A program made the position numbers and the translations under genes. A stretch of DNA of 62,039 bases, the filler included, from Dugesia japonica (Eukaryota): NCBI GenBank assembly GCA_001938525.1. It is 5 parts of 5 records of this genome, joined end to end, with 100 filler letters (N's around TTAATTAATTAA, not from the genome) between each part and the next. Parts side by side here need not be neighbours in the genome. Positions count along the whole stretch, not along the records: positions 1 to 14,824 come from MQRL01580506.1; 4 more parts are not named here. One strand, written 5' to 3'. Each line of letters begins with the position of its first letter. The first letter of the stretch is position 1. Below are positions 1-62,039 of this stretch, one piece after another. The notes beneath the pieces are model-generated. The model was not told the origin of the DNA. It was given only the letters and a program-made list of their open reading frames with translations, and searched no databases.

Positions 1-191
1 AAAAAAAAATGATCCGATCAAAAAAAAATCTGATCAAAAAAAATTTGATCCCAAAAATCATACCACCAGAAATAGTACCCTCAAAAATAGTGCCCTCATC
101 GTAATGTGTTTCCGAGCCCCCCCCCGGGGGGGAGGGGGGGGGTCCGCCCAGTGCCATGCATGTGCGGGCAGTGTGCTACTATCCCCCTACT
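1..191 (-). mobile_element. Polinton/Maverick-type terminal inverted repeat (right end; element extends off the window's left edge)
   Basis: GC-rich island ending ...gtgtgctactatccccctact (rc AGTAGGGGGATAGTAGCACAC). Colinear with 16310-16434 (cccaaaaatcata...cgtaatgtgtt..cgagc.ccccc...gctactatc.ccctact). Confidence 0.75.
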
Positions 192-1760
192 CTTTATTCT
201 CTACTCTAGTTCTTATTTCCAAGGTATCTTTAGTTATTTAATTTTGGTCTTGCTCTTTCTCGATATCTTGCTCTTCTCTTGGTTTTGTGGCTTCCTGATT
301 AACTTCTTTTGTTTCTTCCTTTATCTGCAGCATATTTATCATTTTCATATGAGCTTCCAGTTTTGGTTTTTCAATCCGGAATGTAGCAAAATNCAATTTT
401 GTCCCAATTAACAATTTCGGCATTAAATCTGTTCCCAATACTGCATCTACATTGGTTTTCATTACAAAGAATTGGAGCTTTATTGCTTTTTCTTGAAGTT
501 GTGCATTGCATTCTAATGTTCCAATGATCTACACGGTTTCCCCATTAACACATGTTGCTCTGGTTGTATAGGGTTTTATTTCTTTTCTTTTGTTTCGGTA
601 TATATTTTTTATATTCAATACTGATCGGGATGCTCCCGTATCTAAAATTGTTTTCAGTGATTGGTTGTTGATTCGTACTATTAGTGAAAGGCTAAATTCG
701 CCATCTTGAGTTTCTACTACGGCTATTTGCTCATTTTGTTCATATACGTTAGGTTCTGTGTTTGTTTTATCTTCTGGGGTTATTTTATTCTCATTTTGCA
801 CGATTTCTTCTGGTGAGTTTTGTCCTCCATTGAGCTTTAGTTCGGCTAGGGCTTCTCTTAGTCGAGTGATTTTTTGATGATTACGTTTTATTTATTCGCG
901 TAACTGATGGTTTTCCTTGGACAGGATTCCTGCTACCTCTTTATTCCCGGTATTTTCAGCATCTTTATCTTGCTGTATTTGATGCATTTGTACATATTTA
1001 ATTGGAAAACGATTTTCTTCGTAATTAAGACTTCTTCTGGCTTCTGTTAGATTCCTTGGTCCTGCAAGGTCTATTCTGTGTCGACATAGTCTTGCGATAT
1101 GGCCCTGTTTTCCACAGATATAACACACTTTATTTTTTATTTGACAATCTTTAGCTTGGTGCCCTNGTTTGTTACAATTGTAACATTTTTAAACTCGCTG
1201 AGTCTTTGGTAATACTTTGTTAATTCCTCTCAGGTACTTTGATTCTTAGCATGTTCAATTTTGTTGATTCTTTACTTTGGTTCACACTTTGTTGGCTTTG
1301 AGATATGTCAACTTCGTTATCATATCTTCAACTTTGATCTTCTTCTATTCTGATTCTCTTAAGTAGACATTTCTTTTCTGGGTGCCCCTTCTTTCCGCAT
1401 TTACTACAATATCTTTGCCAGCATTTATCCACCTGGTGATTTTTCCGACCACAAACGCTGCAAAATGTATAAATGATTGTACACTAATTGGTACTGTGGT
1501 GAGTACTCACACAATTTTGGCATCTATTTTGCTTATATATTGCTCCTTGACTAACGGTTTTTTTCCCGATAATTAGTCGTTGTTCTGCTAATACTTTATT
1601 CATTGCTTTTGCTTTTAATATAGCCGTAGGATTTATATATCACGTAAGGATTCCCCGTGATACTGTTCTAATGATTTTCTTTGCATATTTCTAAAAAAAA
1701 TATAATTACACACTAATTTACTTGGATAGTGCCAATTGGTACAACGATCTCCGACTCGAT
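192..1760 (-). pseudogene. LTR-retroelement gag-protease remnant (two CCHC knuckles, aspartic protease), cut off by the Polinton end
   Basis: CYNCNKxGHQAKDC (~1145-1185), CYICGKQGHIARLC (ORF 892-1128) and ILDTGASRSVL (ORF 529-801); stops and frameshifts present; no RT before base 191. Confidence 0.8.
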
Positions 1761-3014
1761 TGTGCTTGCTCCAATGAATGTTTGGTACCTGTAACACATT
1801 AATTAAATTTTTTTTTATAATCCCCGTTACTATTTACCCTTTAATCTAAGTCATACACTTGTTAAAGTCATTTTTCATCTCTTCATCCAAACTCGGTTTT
1901 TTTAAATTCGACGTTCTTCGTGGAACTCTTTGTTAGGGCTGCTGATAAATATCTACTCGTTTTATGCTGATTTACTATTACTGGGGGTTCATTTTAAAGT
2001 CGCATTTTAACCCTTTGATGTCCTTCGTATTTATTTTGCAGTAACTGACTGATTTTGTATCTATTATCAATTTTGTACCTTGATTCAATAGCTAATTTTA
2101 TAGTTTGATTTAGTATNNNNNNNNNNATTTGATTTAATAATTGCTTTATTACCTATTAGTAATTTGCTTATGAGATACAATCACTCCGTTGTAATTTACT
2201 TATGTAATATGCTTATGAGAAATATTAACTTTTTGTAATCCGCCCTTTAGATACAATATTTATTTTACTTTATTTTATTTTATTTTATTGTAATAATCTT
2301 TGTAATTTCACTCTTGAACTGTAATGATCTTTATATAATTTTGCTGTCTACAACGTAATATCCTTTTGGAATTTACTCTTGAAATATAATACTTTACGTA
2401 ATTGGCTGCTGAACTGTTATGCTCTTTGTATACCTTGCTGTCTAAAACATAATATCTTTTCGTGATTTCCTTTTGAAATACAATACTTATTTGCAATTCG
2501 CTTCTGAACTGTAACAATCGGTATATAACTTTGTCTAACACGTAATATCCTTTTATAATTTACTCTTGAGTATACCTATTGCCATTTTTATTTTCGATAC
2601 TAGGTGTTTCACCCCAACACTATCATCACGTATATTGATTTTTATATTGTTTATATGTGTAGAAAAAATAGGTAAGTACATTGGATTTTCAACAATTATT
2701 TGAACTACTTTATCATCCTTATGTAAGTCTATTCATACTGATTTAAATAAAAGAACATTAACACTACCAACCATAATAGTTTCAACAATACTTCAATAAA
2801 AAAAGTCAATTCCTGACAAAGACAAGGTCGAAATATCGAATTGTTATCCAATATCAATAAATAAAACCNNNNNNNNNNNNNNNNNNNNNNNNNNNNNNNN
2901 NNNNNNNNNNNNNNNNNNNNNNNNNNNNNNNNNNCGCAATAATTGCAATTGTAAAACATAGAAATGTTGTTCAGATTTTAATTGGTTTTGAGTTGTTTAT
3001 TATTATGATTTTTT

Positions 3015-3360
3015 TTGTAGAAATTATATTATGACATTCCTTTATTAGAAATTATTTTATACAAATTTTTTATAAAATTATTTTATTAAAATTTCATTAC
3101 GAAATCTTCTTATTAAAAATTATATTAATTAAATTGTTTTAATAGAAATTATATATAAAAATGTTTTATTAAAATTTTATAATAAAAACGTTTTATGAAA
3201 ATTATTTTGAAAATATTTAATTAAAAATTTTTTTTAGTATCAAATGAAATCTATTTCGTGAAAATATTAATTTAAAAAATCTATGAAATTAAATTTATTC
3301 TGGAAATTATTTCATGAGTTGAAATATAATCTATGAAAATTACTTCTTGAAAATATTAAA
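3015..3360. repeat. Degenerate AT-rich tandem repeat (~15-18 bp, aaattattttat-like)
   Basis: Recurrent agaaattatattat / agaaattattttat / aaaattattttatt units. Confidence 0.5.
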
Positions 3361-3753
3361 ATGATATAATTTTTAATGATGAATAATGATTAAATAAAAA
3401 TATATTAATTCAGAAAAATGTTCACAATACAGAAATTACTATACGAATGATAGCTATAAAGGTGATTGTCATAGTAAAATTGAAAAATACTATGGCCAAT
3501 ACGTTTAAATGGGGAAAAAATATTATATTTGACCTACATTAGGACTTAAGATATAGATACATATTTAAATTTCTATAGTTTGCATTCAAGTCACAGCACA
3601 GTTTAGTGAACTTAAGAAAATTTTATTAATAAAGGAAATCATAGACAGTGATGTACAAGCTCCTTTAACTAAGAAAAAGAAAAAGATGAAATTGTCGTTA
3701 TAGATAATGAAAATGTGAACGAATTAAAATTTCAACGGAAAAAAGATATTTTT

Positions 3754-4286
3754 TTAATTTCTATCTCCATCATTTATAATATCTTCAAACATCGCTCCAC
3801 CAGTTTCATTTTGATTTTTTCTTGATTTCTTATTTTTAAAATTATTTAAATTTGAACTGGGATTACTTGAAATGGAATTACTTTTTAATTTTGTTGATAT
3901 AAAACTATTTATTTTGTCAGTTAAAGTATATTTGGGTAAAACTTCTATCAATTCAAATGTATTAGTTTTAATATTAAAAACATGATCTCCATAATTATTT
4001 TTCATAAATTTATTTGTTTGTTCATTAAATAAATATTTTACCCTTTGATATCTTTTTACTTTTGGTTTTAAATTTAACTCCCTTAAAGTTTTATTTAAAG
4101 CTTGAATTGTAATTCCCATTTCTTTAGCAATGTCTGAATCTTTAAAGTTGGTTTTTTAAAACATAATTCTTGATATTTTTCAGCTAAATAAATTTTCTGA
4201 GATTTAATAAATAATGTTGAATCAAATGAATTTGCACAATTAATTGAATCAATAACATTAACACTCAAATCTTTTATACTTTCCAT
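3754..4286 (-). pseudogene. Polinton accessory gene with helix-turn-helix, one frameshift near 4150
   Basis: ORFs 4095-4286 and 3754-4119 join to give ...LCFKK/NFKDSDIAKEMGITIQALNKTLRELNL, an HTH-like pattern; lies downstream of PolB on the same strand. Confidence 0.55.
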
Positions 4287-4530
4287 TTTCTTTAGAGAAA
4301 AAATAATAATTTATAAGTAGAATTATATTTGAGATTAAATTTTCAATTACATAAACAATTATATATGGAATTGCAATTGGAATTAAACAAACAATTATAC
4401 AAATGATAATAATTAAAAATATAATTAAATTTTTTTGTTGTTCAAATATTTTATTTAAGTTAATATAATTTTTTGCAAAACTATACATTTCTTTAGTATT
4501 CATCTCTTTAGTATTTATTTCACTAGTCAT
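4258..4530 (-). CDS. Small membrane protein (Polinton accessory gene)
   Basis: 90-aa ORF with AAAATG start and a long hydrophobic stretch (LIIFLIIIICIIVCLIPIAIPYIIVYVI); tightly packed with neighbouring ORFs. Confidence 0.45.
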   Translation of the reverse strand: MTSEINTKEMNTKEMYSFAKNYINLNKIFEQQKNLIIFLIIIICIIVCLIPIAIPYIIVYVIENLISNIILLINYYFFSKENGKYKRFEC

Positions 4531-4648
4531 TTTATATAATAATTTATTAAAGTGTTTGTTTTGTTTTCTTATTTAGTTTTCTGATTGTATCTTTTATTTG
4601 TTTATTTTTAATATTATTATTTTCGATTTTACTTTTAAGCTTTTCATT

Positions 4649-4900
4649 TTAAATTTTAAGATTTTCATTTTGGCACTTGGCATTTTCTAAGTCACTTTGT
4701 AATTTATTAATTTTATTATCAGCTAAACTAATTACTTGTTTATATAATCCAAACTTTGGGTAAATTTCCTTTAAAACTATACTTTGTTCTTTTAATGTGA
4801 AATTAATAACTTTGGTATACTCTTGTTTTAAATAGTTCTTAAATTCTGTATGTTTTTTTGCATCTTTAATAATCACACTTATGTTTTCTCTAGTAGCCAT
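4649..4900 (-). CDS. Small hypothetical protein with coiled-coil-like C-terminus (Polinton accessory gene)
   Basis: Likely start ttaaaATG at 4900 (MATRENIS...); directly downstream of PolB. Confidence 0.45.
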   Translation of the reverse strand: MATRENISVIIKDAKKHTEFKNYLKQEYTKVINFTLKEQSIVLKEIYPKFGLYKQVISLADNKINKLQSDLENAKCQNENLKI

Positions 4901-5125
4901 TTTAACAAGTTGAAAAATGTGCCCGCTGGCACAGGTTTTATATTTAATAAGCAAGAATGGGTCCCATCCTATTTCTATTTTGAATTCCTCATTTTTACCC
5001 TTTAAAATCCCAAAGGGTCCCGTCCCCAGATTAAAATTTAATTTTAATTGTTACCGTGGTCACCACTTTATTTATATTAAACAATTTTCCCCTAATAATT
5101 TATCTAATCTTAAATGCCATTCACT

Positions 5126-8100
5126 TCAAGTTTCACATTTAAATTTATTACCATGGGGCCAAGTCNNNNNNNNNNNNNNNNNNNNNNNNNNNNNNNNNNN
5201 NNNNNNNNNNNNNNNNNNNNNNNNNNNNNNNNNNNNNNNNNNNNNNNNNNNNNNNNNNNNNNNNNNNNNNNNNNNNNNNNNNNNAATTTCTTTAGGGTTA
5301 CTTAAAACTTTATCATAATCCTCCATTCCTAATTTATTAGTTTAAGAAACACCTTTATGTTTGGTTTCTATATTTTTTTATTTTGGGATCCACAATCTTC
5401 AATTATATAACTTTTAGCTTTTATAAAATTACATTTAGTTATTACTGAATTTGGTTTTTCATCTTTCATCTGGAATAAATTATTTCCTAATAAACTTGTT
5501 ACTTTATTTAAATTCTCTTGTTCTTTTATTTCTAAAAAAATTGAATCAGTATCTGAATAATGAATTTTGTATTTTCCAGGAATATTTACATTTATTTGAT
5601 TATAAATAAAGTCATAAATTACTTCCTTTGCATATTCCAAAAAAGTAAATCCAATGTATTGAAACTTGTTATATTTTAATTTAGTTTTATAAAGATGAAT
5701 AGCCGCTGTTTTAGCTTCTTGAGGATCTGTTTCTCCAGAAAATATTTTACTTGATTTAAAGTTTATCTTTGAAGTGAATTTCTGATAATCTTTATCATTT
5801 CCAANNATTTCAACATTACACCTGTTTCTTATATTTTCTAATGTTTTCCCGTAAAAGGCATTATTTAATAATTTAAAGAAGACATCGCCAAAAACATCGT
5901 TTGTTCTTTTAGCTTCATTTCTCTGATCGATATTAAATTGAATGTAATCCTTTAACCAAGGTTTTGTAGTCATTTTATATTTAGTATGAATTTTTTTTTA
6001 TTTTCATTCTTAGAGATAAATACAAATCTAATGTTGATCCTAAAATAACATAATTTTGTTTATCAAATTGATTCAATGTTAATTCGATATTTTTCTTACT
6101 CAACTTTTTATCAAAAGATAATTGATAAGGTACTAACATTTCTTTTGTAACATTTAAAGGATCTGGAGCTAATGGAAAGTATTTAGTCTTTTAATGAATC
6201 TCTTTTGGATATTCCAAATCAACTTCATAAACATAATTAATTTTATCTGTTGATTTAATATATTTTAAATCCTTACATTCATAGATTTCACCTGTTGGTA
6301 ATGGTTTTGTCATACAACTGGCATACAAAGAATTCTCATCTNAATATTTTAAAAATGTTTCTTCAAAATAATCATCTGGAAGATATTGTTCAGGATTTCA
6401 AAATATATTTAATAAATCATCTAATTGAGCATTATTTATTTTTTTATTTTTTCTTTTCCAAAAACTTGTCTTTCTTCGCAAACACCAGAATAACCACCTT
6501 TAACTCCTCTTTTAATTTTAATAAATCTATCATAAGTTGCTTTTTGAGCATATTTTAATTTTACTTGAGTAAATTTCATACCTGCCTTCCAAGTTAGAAC
6601 TGGAGCTGAATAACAATAACTTGGATCAATTTGATAATTATTTAAACATGTTTCTCTAAAACTTTCAAAGTAATCAGCTAAAATAATTACATCTATTTTC
6701 ATGTAATGTAACATGTATTCCCAAAGATTATTGAATTCATTAAAATCTTGTAAAAATTCATTGTATTCTTGATCAGTTATTTTCTTTTGTCTTAATATAT
6801 TGAAAAAATCTTTTTCTGTTGGTGGATGGTTTCTTTTTAATAATTCAATTACTTCATTTATATTTTCTCCTTTTAAATATTCAAAAGGAAATGGAATTTT
6901 CTTCNGANCTAAATTAAAAGATTTTAAATGATTATATTTTCCTGATTGATTTAACGTTTCCCCCATTTTCTCAANTGAAGTAAGAGTACACATTCTTAAT
7001 GAATCTAAAAATCTAATTGAGGGTTCTTTAGGTTTTCCAAATTCAAAGGAAATGTAAACTTCATCACTATGAGAAATTATTTTTCTAACTTCTTTTGGAT
7101 ATTTTATTAATTATTCTTTAAAAAATAAATGATTATCATATCCAGACGCATTGTGAAAGTAAAAACGAATAAATAAATTTTTTATCGATTTATCTTGTAA
7201 ATTACATTTAGAATGTGAATAACCTCTAAATTCACCATTGAAATGATCGTGATCAATTACTGGAGTTTCAGATCCCATTTCTTTATCACAATATGTACAA
7301 TTTTGATTATTAAATTCTGGATGGTTAGTTCCAGTATAAGTTTCGATTAATTTATGTTCTTTAATGTCTTTTAATTTGTTAATAAGTCTATTTAAAAATT
7401 CAAAGAAATCTTGATGAATTTTTTCTCCATAAAATTCTTTGTATTCATTTTGAATTAAATTTTGATATTTACTTACTATATAAATACCAAGAGAAAGTGG
7501 TTTTTGTTTTCTGGTTGATGAATTAGTCCAACTTTCAAAGTCTCCATAAATTACAAAAGGTATTTTATTTTTGTAATAATAATTCTGATAATAATAACTA
7601 TAATTTTTAGAAAAAACTACATTACTAATTTCATGATTAATTATTCTTTTTGATGATTAATTAATAAGTCTTTGCTATAATAACAATTCATACATCTANT
7701 ACACAAATGATTTTTATTTCTATTTTTTGTAAAAAACACTTCTATATCTCTAAATAAAATATAATGGTTTTTACAAACTAATAAATTACATTTATTTTCT
7801 TCTGGTTTGGGTTTAGTTTCATAATGCAAAATATACAAAGGTTCAAGTTGTTTAGACTCGGTTTCAACAAATGCATTTATTTTCCATTTTATTTAACTTT
7901 TCAAATTTTTTTACATTACAAATATGGACAGGGAATTTAATTCCAAATGTATTTATTTCATCTAAATAAGGAATATATTTTTCTACTCTAGTTGGATCAC
8001 TACATATATGTTTATGGGCTAAAAGTGAATAGAGAAAACATTTTTCATCTTTATTTTTAATATTAATTACACCTTGTTTAGAAAAAGGTAAGTTTCGATA

Positions 8101-8890
8101 AGATTATTTCCCTCCAGCTAAAGATTGATATTTTGAAAGTTCAATTTTATAATAAACTATATAATTTAGATTCCATACTGGTTGACTTCTATCTTCCTCT
8201 TTAATGTATCTTTGAAGTTGATTTAAAATATCATTAACTTTATCATTAATTTCACTTGCTAATGTAATTTGTTTATTTCTTGAATACGAATTAAAAATTC
8301 TTTCGACTTCTTCACCGTTTACATCTTTATTATAATTACAATTTACACTTATTCGGACAATAATCTTTTTTCCATAGTTGAAATATTTTGTAATAATTTC
8401 TTGGATTTCTTTCTGAAATTCCTTAATTATTTTTACTTGTATTTTTAAACTTTCAACATTTCTAGTTAACTCAACTTTACTTTCTTTAATATATTCAATT
8501 TCATAGGTTTTTGGTACATTCTGAAGATGTCTCAAATTTCTGGATTGAAATCAATTACTTCTTCTCCAGGTAATTCTTCAAATAATATTTTGTTGACCAT
8601 TTCTTTATGTGACTTTGAATTAAAATGGGCTTTTGCATGAGTTTGTCTTGAAAACCTTTATTACAAACTTCACAAAACAACGAAACCTTCTCTAAATTTC
8701 CACAATCAGTAGAATTCAAATGTTCCGTCAATTACCTCATAGTTCTAAAAGTTTTTAGAAATTTTGAACAATTAAATCTTGCTCTGTCTAAAAGACAACA
8801 TCTTGATTCAATATGACCTGCTAATCCTGATTTATTTTTAAAAACCTTTTTACAAAGATTATTTCGGCAAATCAACTGATTACTAACCAT
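5126..8890 (-). pseudogene. Protein-primed family B DNA polymerase of a Polinton, near full length, with frameshifts and stops
   Basis: N-terminal C2H2-like fingers; VINIKNKDEKCFLYSLLA; PFVIYGDFE (ExoI); DHDHFNGEFRGYSHSKCNL (endonuclease-VII-like insert); FHNASGYDNHLF (ExoII); YMKIDVIILADYFESFR (ExoIII); FFKLLNNAFYGKT (motif B); YSDTDS (motif C); KAKSY; C-terminal TWPHG. Confidence 0.92.
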
Positions 8891-9171
8891 TTTAACTATA
8901 AACAATTTAATTGAATAGTTTTTTTCAATGAATTTAGATTTTTCAAAATTCAAANNNNNNNNNNNNNNNNNNNNNNNNNNNNNNNNNNNNNNNNNNNNNN
9001 GAGTAATGGAGAAACTACGACTTGCCGATAGAAATGTATATCCAGAATATCCACTGGCACTGGGATTAAAATCGCGCATCAAATTAATATACCAAAACTA
9101 GAGTAATCTTTTATGCCAAATGGAGGGTTTGGAGGGTCGGTGCTGCAGTCGAGTCGTAGTTTCTCCATTAC

Positions 9172-10180
9172 TTGAAGTATTGCAAAACGATAACTCCGCC
9201 ATATGTAATATATGCTGATTTCGAATCCGTATTGGCACCTGACGAGAAATATTTTCTGAAACATTTACCCTTTTCAACTGGACTGTTATTGGTAACCAAC
9301 TTTACCAACCAAGTAAAATACAGTCAGTTTATTAGAAACGACTCTATAAATGATTTTTTGAAGAGTATTGAAGAAATCAGCAATAATATTGTTTACCCTT
9401 ATTATATGAAAAGGGAAAAATGAAGTTACAATTAAATGCAGCACAAGAAACGGTATTCACAGCAGCAACTATGTGTTATTTGTGTAAAAACGAATTAGAA
9501 ACTCCTGTTCGAAATCATGACCACTTTACAGGAGAGTATATGGGCCCAGCATATTATAAATGTAATTTAAGTTGAAGAATAAATATACAACTTCCTGTTG
9601 TATTTCAAAATCTCAGAAGATNTGATCTGTATCATATTATCAAATATGGCTTAAATAAATTTTTAGAATCGAACATCTCATGTATTCCAACAACATATGA
9701 AAAGTTTCTATCTTTGATGGTTCATCAATCGTAAACCACAATCAGATTCATCGACAGTTATCAATTTATTAATTTTTCATTGGACATGGCAGTAAAATCA
9801 TTAAAATTGTTAGCTTTAAAGAAAAATGAATTCAAAGATAGATGAATAGAAATATCAAAAATAATATTTCCATTTAATCATGCTACCAGTTTGCAAGTTC
9901 TGGATGAAACAACAAGCATGCCACGGCGATTGGATGAAGTGGACAAACTGGAATATACAAAATAATTGGAAATTTGATAAATAACTGGCTGTAAGAACCT
10001 ATTGAACTATTTGCTTATATATTTAAAGTTGGATGTCTTCCTATTAGCCGACCTTGTTTCACAGTTTTAGGCGAAGTCATAGGAGCATAATAAATTGGAG
10101 CCATTAACATTCTTCGGTATCTTGGGTATGAGTTTGGCATCAGCATTGATGTCATTAGATGAGCCAATCGACATTGTTAT
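9172..10180 (+). pseudogene. Second, divergent Polinton pPolB (exonuclease half only, heavily decayed)
   Basis: PPYVIYADFESVL; CYLCK...VRNHDHFTGEYMGPA..KCNL; IRFIDSYQF; YLKLDVFLLADL. Breaks off near 10180 into an unrelated gene tail ending at 10319. Confidence 0.85.
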
Positions 10181-10658
10181 GGANATTTATAACAATTATT
10201 ACAATGAAGTTATGGAATGTGAAGATTGTGCTGAAAGGAAGGAAACTTTGAAACGAAACTTTCTTGAATCTATATATTCAGAATGTACTAAAAACATTGT
10301 TAATTATGTTGTAAGATAAAGTTTTGTGTTTATTCTTGCTTGTTCAATTCACTTTTTATTTAGTTGTAATAAAAAGATTTATTTAATTAAGCTCAATTTT
10401 CACTAGGAAAAAAACATTTTAATATATGAGTTCATGTTATATTCTTATTTTACTTTTTCATTTCCTATAATTCAACAATAAATTTCTCTTTTAGTACATG
10501 ATCCACGTTTATCTCGCGTAACAGTAAAATAAAAATGAAGTGTTTAAATNTTCAGATTTTAGAAGAGGATAATTTGAACCTGTTTTATTTGAATAAATAT
10601 TATTTTAGTAATTTATCAGAAGCTGATTTCAGTATATTTTAAATCAAATTTATTCAAC

Positions 10659-12547
10659 ATGGTTCAGAAGCTGCCAAGCTTTCATATTGGAGATGATTCT
10701 GCAAAACACCATCAGGAATTTAATAACCACATTCTTAATTTAAAGATCGAAGATGGTAATGAAAAAATTAGATATTTTATTAATTCCTTAGAACAAGATA
10801 TCCAATATGATTTTTTTTCTTTACCAGATTACCAGAAGGTAAAATGTCACTTTACTTTGTGAACTAATAAATTTATAGAATTATACAAAGTTACAGATTC
10901 GAGGATTTCTCCTATTACCAAACTTTTACAGATTAAGCAAAATGAACTCTCTTTAAGAGAATTTATTACAAAACTGAGAGTTTATTTATTTAAAAGACAA
11001 ATAGAATTGAACAATGAGGACAGAGAAAAGACTTTAATATTCGCTTTTTTATTTGGATTGAACGATAAAAAAGTGGCAGCAGCAGTTCAATTTCTTAAGC
11101 CAGAATTATTAGACGAAGCTTATAACTTTGTAAAGAAAAGAAGTTAAAAACGAAAGTAACAAAAATCTGAGAAAATTAAAACCCAACATGACTTATCAGA
11201 TGAAGTTCGTTTACTAAAACCGGAGGGAACAAAATTGGAACAAATGATAGCCAGGCTATCTAGAGATATAAAGAACGGAAGATATAGATCTGTAGTGAAC
11301 ACAAGGACTAATAATGAAAGTCGNNNNNNNNNNNNNNNNNNNNNNNNNNNNNNNNNNNNNNNNNNNNNNNNNNNNNNNNNNNNNNNNNNNNNNNNNNAAA
11401 AACTAATTATGTGTAAAAAATGCAAAATGGTTGGTCATTTAGATCAATTTTGCAGAACAAGAAATATGAAAAACTCAGATATATTAATGAAAATGATAGT
11501 GAAAATATGGACTCTGGCGAAATCAGATTGATTTCAACGAGATCAGAAATATCCAGCACGGAGATCAAAAACGCGAAACAAAAAAAGGTAATAAAAAATA
11601 ATTGTTATACTAAAGAAGTTATGAATTTAGATAAATACATCGACGGGCAAGAAGCCATAACTAAGTTTAAAAATAAAGCAAAAACACTTATTTCAGAGAA
11701 TCACTCAGAATTTGCTCAAAATAAGTCTTTGGTTCAAGTGAGAATAAAACAAAAATGGGTAGCGACACTAATGATAGTGGGCAGAATCAAATGTACTAGT
11801 TTATAATTTATTATGTGGATTGAGAAAAAGTAACAAACAGATTAAATTTTTAAAAGAACAGAAAGAATGTACTGTGCAAACGAATTGCCATGAAAATCAT
11901 GGGGGTTGCGAAGATTGAACTAGTAATTGNNNNNNNNNNNNNNNNNNNNNNNNNNNNNNNNNNNNNNNNNNNNNNNNNNNNNNNNNNNNNNNNNNNTAAA
12001 TCGATAAAAACACACAGAATTTAAATTGTGCCACAGGATGACTTTATATATATAAGGAATCAAGCTATACCATTTGTATCAAATGTTTGTGATGAAAGAG
12101 CGGAAAACTAACAAACACCAATCTTTGGAGTCACGATTCAGGTGCTAGAAAAAACGAGACTCAATATTGATCTTTAAGCATCATTTTGGACGAAACAGTA
12201 GTTTTAAAAAAGTATAAAGAATATTTTGTACGTGGATCAGTGGACTGTGATGAATTCAAAAGTAAAGAAGGAATCTTTGTAGGTTTTAAAGATAAACTAG
12301 CAAATTTAGATATATTGTCAGCTAATTCGATAGTGTCTGTTGACAACGACGGACTTTACAATTCATAGATTCCGAAAGAAAAATTTATGAAGGCACAAGA
12401 ATGTGTAGTTTAGAAATCTGGGAAAAAAGCGAGTTCATCAGAAATGTTTATTTAGATAAATTAGAGGTGTTTCATGTAAACGGATTGATTGATAGAATTG
12501 AAAAAGAAGACGACATTCCTTTAGAACATAAAAAAAGGTTAAGAGAT
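10659..12547 (+). pseudogene. Gag-protease remnant of an LTR retroelement, cut off by a Polinton terminus
   Basis: Gag-like LLQIKQNELSLREFITKLR; knuckle CKKCKMVGHLDQFC; frameshifted DSG-AESNV protease motif near 11773; no RT before 12548. Confidence 0.7.
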
Positions 12548-12846
12548 AGTAGATGTATAAAGGCGCAAATGAGCACCCCACCCCCAGGGCCATAAATTTT
12601 TTTTTTTATAGGCACCCACCCCCAGGGGGTAAAAAACTAATTTTTTTTTAGTGATATTTTTAGTGATATTTTTAGTGGTGGGTGATAATAAAAAGTTATA
12701 AAAAAAAGTGGTAGGGTAATAAAAAAATGTTATTTAGTAGTTTTTTTTCACTTACCACCCATCGTTTGTAGAATGTAGAATGTAGAATGTCGCTTGTCGC
12801 TTATCGTTTGTAGAATGTAGAATGTAGAATGTCGCCTGTCGCTTAT
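12548..12846 (+). mobile_element. Polinton-type left terminus with subterminal repeats
   Basis: Starts AGTAGATGTATAAAGGCGC. Contains two cacccacccccaggg boxes, three tttttagtg(ata) units, and a 42-bp unit x2 (12761-12844) built from gtagaat/gtcgctt heptamers. Confidence 0.65.
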
Positions 12847-12867
12847 TTTTTGTCGATTATATTAAAA

Positions 12868-12960
12868 TTAGTAGCCAAATGGTAGAGTAGTTATTCCATC
12901 TTCTAGAATAAATCTTTTATCATCAAATGAAGTTAATGCTTGTTTATCTTGTTTAGTTTG
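12868..12960 (-). pseudogene. C-terminal 30 aa of a Polinton pPolB (deletion stub)
   Basis: Hand translation QTKQDKQALTSFDDKRFILEDGITTLPFGY*, the characteristic AL.S.DDKR.I..DGI.TLP.G terminus. Confidence 0.85.
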
Positions 12961-13371
12961 TTAATTTAATGGTTTTTTAATATCTCTTTCAATAATTTTT
13001 AAAAAATCTTTATTAGGAATAGAATTATAATTCTTTAATTTAATTGGTTGTTCAACTTTAATTGATTGCTCAACTTTAATTGGGTTTTCTTTCTTTTTAA
13101 TCTTAACTTTACTATTAGATTTCAATTGTTGTTGTTGTTCATAGTCTAATTTATATTTATTAAAGACTTCTTCATTATCCTTTGGGATGAATTTTCCTTG
13201 CTCATTTCTTTCTCTAATAATAATTTTCTTTCTCTTGTTATAGGGAATATTAAATAAATTTAAATATTTTCTTACAGCTTTCTCTCCAACATTATTAATT
13301 TTACAAAAATTGCTTACTGAATTATTTTTGAAGTCGTAATGATATAAACTCTTAATAAACTGCTCATCCAT
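12961..13371 (-). CDS. Basic HTH-like DNA-binding protein, 136 aa
   Basis: Open ORF with SVSNFCKINNVGEKAVRKYLNLFNIP pattern; homologous copy at 22657-22840. Confidence 0.7.
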   Translation of the reverse strand: MDEQFIKSLYHYDFKNNSVSNFCKINNVGEKAVRKYLNLFNIPYNKRKKIIIRERNEQGKFIPKDNEEVFNKYKLDYEQQQQLKSNSKVKIKKKENPIKVEQSIKVEQPIKLKNYNSIPNKDFLKIIERDIKKPLN

Positions 13372-13391
13372 TTTTAGTAGTAAAAAAATTT

Positions 13392-13597
13392 GACCATAGA
13401 CCTTATGACCATAAGACCATAGACCTTATGACCATAAGACCATAGACCTTATGACCATAAGACCATAGTCCTTAAGACGATAAGACCTTAAGATGATAAG
13501 ACGATAAGACCTTAAGACGATAAGACCTTAAGACGATAGTCCTTAAGACCATAGACGATAGACCTTAAGACCATAGACGATAGACCTTAAGACGATA
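13392..13597. repeat. Tandem array of 27 units of 7-8 bp (GACCATA / GACCTTA / GACGATA) with higher-order structure
   Basis: gaccatagaccttatgaccataa x3, then alternating gacgataa/gaccttaa, then gaccttaagaccatagacgata-type units. Fills most of the divergent intergenic space. Confidence 0.95.
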
Positions 13598-13634
13598 TTT
13601 TTATTTTAGTCAACCCAAATTAATTATTAGTAAA

Positions 13635-14285
13635 ATGGCGAAACAAATTTTAGGATTGAATACAATTTATAACACAATATGTGATTTTAGTAATTTGAAA
13701 GAATTTAGTATAAGAGAGATTGAAGATTTTACTAATAATGAACTAACAGGGGAAAATGCGAACAAATATGTTGGAATTATTAAACAAATTTATAGTGAGA
13801 TGGAGAAAATGGGAGAAAGTAAAGACAGAGAAGTATTTAAATCTTTAATAAGTATAATAGTTTCAAAATTCTGTTCTGATTCATGTAAAAGTATAATAAT
13901 AGAAAGTTTGGATGAAGAAAATAAAATATATTTAGAACATATTAGAATATTAGAAGAATCATTTCAGAAAGAGAGAGATGAACATAATAAAGTATTAAAG
14001 AAGTATAATGAAGTATTAAAACCAGAAGTTGTTGAATTACAAAAAATAAAATTAAGTTTAACAACACATAAAGGAGTTGATTGTGATAAGATTTCTTCAG
14101 ATAAGATTTGTAATATTGCAAGTGGTATTTTATCAAGAAGAAAGAATTTGGGAGATAAATTAAAAAGAGAGAATGTACCTGATGAATATAAAAAAGAAAT
14201 ATTAACCATCTATGCATGTGGAAGTCAGTTTCCTCAAATTAATGTGAAAGAGTCAAAAGGGGACAAAAGAGGTAAGTCAAAATGA
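13635..14285 (+). CDS. Hypothetical helical/coiled-coil protein, 216 aa, upstream of the capsid gene
   Basis: Uninterrupted ORF in stop-rich DNA, taaaATG start, ends 16 bp before the MCP ATG. Confidence 0.7.
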   Translation: MAKQILGLNTIYNTICDFSNLKEFSIREIEDFTNNELTGENANKYVGIIKQIYSEMEKMGESKDREVFKSLISIIVSKFCSDSCKSIIIESLDEENKIYLEHIRILEESFQKERDEHNKVLKKYNEVLKPEVVELQKIKLSLTTHKGVDCDKISSDKICNIASGILSRRKNLGDKLKRENVPDEYKKEILTIYACGSQFPQINVKESKGDKRGKSK

Positions 14286-14301
14286 GTTCTATAGAAAATA
14301 G

Positions 14302-14824
14302 ATGGATTTAGATTTCAATATTAATTTTTTACACAATCAAACTAAAGTGGATTTGTTGAAAATATCACCAACAGCTGGATCGATAGTAAATTTAAACAAG
14401 AATNNNNNNNNNNNNNNNNNNNNNNNNNNNNNNNNNNNNNNNNNNNNNNNNNNAAGAATGGTGATATTTCATTTCAATCATTACAAAATACTAATCCTTT
14501 AGATATAGGAAATGCAAAAATGTATTTCAGGATTAGTTTCAAGAACTCAAAACCAACTACTACATTAGAAAATGATTTCTTTCCAGCTTTATTTTCACAG
14601 ATGAGATTAAAAATAGGATCAACTTATATAGAATCTTTAACTTATCCAGATGTAGCTTCTACAATGATTAACTTAGTTTTGATTGATAAAGCTAATGAAA
14701 AATCATATCAAGCATATGGATGGATACCTGATTCTATTAAAGAAAGTTCAAAAAAGAGACAAGAATTATATTTAAATAGTTATGAAGGATATTATCCTCT
14801 AAGAAATATATTTGGATTTTTACA
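14302..14824 (+). CDS. Polinton/adintovirus-like major capsid protein (double jelly-roll), N-terminal part, runs into a gap
   Basis: Joining across the N run (aagaat overlaps on both sides) gives LLKISPTAGSIVNLNKNGDISFQSLQ...TLENDFFPALFSQMRLKIGSTYIE...GWIPD...YPLRNIFGFL, matching the NxF..LFSQ..L and PL..IFGF motifs of Polinton MCPs. Confidence 0.8.
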
Positions 14825-14868
14825 NNNNNNNNNNNNNNNNNNNNNNNNNNNNNNNNNNNNNNNNNNNN

Positions 14869-14880
14869 TTAATTAATTAA
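14869..14880. other. Artificial scaffold linker TTAATTAATTAA inside an N gap (also at 24519, 34395, 50216)
   Basis: Identical six-frame-stop 12-mer centred in N runs four times. Confidence 0.9.
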
Positions 14881-14924
14881 NNNNNNNNNNNNNNNNNNNN
14901 NNNNNNNNNNNNNNNNNNNNNNNN

Positions 14925-15109
14925 TTGTGTGCAAAATAATTCCAATTAAAAATTGCATAATAAATTTAATTGATGGATTAAATTTCAGATGATGCAAAAA
15001 CATCACAGATTAAGATATCAAATTACCGATAATCGCACTAATTACATCACTAATCGGCGGGGGGGGGTACTGCATGTGTGCTGTTCTTTACTGCTAATAT
15101 CTATCTACT
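14925..15109 (-). mobile_element. Polinton-type right terminus inserted into an ATPase gene
   Basis: G-run and tgcatgtg (shared with 156-164), ending ctatctact (rc AGTAGATAGATA); abuts the ATPase coding sequence. Confidence 0.65.
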
Positions 15110-15257
15110 CATGCTCTTCATCTGCACCTCTATGCCAGTATATTTTGTTAAATTTTGATTTAAATAAATTAGATTTTAGTAATTTGCATACAAATAAGGG
15201 TTTTCCGCTACCACTTGGACCAACAATTTGATAATCAGCATCATTTCTCAACTTCAT
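15110..15257 (-). pseudogene. A32/FtsK-like packaging ATPase, 5' fragment
   Basis: MKLRNDADYQIVGPSGSGK[P]LFVCKLLK...FNKIYW: an N-terminal Walker A in the usual Polinton ATPase context; truncated at 15110. Confidence 0.75.
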
Positions 15258-15696
15258 TTTATATAAATTTAATTTAATGCATTGTTTATAATAATATTTG
15301 TTTTGTTTAAATGAATCAATTAAATATATTTTTGGAAAATATTTATATATACACCATTTATTAAAAATCATTACTAATGTTATTTAATATTAAATAAATT
15401 TTTTGTTATGAAATTTGTTTTTTTTGTTCATATAGTTACTAGGTTAGTTAATTATAATAAAGTTTTTATTTGATTTGGCAGTTATTATTAATTAATAGAG
15501 TATTTTAAGTAATTTATTTATCATAAAGGTTTTAGTTATTACTTGAAATAGAGTTTTTATTATTTTGATAGGCATTATTTAGAGATATGGTTTTTATATA
15601 TTCAATTTAATAGGTAAATCTTTTTAAATATTACGATTTAAATAGAGTTAGTTAAAAAGACAAATAAATATATAACATTTATTATAATAACAACAT

Positions 15697-16151
15697 TTAC
15701 AAAATGTCTTGAATTTTCCAAATTGGAGATTTACCTTTTCTATTTATTGAGTTAGTGTTGTCTTCATTTTTCTTGACTTCTTTTATTTCCACCTGAATCA
15801 TATATTCTTGTAATTTTTCGAATACAATCGATTTTGAACCACTGAAATTGATAAAACTGTATTATTTATCATAATTTTTGGTTCAATTCTTTGGAATAAT
15901 AAATTCAAAGTATTCTTGTCTTTGGAACCAATATCAGATATCACCACACTATAGGTAGATCGTTGNNNCTTTACAGGTTCCTAAATAAAAATATTAAATA
16001 ATAATAATAAAATAAATACATTTACTTGAAACATATATACTATTGAACTCTTGACAAATTTCATTTTGACTCCATGAAATTCTGAAGGCTTTCCATAATC
16101 TACCGCGATTGTCATAACATTATTTTTTGTTAAACTAAAAGTTTGTTGCAT
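15697..16151 (-). pseudogene. Two-exon small subterminal gene (exon 16151-16026, 45-nt intron 16025-15981), probable frameshift in exon 2
   Basis: MQQTFSL...YMFQ|gtaaat...ttttatttag|EPVK...; frame stays open about 60 codons after splicing. Confidence 0.5.
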
Positions 16152-16259
16152 GTTAAAGTAGTGATAATTTATTAAATNNNNNNNNNNNNNNNNNNNNNNN
16201 NNNNNNNNNNNNNNNNNNNNNNNNNNNAGTTTAATTATTAAAACAAAAAAGTCCATTAA

Positions 16260-16434
16260 TTAAAACAAAAATTCCCTCTTCAAAAAATAGGTAAAAAAAG
16301 AAAAACCAACCCAAAAATCATAGCCCCAAAAAACATAGCCTAGCGTAATGTGTTAACGAGCACCCCCGGGGAGGGGAGGTCCCCCGCGATAACTGCTTTA
16401 AAAGGTGGGGCCTGTGCGCTACTATCTCCCTACT
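16260..16434 (-). mobile_element. Polinton-type right terminus
   Basis: Ends gtgcgctactatctccctact (rc AGTAGGGAGATAGTAGCGCAC); homologous to 50-191 and to the start at 24055. Confidence 0.78.
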
Positions 16435-16762
16435 AAATAACTAGTTTGAATTGATTTATTAGTTAAAATCTGATGTAATTGCTTAAATTAACTGAAAACT
16501 CCAAAAATCTCATTTTTCGGACCTAGAAAAAATTCACTGATTTTCAGCAGATTCGCCCCATTTGACAACTACTGATTTTATTAACAAATCATATTATTTG
16601 ATTTACAACCAATCATATAAAATTAAAACGATTTATAACCAATCTTTTCCTTTAAAAACTAAAAGAACCTATCAAACAGTGTGTATGTATGTATCTTAGG
16701 AAGTATAAAAACAGTAGCTTAAGTAAAATAAATCTGTTTTACAATTCAAACTTCTTCAAAAA

Positions 16763-17035
16763 ATGCAACAATTAGAAAGAGAAATTCAGAAATTAACTGA
16801 AACAATTAATAGTGGATCCGTTGGCGATATTCAATTCCTATCGGAGCTAGAAAATGGTCTAATGAGTAAACATGAATATGTTGAACTCATAGTTCGAACA
16901 ATATTCATGAAGAAAATAAAGGATAAATTGAATCAACAAAGAAGAATCAAATATGTTTCAATGATAATATTATCATCGGGTCTGTTGTATTATTTCTTTA
17001 AAATAAAGTATTTATCTTTTAATAATAAATTTTAA
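16763..17035 (+). CDS. Small protein with C-terminal hydrophobic segment; diverged tandem copy with a premature stop at ~17202-17450
   Basis: TATA-like gtataaaa near 16703, caaaaaATG start, aataaa near the stop; second copy has gga changed to tga. Confidence 0.5.
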   Translation: MQQLEREIQKLTETINSGSVGDIQFLSELENGLMSKHEYVELIVRTIFMKKIKDKLNQQRRIKYVSMIILSSGLLYYFFKIKYLSFNNKF

Positions 17036-17585
17036 CTTAAACAGACTTTTTGCTTTTTTCAATTTTTCAAAAAAAAAATTTTTAAAAAAAAATTTTAAAT
17101 AAAAAAAATNNNNNNNNNNNNNNNNNNNNNNNNNNNNNNNNNNNNNNNNNNNNNNNNNNAAGTAAAATAAATCTGTTTTACAATTCAAAATTCTTCAAAA
17201 AATGAAACAATTAGATAGAGAAATTCAGAAATTAACAGATACAATTAACAGTTGATCCGTTGGCGATATTCAATTCCTAACAGAGCTACAAAATGGTCTA
17301 ATGAGTAAACATGAATATGTTGAACTCTTAGTCCGAACAATATTCATGAAGAAAATTAAGGATAAATTGGAACAACAAAGAAGAATCAAATATGTTTCAA
17401 TGATAATATTATCATCTGGTCTGTTGAATTATTTCTTTAAAAGAAATTAATGTATTTATCTTTTTATAATAAATTTTAATTTAAACAGACTTTTTGCTTT
17501 TTCAAAAAAAAAAATTTAATTAGTTATGTTGCTACAACAATTTTATATATAAACAATTTATTTTACCGTTTCATATAATTTGAAA

Positions 17586-17883
17586 ATGATTTTAAAAAAT
17601 GGAGAAGAAATATCTGAACGAGGTAAAGTTTTAATATCAGTTACTTATTTATCATTTTTTCAGATCTTGCAAGAAGAATAATAAATGAAATGCATCCAGA
17701 TTGCGAAAATCCAAACTGGGGAAAGAAGAAGAATATAGGGACTACGTTCTGGAAGAAGAGTTGATTTATATCGAGAGAGTTTTATACCTTTTCGAAAACG
17801 AATTTGAAATAATATCATTGTGTGAAACCAATCCATGTCCATACTGGGTAATGCGGGACATTATTTTAGAAAGATTTCCATGA
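17586..17883 (+). pseudogene. Two-exon small acidic protein gene (41-nt intron 17623-17663), one frameshift
   Basis: tatataaa upstream; MILKNGEEISER|gtaaag..tttttcag|DLARRIINEMHPDCENP then a shift into EEEYRDYVLEEELIYIERVL... Confidence 0.5.
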
Positions 17884-20883
17884 ATTTAGTTTGGTGTATT
17901 GATGTTATTTTTATTGATGTTGAATAAATTTTTTATAACTTGATTTGTTTCTTTCGTTTTCTTAAAAAAAATTTTTTTTTAAAAAAAGAATAAAAAAATT
18001 TTCAAACCCCATTTTAACAGGGAAGGATGAATTTTAGGATACGAGTTCATGAGACATTTCTATCTTTTTTTATTTTTCTCCATCTATGCTGAAAATTTCG
18101 ACGCAATCGGACGTCATTTGGGGGAGGAGTATTTTGATATGCATTCTGCACCATGGGGTTATGCTGACATATATTTTGTGGCGAATTGAAGCATTTTTCG
18201 ATACAGGTACTTTAGGTGATGTATAGGCAGTATTTAATTTTAGGAAGATTGCCATAAATATCGAGTCAATATCTTTCAAAATGGCAGTGGTTTTCAATTA
18301 CAATATTTAATAACTTTTGAAGGGTCTGTCCGACAAAAATATTAAATGAATAACATAGCGCGTCTACTGATACTAAATGTGCGACTGTCCGATAGATATT
18401 GTAGACAATACGAACAAAAAACTGCAAATTTTATTTTAAAAATTGATTACGTAACCTAGGAAGGAATTATTTTACGATACAAGTTCTTTACACTTTCCTA
18501 TGTTAGTTTTGAATTCTCTACCCGATGGTGCTGCTTAGTAAAAAAAGATAAAAATAAATAAAAATAAAAAAACAACTTTAAAAAAAAGATAAAAATAAAA
18601 TTGAAAAACAAAATTTTTTAAAAAAAATGAGTTTCTATTAGTTTCAACCAAACAATTGTTACAAGAAAATAGTGATATCTAATAAAATGTATGGATATCT
18701 TTTTATTATGGATACTAAAACGAATCAATATAGACTTCGTCAGGAAGACGTTGGAATATTTATTAACAATTCGATATCAATATTAGATTCTAATAATAAT
18801 AATAATAATTATGGATAAATAAAAAGGTGTCCAACTTGGAAATTTTTTATATATTATCTAAGACTTTATTGGTTCAAATTGATAATTTATTTTCTTTTTT
18901 TTTGAAAAATATTGATTTCGTGGGAAAAAAACTTTTAGGAAACTTAAATAATTTTCACAATTTTTATAACAGGAACTTTTAAAATTGAAAGAATTTTTTC
19001 AAAAATCGTTGATAAATACATGTTCAAAATACCAAAAATTGTATCAATGGAAATATTGGCATAAATCAAGGGTTCCCACCTGGGGTGCAAAATAAACATT
19101 AGTTACGATGTGATTTTCATTTGTCATTTAATAAAATCTAGAGACTATTAATGCGGTATTTTACTTCCTGAAAACATTTAAATAATTTTCAAGTATAAGG
19201 AAACAATATTTGTGTTTTTAATGAAAATATTGACAACTTTATTTCAAATAAACAAAAGGATGAAAAATTATTTCGTAATTTCTATAAATCTTTAATTGAA
19301 TTATTCTATACTAATGAATTATCACAAATACCTGGGTTAGTCGAAGAATATGAAATTTTGTGTTTTACTATTGAAAAGTCTTTGAATTCTGAAAATCATG
19401 ATAGTAAAATAAATACAATGGATATTATAAATAATGAAATTTTTAATGATTTGGTAAATTATCGAAATGCAGATACTGATAATTTGTTAAGATTTTTTTC
19501 CAATACTCGAAGTTTTTTGCCATTTAACACTGGGTGGAATGCAAAGGATTCTGTTATCATTTTGCTTCTTAATCGATTCCTATTAAAAACTCTTGAAATT
19601 TTTTCTGGTAATCTTTTGCTTCTAAATATATCGGGGGCAAGTTTTTTTACTCTTATCTCGAAATTCCGATATTTTTAATAAATTATTGTCTTAATTGATG
19701 AGAGGTCTGTAATGTTTTCAACTAACGATTTCCGATTAAAATATATTGATGGAAACCAACTTTTGCACTTGTCATTTGTATTGAAGTCCTCTTTTTTATT
19801 GGTTTCTTACCGCAATTCTTTGGCATCTCAAATGCGATCAATGGTTAAGTCCAACAATTATTCTCATAATATTTGTAATTAAAAAAGTAGTAGTAATGGT
19901 AAAAAATAGAGATACCTTAAAGACTAACAAAAAATCAATCAAAAATTTAACGAAAGTCCATTACTTTTTGCATGAAAAATTACACTAAAATAATACAATA
20001 TAGTCAACGACGGATAGGAATTTTTCATGGAGGGACGATATAAAACTAATTACGTCATTTATTATGAAATAGACCGGGAATTAAATTTTTAGTTTAAATA
20101 AAGTAAAATTAATGATTTTTTTTTACATTTACTAAAATTAATTTTTAACTAATTTTCATGGAAATCCAGTAGAAAAGTCCATTATGTTTGAAAATTTAAT
20201 TTTTTAAAATAATAAAATTAAATATTTTCAAAATGAAGNNNNNNNNNNNNNNNNNNNNNNNNNNNNNNNNNNNNNNNNNNNNNNNNNNCTAGACTAGGCT
20301 TTCAGTATGAAGCCGAAGACACAATAGTGAGTATTTGCTAAGTAGGTGGATAAGTGTACTCGATACCATGATGTTTACATTATCTAAGGCAGGAGTTCCC
20401 AACCTTTTTCGTATTGCACACCTCTAAAAAGTATTTTTTAATCGTGTGAAATTTCACATTATTTAATTGGTATGTGTTTGTCACATTTCAAAATTTAAGA
20501 CTTTGAAAAATTTAAAGCGTTGCGCATTTAGTATTAATACATAAAATTTTATTATAGTATTAACTATTTAAATGTTTGTTATAGATGTGAATTTTTACTT
20601 ATTTGGCATGAGCTTTCACACAACGAAAATTTTTTCTATATATATTATTGCAATAAGAATATTAAAAAACAATATTGTTGTTATTTAAATGTTTTTTCAG
20701 GTCTCAACTCTTACGCATTATTATAAATTTGGAATTTTCACACCTTTACAATTTTTTTTGCAATAAATACTAGTCCTCAAATATTATTTTTGAACCGTGT
20801 GACATTTCACAATCTAATAATTACCTTTCACACTATATTCCAGTAGAAAAGTCCATTATGTTTGAAAATTTAATTTTTTAAAA

Positions 20884-21198
20884 TAATAAAATTAAATATT
20901 TTCAAAATGAAGAAATTTAAATAAGGCTTCGGCCAAATTATTTTTTTTAATTTTTATTAGGGTTAAAAATTTCAAAAATTTAATTTTCTTCGACCCAGTT
21001 TTTCGATTTTATCTTCTTTAAGAGTTGTGATTAAATAAATTGAATAAATCAATTACAACTCTCGAAGAAGATAAACTCGAACCTTTTGGGAAGTTAAATT
21101 TTTCAAATTTTTAACCTTAATAAAAATTTTTTAAAAACTTTTTTTGATCTAAGCCTTAGATTTTTTCTTAATTTGGAAAATATTTAATTTTATCATTC
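20884..21198. repeat. Imperfect ~315-bp palindrome (foldback/MITE-like)
   Basis: Arms pair throughout, e.g. ttatcttctttaagagttgtgatt with aattacaactctcgaagaagataa, and ttattagggttaaaaattt with aaatttttaaccttaataa; centre near 21040. Confidence 0.8.
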
Positions 21199-22656
21199 AG
21201 AGATCAATGGTTAAAAATTTTAAAAAAGTGAATAATTACCAAAAAAGTAACTTTCATAATAAACCAATTTTTTTACAAATAATTCAAATTTTCAACGGTC
21301 CTAGTTTTTCAAAACTAGATTTTATACTTAGATTTCAAATACCTTTATACTAATCTGTTAAGAATTTGACAGGGTCATTTTTGGTTTTTTTCAATATTTT
21401 CCATAGAATTTTCGAAAAATAACAAGTATTTAAAATTTTATCATCAACCCATCTTTTCAATAGATATTTTTAGGCTGAGTAAGAATAACACGGGTAAAAA
21501 TCGTCAAAACGTATTCCCGAGGAAATAAATGAAATTAACAATAAAAAACTAACAACTACAATTTCTATATAAGGTTAATTTTTATTATAAAATTTATTTA
21601 ATTTATCATTTTTAGTATTTAATATTTTTACAGTATATATTACTAAACCAAAATTTCAAACCTAATTTTTAAACCACTTTGTAATTCGGGGATGTGGTTT
21701 AGTGCACCACTATCTATCTACTTTATTTTTAATCTACAATTATTTTTATCTTATTCATTTCGACTTTTTGATACAAAATTGTTTTTAATTATTTCTTCTT
21801 TACTTTTTCATACTACTATTCTAATATTCACGCAAGTAGTCGCTCCTTATCATTATATAACCTTTTCAAAATCCGGTTATGGTTGGGCGATCGCCATCAT
21901 TGCCCCCCTGTGGATACAGTACGGCAATGTAAAAAATATGATGCGATAAAATAAATTTATCGTTTTTTAAATAATAAATCGTTTTCTTTCTTGTTTTCTA
22001 ATTTTTCTGTTTTTTTATAAAATAAATCATTACATACATATGCCATCATTTTTCGACATTCAGTTAAGCAATATTTAAAAAAATTGATGTAATTTATTAA
22101 ATCCTTCTTTTATTTTCCCCCTTGAAAATTACTTACTATTCCACTAGTTAATAATAAATTTCCAAAACCTTTAAGTTCCTCAACATTATTATTAGAAACG
22201 TGCTCATTCGGAAAAGAGTCGTCATCATATAAAATATTTATTTCACAAAAAGTTAAAAAATTCCGGCTTTTAATAATTATCTGCTTCTCTTTGATTTTTG
22301 ATCTTCTGCCAAGCACTCTGAATATTCAAACAACTTCTTCATTTATTCCAATTAATTTCTAATTAATTTCTAAAATTAAAACTTAAAATATTCATTTTCT
22401 TATCCTGACAATTATACTTTTGCAATAATGATGATTTAAATTATCATATTATATTGTAATATCAATTATTTTATTTTATGAAAATTTTTTATCCATTTGA
22501 TTAGCAATAGTTTTCATTTGGTTTTTTAGTTGAATGGAATTTCGTTAATTTTGATTAATTGCTTCGACATTTGCGGTATTTTTTAAAAACTCAATATAAT
22601 TTCTATGATTTTTTGTGCTAAAGTAAAGTAAAGAACTTATTTTGTTGTTAAAGAAA

Positions 22657-22840
22657 ATGTCTATCGAATGAGTTATAAAAAAACTATAATTTTACAATAG
22701 AAAGTGTTGATGCATATTATCGGAAAGCTGGAATAACAAGTAAAACATTACGCAAATATTTTTGTCAAAATAATATTCCATATAATAGATCAATTATCAA
22801 CGTCCAATACATAGTAAATTTCGATAAAAATAAAAGATGA
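22657..22840 (+). pseudogene. Decayed paralogue of the 12961-13371 HTH gene
   Basis: NYNFTIESVDAYYRKAGITSKTLRKYFCQNNIPYNR aligns ungapped with HYDFKNNSVSNFCKINNVGEKAVRKYLNLFNIPYNK (13 of 36 identical by hand count). Confidence 0.7.
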
Positions 22841-23188
22841 TTTCAGTTAGAATAATAAAAAAGAAATTACTAATAATAACGTTGAGTGAAAAGAAGAATG
22901 GTATGCTTATTTTCCAAATGAAAATTCTGCAAATAAAGAAATAACTAATATTGATGAGTGGAATGAAGATTTGAAAACTTATTGAAGAAGATTATTCAGA
23001 TAAACAACCAAAATTTACAAAATATAATAATTTTTCTCCATTTACCAAAATATCTGAAAATAATAATTTCTTTAAAAATTAAATTGAGGTAACAATAACT
23101 GAAGATTATAAAAAAATAAAAAATTATACCTTAATTTTTATTAAAATGAAAATATGGGAAACCGACTACGGCTAGAAACTACGTTATC

Positions 23189-23990
23189 ATGTCAAAATTA
23201 AATTTAGATTTAAATCATTCAATTTTTAATAGTAATCTTCTTAAACTATCACTATCTTCTGGAAAAATTTCGAATTTAATGAAAGCTGGTAACATAGATT
23301 TTAAATCACTTCAATCAAGTTTATTTTAATAAATAAGATAAAAATTAGGATTTACAGAATATAGGAGATCTAAATCATCCAGGAACAATTTCAACAGTGT
23401 TAAATTTCGTATTAACTTTTGAAATGTATAAAAGAGAATAAGGATAATTAATATTTTGGATTGATGATGATAATAAAGGTGATAAAAGTGGTTGGGATAC
23501 AAATATGGGTTGTTATTATAGAAGAATATAAATGTATAATACAATAAACTTTATTGAATAAAGGATACTTTGAATTAAAGTATTTATTTGGATTTATGCA
23601 AAAATATAATAGATTACTGTTTAATATTCTGATAGAATAGATTTTTAATAGAGAAATAGATGATAAATTATAAAGTTTTTCGAGCTACAGGAGATGCAGC
23701 TTTAGACAAATTAACTGTATTTACTTTATAATTACCTATCCCAGAATGGACATTGAATCTAAGAATAGAATAAGCATATTTATAATAATGCAATATTAGT
23801 AAATTATTTAAATAGAATTACATCAATTATAACAGTTAAAGTAAGAACTCATTAATCCTAAAAGTTAGATTATTTGGCCTGTAAACCAAGATATATAACG
23901 TATATCAGCAAAGATTATCACTGATAATATTAGAATTGTATCACCAAAAACTTTTGACATTTCGTGATACTATTTGGCATTTTCCTTTTT
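23189..23990 (+). pseudogene. Second, decayed Polinton major capsid protein gene
   Basis: LLKLSLSSGKISNLMKAGNIDFKSLQ, SLF..IR.KLG and GYFELKYLFGFMQKYNRLL match the 14302 MCP segment by segment; many stops. Confidence 0.75.
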
Positions 23991-24054
23991 TCAAAATGAA
24001 ATCATAAATAAAAACCAGTAAATTCATACATATATATATATGTGTGTGTGTGTG

Positions 24055-24474
24055 AGTAGAAAGATAGTAGCGCACTGGATCAACCCCTTCCGTCAAGGTC
24101 AAATTTTTTAAAGGTCAGTGATCTAGTATACTCGATTCTGATTGGCTGAAAATTCAAGGTCAAAGATATTTAGTGTACTCGATTTGCATTGGTTGAAATA
24201 ATTCAAGGTTGAATTTTAAGATCAGATTGGTTTAGTTAACTCAGTTCTGATTGGTGTAATATTTCAAGGTCGAGTAAATGTAGGTCAAGGTTAAATGAAA
24301 GTAGGTCAAGGTTATTTCCATGACAACTATCATCTGGGTAGACTTCATATTCATATTTCCCGCGCAGACAAAATACTTTTTGTTTTAATTGGCTGATGGA
24401 TTTATTTATTTTTGTTTAAATTAATTGATTTTGATCATTTGTTTAAATTTACTGATTTTTCAGATTTTTATTTA
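24055..24474 (+). mobile_element. Polinton-type left terminus with TCAAGGT and ATTGG repeats
   Basis: Starts AGTAGAAAGATAGTAGCGCAC immediately after a (TA)n(TG)n tract; nearly matches the rc of the 16434 end. Confidence 0.75.
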
Positions 24475-24574
24475 NNNNNNNNNNNNNNNNNNNNNNNNNN
24501 NNNNNNNNNNNNNNNNNNTTAATTAATTAANNNNNNNNNNNNNNNNNNNNNNNNNNNNNNNNNNNNNNNNNNNN

Positions 24575-25717
24575 AATGACTTTGAATATCTAAGAACTAA
24601 CGAAATCTATAACATTTTTTCCAAAATGGAAAAAACGTGTATTAAAATGGAAATCGAACCAGTTCAAAAAAGGAAAGCAAAACGAAAACGAATGCCAGGA
24701 GAGTATGGTGAAGATGACGGGCCTAATTTGGATAAATTCAAAATTTCTTGTTTTGCAATCATTGATTCAATAATGATGCANTTAAAAGACAGATTTGTTT
24801 CTCTGAAAAATATAGCAGAAGATTTTAATTTTCTGACTGGCAAAGCGTTTCAATCTTTTTCAATGGAGGATTTAGAATCTAAAGCTGGTCTATTATCAGT
24901 CAAATATCCTGAAATAAATAAAGAGCAATTTATAATTGAAATAAAATGCTTTTAACACCTAATGATTGAACTATTGCAAAACAAAAAACCCAGTTACATG
25001 TTTCAATTAGACCTTTTAAATGTTTTCACTACATGGGAATTGCAAGAAACGTACCCGAATATCGAACGATCTCTGAAAATATTTCTTGCAATGCCAACCA
25101 TAGTAGCCACCGCTGAAAAGAGTTTCAGCAAAACAAAAATTATTAAAAACTACTTGAGATCGACGTCAGGCCAACAACGCACATCATCCCTAGCTCTTTC
25201 CATCGAACTTGGACTTACTAGTCAAATAAACTTCAATGAAATAATCACTAATTTTGTAAACATTAAAGTAAGAAAAGTTTAGCTTTGAGCCTTTGATATA
25301 GAACTAGGAGTGTATCAGTGTAGTCTTACTCAGATTTACTTTTAATTGTGAGTTTCTATCTTTATGTATGAGTTAGTGAGTATGACACATTTACACTATT
25401 GTTTTTATTTATAACACATGATACTTCAAATATTGTTGTAGTCTGTATTAACGCAACAATATCCAGTTTTATCCACCAATTTATTTAGTATTATTTAGTA
25501 AATAATAAACTGTAAATTGGTATTGTTCCTGTCTTTTGCATTTTTGATATCCGCGTTGCATGACTGTCACTGTCAGACTACGTAATTATTGTCATAAAGA
25601 AAATAAGAGAAATTCAATTATTTTTTTCTAACAATTAAAAAAGTCGGAAAGCTGAAATTTGTCAAGGACGCCAAAAATAAATTAGCCAAGGGCGTCGAAA
25701 ACCCAGTTACGCCTCTG
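24575..25717 (+). mobile_element. hAT transposon 3' half (ZMYM1-like transposase, hATC dimerisation domain) with 3' TIR
   Basis: IDSIMMxLKDRF; YPNIERSLKIFLAMPTIVATAEKSFSKTKIIKNYLRSTSGQQR; ends ...cccagttacgcctctg. Confidence 0.85.
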
Positions 25718-26024
25718 AAGGCCTAGAAAAAATTGTAAAAGCCGTTCCATTTCTATTAATGACAACGTAGAATTCTACTATAAAATTTTTGAAGTATCTA
25801 TTATATATTATAATATATTATAATATTATAATATAATATTTAGCGAGAAAATTAAATAAAATACAAAACAAGAATCTACTTTAATAGTTTGATAAGTTGG
25901 TACAACTCATTATTAGAATTAAATTATATAATTTCTAAAATTAATAATTTAATTGTATTAGACAAGATTAAGTACAAATTATGATTAAAACAAATTAAAT
26001 TTGCGGATAATCAAATGAACCTAC

Positions 26025-29000
26025 TTTTTAGAAACTTCAGAACGACAATCTATTTCTACTTGATAATTCAGACTAATATTTTCTTGTTGCATCTATTAAA
26101 AAATTTAATCATTATGTTAATTAAAATAAAAAAATATAGCATATTCATAAAAAAANNNNNNNNNNNNNNNNNNNNNNNNNNNNNNNNTTATTTTTATATT
26201 TTATTTTTGTGTTTTTATTTATGTACACAAATTTATATACAAAATTAGTTCTCATAAGGCAGTGGCGAGTTTAAAGAAAATGATACCCTAGGCGCACACT
26301 TTTTGGTGGCCATTTGTACATGTACACTGAGAGTAGTGTGTAGACTTAACCTATGTGTTTATTGCTGGTAGTGGTTCTACTAAGTCAATCAATCAGGAAA
26401 TACCGCTAGTGGAGATTTAGTATGCCTCAAAAGTTTTGAACGTTGACAATTCTCACATCTTCTACACCATTCACGAATATATGATCGCATTCTTGGCCAA
26501 ACATACCTCTCAGTCACCAGCATTGTTGGTTTTACTCCATTTTACTCATTTAAATTCTCTGAACAGGAGTGATTCTGGTAGAATTATTCGCGGTTTGGGT
26601 TATTATATGTCCATAACTATTCCTTCCTAAGAAAAGGAGGATGTTTTCAGTGATACTTCGAAGTTCTCGATTGTTTGTTGTTTGATTATTTCATCCATTG
26701 TTATGTGTTCAATTTCCTTGCTAAGTATGTTTATTCTTGAAAGAGAATCCACTACTATGTTCTCCGACTCCTTCAAATATTCTAATTTGAAAGAAAATTG
26801 AGCGTGGAATTCAAGCCATCTCCATTGTCTGGGATTTGGATCTTTCATAGTGGCAATCTTTAATAGAGGCTGATGGTCTGTCTGTATTGCGAATGTTGTA
26901 GTCGAAGGTTGAGTTGTTTCTCTCTGCAGAAGACAATTTTCTGGATAAAAATGCAATTGGAATATGTTTTCCTTCTGATTCTATTTGCTCCAATGCAGCT
27001 CCGCCTGTTTCTAATAATGCATAAGTTCTTAACATAAACTGTTTTGACTTGTCTGAGTAATTCAATTGCTGTAAATTCAGAAGTACATTTTTGATAGTGT
27101 TAAAAGCATTTGCTTGATCACTGGTCCATTCGATTATGCATCCATTCGATTTTTTCTTTTCCATAAATTAACTTGTAGAGTGGTACTATAATTTCAATAA
27201 AATTTAGAATGAGCCAATGAAAAAGACAACGCAGCCTATAAATCTTTGCAAGCTCTTCAAGTTGATTGGAAGGCTCTTTTCTTTCAAGCTTTTAATTATT
27301 TCAGTTTTAGGAAGGATTCCATTCTCTGATATCTTGAATCATAAGAATACTTGATTCGATCGAAAAATTACATTTATCTGCATTGATCTCCAAAGCAATA
27401 AACTGTATGGTGTTGGTTACTGTTAGATGAGTTTGGAGTACTCATCAGATCATCAATATCAAAATTCAATTCCATAGAAACTTTATTAAAACAAAACTAT
27501 ACTAACACTATCTGTTTATTCAAAAAAATTACAATCCCGTAATTAAAAAAACTTTATTTATTAAAACATTTTCTTTATTATTCAATCGTCATTTTTTAAA
27601 TTTAAAATCAAAAATTTTATTTATTTAAAATTACTTTAATTTAATTTATTTAAAAACATTTTATTTACTTACTTAGTTGTCATTTAAAATTTAAGACAAA
27701 ATTTTCGTTCACTTTAGAAATTTTAATTTATCATTAAAACAAATATTTGTTACTTAAATTTTTCATCAATGATTTAAATCTTTCTTTTAAACAAAAGATT
27801 TTAAAAATGTGATCACCAATGACACAAAATTTCAACTCGCTTTTCAAAACACATTCACAGTTACTTTTTGTACATGATCTTCATGGTCCGCTTCATTTTT
27901 TGAAAGTATGAGAATATCATCAGCGTATGATATCGCAAAGTCTTGATGCTCTCTCAGAATTTATAAATTGAATCTTTGAAAAAAAATAAGCAATTCTTCA
28001 ATCCAAACGGCATTTTGCAGTATTCATATAAACCAAATGGTGTCAAAAATGGAGTTTTGTGAATGTCCTTTTCTGCTATCGGTATCTGTTGATATGCTTT
28101 GTGAGGTCTAATTTGCTGGAAATGGTAGAGTCACTAAGTTTATCCAATAGATCTTGGATTCTAGGTAAAGTGTATTTGTCTGAAAGGTTTAATTACTCTT
28201 CTTTTTCCTTTTCAATTATTTCCAGTCTTCTCGTTTTAATCTTCCCTTTCTTGGCATCTTTATCTGAAATTTGAGATTGTACACATACTTCACGTCTTGG
28301 TCTTGATAACATTTAATATTTCCTTAAATCCTCCTTCTTAAGAAACATTTTAAGTTTTTTCTCATTTCCTTATAATAGCGGTCCATTTTCTCCTTGTACT
28401 GCATACCGTCTTTCGTGATTTCTCTTAATTATTCGATAAGGTCCTTCAAATCTGTTTTGGCTTTTATTTCTTGCTTCTACCTTGATGAGGACATAATCTC
28501 CTACTTTGAATTCTCTATTAGTAGTCACTTCTAAAATTCTTTTCTTATTTATCTCTGAAACGTCTGACTCGTACCACTTTTCTCTGTTAATTTTCTTTCC
28601 AAATAAAATCTCAGCCGGGCTCTTTCCAGTCGTCTTCTACTTTGTTGCATTCATTGTAAATTCTATTTCTGGTAAAATATATGCCTAGTCTGTTGTCTTT
28701 CTTTTCTGAAGTGTTTTATTCAATAAATCTCGAATTGTTCTGAGCTGTTTTTCAATTTTTCCACTTGTATTATGATGATAGGCACTCGAAAGGCCAAATT
28801 TAATACCCAGCTTCAGTTCAAACTTTCTCATAACTCTGGATTCAAAAGCTTTTTCAATCTTATATGACTTCAAACAAATTGGTAGCTTCTAGTCTCTTTG
28901 TCTTCTCTTGAGTTGATCTTGTCACTACTTTGGTCTTCTGGCAAATTCCACAACTACGAGCTATCTTCTGTATTTGACTCCAAANATTCTTTGCACTCTA

Positions 29001-32000
29001 TTTGTCTCTCATATAATCGTACACCTTCTCAACTCCTGTATGACATATTAATTTGTGTAATTCTTCTATTGTTACACGTATTTTGTCACCGAAATTTGAA
29101 TTTTCTTGATTATGTTAAATTTATCCTTCTTTTCTTTTTCAATTGAGTTCAATACTCTTGTTTTAATCTTCCCTTTCTTGGCATCTTGATGTGACAATTG
29201 ACATTGTACACATACTTCACATTTTGGTCTTGATAGCATATCTGCATTACCATTTTGAATTCCTTTTCTATATTCCAACATCATGTCTAGACTACTCATA
29301 ATTAATCAATAGTCTGAAATTGTGACGTAATTGGTTTCTTCGTTGTCATCACAAAAGTTAGAGCTTAGTGATCTGTTCTAAGAGTAAATCTTCTACCGTG
29401 CAAGTAATGTTTGAAATGCATGGAGAAATAATAAACATCCAATAACTCTTTTCACGTAATTCAATATCCATTTTCATGACTCCTCATTGAGTGTGATCCA
29501 TAGGCAACAACTCTTTCTCTGCCTTCTTTATCTATCTATGAGAATTATTCTCTAATTGTATCGAAAATGGCATCTGTGTCTAATATAAATTCTTTATTTA
29601 TGTCTGAAAAACACAATATTGGCGCAGTCATTAGAACTTTCTTCAAACCCTCAAAATCATCGTTTATTTCATCTGTCAATTCTAACTTCTTGTTGCTACA
29701 CAATTGCTTTAAGATCCTTGATCTTCTTTCGTAGTTTTCTGTAGTAATTACAAATTCCTAAGAAATTTCGCAACTTCTTCACGCAGTTAAGCTTGCCAAA
29801 TGTTCTTATTAGTTTTATTTTAGACGGATCAGTTATAACACCATCTCTGCTGATTATGTGCCCAAGAAATTTGATTTCGTTTTGTAGAAACGGAACCTTT
29901 TCTGAATTAATTCTTAAACTAGCCTTTCTTATATTCGTTAATACTCTTTTAATTACTTCATAGTATTCATAAATATCAAGATATACCATGGCTCCATTAA
30001 TTCCACCTATTACTTTTATCATCGTCTCCTGAAATGTTCCCGGTGTAATTTTCAATTTTTTCATTAGTTTTACTGTTGACTTTTCGTACAAGCTGGTATC
30101 CAAAAATCTTCTGCATATCTATTCCTCCTATCAGATCCGGTGTCACTCTTTCAGCAACTAAGAAAGTAACCTCTTTGCAAACTTCATCAATTGTCACTCT
30201 AGTTCTAACTTTCCCAACCATTTCAAGTGTACTATTATTTGCACAACGCAATCTATTATCACTCATTTCTAAATTTACTTCTCGTAATTTATTAAAACAA
30301 CTCAAACTCCTCACGTTAATTCCAGTCCCTGTCTAAAAGACATTTAACTTTATTTCCCTGAATTAGTACCGTAACACTTGGTCTGCCTTCCAATTTATTG
30401 TAAGAAATATTTGTTTTCTGTTTTGCTTCAATTGTTCCAACCCATTCTACTTTTCTATCATCCGCAAAATTTTCCTCTTAAAGAACCTGTATACTTTTCC
30501 GTAACTTCTCCAATATCATCCTACTTTTCAATCCCGTGAGGATAATTACTCACTTCATTTAACCAACCAACTCCTCCACTAGTGGAGCCCTGTCTTTTGG
30601 GTACTGCCTTTTGGAATCACTTTCATATACTTCCTCATACCCATCGTTTGTATTGATTTTTTTCCAAAAAAAAAATCGCATGTACTCGATTATATCGTTT
30701 TCTTGATCTTTCTGCAGTCATAAATTTCTCACTTATTCTTTTCATTTTCAAATGTGTGTAGCACTCTTCTTTTCTATGCCCACCATTACCACATCGTTTA
30801 CACTTCACTTATTGGCATAAACTTCTAATATGGCCAATCTTTCCACAACCAAAACATTTCGATGGTTTTTTATTTGGACAATCTCGACTTATGTCCTTCT
30901 TTATGACAACTCCAGAATTCTACCACTTTTTTTGTCGGACAATTTGCTTCAGTATGACCGATCTTATGACATAATCAACATTCAATATTTTGTTTTTCTT
31001 TGATTTACATGTCTATTCACTGTATGATTTACAGGTTTTTGATAATTTCGACTTGTAACTCTCGCGTAACTTATAACTGCATAAACTTGATCTCTGTTTT
31101 TCTCTACTCGATCTACTTCATTTTCTTCCATATTCTGTAGTTTCGGCAAAGTCACTTTCTATTTCTATTTTTTATCCTCAAATTTGATAGGTATTTTTAT
31201 TAAAAGGCCCTTTTGTTTTACCTTTTAATCGCGTTAGAAAACTTATAATGATAATCTTTTGGAGCATGTACGACTATTTCTGCTCCATTATTTAGAGAAG
31301 TTTTATTCGTTAACTACCTTAAATGTTGACCCATAATATTGTTAATTTATCTAAATTGTTAACAATTTACATGTCATAACGTATCCCATTTGTTTTCTGT
31401 CTACAGTAAATAATTTATATCCATTTTTTTCATCATATATGAGTCACCAGCTAATGTTCTACACTGAAAAAAAATTTGAAAAGGAAATCTATTTACTCGA
31501 TATTTTCGACAATCATTTTTCGTAGTAAATATAGCTTTTCCGACTCTTCCATACTCTTCCGACAATACAATACAATATCCATATTTGCATTTGTGTCACA
31601 GTAACAGTAAGTTTTTGGTTGTAAATTACAATCTGACACAAATTTTGGACATTCAGTTGCATTTCCTACATATTTTTTCATAAGTAATTGTATAATGTAG
31701 ACTTTATTCTATATTATCAATCTGTAATATTTTGTTATTAAAATTCTAATTCTGGATAAATTTTAATCTAAAAAAATCTAATCTATTCTACTAAATTCCT
31801 TCGATTTTATATTTAATTTGTCATCAATTTGTACTAGCCACTTTGTAAGAATTTGGCAGATACATAAAAATTTTGCATCTGTAATATATAAATTACAATG
31901 TTAACTTAATACATAAATATCAAAATATTTCCAATATTCAAGGTTTCCGGAAAGAAATAGAACATATAGAAAATCATTATTAGCATTATTGATATTTAAA

Positions 32001-33307
32001 ATTAAAATGTGTTAACGCACTTTTCCAAAATTTTCAAAAATTAATTCCTGTTTCCATAATATGAATATTTATAATTAACATTTTAAAATTGCTTAATTTA
32101 ATCTTTAAAATATGGAAGTAGGGATTACGAAATGTCAATTTTTAAAGAAAAATAAAATTTAAGAGATTTAGAGTTGAATTATTTTTCAATTATTCTTCAA
32201 CAAATAAAATAGAGAAACTTACTTGAAAATCTAAGTTTGAAGCTCTCAAACTTTCAATTATTTTATCTGATTCTTTTAATTTTTGAACCTAAATTATATA
32301 TAACACATTTAAATAATTGAAATTTACTTTTGAAAACAATTCTTTCTCCATATTTTCTTTCCATTTTTGAATTTTTTCAGCCTCCATTTTAAGCTTCATG
32401 TGTAAAACTTTAAGCCTAAAAATTTAATAAATGTCTACACAATAAATGTCAGTTACTTAGAATTCTCGGAGTCATTTACTTCATTGATATTTAAATTATC
32501 AAATTCAGTTGATGCATTATCCGAAATAGTATTTTTAATTTCAAGAGATTCTGATGAACCCTTAAAAAAATTTTGATTATCGAGATTTTCAAATCTCGTT
32601 GATTCCGTTTTTTCGTTATTAGAAATTTTAAGATTTTCATTGAACTGATTATTATCATTAATACTAATTTCTTCATATACACTTTTAAGACATTCATTGA
32701 ATTTGTTATCAAAAGGTTTTTTAACATCATAAAATGTTTTTTTGGGAGAATTTTGCAATTTCCAACGAATTGGACTTTTACTAATCTTATCATCATTCAC
32801 CATTTTATTTGAATCACCAATTTTATTAAAAAAACTTTTAGATAAAATTGTCGGTGAACTCATACCTTTATTTAAGCTATTTTTATGTAACACATCAAAG
32901 TGATTCAATTTTGATTCTTTAGTTGGGGTTTTTAAAACGTTTAATGGATTCGGAGAAGTAAATTCCATAAAACTTTTACTTTTCAAAAATCTTTCATTAT
33001 CATAATTACTTTTTAGCTTCGAAAAGTTAAATTCTTTGGAAGATATTGGCGATTTCATTTCAATTAAATTGGGTACTGATTCGTTAAAGGGATAAATCCC
33101 AAACTTTTTATTAAAAACATCATCAGTTTTATTCTCCCGGTTTTTGGAAATATTATTTTCTTTGGGAGAATTATTTCTTTGAAAAAAACTTTCATTGCAA
33201 ACTATAATATCATCAGAATCATCTAAATCCACATTATGAATGTTAAAATGACTTTTAGAATTATTATCTTTGGAATTAAAAATTCCTTTTAAAAACGAAG
33301 TTTTCAT
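26025..33307 (-). CDS. SYCP1: Synaptonemal complex protein 1-like, 5' exons: 33307-32457, 32415-32328, 32288-32223, 26092-26025; 3' part not found
   Basis: GT-AG introns of 41 nt, 39 nt and ~6.1 kb keep frame. They give KLKVLHMKLKMEAEKIQKWKENMEKELFSKVQKLKESDKIIESLRASNLDFQMQQENISLNYQVEI, colinear with the conserved SYCP1 N-terminal coiled coil (vertebrate, from memory: LYKEAEKIKKWK..E.EL.QK..KLQEN.KIIEAQRKAIQELQF.NEKVSLKLEE.I). Confidence 0.8.
26400..28200 (-). mobile_element. Gypsy pol remnant (RT-RNase H), split by a solo LTR
   Basis: DKYTLPRIQDLLD, TPFGLYEYCKMPFGLKN, YADDILI, PIAFLSRKLSSAERN, IQTDHQPL, ENIVVDSLSR. Confidence 0.85.
27421..27859. mobile_element. Solo LTR, 439 bp, TG...CA, 5-bp TSD GTTAC
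   Basis: gttac|tgttag...ttcaca|gttac; interrupts RT coding sequence; homologous copies at 44174-44622 and 34197-34350. Confidence 0.85.
28300..31700 (-). mobile_element. Decayed Gypsy element (gag with four CCHC knuckles, PR, RT, RH, IN) inside the SYCP1 intron
   Basis: Knuckles at ~30770-30985; protease ANNSTLEMVGKV...LIGGID; RT VYLD..., IKFLGHIISRDG, LRNFLGICNYYRK; RH FTLRTDH, NGNADMLSR; IN SAYHHNTSGKIEKQLRTI. Confidence 0.85.
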
Positions 33308-34196
33308 TTACAAATAGAAGTTTTGTTAACCAGCGATAATTGTAGAAAACTATTTGAACTCATTCAACAATTTCAAATAACGACAGATTAAAAGAAAAAT
33401 AAATATTTATTAAATATTTAATTATTAAATATTTATTAATTATATTTTCCAAATTCTTAAAAAACTACTTAATTTCCATCAAAAAATTAAAATTTGGTTA
33501 ATTAGTTGATTTATTATTAGTTTTAGCGTAAGTCCATAATCAGTCTAATGATGGATCGCAGAAACGATTTAACAAACTAAATAAATATAACTGTTGTTAA
33601 TGTTGGAGTTTCCAACCATAATGACTTTTGTTCCACCAAAATAAATGCTACCCTTATAATATAGATGAATTCACTTTTGGTTAAATATTCATCCGATTAC
33701 TTTTTTTTCAATAATATCAAAAATTCCATTTGGAAATTGTAATTTTATTTGTATTGTCATTAACTAACTCTTATTGCTAGTAGTAATTTATTACCATTTA
33801 TTAAATTTCATATCTATTTGTAACATGAACATCTTTATATTGGAAACATAAATTATTTCTACTCTGAATTAATTTCTACCTCGAAAAAAACAAATTATCT
33901 GAACTTATTATAAATACTAATTAAAATCATAATTTGCATAATTAATATTTGACTGTAATATATAGCATGCTGCATAACAGATCAGTGTTTGTTTGTTGAG
34001 TAAGGTATGTTGATTGTTCAAATCATACTAACTCCATCCCATAAAAAATGGATTTTTCAAAAAAATTAAAAAACCAAGAAAATTCGTATTTTTCAAATAT
34101 ATACCAGATAAAATATCAAGATTAAGTTTAATTTAAAATTAATTTTTTAAAATCCACTTCTTGTTCCTCCTTTTCTAGATTTTCATTAATAAATAG

Positions 34197-34350
34197 TGTG
34201 AGCAGTTTTGAAAAGCAAGTTGAAATTTTTGTGTGATTGGTGATCTTATTTTTTAAAATTCTCTGTCTAAAAGAGGGATTAAATTATTGATGAAAAATTT
34301 AAATAAACAAATATTAGTTTAAGGATATATTAAAATTATTGAATAATAAA
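34197..34350. mobile_element. Partial copy of the solo-LTR family (runs into a gap)
   Basis: tgtgagcagttttgaaaagcaagttgaaattttt... nearly identical to 44174 onward. Confidence 0.7.
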
Positions 34351-35138
34351 NNNNNNNNNNNNNNNNNNNNNNNNNNNNNNNNNNNNNNNNNNNNTTAATT
34401 AATTAANNNNNNNNNNNNNNNNNNNNNNNNNNNNNNNNNNNNNNNNNNNNTTTCTTTCATCTTTCCGCTTATTAATAATATAATATTTTAATTAATTAAT
34501 TAATATTTTATTTATTTAGGTTTGCTCAACCCCAACGTTATAGACATTACTCAAATATACACATCCATACAAATACTTGTAATTACATTTATAATACATA
34601 TTTACATTATTTAGCATAAATTATTATCATTTTTCTTTTATTTTACAGGTTTCAAATAATATCATATTTTATTGGAATGTAAATTTACTCAACCCTAACA
34701 ATTAAATACATTAAAACTTGCTAACGACAGAATAAATACGTATTTACCTAGAATAATTAAGATTGATTTTCATGTGATTGATTTCATTAGATTATGATAT
34801 TTAGTTTTTTACAAAATTTTAATTGTTACAACAGTACTAATTTACTTCGGATTGTGGATGTGTCGATTGTAGTCAGTCGTAGAATTAATGATCTTGTTTT
34901 ATTTATTTAATTTTCTTATTTTTGCGCAAGAAAATTTTAAATAAACTTTGAAACAAGACAAGATCCTAATTTTAGATTGTATAACTAACTGTAGATCAGT
35001 TGAAGAACAAAATATATCAGATAACACTAATTAAGGAAAATTGAAAACAGGATTATCAAATAGAAATTAATATTTTTATTTGAAATAATTTTGAAATAAA
35101 AAAAATAGATTAAAATATTAGTATTATTAATATTATTA

Positions 35139-35650
35139 CTAGATGGTTTATGAGCGGCAAACAGCCCNNNNNNNNNNNNNNNNNNNNNNNNNNNNNNNAG
35201 AATTTTTATTCAATTAAAATTTTATTTATGCATCGTTATATATTTTACAGAAGAAAAGATAAAAAGATATATAAATGCTGTCGATGTGGTATACAAATTA
35301 GGTCTGCTAAAATGTTTCCCACGAACAACCCACCTTTTAGGTACCTCATTTTGTCTCTATCTTCTTTTTGTCGGATGGACTTCATGTCGCATCTCAGTAA
35401 AATATTTTGTCGCCGTTTCCGGCACATAAGAAAAGCGATATATAGTTGACCGTAGCCGAAAACCAGAAGCTCCATGCCATATGTTCTCCATTGCCTCGCG
35501 AAGAAAACATCGATGCATTTAAGACTTTTCTTAGGCAACATCGTGACTTCATTGATAATTATAAGCGTTGCATCACAGAAAACTGAATCATCATTTGATG
35601 TTAAACACATCGGCGAAACGGATATAAAATGGATAGTGTACCGCATTTCT
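35139..35650 (-). mobile_element. Helitron 3' remnant (internally deleted PIF1 helicase, CTAG end)
   Basis: TLIIINEVTMLPKKSLKCID (DE motif relic) fused to VFGYGQLYIAF (HGQLYVALSR relic); GC-rich hairpin arm then CTAG|T at 35142-35138. Confidence 0.7.
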
Positions 35651-35929
35651 GATATGAAAAGCCAGTAGTTGGACCCAGATCAGTTAAACAGAACTTGTTG
35701 TCAAGCCGAATAGGTTCGAAAAAAAGATATATTATGTGTTCTGTAGAATTATGTGAGTTTTTGGATCCTCAAAAATTATTTTAGGTGAATTATGGCCGAT
35801 TTTAACTCCGAATAACTAGAAATAATGTATGCAATCTGTACAAACGCTATCCTTCTCTAGTAGACAGTGTAATACAGTAATCAAGAAAATAATCATATCA
35901 GTTTTAAAAATATTAAACTAATCCTCTTC

Positions 35930-36200
35930 TGCACCAAGACAATGCACCAAAGCACGTCTCTCAAACCACTCATCAGAAATTTGAAGGTCTTAATGGCTTC
36001 TAACTCCTACTCTATATAGTCTACAGCCAGGAACTAACAATTTCTGATTACTATCTGTTAAATGTCTAATTTCTTGCGAGATCGACAGTTGGGGAATATT
36101 CAGCAGGTTATAAATTGTGTTAAAACATGTTTCACTTCTAAAGAAGCCATGAGGTATCTCTGAGGACTTTTAGAATTAAGTGACATATGATCATAAACCC
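35930..36200 (+). pseudogene. Mariner transposase C-terminal relic
   Basis: LHQDNAPKH and a frameshifted YSP(E)LTISDYYL motif. Confidence 0.6.
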
Positions 36201-37399
36201 AAATAAATTATATTTTGAATATATATTACATTTGTATGTGATTTTATGATTTTTTGAATTTTGTCAATAAAATGTCTATGAATCTATGAACCTTATTATT
36301 GTTTGAAAAAAATGTACTTGGAAAATCCAAACAATGTTTATTAATTTGAAGTTAGTATTAAACTAATGTAAAATTATTTTCATTTTCATTTTTATTTATT
36401 TTTTAAAATGTTGAACTGATCCATGACATGCTTCATCAATCGAAATAATTTGTTTTAATATTTCTAGAGATAGTTATCACACAAATCACATTCAGACGGT
36501 AGATGAATAAAATCTTATTCATGTGGAATAAAATTTTTGCAGGCTGCTAATTTTAATATTTAACCATGCGGGATAAAAATTTTAGTTTTATTATNNNTAT
36601 TTGATTTAGAATTGTACTAATGTAATGTGTTGTAACAAGTTCGATATTACACATTTCAGTAATCCGAACATTTCTTCGCTTCATTGTTTAAAGATAAAAT
36701 GCGAGTCTGAGTTCAATGAAATCATCTTGATAATTAATGAAATTTTAGAAATTGCGTGAAGACCGTAGTTTTTATGATTTTCTAAATCGTATGAAAGAAA
36801 ATAAAGAAGAAAATATGTTAAATTATGAAGAATAGAATTTCTTTTCCCTATAAATAATGTAGGTTTATTCATTCCTGGTGAAAGCTATGTTGACATATTG
36901 AATAATCTATAGTAAAATGGAAAACAATTTTGGTCTTTGCATATCAATGATAAATAAGTGTAAAATTCAGCACTAAAATTACTAAATCAAACTTATAAAA
37001 AAACATCCAATGGAAAGATTTATGTAATTTATTCAATTTATTTTACCATAGACATATACAGTAATCAAGTNAAGAACCTTATCATNTTTAAAAATATTAA
37101 ATTAATTTCTGACAATGTCAATTTTAATAATTGCAATTAGGAATAAAATCAACACGTAATCTGACAAACTTTCAATGAGGAAAGATTGTAGCTTATGATT
37201 ACTGCAGATTATCTGGGATAGAGATTGCAAAAGTAATTGGGAAATCACAATTGACAGTCTTTGAATTTCTTTAAAATTTCAAAGAAACTATCAATTATGA
37301 ACGTAAAACTTGGAATGGAAGATAAAATTCGTCTTGACTTCGGTTTATCTGCACAATTCAGTAAACCTTGATGTAGACTTAATAATTGTATATAGAGAT

Positions 37400-40330
37400 T
37401 TATTCCTGTTTTCACGTTTATGAATATTAAACGTTATTTTGTTACAAAAAAACCTTTTCACCGACTACATATGACTTCTGACCTTTTTATCTGATTCGTA
37501 CTTTTCAATTCCTCCGCAATTCATTTCAGTTCTACTTTTATTTTTTTAATTACTTATTTTTGATTTGTAGGCTCATTTTTCATCAACTCGTGTAACAGCA
37601 CTTTTACCCATAAAAAAAGTCATGGAGATCTTTTAATAGAAGTTTAATATGTTTAATATATGGAAAATCTAATCTTGAGAATTTACTTAGCCCAAGTTAA
37701 GCTACTCTCATCACTATTCAATGAAGGGACAAACATATTCATGACTGTTCTAATTATTTACTCTGCATAAATCTTGGCTTGATGTTGGTAAGTTGATATT
37801 AATTCTTATGTAGTTCTAAATCGTTTACACAAATCATTCATTCTGCTAGTTTCAAACAATCATCCTCGATTGGATAGGATTGATTTTGGTTTCCAAATCG
37901 GTAAAATGGTTCTTCATGACATTTTCTATTGCTGTTTTTTCTTCTTTACTAAGAGGTATCCTTCAAGCCAGTTTCCTAAATCTTTCAATACTAATGAGAA
38001 AGTACATCAAGTTACAATTATGATCAGTAAAATAGATCACAAATAATCTCAAATAGTCCCAAATAACTTTGTTCTTCATGCAAATATTTAAATAAATTTG
38101 GAGAGCAATTTTCTGGTGTAACGATTAGTTTCTTTTCTTCACATTTGTTTTTCTTAATTTCAGTAGTTACATCATTATTCAAGTTTTGTAATTAATTTTA
38201 ATATTCCACATTTGTTTGATAGTTTGTCAAAAAATACATTTTCATTTAAACTGTTTATAAATCAAGTTTTTGGCTTATTTCCTTTGACTATTTCCTTTGC
38301 CATCGTGGTGCTTAGTTAACCATTGCGTAAACAGCATTTCATCTATAATAGAGAGCTCACCAGCATTATTGTAATCAGTTCATTTCCAATATTTTCATTC
38401 AAAATTATATCCAGATAAATAGGTAAACCAAGTCTGAAATTGTGGATTGGATTTTTCCCAATTAAATAATGCTTAAATATATAACAGATTCATAGAAAGC
38501 GAATATAATTTCTTTTCTGGTTAAATAATAAANNNNNNNNNNNNNNNNNNNNNNNNNNNNNNNNNNNNNNNNNNNNNNNNNNTTTGAAAATAATTCTTGG
38601 ATTGTGTTTGAATTTAGCATTTTTTATTATATTCTGCATGATTTGGCTACATTTCTTATTAATAAAAGATAATTTAATAACTGTGTTTGTTTTTGGTTTG
38701 ATTTTATTTTATTTTGTATTCAAAGATAAATATTTCTTTTCTTCACATTTGTTTTTCTTAATTTCAGTAGTTACATCATTATTCAAGTTTTGTAATTAAT
38801 TTTAATATTCCACATTTGTTTGATAGTTTGTCAAAAAATACATTTTCATTTAAACTGTTTATAAATCAAGTTTTTGGCTTATTTCCTTTGACTATTTCCT
38901 TTGCCATCGTGGTGCTTAGTTAACCATTGCGTAAACAGCATTTCATCTATAATAGAGAGCTCACCAGCATTATTGTAATCAGTTCATTTCCAATATTTTC
39001 ATTCAAAATTATATCCAGATAAATAAGCAAACCAAGTCTGAAATTGTGGATTGGATTTTTCCCAATAAAATAATGCTTAAATATATAACAGATTCATAGA
39101 AAGCGAATATAATTTCTTTTCTGGTTAAATAATAAACGGTTTTGTTAGAATTTAAAATTCCCTAAACAAAATATATAAGATTTTCATCACCTTAATACTA
39201 GTTTTAGCTTATAATAGCTCCAATAACTTAAATAATTGCATCAGTGTCCAGAATCATTTCTTTTGGATCAGGAAATATCAATATTGGTGCTGTAAACAAT
39301 TTATACTTTAAAATTTGAAATTACTCTGAGCATCTTTGAACCATTTGGCTAGTCTGTCAATTCCTGATATTATTGCATACACTGGTGCAGTAATAATTGC
39401 ATAATCTTTGATGGATCGACGATAATAATTAGTTAATTCCAAAAACAATCAATTTATCTGTTGAAAATACAGTTTCCTGAATTAAAATTTAATTTTGATG
39501 TTTTAATTAAATCATATGCATTTTTTAATCTTTGATTATGTTCATCGATAGTTTCTCCATCAATTAAAATGTCATCCAAATAAATAATTGGATATTTATG
39601 CATCATTTTTTTAAAAATTAAATCCATTAAAATCTGAAAAGTTGTCGATACCGTAAATAAACCAATTGTCAAACGATTGAAACATAATTGTACAATTTTT
39701 ATATTAAACACTGGTTTCAATTGCGAATATTTGACTAAACATAACTTGATAATAATCTTGTTTAGGTGTATTGATGAAAAAATAGTTGATCCGTTTGAAA
39801 TATCCAAAAGTATAATTATATCAGGCTCCGTAAATTCAAATATTTCAGTAACTCAATCTTTAAAGTTCCCAATACATTTATTCCCAATACAATTATAGCG
39901 TCATAAGGAAGACTTCTATGGGATTTTGCATGATCTTATAATCTCGAATTCCAAAAATTCTTCAATAAATTAATCAGTTTTTTCTTTTAAATACATTGTT
40001 TGTCTTCTTAGATTCTTGAGAAATGAAGATCTTTTTGTATTACTATGATGCTTAATTAATATAATAATTCCTAAATCGAATTTGGAAGTCGTAAAATTTA
40101 TCCTATATTTTCTAATAAGGTTTTTTCTATAAATGGAACAACATATTTTAATACCGTTGTAGCAGGATCACAATCTGTATGTTTTATTTACTTCCGAGGA
40201 ATCAATTAATTTTATTTGGGTAGCCGTTATTTAAGAATTTATTTTTTATCAACTTGAGAGAAATCAATTTCATTTCTTCATTTGAAGATAGTCTCTCAGC
40301 TCGAATTCTTTCACCTTTAATTATACCAAT
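37400..40330 (-). mobile_element. Heavily decayed Gypsy pol (RT, RH, IN)
   Basis: TFQILMD...IIYLDDILIDGETIDEHNQRL; NYYRRSIKDYAIITAP; LFTAPILIFPDPK.MILDTDA. Confidence 0.75.
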
Positions 40331-40379
40331 TTTTGGCTGATGGTAGTATAACTACTCCAAAGTAATATATGTTCATATG

Positions 40380-40409
<30 letters not shown>

Positions 40410-40413
<4 letters not shown>

Positions 40414-42650
40414 GGGTAGTTAATATTTCACCAGGTTTCTTTTAAATTAAAGTGTCCAGAAAAGGACACTGAAAGTCAATTGATTTCTTTTAAGTGAATT
40501 TAATGTTATCATTTATACTGTTGTCTAATTATAAAATTTTATCTAAATGAGAATTAGTTTTACAATTTCAATTATTGCGAGAATAATTGTTGGACATAAC
40601 CATTGATCGTTTATCAGAATTCGTTTAAAATAAAAGCTTCGATCAAAATTGATTTTTTTTAAAAATATAATTTTTTTTCTCGCGGCACACCAAATTATTT
40701 TATCTTTCATTCTGTTTTAAATACTTGACTATTTTATATATTATACACTGTATATTACCAAAAAATCTAAATTCTAGAAAGAAATTTATATTTTGGTGTG
40801 CTGCAGACTAAAAAAGTTTGCGAGACACTGTTTTAGATTCTAGATTATAGAACTTTATTAAAATTTAAAATCTCTTGCTGCACACAGTTTGCGAGACACT
40901 AATTTAAACCATAGATGAATATTTTTTATAGATTTAAGAATTATTTGATTTTTAATGAAGTTCATTAAAATTATCTCTAGATTTGAAGATAAATTATTAC
41001 CGATTGCTAGATTACCTTTTTATTTGAAAAGTTGCTCACCGATGAAAATGCTATCAGAGAAAAGATAAAAATTGATAAGACATTTGAAATCATTTTTGGT
41101 GATTTCAGGGATATCTGTATGTTCTTTGTATCTTTCAAAGAAGTCACTTACAATATCGATGAAATTTTTAGGTCCTTCAATTGGAATTGATTCATATAGA
41201 TTATTTACATCCAATGAACCAAATTCGTCATCACTCTACCATTCATAATTTTTAATTCGTTCGATAAACTCATAACTATTCTTTAAATGAAACTTAATAG
41301 TCGTTTTAATATATATGCCATAAGTTTGCATGATGCAGTAGAAGAAGTGTCAAAAGCGTTTACAATAGGTCTTCCTTTGATTGTTTCTTTGTGATCTTTA
41401 GGAACACAGTACATCGAGGATGGAACTGGTTCATGATATTTAACTGTTGAAAATAAAGATTTTATTGAGTCTTCATATTTTTCTGCTATTTGATTTAATT
41501 GTTTATTGAATTTAATTTCTTCTGTAGTTGGTAGTCTTTTGTNAGCTATTGTTTCATAATTATTTAAATGTTCAGAAAAAAATTCATTGTATGTTTGTTC
41601 AAAAAAGCTACCAATTTATTTGTTTTATCAGTCGGTGTAATGATAATTGATTTTAAAATTTTAATTTCTTTGATAATTTGATTTTCATTACTTCTTTTAT
41701 TGTTATTCTTATTGTGTCTATATGTTTGTAATAGTTTAAATTTAAGGTCTTCAATTTTGTTGTCAATTTTCATAATAGGAGAATTATAAGTTGGTATCGT
41801 GCGTCTTAAGGTTTGTGTATACTTCTATTTCGATTAAAAAATTGAGGTATCATTAGATGTTTCGTTTGCTGTATTTTCAAATCTATGTAATTGACATTTT
41901 AAGCCGTAAATGGAAGCTTTAATCATTCCAATATTTGATGAGTCCGAAACTTTTGAATTGGCCGGGATGTAGCTCGGACCTTTTTTAAGTAAATTTATTT
42001 GTTTGCCGGTAAATATATGTTTAGTAAGATTTTTGAAAGGAAAAACAGTTGTAAAAGAGCTTTGATTTGAATTTATTTTGATTTTGATTTTGTCTTCAAT
42101 TTTAGAATTTTTATTAAGTATAATTCTAATTTTCTTTTGTTTATTGTGAGAACTTATTTCTTTATATTTGTTAAGCGTTTCTTGATCTACTTTATTAAGA
42201 GGAAAAGGTAGAGATTTATTTTTTAGCAGATAATTAAGCTCACTATACAGTCTCTTACGAAGAAAAGTCATCCATTGAAAGCTTTGTCGTTTAGACAATT
42301 CTTCGGATTGGCAAAAATTAAAGGTGTTCTCAAGTTTATTTTGAATTCTTAAACCACAGGGTATTAATTCTCTTCTTTTACATTCGCTTAAAAATTTTAT
42401 ATGATTTTGAATTTTGAAAATTTTTAAAACGTTGAATAAATCAAAAAGTCCACGGTTCCTTCTTGTCTTCAACCATAATTAATAATAACAATTATTTCTG
42501 ATAAAAAATTAAAGGAATTTTCAAATCCCGGGCAAATCTGAATATTAAAATAACATTCATGAAAAGAAAGAAAACGCTTCGATCAAAATAAAATGTATTT
42601 TTAAAGAAATTTAAATTTTTGACACTTGTCTTCTTCAGGAATGATGACTT
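40410..42650 (-). mobile_element. Penelope-like retroelement (5' region and RT), interrupted by hAT MITE ends at ~40680-40900
   Basis: KIQNHIKFLSECKRRELIPCGLR; NLTKHIFT...LLKKGPSYIP; ITPTDKTNKLV; MYCVPKDHK...RPIV; SLDVNNLYESIP; IKFT...PFLDTLI (40440-40510); hammerhead relic at 42617-42638. Confidence 0.85.
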
Positions 42651-43481
42651 CTTGATAGATTCAAAATGACAATAGATCTTTGCAACAAAATTCTTTATCT
42701 TTTATCAAAATTTTATTGGTCTATTTAAATTATAATTTCTTTATTTTAAAATTAAATCTTAAAAAATCTTTTTTGATTAAATTGAATTGAAAACTACTTG
42801 TTTTAGAAAAATTTGTTTAAAGAAAAATTCATAAAAAATTAACAATTTAAATTAAAAAACTTCACATGCATAAATTACCACTTACAATCTTTATATCAAC
42901 TAGTTATTCACAGGATTATCATTAAGTTAAGAATTTTTTGGTTGAATTTAACTAATTATTTTAGATCTTGCGTAATTAGCCTTCAGTTATTTTAAATTAG
43001 CCTTATTTTCGATCCTAATATTTTACATTCATTAGTTATGATACTCCTAAGTAAAGATTATTTGATTAGTATTAACTTATCGCCTGGTTAATAAATACTT
43101 GTTTTGATAAACGAATATTATGCACCTAACATTATTAAGGCTTAGAGATGGATTTTCATAAGAGACTTTTCAGATATCGCTTGAATTTACAGAATTATTA
43201 GAACGGACATTTTAACCCATTGGCAAATCATTTTCTACTTATCCAATTTTCTGTTTTATAGATCGTTCTAATAGGATTAAGACACTCTAAGTACGACTTA
43301 TCTTGAGATCTTTACTTTTCAAGTCCAAATCATTAAGTAAATGCAATTTAGCTAAAAACTAGATATTTCATTTTATTGTAATTAATAGGTTTATTATTTG
43401 GGATATTGTAAGTGATAATTCAAGATTTCTTTAGATTAAAATACATAGATTAACGAAATAAATTACGATTTTCTTTTAGAT

Positions 43482-43952
43482 CAGTGTTTCCCAACATGGG
43501 GTGTACCCCCAGAGTGGAGCAATTCGATTGTTCAAGGGGTTAATCGAAAAATAAATTTTTAAAGAATGCAAATTTAATCATATGGTAACTCTAAGTCATC
43601 TCTCAGGCTTAGTAAACATTCAGTATGGAGTGCAAATAACCTTTGGCCGCAATTTCAACATTTTGCGCCATTTTTACTGAGTATTTCACAGCGAATGACT
43701 CCACTTATGAAAGCAATGAAATGACATTATGATGTGGACGAGATGCATTCAGATAACTTCGATTTGAATACCTGAATATATTATGTTTGATAGAATCATT
43801 ATCTTTTTTTAATAACTTCCTTGTTATTTCTACCTGAAGTCCATCATTTAAGATACTTATTGAATAATTAAAATATTTTATGTTATATGGGGGACATATT
43901 TAAAATTTTAAAACTTAGATGTTGCATGCACTAAAAAGGCTGGGAAACACTG
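43482..43952. mobile_element. hAT (Buster/Charlie-type) non-autonomous element with 8-bp TSD TTTTAGAT
   Basis: ttttagat|cagtgtttcccaac...gctgggaaacactg|ttttagat. Confidence 0.9.
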
Positions 43953-44173
43953 TTTTAGATGAATCTAATATTGGACTAAAAAGACAAACATTTTAATATC
44001 ATTATTGTTATGCATTTAATTCAGTTTAATAATATTATAGTGATAACATTTCAGCTTTCATTTATAATAATCTGTTTAATANGATTATAATTAGATGTAG
44101 GTTAATGATCCAATTGAATGAAATCCATAAGAACTTGTTTTAAACTTTCTGTTTCGTAATTTGCTTTAGTGGA

Positions 44174-44622
44174 TGTGAGTGGTTTTGAAAAGCCAGTTGA
44201 AATTTTTGTGTGATTAGTGATCTTATTTTTAAAATCTTTTGTTTAAAAGAGAGATTTAAATTATTGATGAAAAATTTAAATAAACAAATATTTAGTTTAA
44301 GGATAAATTAAAATTATTGAATAATAAAGTCTAACTTTTAAATAAATAAAACTTTAAAAGTGAGCGGAAATTTTGTTGTAAATTTTAAATGAAAATTAAG
44401 AAAATAAATAAAATGTTTTTAAGTGAATTAAATTAAAATACTTTTAATAAATAAAAAAGTTCAATTTTTAATTTTAGAAAAAAGATCACCAATTAAAACA
44501 CGCGATTTTAATTTATTTGATTAACAAATATTGTTGTATATAGTTTTTATTTTAATAAATCATTGTAATGAATTTGAATTCTGGTGTTAATGATTCGATG
44601 AGTTTCCAAAACCCAACTAACA
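44174..44622. mobile_element. Solo LTR (same family as 27421-27859, opposite orientation)
   Basis: gtgga|tgtgag...ctaaca|gtgaa: TG...CA ends and a 5-bp TSD with one mismatch. Confidence 0.8.
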
Positions 44623-44806
44623 GTGAATAAATTAGGTGTCCCAATCATCTATCCACAACTTTGATAGGTCTTGGAAATCATAATATTTGCTAAAATATCT
44701 GCAAATATTTGAAGTAGCGAGAAGAAACAAGTAAGTTTTAATTGTTTATTTCCCAATGAGGAGGTGTTCTATCTTGCATGACTATGGTTGTCATTTATGC
44801 CACGAG

Positions 44807-45844
44807 CTTCAAAATTTGGATAAAATTGGGTTTTAAGCATTTCTAAATAGCAAATACTGTCAATCGATTTTTTGAAGAAAAATTTCGATTGCATGTAAAC
44901 CAATGATTTTTTTAACAGTAAACTTCCTAGGTAAAACCTTGCTGAAATGAATTATGAATATAAATCCCGAATTCAATTATATTTGAAATATTTCGTTCTG
45001 TGATTAGTTTATTGTCTTGCTTTTTCTGAATGGATTTAGATATTTAATAGTTCATCATTAAATTTTGCTAAATAATCATACTTGTTCAATAAAAGAGAAT
45101 TCGTTTCACTGGTGTTTTAAACTTTGAATTGACTATTCAAGGATTTACAAGGAAAGAAGTGAGATTTCCTCAGAATTAATAAGTGATGAGAGTATTACAC
45201 GTGGAATCTCGCTTCTTTGTAAACTTTAATAGAAGTGCTAGACAACTTTTATACTTTTCTGATTGTGTCTATAATATGCATATAGCTCAGTATATGTTTA
45301 AGAAGGGTATAATTTAGAATGTCGAGAGAAATGCCAAAGTCTGAAGTTCATATGTCGCTGACCGGTAGATCCTTCAGTGTACTTTACCCAACAATCCACC
45401 GCTACTGTGGTACTCGATAAAAGAATATGGTTGCGATACGAAACCACGATGGATGATTCAGAATTGCCTTATTAATTCTGAGGAAATCATATTACTCTCC
45501 TTCTAAATCCTTGAATAGTCAATTCAAAGTTTAAAACACCAGTGAAACGAATTCTCTTTTATTGAACAAGTATGATTATTTAGCAAAATTTAATGATGAA
45601 CTATTAAATATCTAAATCCATTCAGAAAAAGCAAGACAATAAATTAATCACAGAACGAAATATTTCAAATATAATTGAATTCGGGATTTATATTCATAAT
45701 TCATTTCAGCAAGGTTTTACCTAGGAAGTTTACTGTTAAAAAAATCATTGGTTTACATGCAATCGAAATTTTTCTTCAAAAAAACGATTGACAGTATTTG
45801 CTATTTAGAAATGCTTAAAACCAAATTTTATCCAAATTTTGAAG
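44807..45844. repeat. Long inverted duplication (377-bp arms 44807-45183 and 45468-45844, 284-bp spacer) of a dead Tc1/mariner transposase segment
   Basis: Arms are near-exact reverse complements; translation gives TIDSICYLEML...VMQDRTPPHW (QQDGAPPH relic). Confidence 0.9.
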
Positions 45845-48557
45845 TTCCGTATTTATTGCACAATGAAAGAGGGAATATCCGACCGTGGGACACGGAGGTC
45901 TAAAGACAATTTAGAGATGTTATTGATCGCTATGTAAATTTAATCATAAATGTATTAAGTAGTTATTTTGAGTTTCTATAAATAATTTTAAAATTTTGAT
46001 AAAATTGACCTTTTAGGGGTAGCGCAGCACATTTAATTACATGAAACTTTCCCGGAGCATCAAAACTAATTAATATTGATTCCAGTAATTAATATTGATT
46101 TCAATATATCAAATTTTTCATTTATACATAAAGTAATTGTAATTATTTGGCGGAGCACCTGAGACAAAGTTGCGGAGCACTGGTTAAGAATTAGTGGTAC
46201 ATACTGTAAATATCTGCATTTGATTAATTACATTTGTATAAAATAACCTAACAATTGCTTGGAAATTACAAGCTCTGTAAAGTTACTAGTGTCTAAGATT
46301 TGACACTTTGACTAGAAATTATTTTGCTATTTTCTTATTTCCTTAATAATTTTTATTTTGCCAATTAATTTTATAATTTTCTGGCCATTATTTTCCAAAT
46401 CTGATATTTTCGCCTCTTTTATTTTAGATTTATAGTTTCTAATGTTTTATATTTTTTGTTGATGATTTTCATAGTCGCCTTTGGGTTTTCTACTAATGTT
46501 TCTTTGGATATTCACATTCTAGCTTGTGGGAGACTTCTTTGTTTTTAGTATTTAACAGTTTTCTTTGAATTATAGACTTAACATTCGTAGCTTTATTCCA
46601 TTTCTTTTGATAACTACATTTTTATCGGATGCCTGCCATGTTTTCCTTCATTATATAATGATTTCAAATTATAATTTTTATAACTATTACTAAATATGTA
46701 TTATTATTTTTCAGTTAATACTTTCTGGTGGTTCTTTGAGAAAATTTTACTGAGGATGGAACATCATCTTTCTTTATATAAAATAATAATAACTCCAAGT
46801 TCATATGTAATTCAGAAATATATTTCTTTAGTTCGGATTCAATAAATGGTGCTTTAAAATTCTTGTTTCTACACCAGAGTATCTAACAAATTAATGAACT
46901 TTATTTAGCATTTTTTGCTATAACCGTTCATCATAGCAGCATTGTCACTTATATTTCTTTAAATGAAATTCGAATTAAAAATGCAGTTACTAACCAGTTT
47001 ATTACAATTTAACTATTTATAATATAGAGATAAAAATAACATTTCAAAAACAAATACTCTAAATGATACAAATTACGTTGACAAAGTCCATCAGTTATTA
47101 CTATACATCAATCATTTCCACTTAGATTGACAGTTAAATCAAGTAAGATTAAGTGCTGTCATAATGCAATTAATTATCACTTTGGTGATATTATAAGTGA
47201 ATCAAAACGAATATAGAGCAATGATAATACCGTACTATTAATTAAAATATTCGATATTTAATTCTCATTTACTTTATAAATTTATGAGTCATGCGAACTG
47301 TAAACACAAGCTTCTCATTAAAACAATTTTAGTAGGGAAAATTAAGAAGTACTTAAACAAATTATATTTTTAATTCAAATCAATATTTGGTATTGTTATT
47401 ACACAAGAATTCATCATTTTAGAACATTGTGGCATGACAATACAGAAACAAATCACTTCAAAATTCAGATACAATCTTTATCTATATTTTCTGCTTCGTC
47501 AATCTTGACACAAACTTCCTATTAATTACTTTATTATATGCCACCACTTATTCAATAATTAAAAACTAATTTCTCGAAAATAAAGTAATACATCGAATTT
47601 AATCTTTATTAGTTGCGTAAAGAGCAAATTTGCTGAATTTTTCTAATAGTAATTAAATTGTGTAAACCTATCTTTTCAAAGAAATGACCTTGAAAATATT
47701 TTTAATTTCATAATCAAAATTTACACTGAACCTTATTAATTTATTAAAATATCGAAAATCGAGTTGGTATTTAATAAAAGACTGGTTTCAACATATCAAA
47801 AGTATGGGCAAAATCTTTCAGATATGGTTACTGTTGAAAATTAACAATAAAACGAAAACACAAATGTTCTTATCAGATTCAATTTAAACGGAAAATGTTT
47901 CGTTTTATTGAATTTCCCGACGAGTAATAAAATGCTTGCAGAATCTTAGAAGATTCTTTAAATTTAGAATTTAATATACTTGTGATACTGATTAATAATT
48001 AAAATTACAATGTTATTGCTAACATTTGATAAAGTTATTAGAGAATTAATGCCAATCGTAAACTTTTCAACAAATTAATTTCTGATGGAAATTTCAAAAC
48101 ATTTAATCGTTTACAATAAATTTGAATAATCTATGATTTAAAACAATCGTATTAAATTATACCATGAAAAGTGAATAAACAGAAAATTTATGAAAATAAT
48201 AAAACTGAAATATTTTCAATGGCAATTAAAACATTAGAACTGTTTTTCATTAAAAAATTAAATTAATAAAAATATACTCTTTAATTTTAAAACTCTAACA
48301 TTTTGAATTTTTGATTAAAAAACAAAGGTTTGATAACATTTAGTTATATATTTCAAATGATAAAATAATTATTTATTTATTATTTTATTAATAATGTAAA
48401 AATAATAAAATTTTGTATATAAAACTTAATAATCTTTATTAATAATTTCATTGTTTTAACCAGTCAATGTGAATGTTAAGGCAGCTACATAGAATTTAAA
48501 ACATATCTTATTTTTAAAAGTTTTAATCAATTATTTTACTTTTAATATCAGAATAAA

Positions 48558-48986
48558 ATGAATTCAAGACATGACAAAAATGAAAATCAAATGGACTCAG
48601 ATGCATGGCCATATAAGTCGGGGAATTTGATCTTTACTGGTATTATTAATCCTATTACAGAAATGTAGGTCCAAAAAATATGTTCATTTTATTATTATTT
48701 GACAAATTAGTCCTTTAGGAGAAGATCATCCCTTAGTTACACGAATATCTTTTGATAAACAATTCTATGCTGTTGGATTGGACACGGGTGCCATCAAAGT
48801 AGTTTCTAATGACAAACATTTTTATTTCAATAACTAATTAGATGTTCACATTCACTGGAGATAAAGTACAATTGGTCTACAATATACCTCCTCCAGATGC
48901 CGAAACTCTATCTTGTACTGATTTGCAATTTGTACCATACAAGGATTATGTGCCTTCAGAAAAGAAACACTTGTTAATAGCAACAT
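48558..48986 (+). CDS. WD40-repeat-like host gene, first three exons (48558-48664, 48711-48798, 48842-48986)
   Basis: 46- and 43-nt GT-AG introns keep frame: ...VTRISFDKQFYAVGLDTGAIKMFTF...LSCTDLQFVP...HLLIAT. Confidence 0.7.
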
Positions 48987-49559
48987 GTAACACTAATTCT
49001 TATTTGTTTATTTAAACATTTTATTGTTAATAATAATTCCATCCCATTGCCCATTGAATTATTAATAATTTATTGTTTAATTGATGATTGCGATTGCTGA
49101 TCGTATTGAATAATGCTAATAAATTATCACTATTTCATTCTGAACTTGCTCGTCACGATGATAGATTTATTGAAATAATTATTTCATCTATGAAAAATTT
49201 ACACTCAACTCAGAAATCAGTGAAAACTATTAAAATCTCTAATGTTTTATAAATACAATAATGAAAACAAGTGTCGATATCGTTCATTAGATTCTCTATT
49301 TTGATTGGATAACACAAATCGATATTCGCAGAAATTGTCCTACTTTTCATATTAATGAAATTCGTGTTTCGAATTGCTGTTTAACATCTACAAACAGTTC
49401 AATTTCATTAAATTAAAATCTTCGTTCAAAATATAGTTTTTTTTCTTTTTTCTTTTTTAGTTCTTGATAATATTTTGAATTTTTCATTTATTCAATATTT
49501 ATTGTTAAAATAGAAATATTTTTTTGGAATTAATTATATTCAAAAGGCAAGCCCATTTG

Positions 49560-50090
49560 GGCATCCAATTACAGAAACCAAGACAGAATTTGTGTAGTCT
49601 CAAATGAATCATTTGTGATGATAGAAATGCAATATGCAATAAGAAAAATGATGTCACTTATAAAATAACATGCACCATTTGTCAAGAAACATAAATATTG
49701 ATGAAACATGCAGAATCATCCGAACAAGAATTAAGGAATATCTCGAGTAAAAAGAAAGTGAAGTTCTTAAACACTTTCAACACAAACATAAAACTTCACC
49801 AGAACAACATCACATAACATAGAGAACACTAGGAACAAGCTACATTTCCACACTTCACAGGAAGAAACATGAAGAAATACTAATTAAAGAAGATAAACCT
49901 AAAATCAATGAAATTTATAATAATTAAAATAAATTAACCTATTAAAATTTAATAAAATAAAATAAATTCTAAACATTTTTGTATTACAATAATAAATCTT
50001 GAATAAATCAAAAATTTAATTCTTGACCAAGACGAAAGTCGAAAATTCGAAATAAAATTCAAAAATAACATTTTGATCAAAGCTTTTAAG
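49560..50090 (+). mobile_element. Penelope-like 3' end: GIY-YIG endonuclease relic plus hammerhead-like motif
   Basis: CNKKNDVTYKITCTICQE..I(D)ETCRIIRTRIKE...SEVLKHFQHKH...LIKEDKPKIN; cttgaccaagacgaaagtcgaaa at 50022-50044. Confidence 0.75.
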
Positions 50091-50271
50091 TTAATGAAAT
50101 TATTATTATTATTATTAATATTATTATTATTAATATTATTATTATTAATATTATTATTATTATTATTATTANNNNNNNNNNNNNNNNNNNNNNNNNNNNN
50201 NNNNNNNNNNNNNNNTTAATTAATTAANNNNNNNNNNNNNNNNNNNNNNNNNNNNNNNNNNNNNNNNNNNN

Positions 50272-50380
50272 TTTATTTCCGTAAAGGAAAAAATGCAACG
50301 CAAACCAAAAAGAAAATTTTTGAGGTGTATGGGGAAAGTGCCGTGAGTGAACGCGTATGTCAGAACTGGTTTCAAAAGTT
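50272..50380 (+). pseudogene. Mariner (Mos1-like) N-terminal HTH fragment
   Basis: FRKGKNATQTKKKIFEVYGESAVSERVCQNWFQK. Confidence 0.75.
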
Positions 50381-53061
50381 AAATTAAAACAAAAATAGGC
50401 TTTTCCACCAATTCAACCATGAAGAAACGCATAAAAAATTTATTTCACTTAATTTAAACAAAACATCCATGTAAATCTTTTAATATTAATATTGGCTGAG
50501 GAGCCACTAATTTTAATATTGCCCGACACAACTAATACTATATTATATTAATAATAATATTATTAATTTTAGTAATAATCATTTCATGTGAATTTAAAAA
50601 AAAGAATGTGTAAAATTTTGAAAGTTCACGACAAAGGTGGGAAAAATCAGTTTTTATTAAGGTGTGGAAGTTCACGTCACACCTATAAAGAAAATTTTAA
50701 TAATAATAATAATTTTATGTATTAATGCTCAATGCCAAGCGCTTTAAACCAAAAAAACAAGAAAAATTCATTTTTTTACATTAATTGCATTAAAAAAAAA
50801 TTTTCACATTATTTGATGTGAGAATTTACACCTAAGGTGACAAAGTTCATTGTTTACATTAAGGTGTGGAATTTAGCGCCAAAGTGTCAATTTAATAGTT
50901 TACAATAAGGTGTCAATTTTCACACCTATTGTTGTTTACACTAAGAAGTAGGAAAATTGATTACGCCACTTTCTTGTCGTGTCCCTACCCAACCGCCTTC
51001 TCACATATAATATATTATTACAAGAATATAATAGAGTGATAAGGGCGCAGCAAACCACACACTCCCCCTTTACGGAAAAAGTGGCTTCCGAATTTACAAT
51101 GTATTTAGGTGGCTATGAAATATTTTGTGTGATTACATTATATTTGTTCGTATTTTTGTGCTAAGTTTGATTTTATTTCGATATTTTGGTCGAATTTAAT
51201 TTTTATGATAATTACTTTCAAATTTAAATTTTACGCCAATTTTTTATTTTAAAATTATATTATGAATTTCATTTTGTTTAAATATTAATATTATTATTAT
51301 TATTAATACAATTATCGATTATTTTTTTAATGTGACTATAAATTTGTATTTAAGCTCGTTATTTGTTTTACGATTTCGAATTAATTTATAGAATCTAAAA
51401 TGGCAAGTAAGTTACGAATGAAGCATAGTGTATAATTTTTCAGAATTATGTATCCTGTATAATATCGAGATCATATTTCAACGTTCTATTTATCACTAAA
51501 TTAGTCATACAATATCATAAATTTATTACATATAATTTTTAGTTGAGTTTGAATAAGTTAAAATAACATCGCATCACAATCAAATATACCAAAATTAAAA
51601 TCGGTAAGTATTTGAAAATTTGATTAAGATTTGTTTACGGTAAATTAAATTTTTATAAATTAGAAAAATAACTCCACAACACACAGCAATCACAAAATTC
51701 CGTTTTTACACGAATTATTGATTATTACCAATGTTTTATTGTTTTAACCCCAGATCTAACAGCAAAAATACCCAATTTTACCACATTCATCAATTTGATG
51801 ATGATTTGAAAATGTGCTTTTAAAAAAAATATTAAAAATGTATGAAAACTATAACAGATAATTCATTTGATTTAATCGATATTATAAATTTTAAGAAAAT
51901 TTTCTTTACACAATAATATAGAGTTTATACTCCATTAACAATTATCGAGTTAATCAATTCTGGTCCATAATTAAATTTGAAGGTTTCATTATTTAGACAC
52001 AGATTTATAAATAAAAAATGACATTTCAGTCTGAATCATTTTAATAGGTCTTGTGTTTATGTGTCCGCGTTTATAGTAGCGAATACTGAGTTGAGATGAA
52101 TTTGAANNNNNNNNNNNNNNNNNNNNNNNNNNNNNNNNNNNNNNNNNNNNNNNNNNNNNNNNNNNNNNNNNNNNNNNNNNNNNNNNNNNNNNNNNNNNNN
52201 NNNNNNNNNNNNNNNNNNNNNNNNNNNNNNNNNNNNNNNNNNNNNNNNNNNNNNNNNNNNNNCTTACCATTTTTAATTTGTAAAGATTTTAATATTTAAA
52301 AGCAATAAAAACTAAAAAAATCAAAAATTTATGATATCTGTGTGAACTGTTTCTTAAAATAGTTGGTTATCAAGTAGTTATTTTATTTAATTAATTTTCC
52401 TTGATTATTTTGTGCTAATCATGTGCCTAGAAACGTGAATATTACATTTGCCTATCTTGTTTTTAAGTATTTCGCTGAATTTCTTATTGATGTAAGTTTA
52501 TTTATTTACCATATTCGTTTGTTGGTTTCTTCCATTTGATTGTCAAATTTATTAATTTTATTCAATGAACAGACCAATAACTAATACCTTTTGTGATCCA
52601 GAATATAAATTTGATGGATAAATGTTATGTTAAAAATGTGATTTATAAATTAATTTGCAATGTGTGAAGCATGAATAACCATGAGAATAATGATTAAATA
52701 ACAAAGTAAATATAAAGAATGTGAAGTACTCATACTCTTTAAACACAAATGTTCATTCACACTAAATATCACCGATGCCACCCAGATATTAAAGTAAACA
52801 CTTGATATAAGTTATATTATAAAAAGAAATCATTGTCACCTTTTCCTAGATATACTATAGATAATTTGAAAACATTTTATCTTTTCCCATTATTTTTATT
52901 TGAAAAAAATTGGATGAGATATCGTCAACAACTTCTTCAGAAATTAGAAAAGATTTTTTAATGACATTAAATATTTGTTCTTACAAATTTATCATATAAG
53001 TCTTTAAATTTAAAGGATCTATTTTATCACGAGAATTTTTAATAGTTTATTGTAATTTCAG

Positions 53062-56000
53062 AACTCAGTTGCTATGGAGTTGTCAACGAATCCTTTTCGT
53101 AATGGCCGATGGATAATGTTAGCTGGAATGAAACATTTTCCATTTTTGTGTCGTATTGATCCGCATGAGTACTTTAATAATAAGACAGATAATCCGAATG
53201 CTTATCCTTTTACGAATATTTCAAACAGCAAATGTCATGCACCTTTTGTTGAATATGATGAAAACTGCTATTATTATAATGCCAAGCCGCTTGTGTTTGA
53301 TGTATGAATTATAGTGCAAATTTACTTTGACATGTGTTTCAGGAGGCAGACAAAAATTGTAAATTAGTTGATGCCGAATTATTAATTCTTGATGATAACT
53401 TTGAAGAACACTTTGTCAGATCATTATTAACTTATCAAAACGTAGACATGAAAAGATCATGGATAGGCATAAAGGTGTACAGTGAAAACATATTACAAGT
53501 AAATATTTTTTGTTACTTTAATACTCGCTGCGATAATTTTTAATTTTGTTCAATGGACTTTATTCAGAGTTTCAACACTGTAAGAAAATATCATCAGCAA
53601 AATTTTTTGAGGTTTCAGCTTTGATTTGTATTTAAGATTTTGAGAATAAGTTAATTTAAAATAATTTGAACTTTAAATCTTGATAAGAAGTATAATTTTA
53701 TAAAAGAATCGCACAAAAATAATCCATAAAATTCATAATTTTTATTTAATATATTTTTTTAAAAAATCAAATATAATTTGAATATAAAAATATAATATTA
53801 AATTTATATTGAAACGTATTTTTTTTTAAAATTTAAATATAAATTAAAACAAATAAAATATAAAATGAAATAAACAAAAAAGATTTTTATTTAATATATA
53901 TTTTTAAAATTAAATATAATTTAAATATATAAAATATAAATTTAAATATTTGATTTCTTCATTTTTAAAAATAGATTTTTAAATTTGTTTGTTTAATTAA
54001 CTAATGATGATAAAGTTTGGATTTTAATAAAGTGTTGTAATGAATTCGAATTTTGATATTGATGATACGATGAGTTTTTCAACCTCAACTAACAATGCTA
54101 ATAATATTTTCTTACAGTGTTGAAACTCTGAATAAAGTCCATTGTTGATTATTCAATTTGAACCTTTTTAAATGACAATTTCATATGTATTTTGAATGCT
54201 TTATTTGATTTTGGAATAATTCAATTCTAGATTTTAATTTTATTGTAATAATAAACAATTGTATTTGTAGAAAAAAACTGTAGAAATTGTTTTATTTTAT
54301 TTTATTATTTTTTATTATTTTTATTTACATGAAATTCTAAATATACTACGTTGTGGTATTTTAAAGTTATTTATATATTGATCCGTTAAGATAAAAATTC
54401 AAAATTATTATTTTATTAATATTCGAGGTTTCGACTAATTATTGATTTACTTTTTTATAATCAAGAATTGTATTTATTGGAATTAAATACATTTCTACGT
54501 ATTTATAAAATAATTGTTAATAATATAATTAATTTTCTAAATTCATTTACTCAAAACATTATCCGAAGAGGTTTCTTCATGATAAATAATTAAATTTCAC
54601 AGCGTGCTGATAAGTAAATAATAATATTAAATATAAAATACCAGGGAAACATATACATCCATCATTTCTTGAAAAACTGTTTAAAGATTTAAATCAAATA
54701 TTAGTACTGACTTTTGTTGAGGTCATCACTGTTACCCCTTAAGTAATATATTCAATAATAGTTGTAGAATTTATATTATTTATATTTGCTTTTAAACCGA
54801 ATCCAATCCCCTCAAAATTTATATGGCAATGTTGGAAAAGTTTTAAATTCGTAACATCTTCATTGTTATCAATACATTTCAACATTGGAGCCATTTGTTG
54901 TGTGTAGTATGTCAAGGCTGTATTCAATCTAGTTCAGGGGTTTTGCAGCATTTCAATAATCCTAGTCCTCAAGTATTCTTATTCTTTAATCTTGGTTGAA
55001 TACACGCGATCTTTTACATGATTCCAGAGAAAGAAATCAACGGGGTTATATCCGGTGTTCGTGGTATCTTTCTCTTCATGTTCCAAATAACCAATTATTG
55101 AAGACATTACGAACCAAAAGACACCAGTATGACGGCGCACCACCTTGTTGCAGAATGAAAATGTTATTTCCTTGGAGGCTTTTGACGACATTTTGTTGGA
55201 TCATTTGCAGCGGTTATGATTTTCTTCATAAAGAAGAAAGGACCTATAATTTCATTATGAAAAAGGCCACAACACACATTTAGTTTTGGAGTCTCTTTCA
55301 TTCTCTGAAATAACACGCGGGCTCTCAGAACCACATATTCTGCAATTATTTTTGTTTACAGTCACTGATACATGGAACGCTGCGTCACTGGTGAACAGAA
55401 TTTTCTCAAGGATATGAGGATCGTCATCTAATCGTTCTAGCATATTCACAACAAAACTAGTGCGATTAATCTTGTCACTTAGATGCANNNNNNNNNNNNN
55501 NNNNNNNNNNNNNNNNNNNNNNNNNNNNNNNNNNNNNNNNNNNNNNNNNNNNNNNNNNNNNNNNNNNNNNNNNNNNNNNNNNNNNNNNNNTCTTGTCACT
55601 TAGATGCAATTTATGCCAAAGTTGAATTTTGCACAGATAAAGACGAAGGCGTTTACGAATACTTTGCAATGTGGAACGTAGTATTTGCAATTCTCTGCTT
55701 AGACATCTGACTGATTGTTTTGTATTATTGTAAAATCTTTGACAAATGCGATCAGACTTTTTTTTGAAATTCCCGGTCTTCTAGTACTGTTTTCTTTCTC
55801 AATTCCATTTTCCATCTATAAATTGATGCACAGCATATCAGTTGTCTTCCATAACTATTTCGAAATATTCTTTGTACCTCAACGACAGATTTGTAGTACA
55901 CTACACTTTCTCTTGTACAGTAATTACGAGCTAAAATAAAAAAATGGCGTGTTAAAAAAGTTGTGCCAAATAAAATGTGTGCGTAGATGTAAACTACATG

Positions 56001-59000
56001 TAATATTAAAAAAATTATTTAATTTGTTACAATTTTTACTTTTGTACGATTCTTTAATAGACTCACTCCATGTAAAGTTTTTAAAAACAAATGAAATAAA
56101 GATAAATTTTTTAGAATTACTAAAACATAAATAACGCCATTTAAAATAAAATGTTATTGTTATATATTTTGAATGATCAATCCTCATCATCAGACAAAAA
56201 TGATTTTATTTATTCTATATAATTAAAACAGATTCAAGTAATTATACTGAATATAAGATGGCTAGAATAATAATTCTTAATTTTTTTTAAAATTTTAACA
56301 ATGTTTTAATAAAAAATTTAATTTAAATTAAATTTAATTCTAATAAAAATTTTATCTATAATAATACTTTATTAAAATTACTATAACCTATTACTATTAT
56401 CTATGAAAATCAAAGAAACCCAAAAACTGTTTTTTAAAATTTTTAACATTTTTTTACTTTAAAATGTAAAGTTTTTTCAAAACCTATAAAATAATAAAAT
56501 TGAAAACTATTTTGAAAAATAAAATACAAAACTTATAAAATCCTATTAAAAAAACATGAAAATATATAAAAATTTCAAAAATTAGAAAATTTTTTATATC
56601 TAAAAAATTGTAATTAATTTAGTCGAAAGAGCTGTCTATACATTAATGCTTGGATTATGAAATCGAATCGTTAACGTCTCATACAACAATCTCTCTCAAT
56701 AATTTTAAAATTGCCTAGACAAAATTTTAAAATTTGAAATTTAAACACACTCGCATTACAATATGACTACCACCACCAAAACGATTATGCTCTTGAACTC
56801 TTGTACAGAGATGACGGACAGTCTCTCAAATGTATGTAGCATTACACCCATTACATTTAAATTGATAAAAAAGGTTAGAACACAAACCAATTGATTTATG
56901 AGATTATTAACAAAGCTATTAAAAATCTTATGTGAAGTAGAAACAATTTTCAATAAAGGAAGATCCTTAGCAGCTTTCAGAATAGAATTCTTAAACTTTT
57001 TCAAACCTCCAGAATAAGGAATCGATAAAAAATGGCTCAATACAGTTTGATAAAGTGTTATCAGGTTCAAGAAAATTCAATAAAGTTTCAATCTTTTTTA
57101 TCGAAATCAATATTATTACCAACCAATATTTTGTCAATTGTCTGCGAAGTCAAAAATGTTAAAAAGTGTTTACTATATCCATTTGCTTAGAGTAACTTTA
57201 ATAAATGTTCAATACTTTTAATGGATTTTGAATAAGTTGAGGACAATGAACAAGAACGAAACACTAAACCTTTTATAATGTTGTTTTATAAGCAGGATCA
57301 CAAAAACTATTTGGGGTAACATACAAGCCAGTATCACTTTTCTTTGTGTAGATTTCAGTCCCATAATATGTTGATTTCTTTTCAATTAAAATATCCAAAA
57401 AAGGAAAAATAACATTTCTTTCCTTCTTTACAGTAAACCTAATATGAGGATGTAACGAATTCATACAATTCTGGAAAGGCAATGATTACCAAAAATAAGG
57501 AAAACTTGAAACATCAAAGGACACTATAAACTGATCATTATTACTTACAACAGAATATGAGATAAGATTTACAAACTCAAAACTGTCCTTACATTCAAAA
57601 TTAGAATTCATTAATGGTTTCAATTTAGAATCCAAATATTTCGCAATCTTATACTTGGCTGTACAAACCATAGATAAACTAGGTCGCATAGGAACTCATT
57701 TTTATGAACTTAAGGTAAACTATAGAGTTTTAATGGTTGAGATCCTTTAGAATGGAGACTTTTAGCCAGTTTTTTAGAAATATATCCGTTTGAGTTTAGA
57801 TTATTAATCAATTTATTTAAATATTCCTCATCTTTCATTGGTTGTAATTTTCCATTTTTCCGTATTTTTTCGATTTTTAAAAACTGTCGACCATTTAAAA
57901 CTGCTTTCATCTTGGCCAAATTATCAAAATCATTTAAAACTACTAAGACATTACCTTTGTCGAATTTAAGAATATCAACCCCTTTATTCAAAATACCATT
58001 CAACACTTTAATATTATTTCGTCTTCTTTTTTCAATACTCTATTGTTCTTATTAGCATCTTTCCATGAATCAATCTACGATCCTCATTTAACAAACATTC
58101 CGGAAGTTTCGATTTTAATAAAAATTCTTCCTAAAAATTTTAAATATGGAATTATTGAAATTATTTTCAAAGTAAAAAAAAACTATATTTTAAAAGAATT
58201 TTAATTTTATATGTAAAAATTTTTAAAAATAAAATAAGGTAAAATTTAAAATTAATAAAATTATTATTTTTTAAACAAAACTTTTTATTTTTTAATGAAC
58301 AATTTTTAAAATTAAAGCTGAATTTCAACTTGTTTAGTTCATTTTTATTAGTTTGAAAAGAGAAAATTAATTTTTATTTTTTAATAAATATTGCTTGCAT
58401 TGCAAAACTCTTTTAAATTTAACGTTGAACGTTTTAGACTCACCTAACAAACACTAAATATACCTTTTTTCACACGATTTTAATTTAACTTGAATAAAAA
58501 TTTACTTTTAATTAAATTTGTCTGATTTCCCATTGTATTAAATCAAATATTGAGTTGTCCGGAAGCTAGTGCCAATTTTTAATCAAGTTTCTGAGTAACA
58601 CATTTAAATTTCAAAATACATTTATTGAATTACATAGTTGCCGTTTTGTTTCAAAACATTTCTCCGTCTCTCACTCAATTTAAAGCTTATATCCTTCCAG
58701 AATTTTTCAGGTTTTCCGGTGAAAAGATTATCAAGATTATTTTTTATATCTACTTTTGCAAAGATCTAAATAAGTTGAAATCAATAGGGCAATGTTTGGT
58801 GAATATGGCGTATAAGGAAATAATTATTAATTAATAATTTTAATACAAAGCGATTTAATTGTATATTATTTTAATGGTTCTATTATCTTATGATAATATG
58901 AGTGAGATAGCTGTGTGAATTGAAATAAATTATGTCTAAAAATCGTTCCGATTTTGAAAACAAATTATCAATTGAAAATTTACCTAACATGGCGGATTGG

Positions 59001-60296
59001 GTAAAACTTCCCAACCGATCTCCAAAGATTTTTTCTGGAGACGCGCATTTATGAAACACGAATCTCTTCTGTTTGCCTAGTACTGAATATTTTCTTTCAA
59101 TTTGTTTGTTTAATTCGTCTAATTTCAAACAATGCTTTTCGGAATTTATTGTCTGATTAATTGATAAGGACTCATAAAACTAAATTCTTTACCAGTCCCG
59201 CGAGACACAGAGTATAACCTTTTCGAATGAAGACCAGCTTTCGGGGTGGTTAATCGTGATTCTATTCGCTTTACACAGGATATTTTTCGCTAAACATTGT
59301 TATAAATTATCCATTTCTCATCTCCTTTCACTAGTTGCCTAAAAAATAGTGTCGACTCGTTGCGTTTACAGAACGAGTCGTAGATGTTCATGTGATCTAT
59401 CAAGATCTTTTCACTTAAATCGTGTGGAGTTCATGTATCTAAACTGTTTATACCTCCAAGTTTCAATAAATGCTTATGGATGGTGGTTTTCGCTATTTTT
59501 AACATATCCGCTAAATCACGTTTCATATAATGTGGTTTATTCTTGACAAGTATTTTGATCTGATCTTTATCAGTGGTGCTTGTTGTTTGGTACTTTTACC
59601 TTTCCGGTATAAGGAAAGCATGAAATACCTATAATGAATTTTATTTTCTTCCATATTTAAATTAGCGTAATACTTTCGATGATTATTTAAACAAATCATT
59701 TTATCTTTATTAATTCAATAAATTGTCATTTAAGAGAAAACTGATTCATGATAATTCATAATGGTTTTAAAAAAATAATCCGATTATTATTGTTAACTAT
59801 TATAATTACTGGATAAGAAAATTATTTGTTTGTTGGAAATTTTACATTTTTACTTGAAATGAAGAAAAATAAAAAGCATTTCTAAAATATTTGAAATTCA
59901 ATACTTTTTGTTTCGATGATATAATCAATTTTTAAAAATTTAAAATATCAGTTAATATATATTCATTTTGTAGAACTGGAACACAACTTCTGGTTCACAA
60001 GTATATTACACTCACTGGAGTCAATTAGAAGTGTTTCAAGATCAAAATAATGTTATTTACGACAATCCGAAATTTAAAATTGCTGGATGTTATGTTTTAC
60101 GACATGATAAAGAAATAACAAGTGACAATGGAATGGCTAAACTTCACTGTGACGTACGTTTGCCTTCAATTTGTAAGAAAACTTTGTCTAAGAATTATCA
60201 AACGTTGATTAGCAAAAATGGTTGTGCAAGATCAATAAATGGTACATATTATGACCTGGATGTTAAGAAAACAATTGATAACGAACTTTGTGTCAG
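53062..60296 (+). CDS. Multi-domain C-type lectin (mannose-receptor-like) host gene, internal exons 53062-53301, 53343-53498, 59974-60296
   Basis: GRW...FPFLCR; CHAPFVEYDENCYYY...FD|EADKNCK...L...EEHFV...WIGI...|W..SGSQVYYTHW...C...C...LPSICKK. Introns of 41 nt and ~6.5 kb, both phase 0. Confidence 0.8.
53551..54144. mobile_element. Element with ~41-bp perfect terminal inverted repeats enclosing LTR-like sequence
   Basis: caatggactttattcagagtttcaacactgtaagaaaatat and its reverse complement ending 54144; the inner end 54020-54094 resembles the solo-LTR terminus. Confidence 0.7.
54850..55990 (-). mobile_element. Tc1/mariner-superfamily transposase pseudogene
   Basis: ILFTSDAAFHVSVTVNKNNCRICGSESP...ERDS; QQGGAPS relic; PVDFFLWNHVKDRVY. 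Confidence 0.85.
56160..58140 (-). mobile_element. Penelope-like retroelement (RT + GIY-YIG), internally deleted
   Basis: ILKFDKGNVLVVL; KLYSLP; VSFDVSS; LHPHIRFT...FPFLDILI; YQFKCNGCNATYI*ETVRHLCTRVQEH; CTGATGA hammerhead relic at 56187-56193. Confidence 0.85.
58548..59640 (-). mobile_element. Mariner (Mos1-like) decayed element with one TIR
   Basis: LVKGDEKWIIYNN; PKAGLHSK.V.LCV; TINSEKHCLKLDELNKQI...FVFH; TIR-like tattgagttgtccggaagctagtgccaattt. Confidence 0.8.
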
Positions 60297-61228
60297 GTGA
60301 GAAGAACATTTCTTTTCTATTGGTTATTAGTTAGCTTATATTATTAATTTTACCATGTGTAAATTGTTATTATTTATCCAAATCATTTTATGACTAGTAT
60401 AATAAATTTTTAGAATTCAGTTGAATGAACAATTATAAATGGAGGATATTTTAATATTATTATTATATCAAGATGATTAATGCTTTGCTTTCGATAAATT
60501 GCAAACTAATAAATTTCATTGAAATCACAAAGTTGTTTACAAACAAATATTTGGAAAATGTAAGTAATTTGATGTAACATGACAAAATATGGTATATGTG
60601 AGTTGTAAGAAGAGTTTGAATACATAGTTTAAATCTTTTGATTATTCAACTATAACTTTTAAAAATTGACTTGTTAATACACTAAATAAATTTTTAAATA
60701 AAATTAATTACTTCATAATAATTTCTCACAATCTGATTGGTTGCCTATGAAATAAATAAATAAATTATAATTGAAAACTTAGTGCTTTTTAAAGTTAAAA
60801 ATTAAAGAAAAGATTAAAAATTAAACAAAATTCAAAAATTACGTGCGCCATAGGCGCCCTCAGAATACACACACGCACATATATATTTGCACAGTCACCC
60901 CTCAATATACCACCACCTCCCTGTACCGCCAACTAGATGTAATGCCTCAAAATTTATGTCTTAAATATAAAACATAACCTGCCATCATTATAACATCATA
61001 TTTTTTGCCAAACACTGAAATTTTTGTCTAGAAGTTCAGACCAAATAAATTATTTAAAAACTATTTATTCTTTTTTTATTTTGTATTAACAAAAAGATAG
61101 TAAATAATACGTTTTCTGTTTGGATAATTATGATAATTTATCATTTTTAAAATATTCATTTAAATTTTTAAAAATTTATTATTATATTATCTTTTAAAAA
61201 TTTAAAATTTAGAAAATATTATACACCA

Positions 61229-62039
61229 ATGAAACAAAATAAAAGAACTACATTAAGTAATGAGCAAAACGTAGAAATAATTAAATATATGAGAGACATG
61301 AATAATGAATTTAAGAGCAGAACGCATCAAAAAACTGCAGAATATTTTACAAAAAAAATTTAAATTAAAAAAAATGAAATTTCCCGGCGAACTATTGGTG
61401 ATATTATTGCTAAATCAGTACAGCTTCTACAACATAGTTTTGGACACAAGAATAAATTGTACAAAATCAGAAAAGTTAAAAATGACGAATTAGAAAAGAA
61501 TTTGATAAATTGGATAAATAATGTCGCTGATTCAAATTTTTTCTTAACAGATGATATTGTTAAAGTTAAAGCGTTGGAAATACGTAGGAAAATTTGAAAA
61601 ATTGATTTTGTTGCTTCAAATGGTTAGCTTTATAATTTTAAAAGGAGGGAAATTTATCTGGGGAAACTGGTTGATAAAATAAAGAATATTTCGAAGAATC
61701 TACAAAGGAATTAATAAAACAAATTTCTTTAAATAATGAAGCTGGCATTTTTTAATATGGATGAAATGGCTTTACTATTTCGTGCTTTTCCATCAAAAAC
61801 ATTAACAAATTAAGATAAAAAATATTTAAGAAATGAAAAGAAAAATTAACCATAGTTAACCAGATGTTTTACAAAATTTAATGTTTATGATTTTTGTAAT
61901 TACATTTCAACACCAAAGGTCTGGCTAAATTCGATTGAATTAGAAAAATGGATGTATAATGTTAATAATTTAATGAAATCGAAAAGAAGAAAGATTTTGC
62001 TTTTACTAGACAATGCACCATGTCAAAAAACCTTGAAAA
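61229..62039 (+). pseudogene. Pogo/Tigger transposase pseudogene (CENP-B HTH + DDE), runs off the window
   Basis: KRTTLSNEQNVEII; LTDDIVKVKALEI; FVASNG; FNMDEMALLFRAFPSKTL; RKILLLLDNAPC. Confidence 0.85.

Follow-up and report, generated by a model that had tools for sequence, protein, structure and literature searches.

A 27-unit repeat array between divergent genes of a decayed Polinton/Maverick-like element in Dugesia japonica, a candidate operator for a neighbouring helix-turn-helix protein

A tandem array of short direct repeats was found to fill most of the spacer between two divergent genes in a stretch of Dugesia japonica DNA (62,039 nucleotides from assembly GCA_001938525.1, hereafter the window), an AT-rich eukaryotic sequence crowded with decayed mobile elements. 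On its features taken together, the element that hosts the array is a decayed Polinton/Maverick-like element, with a gene for a 136-aa helix-turn-helix (HTH) protein on one side of the array and a 216-aa ORF followed by a major-capsid-like gene on the other. We propose, with a probability of about 0.4, that the array is a lineage-specific operator, grown by slippage within a divergent promoter, and that the 136-aa HTH protein binds it.

The array extends from position 13392 to 13597/8, carries no strand assignment, and consists of 27 abutting head-to-tail units with the consensus GAC[CG][AT]TA(A/T), each 7 or 8 bp long (mean 7.65). An exact GACCATA (A), GACCTTA (B) or GACGATA (C) is present in 24 of the 27 units, and the other three deviate by one base (GTCCTTA twice and GATGATA once). 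The units follow the order ABAABAABAABCBCCBCBCBACBACBC, with a higher-order period of 23 bp at the left, 16 bp in the middle and 22 bp at the right. The spacings between successive B units were 23, 23, 23, 16, 24, 16, 15, 22 and 22 bp, and no constant helical phase was kept. Positions 1, 6 and 7 are invariant in all 27 units, while positions 4 and 5 vary; this pattern is as expected of a constrained site and is equally expected from the recent duplication of one unit. The initial annotation, made from the sequence alone, had counted 27 units and described 23-, 16- and 22-bp higher-order units that shift along the array, and both statements were recovered when 13392-13597/8 was read unit by unit. 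Its three unit variants hold for the 24 exact units and leave the three one-base deviants unmentioned. A CRISPR array was rejected here as it had been there, since the units abut and there are no unique spacers between them.

The array covers 206 of the 263 intergenic bases between the two divergent ORFs. It ends 20 bp from the ATG at 13371 on the minus strand and 37 bp from the ATG at 13635 on the plus strand, in agreement with the earlier description of an array that makes up nearly the whole intergenic region. Since so much of the distance between the divergent starts is taken up by the array, a promoter of either arm must overlap or abut it. Stops are present in all six frames of the array, which is non-coding. 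Its GC content is 39% with 7 CpG, and that of the surroundings is 20-26%. The spacer contains upstream AUGs, nine on the minus strand and four on the plus strand.

The array was confirmed to be real, neither a product of chance nor an assembly artefact. There were 24 strict units within 207 bp of the array, whereas other 207-bp stretches of the window held no more than one each, and none of 100 base shuffles exceeded three per 207 bp. Outside the array, the whole window holds six strict unit matches, and the TRF score of the array was 247. A 132-base contig over 13439-13570 was identical to the window in both DNA runs, which come from two studies and of which one, X1, may be the window's own sample. 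Another X1 contig (13564-13689) joins the array to the 216-aa ORF. Furthermore, variants in which a unit changes between 7 and 8 bp were observed at 13420, 13429, 13552 and 13574, in one to three other contigs per site. Because the core contig is identical in the two runs and unit lengths vary in other contigs, the array is taken as genuine and slightly variable between copies.

Several other properties of the array sequence were monitored. Against Rfam, two matches of about 22 bits were obtained versus gathering scores of at least 80, and an RNA gene is thus unsupported. A special hairpin was considered on a z value of -6.75 relative to dinucleotide shuffles and was rejected, because 20 of 200 shuffles of the unit order were equally stable. 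A bacterial promoter scan gave 9 hits compared with 6.8 +/- 2.7, which is chance level, and the method is not applicable to a eukaryote. When an 18-base pattern of the array was searched against viral contigs, one contig matched once, inside non-repetitive sequence. The RNA runs were uninformative on expression: X13 gave 0 reads, and the 11 reads of X10 all stayed below 99% identity and lay outside both the array and the conserved HTH segment.

The left neighbour of the array is the 136-aa ORF (12961..13371, minus strand), which points away from the array. The predicted protein has an N-terminal helix-turn-helix followed by an RxR[DN]xxGx[FY] segment. A word-indexed search returned no homologue of it, and a full HMMER scan returned 26 at E<=0.001; the first 66 residues are common to all 26, and residues 3-66 are conserved. 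When the profile of the family was searched, 11 proteins were listed, 7 of which were new. The 20 family representatives examined are all unnamed or annotated as 'hypothetical' and come from short public contigs, and by these sequence comparisons the 136-aa protein would belong to a new small HTH family without a name. AlphaFold2, run with the alignment, gave a pLDDT of 91-98 over residues 1-60, with helices at residues 3-11, 19-26 and 30-39 (pLDDT >90), and many HTH domains were matched when the model was compared with known structures (Z 4-5.3), none standing out. The HTH assignment is established at the level of the model, and the earlier identification of this neighbour as an HTH gene is upheld by the confident model together with the conserved family.

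The type of HTH is less firmly placed, and a MerR/Xis-like protein is our lead. The MerR-like DNA-binding domain of RacA was the top match, with a weak E of 0.03 in the PDB profile search and a Foldseek E of 0.98; Xis, including Pukovnik Xis (E 1.8 and 5.7), and BldC (E 8.6) ranked lower, and IS21 transposase HTHs scored like RacA, Xis and BldC. No Rep family was found among the best 25 Pfam families listed for the 27-member alignment, or in PHROGs. The family profile also picks up the N-terminal HTHs of IS21-type transposases, which are a source of false matches. The two metagenome loci among the matches listed were both IS21 transposases, and the one locus from the genome scan was IS21-type. 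Of the viral scans, one gave two loci without a match to the family profile, one of them being a Mu-like prophage, and the others gave no locus. An HTH-looking ORF at 3754-4155, at the distal end of the element that carries the broken polymerase, was also rejected as a member of the same family (hhalign 5.7%).

The element that hosts the array starts at an AGTAG-type left terminus (12548..12568, plus strand), recognised by its AGTAG-N4-ATA-N3-G layout and by a break in contig depth. The terminus sits in a high-copy gypsy-like relic, and across 12548 the summed contig depth changes from 1000-3000 on the relic to 10-36 just inside the element; two listed X1 contigs of the relic stop at 12547. 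Ends of the AGTAG-N4-ATA type were found at 191, 12548, 15109, 16434, 20341, 21722 and 24055, that is seven compared with a shuffle mean of 0.015, the AGTAG-N4-ATA-N3-G pattern being derived from the same ends that it counts. These seven ends lie within 24 kb, belong to several different families and are in some cases nested, so that the region has the look of a Polinton-rich graveyard. A broken protein-primed polymerase (pPolB) at 5368-8550 matches DNA_pol_B_2 with an E of 0.001. Since the element starts at 12548, this polymerase belongs to another element.

Next to the terminus, the region 12569..12760 (no strand assigned) contains runs of G/C and short AT-rich repeats, with a 12-bp repeat at 12645-12677. 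Judged by its position, it is probably a terminal inverted repeat; blastn against the other ends in the window gave no similarity. The element's own end contains no units of the array. A partner for the 12548 end was not found within the window by blastn or by pattern. No right end bearing the 6 bases of the left flank, as a 6-bp target-site duplication would give, was present in the window, in which the element is cut at 14825-14924. No integrase ORF was found in 12548-14824. An A32-like fragment (E 0.033) lies beyond the 14825-14924 gap and is part of the piece that ends at 16434. The element end at 15109 is inserted in this A32-like ATPase gene (14925-15254) of the other element, the one with the end at 16434.

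A second array (12761..12853, no strand assigned) lies between the terminus and the left-arm genes; its 7-bp units form a higher-order period of 42 bp (TRF periods 7 and 42), and its autocorrelation at 7 bp is 0.74. A variant with a 55-base deletion in this array was present in run X3. A common origin of this array and the main array was rejected, as the two share an 8-mer only, which was matched by 7.8% of 1804 random stretches.

Between the second array and the HTH gene is a polymerase-like remnant of 30 codons (12868..12960, minus strand), recognised by its translation and by contig depth. These codons come directly after the 136-aa ORF stop, without a change of frame, and end in ...FDDKRFILEDGITTLPFGY-stop, which we take to be the C-terminal signature of Polinton protein-primed polymerases. 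The 30-residue tail had no match in the Pfam, PDB, phage and plasmid sets. At 12906 the depth was 4000-5000, with 43 and 48 contigs, and the tail is thus highly repeated in the genome. Moreover, 11 X1 contigs part from the window sequence at 12962, the very place where the 136-aa ORF stops, and by eye they continue in frame without a visible stop over the letters shown. Both runs have exact contigs across the junction itself, which reach 30 bases into its short side, one under the bridging rule.

The simplest reading of these data is an internal deletion that broke at about 12962 and removed nearly all of the polymerase, together with whatever separated the polymerase from the HTH gene; the 3' end of the 136-aa ORF may have been cut by the same event. 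A left arm that held nothing beyond the HTH gene was considered and dropped, given the contigs that leave at 12962 and the 30-codon tail. Because the polymerase-like tail follows the HTH stop in frame, the left arm is read as the replication arm, which, as far as its sequence tells, it seems formerly to have been. In view of the internal deletion, the parent element probably had the array at its centre, with a replication arm and a capsid arm running outward from it in opposite directions. The initial annotation had set a replication side against a capsid side. This layout is likely right on account of the polymerase-like tail; the pPolB at 5368-8550 does not bear it out.

The right arm starts with the 216-aa ORF (13635..14285, plus strand), obtained by ORF prediction. 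It has no homologue and matched no Pfam or PHROGs family; its atlas scores were at most 0.84 (low recognition), and part of it is multi-copy in the genome. It is followed by the 5' part of the major-capsid-like gene (14282..14824, plus strand), seen in translations, which is broken across reading frames and by an N gap and ends at the 14825-14924 gap. We presume from motif resemblance that it encodes a major capsid protein. The fragment gave no profile or structure match in Pfam, PHROGs, the PDB or viral contigs, and no relative came up when viral sequences were scanned with the fragments of the capsid-like gene and of the polymerase. The capsid-like gene is high-copy, with a depth of 1000-3700 at 14288-14403.

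Whether the array is shared by related elements was approached through a second family member and through contig depth. A decayed member of the HTH family was found at about 22679-22837 on the plus strand (E 4.6e-9; tblastn E 0.001), with no match in 15 of 15 control stretches. This relic is old and broken, and no tandem array was present in the 300 bases upstream of it. A capsid-like start downstream of it on the same strand (E 0.03) was rejected, as it was gone with composition correction. At 85% likeness, the summed depth was 40-85 for the array, 430-1200 for the HTH start and 1000-3700 for the capsid-like start, where summed depth is no copy number and sister arrays made of other units escape detection at that likeness. 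The data lean towards most sister sequence being without this array sequence, and arrays of other units in sister families are possible. The initial annotation had named sister elements as a check on its reading; the second relic without an array and the lower depth of the array lean weakly against conservation in related elements.

With the operator proposal, the array would be the cis-control region between two outward-pointing gene modules of the Polinton/Maverick-like element, and the spacer would act as their promoter. The HTH protein, encoded 20 bp away, would bind DNA, and specifically the 7-8 bp units, cooperatively and head to tail, with a protomer on each unit or on every two units, like BldC, Xis or P2 Cox. 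Bound in this way, it would repress its own, replication-side transcription and determine how active the promoter on the capsid side is. Slippage or unequal exchange would have built the array and would still be reshuffling it, and the exact sequence would be specific to this subfamily. This mechanism would apply to the parent element, as the present copy is deleted and decayed.

The accessible parts of two papers describe proteins that could work in a comparable manner. Domains of the BldC type form head-to-tail oligomers on direct repeats whose number varies (PMC5859096), and RdfS, Xis and P2 Cox form filaments on repeats and also regulate promoters of mobile elements (PMC11963761). The MerR/Xis-like lead is attractive because BldC, RdfS, Xis and P2 Cox coat direct repeats and regulate promoters. 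According to the same partial source (PMC11963761), BldC and RdfS place about one protomer per helical turn; the array has its 7.65-bp mean period and no constant phase. The present system resembles BldC, lambda and Pukovnik Xis, P2 Cox, RdfS and RacA in having a small HTH protein with a basic R-x-R-x-x-x-G-x-F segment, whose gene stands beside short direct repeats in the control region of a mobile element. It differs from them in that the element is eukaryotic, the similarity is below significance, the spacing is 7-8 instead of about 10 bp and the units number 27 instead of 2-4. RacA, moreover, binds as a symmetric dimer, unlike the head-to-tail binders. A further extension is doubtful: a phage-style switch in a family of eukaryotic Polinton-like viruses, in which an Xis/Cox/BldC-like HTH protein of their own polymerises on a long, family-specific operator array that separates replication from capsid genes, the length and order of the array tune the choice between silent integration and virions, and protein and units co-diverge, which would keep co-resident families separate.

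A close rival of the operator reading, if a somewhat unlikely one, is a near-neutral minisatellite, in which a 7-8 bp word was expanded by slippage in the spacer of one subfamily while the element replicated itself, is tolerated without being needed, and the HTH protein binds elsewhere, for example at the ends. Minisatellite turnover normally leaves variants in a polarised order and higher-order periods that hold only locally, and the array has both. Like minisatellites in transposons, it also shows polarised variants, shifting higher-order periods and differences in unit length between copies. The same element holds another 7-bp array, at 12761-12853 and unrelated to this one, short tandem motifs occur at other ends in the window, few sister contigs match the array, and the second HTH relic is without one. 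However, the array adjoins an HTH gene and fills the divergent intergenic gap almost exactly, stopping 20 and 37 bases before the start codons and leaving little room for a promoter, and decay alone would not favour its raised GC and CpG content. It is hardly probable at all that the array is a general satellite of the host that came to lie in the element by chance. Nested repeats are densely packed in the region, which would suit such an origin, but in both DNA runs the depth of the array was far below the 1000-5000 of the adjoining high-copy repeats, no second copy of the array is present in the 62-kb window, and contigs join the array directly to genes of the element.

As an enhancer array of multimerised sites for a host transcription factor or a co-infecting large virus, the array would drive both arms, and the HTH protein would be incidental; we regard this as decidedly unlikely. 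As candidate host-factor words the array has seven CGATA on one strand, and as candidate words for the virus it has DTAAG, 14 times on the plus and 10 times on the minus strand. The end at 24055-24474 carries six CAAGGTY words, two of them TCAAGGTCA, and five ATTGG words. We take TCAAGGTCA to be an NR5A/FTZ-F1-type nuclear receptor site and ATTGG to be a CCAAT-box, and the presence of these words suggests that these elements collect arrays that look like host-factor sites. Nevertheless, the array contains one canonical WGATAR site only, no DTAAG was seen by eye just upstream of the neighbouring starts, and repeating any unit multiplies whatever word it holds. The 24055-24474 terminal repeat is, in its own right, a possible built-in host-factor promoter.

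It is very unlikely that the HTH protein binds the array as an origin, packaging or tethering signal, whether iteron-like, similar to the adenovirus A repeats or RacA/centromere-like. RacA, the best weak match, anchors chromosomes, which would suit tethering. Protein-primed replication starts at the termini, but the array is internal, and its distance of about 845 bases from the end is owed to the deletion. The suggestion in the initial annotation of an origin or packaging array is not supported, for these reasons. Plasmid iterons are about 17-22 bp long, helically phased and located beside an AT-rich unwinding site. They share with the array that direct repeats adjoin the gene of a putative cognate binding protein, but the units here are 7-8 bp, their higher-order spacings range from 15 to 24 bp without a constant phase, and the adjacent gene does not encode a Rep. 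The earlier term 'iteron-like' is therefore withdrawn, the units being too short and without constant helical phase. There is also no special hairpin, the shuffled unit orders folding as well. Adenoviruses, which are relatives of Polintons, package by means of seven A repeats bound by IVa2 and L4-22K, according to the accessible part of PMC4346872; as in the array, short sites recur within non-coding DNA, there of a related class of viruses. In the same partial source (PMC4346872), the A repeats are dispersed TTTG sites near the genome end, whereas the array consists of abutting units between central modules, and the TTTG core is absent from 27 of the 27 units.

Among described elements, the nearest to the proposed layout is the Maverick type of Rhinella marina (cane toad), in which the modules point away from each other, as given in the accessible part of PMC8097293. 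The present element resembles that type in its apparent AG-type end, polymerase-like remnant, capsid-like gene and nearby A32-like ATPase, and in two modules on opposite strands that diverge from the middle. It differs in its internal deletion, and neither an integrase nor a second end nor a target-site duplication was found. The accessible portion of PMC8097293 describes no HTH gene and no array between the modules in the Rhinella marina-type elements. A literature search, with supplements, Repbase reports and most subscription papers outside its scope, returned no paper that describes Polintons with an HTH gene or with an array between genes; the Polinton literature searched, as far as accessible, describes gene content and ends and no control elements. 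The array bears on how integrated Polintons regulate their genes and come to make particles. If the operator reading is true, a virus-like transposon of a eukaryote would carry a control circuit of the kind known from bacteriophages, formed by an HTH protein that it encodes and the adjacent operator array, and a function could be given to the HTH family of 26 members. Should the array be no more than a minisatellite, the gain would be a modest one in annotation, namely a small HTH family that is new and a deleted element whose two modules face outward.

Some further repeats were observed elsewhere in the window. The gaps at 14825-14924, 24475-24574, 34351-34450 and 50172-50271 each consist of 44 N, a 12-base spacer with stops in all frames and another 44 N, and this padding creates false repeat families. 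At 2315-2569, a 95-base repeat is present in 2.7 copies and adjoins a gypsy-like relic. Two 290-base copies at 16721-17449, 93% identical, flank an N gap and contain a short ORF with a hydrophobic tail; they may reflect a duplication or an assembly echo. At 44804-45847, inverted repeats of 380 bases, 97% complementary and 284 bases apart, resemble a miniature inverted-repeat element.
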